From Candidatus Methylomirabilis sp. (GTDB taxonomy: Bacteria; Methylomirabilota; Methylomirabilia; Methylomirabilales; Methylomirabilaceae), in the NCBI GenBank assembly GCA_041498975.1, contig JBGQJI010000062.1, forward strand, positions 1-13,326: 13,326 bases of DNA, written 5' to 3'. Under the pieces are notes generated by a model that was given only the letters and a program-made list of their open reading frames with translations, did not search any database and was not told the origin of the DNA. The position numbers and the translations under genes were made by a program. Of this stretch, positions 1 through 13,326 are shown piece after piece; position 1 is the stretch's first letter, and each line of letters begins with the position of its first letter.

Positions 1-757
1 CGACCTCGAGGACCGCCCCGACCCCCTCCGGCAACTCGCTCTGGACCTGCCGCCTCAGGGACGGGCAAAAGGCGGTGTTGGTTGAGGCATTAAGAAATTT
101 GTAGCGCGAGCCGACCTTGCTCCCGCTTCGGACAATGCCGCCCGGGAACGGCATGATGATCCCCTTCACCTGCCGCATCGCCTCGACCGCACGCTCCGCC
201 GCCTGCAACGCAGCCGGAAGCTCATTTCCTAGTAGGAGGAAATTTCCGCCGGCCACCCCTTTCTGCACACCGAAACGGTCCTCCACGATGAACTCTCCGT
301 CCATGACGGGGATCCGCCAAAAGCGTCTCGGGCGGCCCCCATTCCCGATGATCGCAGGGTCCAGGCGCTTGCTGATCTGAAAGCCGTCCCCGAAAAAGCG
401 AAGCTTGCCACCCACTGAGAGTCGGTCCTCCGCTTCCAGGTTGTTGTAACAGGCCGAGGTGGGGGAGGTCATCACACTCTGACCGATCCGTTTGATGAGC
501 TGCTCCTCAACAGCCTTTTTCGACGGCGCGAACAAGAGGACGCTCACACCAGGACGGTCGTCTGGGGTCTCTTCCGGCTCAGGACGCTCGATGCCGACCT
601 CACAGCCACAGCCGATGACCGACGTGCCGAAGCCGGCCATGCTTCTGGCCGCCTCCAACGCCCACTCCTTGCTGATGGCAGTGATCAGCACGCGGCTGGC
701 GTACATGGTGAACGCTTCGGCATACGTCTCATCAATCGGAACGCCGTTGATTTCCAT
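1..757 (-). CDS. fhcD: Formylmethanofuran:H4MPT formyltransferase (Ftr / FhcD), 3' end outside the window
   Basis: Not in the ORF track because it has no stop in the window; translated by hand from ATG 757, with GGAG 6 nt upstream: MEINGVPIDETYAEAFTMYASRVLITA...GFGTSVIGCGCEVGIE...ETPDDRPGVSVL...RFFGDGFQISK...WRIPVMDGEF...GVAGGNFLLLG...PFPGGIVRSGSKVGSRYKFLNASTN. These are hallmark Ftr motifs, and it follows fhcA as in fhcBADC. Confidence 0.96.
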   Translation of the reverse strand, partial: MEINGVPIDETYAEAFTMYASRVLITAISKEWALEAARSMAGFGTSVIGCGCEVGIERPEPEETPDDRPGVSVLLFAPSKKAVEEQLIKRIGQSVMTSPTSACYNNLEAEDRLSVGGKLRFFGDGFQISKRLDPAIIGNGGRPRRFWRIPVMDGEFIVEDRFGVQKGVAGGNFLLLGNELPAALQAAERAVEAMRQVKGIIMPFPGGIVRSGSKVGSRYKFLNASTNTAFCPSLRRQVQSELPEGVGAVLEV

Positions 758-773
758 GTGAGCTCCGTCAAAC

Positions 774-818
774 TCCCCCTCACCCCCGCCCAGAGGGGAG
801 AAGGAGGGGAGAGGGGGG
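774..818. repeat. Short imperfect palindrome of the CCCCTCACCCC...GGGGAGAGGGG REP-like type
   Basis: TCCCCCTCACCCC (774-786) is near-complementary to GGGGAGAGGGGGG ending at 818. It resembles a widespread intergenic repeat class; copy number cannot be assessed from one window. Confidence 0.5.
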
Positions 819-864
819 CAGGCGAGCGGCTATCCAAAGCGAACGAATCAGGTGTTGTTACATT

Positions 865-957
865 GTCATTGCGAGCGACCAAAGGGAGCGCGGCAATCTC
901 GCCTACCTCATCTGCAGTCCTGCGAGATTGCTTCGTCGCTTCGCTTCTCGCAATGAC
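865..957. repeat. Palindromic REP/MITE-like element (GTCATTGCGAG...CTCGCAATGAC type)
   Basis: Perfect 11-bp terminal inverted repeat (865-875 / 947-957) and nested perfect 10-bp inverted repeat GCAATCTCGC (893-902) / GCGAGATTGC (922-931), lying between fhcA and fhcD. Confidence 0.8.
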
Positions 958-982
958 GCTTTCATTAATGCGTTTGTAACAG

Positions 983-2632
983 TTAGCGAGCGGCTCCTGC
1001 GGGGATCGCCTCGCGGTTGGGGATGTCCTGGATGTCGATCGCGAAGTTCTCGTACTCGATCGTGTAGAAGTTCTCGAACTCGGCCTTGAATTCGGGCTCC
1101 ATCTCGCCCACGTCTGGCGGGACGACGAACAGGGTCTTCCCTAGCCGACTGTCAACGAGCTCGCCTTCCCGCAGGACGATTTCCCCGTCCTTAAGAACAT
1201 ACACAGGGTGCTCGAACATCCGCTCCCGGTCGCTATCCTTGGGATAGATGGTGATGTCGGCATCCGCTCCAACGCCTAAATGCCCCTTGCGCTCGAGGCC
1301 CAAGGCCCTGGCCGGGCCAGCCCGGGTGATGATGGCGATCTCGGAAAGCGTGTACTCGCGATCGAGGTTCGGGAGGGTGGTGTCCGACAGCACCCGCTTG
1401 TGCACACGCTTCATCATCTCGGCGCGGAATTCCTTATCCATGAGCAGCTTGATGATCCAGGGGTAGAAGATGAATGGGCCGCCGTTGGGATGATCGGTTG
1501 ACAGGAACACCCGCCACGGGTCACGGATCAGCAGGAAGAGCTCGAGCCCGATGGCCCACTGGATAGCATTCACATAGTGTTTCTCCCGATAGGTATACGG
1601 GACGATGCCGCACCCCGTCTCTACTTCTACGTCCGCGTTATACCATTTGTTCTTGCTCAGCTTATATAGCCTGTACTGCCAGGGCCCGTCCGCCGTGATG
1701 GTGGTGGCGTCTCCGAACACGACCTGGCCGATATCCGTCGTGACGTGCGGATGGGCGTTGATATATTCGGCCACCTCTGCCGCCTTGGAGCAGAACCCGC
1801 CCCAGTTCTCGCCGCCGTAGCTATGGAACTGGAGATGCGCCATGTGAAGTCTGGAGCCTTCGAGGGTCCGCATCGTCTCAAGCGTGGTCAGGTAGTTGTT
1901 GGGAATGCCCAGGCGGTTGGCGTGCAGGTGGATCGGATGGGGCAGCCCAAGGCTTTCGTTGACCCAGGCCAGGGCCTTCAGGATCTGGCGCGGCGTGACA
2001 TCGAAGTAGTAGACCTTGTCATCCAGCCCTTCCACGTCCTTGCCATATTTCCATTGCTCGACCCCGCCCGGATTGACCAGCTTGATGCCGTAACCCTTGA
2101 GTGACCGGAGGAGCCAGGCGACGTATCGCTTGACCTTCTCCAGCTCGCCCGCCTTGAGGTATTTCAAAACGATCTCGTTGTTCCCCATGAGGATATACAG
2201 CCCCTTGTCCACGATCGGGATGTCCATTAACTCTTCATGGGTGTGGCGGACACCGATGGGAGCATTGGCTGCCTCCATCACCGTGGTGTAGCCCATCCTG
2301 GTGTAGAGATAGCCGGTTGCAAAGGTGGACGGGACCGTAAAGCCGACGCCGGACCTGAAGCCTGGTTTCTTCGCAAACACCGCATGCCTATGGTCTTCCG
2401 GCCTGAAGCCGCGGGCCGCGTTGACGGCAGGGCTGCCAATGTGAGTATGGATATCAACCCCGCCCGGCATGACCACCAGGTTCGTCGCGTCAATCACCTC
2501 GGCGGGCGACTTGCATGAGTCTACGATCTTGCCGTCCTCAATACAGATCTCTTTGACGGCGCCATTGATGCCGTTCGCGGGATCATAGACTTCGCCGCCT
2601 ACGATTTTGAGGGAATGTCCTATCACACTCAA
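983..2632 (-). CDS. fhcA: Formylmethanofuran dehydrogenase / formyltransferase-hydrolase complex subunit A (binuclear amidohydrolase)
   Basis: 549 aa with DIHTH, GYTTVMEA, GIKLVNPGG (carboxylated Lys position), HLHAN, HMAHLQFHSYG, ETGCGIVP, QWAIGLEL and STDHPNGGPF. The TTG start overlaps the TGA stop of subunit B (TTGA); GTG at 2626 is an alternative start. Confidence 0.96.
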   Translation of the reverse strand: MSVIGHSLKIVGGEVYDPANGINGAVKEICIEDGKIVDSCKSPAEVIDATNLVVMPGGVDIHTHIGSPAVNAARGFRPEDHRHAVFAKKPGFRSGVGFTVPSTFATGYLYTRMGYTTVMEAANAPIGVRHTHEELMDIPIVDKGLYILMGNNEIVLKYLKAGELEKVKRYVAWLLRSLKGYGIKLVNPGGVEQWKYGKDVEGLDDKVYYFDVTPRQILKALAWVNESLGLPHPIHLHANRLGIPNNYLTTLETMRTLEGSRLHMAHLQFHSYGGENWGGFCSKAAEVAEYINAHPHVTTDIGQVVFGDATTITADGPWQYRLYKLSKNKWYNADVEVETGCGIVPYTYREKHYVNAIQWAIGLELFLLIRDPWRVFLSTDHPNGGPFIFYPWIIKLLMDKEFRAEMMKRVHKRVLSDTTLPNLDREYTLSEIAIITRAGPARALGLERKGHLGVGADADITIYPKDSDRERMFEHPVYVLKDGEIVLREGELVDSRLGKTLFVVPPDVGEMEPEFKAEFENFYTIEYENFAIDIQDIPNREAIPAGAAR

Positions 2633-3975
2633 CCCCTGGCTTTGCCGGCTGGCACGCGACCGCCGTTCCCGGCGCTTTTTATGGCCACGACCTTCGCGAT
2701 GATCCGCTCCAGGACCTCGCGGTCCGACGGGTAGGGCGAGTCAACCACCTTCTTCATGACAAGGGGGATGTGGTCCATCCTGTACGCCATCCCCCCGGCG
2801 GCGATGCCGGCCTGAGCCGTCGGGATCACCACCGTGGCAACCTTGGTCGTCTCGCTCTCCTTGGGATCGATAGCAATCATCGGAATCGACTGCAGATGCT
2901 CGGCCATCTTGGCCGGAAAGTTCCCGATGGCGTCGGCTGCTAGGATCATCGCAGCATCCACCTCTCCGTGGGCCAACAGATCGGCCACGGAGTACTCACC
3001 CGGGTTGAAACGAGGATAGCCGCGGCTCATGTTCACCGCAAACGGATAACCAGTTTGCCACGTCAGCACCTGGGCCATTCCCACCACGTTGCCATGACCC
3101 CTCATCGGCGCAGCCAGGAACTTGGTGAACCGATTGAGATCCTGGGTCAGCATCAGGAGCGCAACAACGTTCAGATACTTGCCCCGGCTCATGGTCAGAC
3201 CCATCCCCCAATAGAGGATCCCGAATTTGCTGGTCTTCATCTTCTCCAGGAGGGTCTTCCACTCGTCGATCGCCACTCCGCCCACCTCGGCTTGATCCAG
3301 CTCGTGGCCCTTGAGCATGGCCCTGAGGGCAGAGAACACCTCGTAGTCGGAATTCGGCTTGATCTGGATGAAGGCGTCGGCCATCCGTGTCGTCGGTGTG
3401 GGCCTGACGTCCACGTTGATGATCATCCGGTCCTTCTTTCCCTTTGGGGTGAACAGCCCCTTGGCCGTCACCGAGTAGCGGCTGGGATGCCTGGGATGAG
3501 CTTCCGCAGGGTTGCACCCCCAGAAGATGATCAGATCGGCGCGGTTCTTCACCTCTCCCACAGTGCAACTGGAGATGCCGACCGTCTGGACCGCCTGCAG
3601 GCTCGGGGCGTGGCAGACCGACGAGGTGTGATCGATGTTCGCCCCGATCAGATCGGCCAGCTCGATCGATTTGCGCTGCGCGTTCAGCTCGGTCGAGTCG
3701 AGCCCATATATCAGAGGGTACTTGGCTTTTGCCAATATCTCCGCTGCCGCGTCGATGCACTCATCTATGGTCGCCGGCTTCCCCTTGATCCTCGGTGTGG
3801 CCCAACCCTCCAAGTGATGCATGAACGTGTCCTTGCCAAGGACACAAGCGTTCTTGACATCCTTGATCTTGCCGTCCACCACATGGACTTCCAGGTCATC
3901 GCAGAGGACGCCACAGAACGGGCAGGTCACCCCTTCGACGACTCGTAGCTCTTTCACGCCAACGCTCTCAGCCAT
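2629..3975 (-). CDS. fwdB: Formylmethanofuran dehydrogenase subunit B (Mo/W-bis-PGD catalytic subunit, FwdB/FmdB; FhcB homologue)
   Basis: 448 aa from ATG 3975, which overlaps the fwdD stop; the longer ORF to 4074 lies inside fwdD. Motifs: CPFCGVLCDD..NAC, DHTSSVCHAP, GEVKNRADLIIFWGCNPAEAHPRH, PMRGHGNVVG, TWQTGYPFAV, YRMDHIP. Confidence 0.95.
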   Translation of the reverse strand: MAESVGVKELRVVEGVTCPFCGVLCDDLEVHVVDGKIKDVKNACVLGKDTFMHHLEGWATPRIKGKPATIDECIDAAAEILAKAKYPLIYGLDSTELNAQRKSIELADLIGANIDHTSSVCHAPSLQAVQTVGISSCTVGEVKNRADLIIFWGCNPAEAHPRHPSRYSVTAKGLFTPKGKKDRMIINVDVRPTPTTRMADAFIQIKPNSDYEVFSALRAMLKGHELDQAEVGGVAIDEWKTLLEKMKTSKFGILYWGMGLTMSRGKYLNVVALLMLTQDLNRFTKFLAAPMRGHGNVVGMAQVLTWQTGYPFAVNMSRGYPRFNPGEYSVADLLAHGEVDAAMILAADAIGNFPAKMAEHLQSIPMIAIDPKESETTKVATVVIPTAQAGIAAGGMAYRMDHIPLVMKKVVDSPYPSDREVLERIIAKVVAIKSAGNGGRVPAGKARG

Positions 3976-4306
3976 AGCGCTCAACTTCCACCTCCATCCC
4001 TTTCGAATCCGGCATCCCGGTCGCCTGGGTATCCGGGCCGACGAGTGCGTTGATGAATCCCCCGTAGGCGGCAAAGACCAGGCCCTGGGGGATATCTCCC
4101 TTCTTCAATTTGAGCACTGTCGAGCCGTATTGCGTTCTGAGCCGAACCTGATCCCCGTCATGAAGCTGCAAGGCTTCGATGTCCTTCGGATTCATCTGCA
4201 GGGTCGAGGTCTCCTCGAGGAATTCCTTGGCCTCTTTCCCGAGATGGACGGACCTTCCCTGCCTCGTCGTTCGGCCGGTGATCAATGTGAACCGTCTTTC
4301 AAGCAC
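3968..4306 (-). CDS. fwdD: Formylmethanofuran dehydrogenase subunit D (molybdopterin dinucleotide-binding domain)
   Basis: LITGRTTRQG, MNPKDIEALQLHDGDQVRLRT, GDIPQGLVF, INALV and TGMPDSKG match FwdD. Start placed at GTG 4306 because AGGAG lies 10 nt upstream; about 112 aa. Confidence 0.9.
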   Translation of the reverse strand: MLERRFTLITGRTTRQGRSVHLGKEAKEFLEETSTLQMNPKDIEALQLHDGDQVRLRTQYGSTVLKLKKGDIPQGLVFAAYGGFINALVGPDTQATGMPDSKGMEVEVERYG

Positions 4307-4342
4307 CTGGGGCTCACTCCTATCCACGAACAGAATTCTGGC

Positions 4343-4367
4343 ACAAACAAATCGGCCCAATAGGCCG
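4343..4367 (-). terminator. Weak intrinsic terminator or attenuator-like hairpin upstream of fwdD
   Basis: The minus strand reads CGGCC-TATTG-GGCCG followed by ATTTGTTTGT: a short stem with an interrupted U tract. Confidence 0.3.
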
Positions 4368-4458
4368 GTCCGGATTCAGATGCCTCGCAGCCAGGCCGAC
4401 CGAATCGGCGGCTTCCTTGAGCCTCAGTGCCGCGCGTTCGCAGACTCGGTTCCGGACA

Positions 4459-5190
4459 TCAGATCCCTTTCCCGTAGACGGGAATGACCTGGCCGGTGAT
4501 CCCATCGGACGCCTCGGAAGCCAGGAAGGCAGCGACGTTGGCCACCGCGTCCAGGCTGACCCACTTCTTGACCAGATCTTCGGGCGAAGGTTTCATCATC
4601 TCGACGTTCGACTTGGTCTCGACCAGCCCAGGCGCGATGGCATTGACATGAATATTGAACTTCTTCAGCTCCTGGGCAAGGGTCTTCGTCAGGGCCACGA
4701 CGCCGGCCTTCGCGCAGTTGTACGCCGCCATCTGGGCCATCGGTGTCAACGCGCCCACTGAGGCGAAGTTGATGATCTTTCCAGACTTCGCCCTGGTCAT
4801 GTGGGGGATAACCGCCTTGGAACAGAGAAAAGTGGTCGTCAGGTTGTTATGAAGCTCGTCCGTCCAATCTTTGATAGAGAGCTCCACCGCCGGACCGTAT
4901 TTGGTCAACCCCCCGGCCAGGTTGATGAGCACATCAATCTTTCCATACTCGGCCAACGCGCGCTCAGGCAGCCTCGCCACCTCCGCCTCCGACGTGCCGT
5001 CCACGCCAACCCCGATCGCCCGGCCACCTGCGGCTCTTATCGTTTCAGCAACTCGCTGGGTGTTCGCCTCAGTCCTGGCGCTCACGACGAGATTCGCGCC
5101 CTCCCGAGCGAAAGCCCTGGCCAGGAATTCCCCCACCTGGCCCTCGCGGCTCGCGCCGGTCACGATGACGACTTTCCCCTGAATCCCCAT
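4459..5190 (-). CDS. Short-chain dehydrogenase/reductase (SDR family NAD(P)-dependent oxidoreductase)
   Basis: 243 aa; VTGASREGQVG Gly-rich loop, NLAGG, catalytic Ser (FAS), YNCAK, VNAIAPG, ITGQVIPVYG. AAGGA lies 7 nt upstream of the ATG. Confidence 0.93.
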   Translation of the reverse strand: MGIQGKVVIVTGASREGQVGEFLARAFAREGANLVVSARTEANTQRVAETIRAAGGRAIGVGVDGTSEAEVARLPERALAEYGKIDVLINLAGGLTKYGPAVELSIKDWTDELHNNLTTTFLCSKAVIPHMTRAKSGKIINFASVGALTPMAQMAAYNCAKAGVVALTKTLAQELKKFNIHVNAIAPGLVETKSNVEMMKPSPEDLVKKWVSLDAVANVAAFLASEASDGITGQVIPVYGKGI

Positions 5191-5265
5191 CCCAGGTCCT
5201 TTTCTCAGGCCAGTGCCGGTTCAACCTCGTTGTTCCACCTGTGGTGTTCCCACGGCGCCAGCCGC

Positions 5266-6150
5266 TTACGCGGAAAGGCGCCTCCTCGCGATCTCCAGGG
5301 CCGAATTCTCATCGAGCACCACGAACTTGTCGGAGGTCCGGATCGTCTCGAGCATCTCGATCTCGACGTCATACTTCAACACGCCTATGGCGAGAGCTCC
5401 GATCCCCCTGATGCCCGGGGCGATCTCCTTCATGTCATCGTCCACCTTGAGGGAATGGATGCCGGTAGGAGGCACGGCATTCACATCCGCCACGTAGGTG
5501 CCGGGCCGAAGCGTTTTCAGGACTGCCTCGGAAATCATCTCGATCCCCGCCTTGCCGGTGGTCAGGATCAAATTCACGTCACGCAGGTGCGAGATTTTAT
5601 CTTCGTCCGTCGCCATCTGGACGCCCCTGACAACCCCGCCCGTGCGCTCTGAAAGCTGCTGCCCCAATTTTTGCACTTCGGCCGGCCGGCGGGAACCGAT
5701 GATCACTTCACTGCCCTGCTTCGCGCACAGCGTAGCCGCGACCCTCCCGACCGGTCCGGTCCCTCCCGGGATCGCCACCTTCTTTCCCTTGAGCCCTCCC
5801 AACGCCTTGTCCACTTTAGCGACAAGGGATACGGCAGTGGTGTAGGCCCCTTTTGGATCGACCATCATCGAGCACTGGAATGGCGGGAACATGTTCTTGA
5901 CGGCCGTCTGTCGAATCCGTTCAGCAAGATCCTCGTCGTTGCCGCCGATGAGGATCGCCGTGTACTTGGCCCCCTTCGGGCCTCTGGAGAAAATAATGTC
6001 CTGGACCAGGAGCGCCGCCGACTCTTCGGTCACACGCCCGTAAGGAATCACGGCATGGAAGCCGGCGTCATAGGCCATGTTGACATCAAACGGACTGGGA
6101 TGCTCTTCATTGGTCAAAAAATAGAGCAGATGTTTTCGTTCCGTTGCCAT
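5266..6150 (-). CDS. mtdB: NAD(P)-dependent methylene-H4MPT dehydrogenase, MtdB-like
   Basis: 294 aa; SPFDVNMAYDAG, VQDIIFSRGP, DPKGAYTTA, GGTGPVG, DVNAVPPTGI, GIGALAIGVLKY. The N-terminal motifs resemble MtdB more than MtdA. GAGGT RBS present. The subfamily call is by recall. Confidence 0.9.
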   Translation of the reverse strand: MATERKHLLYFLTNEEHPSPFDVNMAYDAGFHAVIPYGRVTEESAALLVQDIIFSRGPKGAKYTAILIGGNDEDLAERIRQTAVKNMFPPFQCSMMVDPKGAYTTAVSLVAKVDKALGGLKGKKVAIPGGTGPVGRVAATLCAKQGSEVIIGSRRPAEVQKLGQQLSERTGGVVRGVQMATDEDKISHLRDVNLILTTGKAGIEMISEAVLKTLRPGTYVADVNAVPPTGIHSLKVDDDMKEIAPGIRGIGALAIGVLKYDVEIEMLETIRTSDKFVVLDENSALEIARRRLSA

Positions 6151-6313
6151 AGGACCTCACTGAGGCAATCAACCCGATGCTGGCGGTTGACGATACACTG
6201 TGAACCGTGAACGGCTCACCTTCGGCCCATCCCTCTCCACGCCAGGAGAGCCTGCGACAGACTCAACCCAGCGCGGGCAGGGACGAGGAGAATGCTTGTG
6301 AAGGGCTCGCACG

Positions 6314-6433
6314 GGATGAGCTGAGAAGATCAAAGGAGCTGATGGTCGAGAGAGCGTTCAGCCCGCTCACGGGCCGTTCGCGGTCTCCTCGGACCCGACC
6401 ACCAGCCCCTTCGATGTCTTCGAAGCTCTATCC
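6314..6433 (-). other. Long intergenic RNA hairpin immediately downstream of fae
   Basis: 20-nt arms 6329-6348 / 6396-6415 give 17 Watson-Crick pairs plus 3 G-U pairs on the minus strand. Further pairing extends to about 6314 and 6433, with an apical GCCCG/CGGGC stem at 6361-6374. Confidence 0.7.
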
Positions 6434-6443
6434 GCTGATCGGA

Positions 6444-6938
6444 CTATGCGAATGGATGCTTGGCTTTGTCCTTCTGCGCCAGGATCTCATCCATGGACGG
6501 CCGCTCAGACACCGCTCTCTGGATCGACTCTTTGGTCGCCCGGTAGTTGAAGTCGTAGATCTTCTTATTGTCCGTGGCCTCCCAGTGGATGAACACGCCG
6601 ACAACCACCACCAGGTCTTCAGCGTCCTTCTTTGCGATGACCCCTTCGGAGACGCTGTCAACGACTGCCTTCGCTACAGCCGCCTGGGCGGGACCGAACA
6701 TCTGAACCGCTTGTGTCGCCCCCTTGATGGTCACCTTGTTGAACATCACTGTCGAAGGCTTTGCCGGGACATTCGGGGCCAGCACCGCCAATAGGCCATT
6801 GTGGCCCGCGGTCTGATCGGCGAGGCGACTTGCGAATGCCGCGCCGACTGGACCGTTCTTCGGGCCGATCATCAGGTCGATATGCGCCACCTCATTGCCA
6901 TCACCCACCAACGACTCGCCGACCATGATCTCGCGCAT
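6444..6938 (-). CDS. fae: Formaldehyde-activating enzyme (H4MPT hydro-lyase)
   Basis: 164 aa from ATG 6938 with GGAGG 7 nt upstream. Motifs VGESLVGDGNEVAHIDLMIGP, FNKVTIKG, QMFGPAQAAVA, GVFIHW and terminal HPF are canonical Fae. Confidence 0.97.
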   Translation of the reverse strand: MREIMVGESLVGDGNEVAHIDLMIGPKNGPVGAAFASRLADQTAGHNGLLAVLAPNVPAKPSTVMFNKVTIKGATQAVQMFGPAQAAVAKAVVDSVSEGVIAKKDAEDLVVVVGVFIHWEATDNKKIYDFNYRATKESIQRAVSERPSMDEILAQKDKAKHPFA

Positions 6939-7020
6939 CGGGGATCCTCCCTTCCTCGTTACCGGTTTAGGTTGCCGCCCAGGAAAATTGCTACCGATGT
7001 CCACCCACAAGCACCCTAAT

Positions 7021-7049
7021 TAACTAGTCTAAATGCGCAATCGTGTCAA
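7021..7049 (-). promoter_or_regulatory. Putative sigma70 promoter of the fae cluster
   Basis: Perfect TTGACA (7049-7044), 17-nt spacer, then an imperfect -10 (TAGTTA) in an AT-rich patch about 80 nt upstream of the fae ATG. Confidence 0.45.
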
Positions 7050-7132
7050 CCTTTTTCCCTCCTGAATAGAGGCATTTTGCTATGAATTCAAGTTATGGGT
7101 AGCCCTCCGAGAGGCGGTGTTGTACCCACTGA

Positions 7133-7528
7133 TCACTGCTTCACGTAGTTGCGGGTCATCTCGACCTCCGTGGCCTTCTTTCCAACCTTGCTCACGATGT
7201 TGACGTTGATCTGATCCTGAGGGGCCTTCTTGAACAGTATGAGGGTGTTCATGAGTGTTTCGGAGCTGAGTTGAGATATCTCCACGTTCCTACCGGTCTT
7301 CTCCTTGTAGTACTTCACCACCTCCCCATAGGGCGCGTTGGCCTTGAAGGTGACCTGAATCCAGTTGGTCCCTTCTCCCTTCCCCGAGTTGCGAACGATG
7401 CTGGAAGGGATCGCCTTGGGGTGAATCGGGAGACCGATGTCATCCAAGGCGAAGACGTGCGAAGTCGGAACTGCCGCGATCGCCATCGCAAGGGCGATCC
7501 TTGCAAGGATGCCGCGAGTGCATCGCAT
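7133..7528 (-). CDS. Small exported hypothetical protein (131 aa)
   Basis: ATG 7528 with GAGGAG 6 nt upstream. Sec-type signal MRCTRGILARIALAMAIAAVPTSHVFA, then a mature part starting LDDIGLPIHPKA with a VVKYYKEK amphipathic segment. Function not recognised. Confidence 0.8.
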   Translation of the reverse strand: MRCTRGILARIALAMAIAAVPTSHVFALDDIGLPIHPKAIPSSIVRNSGKGEGTNWIQVTFKANAPYGEVVKYYKEKTGRNVEISQLSSETLMNTLILFKKAPQDQINVNIVSKVGKKATEVEMTRNYVKQ

Positions 7529-7583
7529 CGAGCACTCCTCATCATCATGATGGCTATGAGTAAAGGGCTGAATCAAGCGACTC

Positions 7584-7612
7584 AGCATACTGCCTCTCCC
7601 TTGAGAAGTCAA
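7584..7612 (-). promoter_or_regulatory. Putative sigma70 promoter for the small exported protein
   Basis: TTGACT-17 nt-TATGCT on the minus strand, 55 nt upstream of ATG 7528. Confidence 0.65.
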
Positions 7613-7790
7613 CCGTTTTGGACGAGCTCTGGCGGCCTCAAGTTCCACGGCCAGCACCGAGTTCCCGTGTGGGAGCCCACGGCAAGTCCTTCGCTGAGCC
7701 CGACGCGCCTGAGCCCGCCCGCAGCAGCCGAAGCCCCCGTGGGTCGAGGGAAACCGAGGTCAACCTCCGGATTGGCATACCCGGGTCGCA

Positions 7791-10700
7791 TCAGCCTGCT
7801 GAAGAGCCCTCCCCACCGGACAGATTCCCCAGGCCGAACCGGCGTACCAGGGTGGGAACCACCACCAGGTTCAATGAGGTTGAGGTAAAAAGGCCGCCCA
7901 AGATCACCCATGCAAGTGGCCGCTGTAGCTCTTTCCCAGCCGGGCTTCCGAAGAGAAGCGGCACGAGGCCCACGGCGGCCACTGAAGCGGTCATCACGAT
8001 CGGATTCACCCGGTCCATCGATCCCTGTATCACGGCTTCCTGCAGCGTTTTTCCTTCGTCACGGATCAGCCTCTGGTAATGGGTGAGCAGGATAATGCCG
8101 TTGCGCGCCGCGATTCCGAACAGGGCGATGAACCCGATGAGGGAGGAGACGTTTAGGACCCGCCCCGTCAGGAAGGCAGCGCCCACCCCACCGATCAGGG
8201 CGAGTGGGAGGTTGGCGAGCACGAGGCACGCCGCCCTCACAGACCCGAACGCCTGGACCAGCAGGAGGAGGATCCCGGCGAAGGCTAACAACCCCAACCA
8301 GAGCAGGGTCCGTTGGCTGCGGAGCTGGCTCTCATGCTGCCCGCCGTACTCGATGAAGTAGCCTGCCGGCAAGACCACCTCCCCAGCGATCTGTCTCTTG
8401 ACCTTCCCGATGACGTCAGCCAGGTCCCGGCCGACCACGTTGAACTGCACGACGATCCTCCGCGAAAGATTCTCGCGATTCACGACGTACGGCCGCTCCT
8501 CGATCGCCACCTTCGCCACCATGCCCAGAGGAATCTTCAGCCCCCCAGGGGTATCCACCATCGCGTTCCTGATGGCGGCCACGTTGCGCGTCGAGTCGTT
8601 ATCGAAGCGGACGAGAAGGCCGAAACTTTTTTGCCCCTCCAGGATCTGCGACACCACTGTGCCGTTGAAGGCAGCCTCGATGAACCGACCGACCTCCTGT
8701 GCCTTCAGCCCGTACCGCGCGGCAGCCGAACGGTCGATCCTGATCACAAGCTGGGGCACGGCGACCTGGGGTTCCAGATTCAGGTCCACCACCCCATCGA
8801 TCCCCTCCAGGATTCTCAGGACATGGCGTCCCTTTTCCCGAAGCACGTCGAGATCCGGCCCGAAGATCTTGACCGCCACCTGCGCATGCACCCCGGTAAG
8901 AACCTCGTCGATCCTCTCGCCAATGAAGGCGCTCACCGCAAACGTAAGGCCGGGGATCTCCCGCAGGTCCTGGCGGATGGCCCGCAGCAGCCCGGCGGGT
9001 GACCCTGCCCCGAATCTCAACACGACATCGAATTCGCTGGCGTTCACCGGGAAGGCATCCTCATCCAGCTCAGACCTCCCTGCCCACTGGCCTACCGAGA
9101 CCACCTCCGGATGCTTCAACAGGCTCTCCTGGACCTGTCGCCCCAGGCGCATCGACTCGGCCAGGGAAGTCCCGGGCGGCGCAACCGCACGAATCACCAG
9201 GTTCCCCTCGTGGAAGGCAGGGAGGAATTCCCGGCGGAGAAAGGGGATCAGCGCCAGGGCCGCCGCGAGTAACACCGCAGAGACCCCGACTACCCAGCCC
9301 GGATGGCCCAGAGCCCACTCCAGGATCACCGCATACCATCCCTTCATCCTGGCCACCACCAGGCTCTCTCCGTCCCCTCCCGGCCATTTCTTGGCCCGGG
9401 TAAGAAACAGAGAACAGAGGACAGGTGTTTGCGTGAGCGCCACCAGCAACGACGCGGAGATGGCGACGATATACGCCACTCCTAGGGGCATGAAGATCTT
9501 GCCCTCCGGCCCCGACAGGAAGAAGACGGGGAGAAAGAAGAGCGCGACAATGGCCGTCGCATAGACAACCGATCCCCTGATCTCTCTCGAAGCATGGTAG
9601 ACGACGGACAGGGTCGGCTCAGGCGTCGGTTTCCGTCGATTCTCGCGGAGGCGCCTGAAGATATTCTCGACATCGATGATGGCATCATCCACCACCTCCC
9701 CCAGGGCGATGGAAAGCCCCCCTAAGGTCATCACGTTGACCCCGATCTTCAAGGCGCGGAGCATGATCAGGGTGAGGAAGAATGACATCGGCATGGCCAG
9801 AAAGCTGATGCCTGCCGGTCTGAGACTGAAGAAGAAGAGAAACAGGACTGCCAGGACGATGAGGCCGCCCTCAAGGAGGGCTTCGCCCAGGTTCTGCACG
9901 GCCGCCTCGATGAAGTTGGCCTGCCGGAAGACGGTGCGGTGCAGCCGGACGCCCGGAGGAAGCGTCCGCTCAAGCTCCCTCAGGGCTTCCTCCACCCCGT
10001 AGGTCGTTGTGAGGGTGTCGGCTCCAAAGAGCTTGAAGACGGCCCCGATGACCGCCGGAGTTCCGTTCAGGCTGCCATCGCCGCGTTTGACTTCCGAACC
10101 CACTCGAACTTCCGCGAGCTGTGCCAGGGTGACCGGGACCCCCTTGCGCGAGGCCACGACCGTGTTTCGAAGGTCCTCCAGCGAGCCGATGCGGCCCCGA
10201 CCGGTGACCACATACTCCTGATCCGAAGAGATCAAGAACCCGCCCGGGACATTGCTGTTCGATTGCTTCGCGGCCTCGACGACTTGCTGAAGGCTGATCC
10301 GATGATCTTGCAGCCTCTGCGGATTCACCAGGACCTGATACTGCTTGACCCCGCCTCCGATGGAAACGACGGAGGCCACCCCGGGGAGGGCCAGCAACCG
10401 TCGCTTGATTTCCCACTCTGCAAAGGTTCGGAGTGCAAGGGCTGCCTGTGGATCATCCCCCGCGCTCGAGGTGAGGCCGTACTTCAGCAGCTTGCCAAGG
10501 GAAGAGATGACAGGGAGCATCACGGGCTCCTTCACCCCCTCGGGAAATTGCTCCCGAGCCTGGCGAAGCCGCTCGTTTAAGAGCTGGCGGGTCAAGTAGA
10601 TATCGGTTCCCCATTCAAATACCACAGTGATGGCCGCGAGTCCGGGACTGGAAGAGGAACGCACGACGGCGATATTCGGGGTTCCGTTAAGGGCAGCCTC

Positions 10701-10907
10701 GATCGGGATGGTCACCTGAGCCTCAACCTCTTCGGCTGAAAAGCCCGGAACCTCGACCCGGATCTCCGCCTGCGGCGGCGCGAACTCAGGAAAGACATCG
10801 AGCGTGAGGTTCCTCGCGCTGATCGCGCCGGCGATCGCGACGAGCAAGGACCCGACCAGGACGAGCCGCCGATTGCGGAGCGACCACCCGATCAATGCGT
10901 CAAACAT
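7791..10907 (-). CDS. Heavy-metal efflux RND permease, CzcA/CusA family
   Basis: 1038 aa; LDVFPEFAPPQ, SAEEVEAQVTIPIE, TM4 ALGEVVDDAIIDVEN, FLPAFHEG, FGIAARNGII, RVNPIVMTA, GKELQRPLA. Metal specificity is not determinable by eye. Confidence 0.95.
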   Translation of the reverse strand: MFDALIGWSLRNRRLVLVGSLLVAIAGAISARNLTLDVFPEFAPPQAEIRVEVPGFSAEEVEAQVTIPIEAALNGTPNIAVVRSSSSPGLAAITVVFEWGTDIYLTRQLLNERLRQAREQFPEGVKEPVMLPVISSLGKLLKYGLTSSAGDDPQAALALRTFAEWEIKRRLLALPGVASVVSIGGGVKQYQVLVNPQRLQDHRISLQQVVEAAKQSNSNVPGGFLISSDQEYVVTGRGRIGSLEDLRNTVVASRKGVPVTLAQLAEVRVGSEVKRGDGSLNGTPAVIGAVFKLFGADTLTTTYGVEEALRELERTLPPGVRLHRTVFRQANFIEAAVQNLGEALLEGGLIVLAVLFLFFFSLRPAGISFLAMPMSFFLTLIMLRALKIGVNVMTLGGLSIALGEVVDDAIIDVENIFRRLRENRRKPTPEPTLSVVYHASREIRGSVVYATAIVALFFLPVFFLSGPEGKIFMPLGVAYIVAISASLLVALTQTPVLCSLFLTRAKKWPGGDGESLVVARMKGWYAVILEWALGHPGWVVGVSAVLLAAALALIPFLRREFLPAFHEGNLVIRAVAPPGTSLAESMRLGRQVQESLLKHPEVVSVGQWAGRSELDEDAFPVNASEFDVVLRFGAGSPAGLLRAIRQDLREIPGLTFAVSAFIGERIDEVLTGVHAQVAVKIFGPDLDVLREKGRHVLRILEGIDGVVDLNLEPQVAVPQLVIRIDRSAAARYGLKAQEVGRFIEAAFNGTVVSQILEGQKSFGLLVRFDNDSTRNVAAIRNAMVDTPGGLKIPLGMVAKVAIEERPYVVNRENLSRRIVVQFNVVGRDLADVIGKVKRQIAGEVVLPAGYFIEYGGQHESQLRSQRTLLWLGLLAFAGILLLLVQAFGSVRAACLVLANLPLALIGGVGAAFLTGRVLNVSSLIGFIALFGIAARNGIILLTHYQRLIRDEGKTLQEAVIQGSMDRVNPIVMTASVAAVGLVPLLFGSPAGKELQRPLAWVILGGLFTSTSLNLVVVPTLVRRFGLGNLSGGEGSSAG

Positions 10908-10939
10908 CGTAATCCCGTCGGTCCCCCTGCTCGCGGGCG

Positions 10940-12208
10940 CTAATCGGCATCGGTCTCCGCCTCTCCCCGTGGAGGCCCTGCAGTCCCCCCTTCGATCGCT
11001 CTTCGATAGAGAACCTCGAGCTGTCGCTTCCCGGTGGTCACCACCCGTTCGCCCCTCGTGAGACCCTCCTTCACCTCGACAAACCGGTCATCGCGATGCC
11101 CAAGAGAGACGGCGCGGCGCTCGTACCCGTCCGGGGTAGCCACGAACACCGCCTCCTCTTCGCCCTCGGCGAGGACGGCAGCCAGGGGGATCCCCAGTAC
11201 CTTAGATCGCCGTCTGATCACCACCGTCATCTGAGCGAACATGTTCGGCCGAAGCTGAGCGTCGGGAGGGTTATCGACCTCCGCCAGAAACTTGATCGTC
11301 CGCTTTTCCGGATCAACCGCCGCGCCGATGCTCGTGATGCGCCCTTCGAACGTGCGACCGGGAAATGCGGCAACCGTGAGCCGCACGAGCAGTCCACGTC
11401 GAAGCCGCGCGGCTTGAGATTCGAAGGCTTCGCCCTCTGCGAGGACGCGGTGCAGATCGGCCAGTCGAAAGAGGATCTGCTCCGGCTTCACCGCTTCTCC
11501 AAGGGCGACATTCCGCTCGACGATCACCCCGCCGATGGGGGCCCGGAGCATGAGCAAGGGCGACGCCCGAGAGGAAGTTTTCATCTGCTCGATCTCATTC
11601 TCGGCAATCCCGATAAGGCGCAGACGGGCCTCCAATCCCTCCACCTCGCGGGCAGCCTGCCTCTGTTCCATCTCTTTCCGCAACAGCTCTTTGAACGCGA
11701 TGGCCTTCCGGGCAGATAGCTCTCTGGCAAGGTCCCGATCGGTGTTGGCCAAGCCAAGCCTATTCCAAGCCTGGATCAGCACGGTCTGGAGATTTCCCAG
11801 TTCAAGGCTCCGGATCTCAACAAGCCTCTGGCCCTTCTCGACCGGGTCACCAGCGAGCCCCCAGGCGCCGAGGACCTTTCCCTCGATTCTGGCGCTGATC
11901 GCCGCCGTCAGATCGGGGTGGCTCCCGATCATCCCGTTCACCGCCATGATCTCTTCGATGGCGCGGAACTCAGCGGATTCCTCCTGAAGCCCGATCCTTT
12001 CCCGAATCGACAGCGGCACCTTGATCAGTCGAGTCTTCTCTACACCAAGGGCGGTCAAGACGGAGGCTTTGCCCGCAGGCTGGTCCCGTTCCCGATCCGA
12101 GACGGGGGTAGCCTTTGGGCTTCGAAGTTTCAGTGTGGCCACCCCTATCCCGACCGTGAGGAGGCCGAGGGTGAGGAGCGCGAAGAGGGCATTCCGCCAT
12201 CTCTTCAT
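10940..12208 (-). CDS. RND periplasmic adaptor (membrane fusion protein), CzcB/CusB-like
   Basis: N-terminal membrane anchor (ALFALLTLGLLTVGIGVATL), ISARIEGKV...GDPVEKGQ, RAPIGGVIVERNVALGE, LRPNMF, GLTRGERVV. Start is ATG 12208 (AAGGGG upstream) or 12229. Confidence 0.93.
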   Translation of the reverse strand: MKRWRNALFALLTLGLLTVGIGVATLKLRSPKATPVSDRERDQPAGKASVLTALGVEKTRLIKVPLSIRERIGLQEESAEFRAIEEIMAVNGMIGSHPDLTAAISARIEGKVLGAWGLAGDPVEKGQRLVEIRSLELGNLQTVLIQAWNRLGLANTDRDLARELSARKAIAFKELLRKEMEQRQAAREVEGLEARLRLIGIAENEIEQMKTSSRASPLLMLRAPIGGVIVERNVALGEAVKPEQILFRLADLHRVLAEGEAFESQAARLRRGLLVRLTVAAFPGRTFEGRITSIGAAVDPEKRTIKFLAEVDNPPDAQLRPNMFAQMTVVIRRRSKVLGIPLAAVLAEGEEEAVFVATPDGYERRAVSLGHRDDRFVEVKEGLTRGERVVTTGKRQLEVLYRRAIEGGTAGPPRGEAETDAD

Positions 12209-12295
12209 CAAGTCCCCTTTTTCATGCACCGAGACGGAAATCCCGGCACGAGGCGTTCAATTCACTCTCTAAGGCAACGTTGTGGACTAACCAAT

Positions 12296-12646
12296 CTAAA
12301 TGTGTGCGGGAAACGCAACGGAGTGCGGCGACGTCACGTGGGGGTCGTCGGATCGTGGAAGGCTGAAGGAATTGCGAGCAATCGGTAGCCTGCAAATCGG
12401 CTTCGAAAGGGAGTCGATCCCGTGCAATTCAGCAACAGCGCAGGGAACCCCCGGAATGATAACCGCCGGGTGAGGCAGCGAATTGACGGCGTCTTCCCCG
12501 GCCTGCACCCTGACTTGGACAACACCCCCATCGAAGGTGTCGGACATGTCGAAGTCAAACGCATCAAGGGGGAGGTACACGAGGAGGAAAGCCAAAAAGG
12601 CGAGACACACTCGCCTGCGACTCTCACCGGCATTCTCATTTTCCAT
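12296..12646 (-). CDS. Small membrane-anchored hypothetical protein leading the RND operon (116 aa)
   Basis: ATG 12646 with GGGAGG 8 nt upstream, downstream of a predicted promoter. RRR is followed by the hydrophobic VCLAFLAFLLVYLPL, an acidic DAFDFDMSDTFD segment and a Pro/Ser/His-rich tail. Confidence 0.6.
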   Translation of the reverse strand: MENENAGESRRRVCLAFLAFLLVYLPLDAFDFDMSDTFDGGVVQVRVQAGEDAVNSLPHPAVIIPGVPCAVAELHGIDSLSKPICRLPIARNSFSLPRSDDPHVTSPHSVAFPAHI

Positions 12647-12702
12647 GGCCGATCCTCCCACGGCTTCAGGCCCCCACAGCCACTCGAGGCTCCTGGGCCG
12701 CA

Positions 12703-12732
12703 ACGATACCAACTTTCGACCTGCGCCGTCAA
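12703..12732 (-). promoter_or_regulatory. Putative sigma70 promoter of the leader-MFP-RND operon
   Basis: TTGACG-18 nt-TATCGT with an extended -10 TG (TGgTATCGT), 56 nt upstream of ATG 12646. Confidence 0.55.
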
Positions 12733-12878
12733 CCGCCTTGTCTGTTGCCACCACGCGATGGATTATTCTCACTCGATCCCGTTTTTCCGCTGTCGCGGGT
12801 ATGATCTCCACATCGACAGAATCAGATGGAGATTATCCCCGGACAGAATCGCTCTACCAATCACAAGAACGTTTTTGC

Positions 12879-12908
12879 TTGACAGACCTGGGGCAACTCG
12901 CCTATAAG
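12879..12908 (+). promoter_or_regulatory. Putative sigma70 promoter, divergent, for the gene at 13159
   Basis: TTGACA (12879-12884), 18 nt, TATAAG (12903-12908). Confidence 0.6.
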
Positions 12909-13158
12909 AAAACCGAGTTTCTCGTACTGTCATATTCTCAACAGTGCGAATCGACAGGCGGACGGCGCGACGAGTGGCTCTCGGGGATCGAAGGAGGTGA
13001 GGCCGGAGCAGACGCGGCGGCGCCCCAGGCGGGACCCGGCGCGACAGGGGGGAGCGCCGGGGCACAGCCCCCGCCCGACCACCCGGGCGCCACAAGACGA
13101 CCACGCGGAGCGACGACGGGCAGATCCTGAACTCCATCCAACCCAAGGAGGCGGTGCA

Positions 13159-13326
13159 ATGCGACGATGGGCAAGTCTTCCTCTCACACTCCTGTTCGCG
13201 TGCGGCCTGGCCCTGCCAGCCTGGGCGAACAGCGAGCTGCACCCCGGGGCGCGGCTCTTCTACCCCCTGTGGGACGTCTCGACCCCCAACCGGCTGACCT
13301 TCATCATCGTCACCCGCGAGGCGCTC
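13159..13326 (+). CDS. Exported hypothetical protein, N-terminal fragment (continues beyond the window)
   Basis: Not in the ORF track. AAGGAGG (13145-13151) precedes ATG 13159: MRRWASLPLTLLFACGLALPAWA-NSELHPGARLFYPLWDVSTPNRLTFIIVTREAL. Clear signal peptide with an AWA cleavage site; the frame is open to the window end. Confidence 0.8.
   Translation, partial: MRRWASLPLTLLFACGLALPAWANSELHPGARLFYPLWDVSTPNRLTFIIVTREAL

Follow-up and report, generated by a model that had tools for sequence, protein, structure and literature searches.

A bacterial operon of Fhc-type gene order with an apparently intact W/Mo site in its formylmethanofuran dehydrogenase subunits

Gene order of the operon

The operon described here, from a Methylomirabilota bacterium, raises the question whether its Ftr-containing complex releases formate, as the Fhc complex of Methylorubrum extorquens does, or oxidises the formyl group through to CO2. 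On the minus strand of the window, by which we mean the whole analysed stretch of 13,326 nucleotides, the genes are arranged as fae-mtd-SDR-fwdD-fwdB-fwdA-ftr, with the contig end interrupting ftr. The following features were assigned:

6444..6938, minus strand: fae, formaldehyde-activating enzyme (PF08714; TIGR03126, 252 bits)
5266..6150, minus strand: mtd, methylene-H4MPT dehydrogenase (PF09176, E 3e-29)
4459..5190, minus strand: short-chain dehydrogenase (SDR) between mtd and fwdD (PF00106)
3968..4306, minus strand: fwdD, pterin-capping (molybdopterin dinucleotide-binding) subunit, 112 aa (PF01568, 54 bits, cut-off 27, E 1.5e-14)
2629..3975, minus strand: fwdB, predicted Mo/W-bis-PGD catalytic subunit, 448 aa (TIGR03129, 542 bits, cut-off 328)
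3610..3615, minus strand: Cys121 (TGC 3613-3615) and His122 (3610-3612) of FwdB, predicted metal ligand and catalytic His (codons read)
983..2632, minus strand: fwdA/fhcA amidohydrolase, 549 aa, start TTG 2632 or GTG 2626 (TIGR03121, 762 bits, cut-off 393)
865..957, no strand assigned: palindromic dispersed repeat in the fwdA-ftr gap (inverted repeats)
775-817: second, smaller hairpin in the same gap (inverted repeat)
2..757, minus strand: ftr/fhcD formyltransferase, 252 aa, interrupted by the contig end (TIGR03119, 345 bits, cut-off 293)

The order B-A-ftr, which an earlier sequence-only reading had recognised as that of Fhc, is present in the window, and the separate fwdD indeed overlaps the start of fwdB by 8 nt. 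The same reading had described overlapping stop and start codons throughout D-B-A; this holds for D/B, while the 4-nt overlap of B/A exists only if fwdA starts at TTG 2632, because the alternative in-frame GTG 2626 would give a 2-nt gap. Synteny was found with 16 related loci, in which B is 74-92% identical, and two of them (L009, L011) also have the SDR gene at the mtd/fwdD junction. Contigs from all four public DNA runs match the stretch with no indel and with unchanged catalytic codons (the source sample may be among these runs), the D-B and B-A junctions are each bridged by single contigs, and some contigs extend past the window start beyond the ftr break. RNA runs carrying the stretch were not found among the public sequencing runs listed, and a scan of promoters and terminators gave counts at chance level (1 vs 1.9; 6 vs 3.8). 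The repeat at 865..957 has dozens of matches across the genome, its 11-nt arm occurring 172 times on both strands.

The predicted catalytic site and its paralogs

The assignment of the two catalytic subunits is based on several comparisons. FwdD stays under the cut-off of NF042908 (87 vs 175 bits) and matches the FwdD chains in the PDB with E values of 3e-20 to 3e-11; its gene is present in 18 of 20 genus genomes. For FwdB, codon reading and alignment bore out all motifs proposed before, i.e. CxxCxxxC with a fourth Cys (Cys18 at 3922-3924, Cys21 at 3913-3915, Cys25 at 3901-3903, Cys44 at 3844-3846), the Cys-His pair with a TGC codon, and RGHGN with Arg292 at 3100-3102 and His294 at 3094-3096. 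The Cys-His and Arg-Gly-His motifs align with FwdB of M. wolfeii (5T5I_B, E 7e-128), whereas FhcB of M. extorquens (6S6Y_B) reaches only 1e-18 and the N-terminal part is missing from it. Cys118, His119, Arg288, the Fe-S domain and subunit D have been reported as lost in FhcB (PMC6926001), and every feature on this list is present in the B and D proteins of the window. Hence, the alignment with FwdB/D and FhcB that had been proposed as a check found the ligand residues retained, and by their sequences B and D look catalytically intact.

The conservation of these residues differs strongly within the family. Of 120 close homologs, 113 retain all eight FwdB residues, five are partial and two have changes. 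Among 150 family-wide B representatives, 101 keep the Fe-S cysteines but show no Cys-His in the alignment (87 with changes, 14 with gaps), and the pair is kept in none of seven proteobacterial FhcB. The Fe-S cysteines were therefore rejected as an activity marker, since most representatives without Cys-His still have them. In contrast, the Cys-His pair decays readily where it is unused and is nevertheless kept here, which we count in favour of a working site. Against the relative genome G057, dN/dS values of 0.054 (B), 0.14 (D) and 0.10 (A) were obtained. However, an orphan B paralog of the host that lacks Cys-His is also under purifying selection (0.16), and a low dN/dS is therefore no proof of catalysis by itself. 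B was also modelled with AlphaFold from an alignment of 18 sequences, but the model was of poor quality (pLDDT 65, pTM 0.60) and was left unused; in a fold search with it FwdB chains ranked at the top, but with an rmsd of about 11 Å. The amidohydrolase FwdA retains its Zn-Zn ligands in alignments (His62, His64, Lys184, His235, His266, Asp380). The Lys proposed as formate gate is Ala69 in the window protein; it is present in 48 of 53 archaeal-type and in six of seven proteobacterial A proteins. What was directly observed comprises the genes and their order, the retained ligand residues and the purifying selection.

Some genus-mates carry a second fwdD-fwdB copy. In the five genus-mates checked it has an in-frame TGA at the codon of Cys121 and a hairpin about 11 nt downstream, and this TGA likely encodes selenocysteine; selA is present in 20 of 20 genus genomes. 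A sixth genus-mate also has the TGA, unchecked. Internal stops in the first-copy B genes of genus-mates were dismissed as selenocysteine candidates, as they correspond to the natural C-terminal stop. The Sec-type copy nests within the NC10 Cys clade of the B tree (100/99, unrooted) and stands without A, C or ftr. It lies amid tupA-like and modABC (Mo/W-uptake) genes in the three loci read, and in G053 a NuoF-like gene and FdhA come next. The host genome was found to hold no Sec-type copy and to have the orphan B without Cys-His instead. Mo/W-cofactor biosynthesis, named earlier as a further check, is represented in the host by moaA, moeA, moaC, a mobA-like gene (under cut-off) and tupABC-like genes. 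Such genes also serve other Mo/W enzymes and are not specific to B/D. Tungsten may be slightly favoured over molybdenum, because tup-like genes were found and modA and modB were not found in the host assembly (85% complete).

Subunit C, predicted Ftr docking and descent

The window contains no fwdC gene, and fwdC, mch and xoxF were not found in the host assembly, which is 85% complete and in which the contig stops within ftr. Subunit C is hence known from relatives: fwdC comes after ftr in all five named loci that extend so far, and the encoded protein is of Fhc type with an Ftr-docking extension. Its C-terminal segment comprises 45-46 aa in six of six Methylomirabilota and 45-63 aa in seven of seven proteobacteria, whereas 50 of the 51 metagenome loci have 27-33 aa, the sole exception having ftr in line. 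The predicted complex of two Ftr and one C of G057 scored 0.84 (best control 0.37), with the interface at C residues 218-238, a contact agreement of at least 91% and a partner pLDDT of at least 91; the mark applied to such scores was attained by 51 of the 78 solved pairs and by 2 of the 108 mismatched ones. Since a like complex (6S6Y) is already solved, this model shows likeness. In Fhc, polyglutamylated methylofuran is anchored by a basic patch; of the basic positions specific to proteobacteria, some are kept in NC10 (Ftr 130, 218, 220; A 195; C 164, 202, 233, 253) and others not. The proposed combination, D and B of Fwd type in a gene order of Fhc type, was found as described, and relatives add a C subunit that is likewise of Fhc type.

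The sequence-only reading had furthermore suggested a hybrid or evolutionary intermediate between Fwd and Fhc, which stands for the features and is not supported for the origin. Archaeal sequences do not enclose window B in unrooted trees (LG+G4), where A and C fall together with their proteobacterial Fhc counterparts. An archaeal donor of B/D is unsupported, as B falls outside the clade with the three named archaeal rows (100/98). For the quick B tree, 42 of the 270 proteins searched were combined with 19 from the loci, with one short proteobacterial B omitted; the careful B tree had 40 rows, and the A and C trees included 28 of 54 metagenome A and 24 of 51 metagenome C proteins, for which the label archaeal-type is itself inferred. 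The trees fit a retained ancestral bacterial state better than a recent archaeal-bacterial hybrid. Proteobacterial Fhc likely derived from such a state via loss of D and the Cys-His site.

Function of the complex and known systems

Because every sequence mark of an active W/Mo site is kept, the enzyme likely oxidises the formyl group to CO2 and does not release formate. We regard it as probable that the operon provides the last step of H4MPT-linked formaldehyde oxidation in one Ftr-containing complex with a likely working W/Mo-pterin site. Fae, Mtd and Mch would produce formyl-H4MPT, from which the Ftr dimer, predicted to be docked on an Fhc-type C encoded just past the contig end, would pass the formyl group on to a carrier of the methanofuran type. 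Hydrolysis of the formyl carrier might take place at the Zn-Zn site of A, and formate would travel through a cavity inside the complex and be oxidised at the bis-PGD site, which would lie between B and D. The two electrons would exit via the [4Fe-4S] cluster of B to an acceptor encoded outside the operon, most plausibly a free ferredoxin of the FdxA type or, alternatively, a NuoF-type NAD+ module. FdxA-type genes are present in the host, whose genome, apart from complex I, yielded no FDH beta subunit of the NuoF type. Many archaeal-type loci carry a ferredoxin-type gene; neither FwdF/G nor any other ferredoxin gene was found in the window or beside the operon in the relatives' loci read, and the host genome (85% complete) has no ORF with at least three CxxCxxCxxxC motifs. 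A search for electron partners returned Fer4_7 matches in four genomes. Six regions with ferredoxin motifs in G053 were discarded as FwdF, since they belong to an AOR small subunit, an FdxA ferredoxin and subunits of other enzymes, none FwdF-like by eye. The oxidative direction is indicated by fae and mtd upstream and by the xoxF cluster upstream of the operon in the nearest relative. An mptG-like gene is present in the host, and pmoB was found neither in the host (85% complete) nor in its six nearest genus-mates.

Several of these features could also be read otherwise. The missing electron-transfer subunit, the gate Lys replaced by Ala, the gene order and C of Fhc type, and separate formate dehydrogenases of the host that could handle released formate (FdhA over cut-off on contig C60, an FdhG-like gene on C89) would agree with a complex that acts like Fhc in vivo, with B/D being structural or having a cofactor without physiological electron outlet; the NC10 pathway has also been depicted with formate as free intermediate (PMC3282944). 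However, Cys-His, Arg, His and D were lost in most lineages of the family, yet kept in almost all close homologs, and the recent Cys/Sec pair at the ligand codon is hard to square with a dead site, hence we regard this reading as unlikely. The missing gate Lys and the Sec-type copy beside NuoF-like and FdhA genes in G053 might instead point to B/D as an active formate dehydrogenase module whose substrate is also, or mainly, free formate, e.g. from XoxF, and which is loosely tied to A, C and Ftr. Tight coupling of D, B and A in the window, the order conserved in related loci and the channelled formate of archaeal B/D (PMC11656701) make this very unlikely. Least of all do we expect the complex to run reductively and to fix CO2 to formyl-H4MPT as in methanogens. 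Its catalytic equipment is that of archaeal Fwd and, with pmoB not found, the C1 source is uncertain, but donors of about -0.53 V would be required (PMC11656701) and no polyferredoxin was found in the host genome (85% complete), fae and, in relatives, xoxF indicate oxidation, and carbon fixation in NC10 proceeds via the CBB cycle (PMC6094997).

Returning to formyl oxidation to CO2, a wider scheme for NC10 appears rather doubtful to us: a complex with built-in Ftr would convert formyl-H4MPT into CO2 without docked ferredoxin and would have swappable B/D, with a Cys form in the operon and a Sec form by Mo/W-uptake genes that is wired to NAD+ by a NuoF-like protein, while in other lineages a spare B without the ligand would convert the complex into a formate-releasing Fhc. 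If the site is active, the electrons of formyl oxidation are conserved inside one enzyme in a widespread group of sediment methylotrophs, and the complex represents the state that gave rise to formate-releasing Fhc. It is also a concrete target for studying how a dehydrogenase decays into a scaffold.

Among the known systems, archaeal Fwd/Fmd (M. wolfeii 5T5I; Ca. Ethanoperedens 8RJA) shares a B about 47-50% identical with all ligands, a separate D, a Zn-Zn A and Cys/Sec isoforms. It differs by the docked FwdF/G module, by a stand-alone Ftr and a short beta-hairpin end of C, where ftr is in line here and C is long in relatives, and by the gate Lys. The 8RJA complex is oxidative and F420-coupled. 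Fhc of M. extorquens (6S6Y; PMC6926001) has the order B-A-ftr-C in common, with C taken from relatives, as well as a C helix-loop-helix predicted to dock Ftr and several, though not all, basic positions of the carrier-binding type; in contrast to the window proteins, the Cys-His pair, Arg and the Fe-S domain are missing from its FhcB, D is missing too, and formate is released. The planctomycete P2 and a Lake Washington fosmid (PMC4807772) have a Sec-containing fmdD-fmdB-fmdA-fmdC operon, i.e. a bacterial D-B with Sec/Cys forms, without ftr, whereas window B has Cys; the same paper names M. oxyfera as a carrier of such an operon. Ca. Hakubella thermalkaliphila (PMC7325909) has a fwdDBA-ftr-fwdC operon with Cys118 and the Fe-S domain kept and without fwdF/G, and the representative of its B cluster (P0109) shares 55% identity with window B; methanopterin synthesis genes are reported missing there, while the window host has fae, mtd and the mptG-like gene.

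The operon matches the NC10 system for formyl/formate oxidation, which has five genes (Damo_0456-60 of Ca. Methylomirabilis oxyfera; XU15_C0002G0330-34 of CSP1-5) and is called the highest transcribed of its kind in PMC6094997, where Reimann et al. 2015 are cited. It has the order D-B-A-ftr-C inside a fae-mtd...mch cluster, four of its five genes are in the window, and B of the CSP1-5 copy on contig XU15_C0002 (L011) is 79% identical to window B. The present host differs in that pmoB and a Sec-type copy were not found and an orphan B lacking Cys-His is present, and the window differs by the SDR insertion and the repeats. The link to NC10 made in the earlier reading, with the caution that the arrangement may be known, was right: the presence of fwdD in NC10, a D-B-A-ftr-C operon whose cysteine is intact, the five-gene system and the functional idea are already published (PMC6094997 for NC10). 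A biochemical test of an NC10-type operon was not found in the literature searched. Since arrangement and idea are in print, the gain lies in the biochemistry, the electron acceptor, and the Sec, Cys and ligand-less B paralogs of relatives.

The operon and its predicted metal site

The window spans an entire contig (C62) of the Candidatus Methylomirabilis assembly G000, and its sequence is matched, free of indels, by contigs from four DNA runs. The genes considered here are:

6444-6938, minus strand: fae
5266-6150, minus strand: mtd
4459-5190, minus strand: SDR gene
3968-4306, minus strand: fwdD, subunit D
2629-3975, minus strand: fwdB, subunit B
983-2632, minus strand: fwdA, subunit A
2-757, minus strand: ftr, formyltransferase, truncated at the contig end

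All FwdB motifs named in the sequence-only reading are present and align with the ligands of Methanothermobacter wolfeii FwdB (5T5I_B), and Cys121 is encoded by TGC. The proposed overlap of D, B and A stands for fwdD and fwdB (8 nt), while that of fwdB and fwdA hinges on the chosen start codon. Two palindromic repeats lie between fwdA and ftr (775-957), the larger one dispersed genome-wide. The stretch 7133-12229 contains unrelated neighbours, i.e. a CusA/CzcA-type RND pump with adaptor and a 131-aa gene without family, the latter having a 55% identical counterpart upstream of fae in the relative G057.

The formate-releasing Fhc complex is defined by the FhcB losses of Cys118, His119, Arg288, the Fe-S domain and the D subunit (PMC6926001), and the window B/D retains every feature that FhcB lost. 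All eight key B residues are kept in 113/120 best homologs, with five partial and two changed. Among 150 representatives (50% clustering), 23 have the Fe-S cysteines together with Cys-His, 101 the cysteines without Cys-His, and 26 are partial or other; Cys-His is kept in none of seven proteobacterial FhcB. Hence, the Fe-S cysteines are not diagnostic, whereas Cys-His is, and it is retained in the clade of the window. The dN/dS values against G057 are 0.054 for B and 0.14 for D, and a low value (0.16) was also obtained for a ligand-less orphan B paralog.

A lack of Mo/W-cofactor biosynthesis genes had been named as a possible refutation, which is removed by moaA, moeA, moaC and a mobA-like gene in G000, found besides tupABC-like genes and tRNA-Sec. 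These cofactor genes are not specific to the B/D complex. Four aldehyde:ferredoxin oxidoreductase-like genes (contigs C37, C240, C36 and C28; about 40% to the copy in genus-mate G053) are in line with tungsten use.

Second fwdB copies in relatives

The strongest added evidence for B/D activity comes from a second, stand-alone fwdD-fwdB copy with an internal TGA in six genus-mates (L067:8218-14079 in G053, L073, L074, and further in G054, G061 and G067), all of which have pmoB. The TGA is the Cys121 codon in the five genus-mates checked and is followed by a hairpin, of 8 bp in four and with one mismatch in the fifth; selA is present in 20/20 genus genomes. Sec serving as catalytic metal ligand is established (PMC11656701). 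This putative Sec copy nests within the NC10 Cys clade of the unrooted B tree. In the three loci read, its neighbours are modE-like, tupA-like, modABC, tupBC-like and moaC genes with selA nearby, and in G053 it is followed by NuoF-like and FdhA genes. G000 has the same kind of tungsten-uptake island (C23:1085-13473), with modE-like, tupA-like and tupBC-like genes, moaC and selA, but it lacks the D-B insert and modABC.

The orphan B of G000 (L001:11201-12589, contig C1), also found in G065, G066, G051, G024 and G026, keeps the four Fe-S cysteines, with Phe-Tyr replacing Cys-His. It adjoins no D, A or C, forms its own clade (100/100) and occurs in 6/66 genomes of the order, in none of which the Sec copy was seen. 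Family f10 of the same class (L056, L057, L059, L060, L061, L069, L072) has D-B-A-C operons without ftr, with TGA at the ligand codon of B in the five genomes checked and a C of the long Fhc type.

Conservation, host and origin

B is 74-92% identical in 16 related loci of named genomes, 11 of which bear the label Methylomirabilota, Methylomirabilis, Methylomirabilales or NC10; the remaining five are labelled differently. It is matched in 34/251 genomes of the phylum and 17/19 genus-mates, and D is present in the same 17. The order D-B-A-ftr is conserved as far as the related loci extend, with C, mch and a RimK-family ligase downstream. The fwdB of one relative (L009:8001-9170) lacks about 61 codons with the frame preserved, through either a real deletion or an assembly artefact. 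In the 85% complete G000 assembly, fwdC, mch and xoxF were not found. Nor was pmoB found there or in the six nearest genus-mates (G051, G056, G057, G064, G065, G066), the seven assemblies having a completeness of 80-94%; the gene is present in 10 further genomes of the genus. G000 and these six may be a non-methanotrophic subclade.

The C of the nearest relative aligns with M. extorquens FhcC through to the C-terminus, and its Ftr-docking helix-loop-helix segment is long in 6/6 Methylomirabilota and 7/7 proteobacteria and short in 50/51 metagenome loci. An Ftr2+C model of G057 scored 0.84 (best control 0.37), against a mark reached by 51/78 solved and 2/108 mismatched pairs, with contact agreement of at least 91%, partner pLDDT of at least 91 and the interface on the docking segment of C. 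Because 6S6Y is already solved, the model indicates likeness rather than binding. The window Ftr agrees at 29/32 interface positions of this model, and basic positions typical of proteobacteria are retained in part.

The complex had been read as a hybrid or intermediate, and features of both Fwd and Fhc are indeed present; the phylogeny makes a recent hybrid origin less favoured. In unrooted trees, window A groups with proteobacterial FhcA versus 28 metagenome rows (100/99), and the relatives' C with proteobacterial C and the sole metagenome locus with ftr in line (100/100). Window B falls outside the clade of named archaeal rows, yet on the archaeal side of a 98/98 branch, in a tree where the proteobacterial rows are long-branched. 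Because of these groupings, a retained ancestral bacterial D-B-A-Ftr-C state would fit better than a recent hybrid.

Probable function and known systems

The D-B-A-ftr arrangement with intact motifs is real, and it appears rather likely that it encodes an active Ftr-containing formylmethanofuran dehydrogenase working in the oxidative direction. Against this reading, a ferredoxin gene, present in many archaeal-type loci, was not found in the operon (window and relatives' loci read), nor was a polyferredoxin motif run found in G000 (85% complete). FdxA-type ferredoxins encoded elsewhere, outside the operon, might be the simplest candidate acceptor. Two further points also count against it: separate formate dehydrogenases are encoded in G000, and window A has Ala (2426-2428) at the position of Lys64, the formate gate proposed for M. 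wolfeii FwdA, as do 4/5 other Methylomirabilota A aligned.

In the literature searched, covered mostly through listings and with few subscription papers or supplements, neither biochemical work on D-containing complexes from bacteria nor a description of the NC10 Sec copy was found. The link to NC10 is already in print: fwdD is retained in Archaea, Synergistetes, Firmicutes and NC10 (PMC5020050), and the NC10 five-gene system is the top-transcribed formyl/formate oxidation system (PMC6094997, citing Reimann 2015). The literature also reports a possibly active actinobacterial fwdDBA-ftr-fwdC with Cys118 and the Fe-S domain (PMC7325909), Sec-type fmdB and a D-B-A-C operon in bacteria, with M. 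oxyfera named (PMC4807772), and 149 bacterial FwdB representatives (PMC10100899); PMC3282944 depicts free formate as an intermediate of the NC10 pathway. Because it is without F/G module and has ftr in line, the window complex is not a member of archaeal Fwd, and because B/D is intact it is not a member of Fhc. It is a member of the described D-B-A-ftr-C system, and the window locus hence belongs to a kind already described for NC10.
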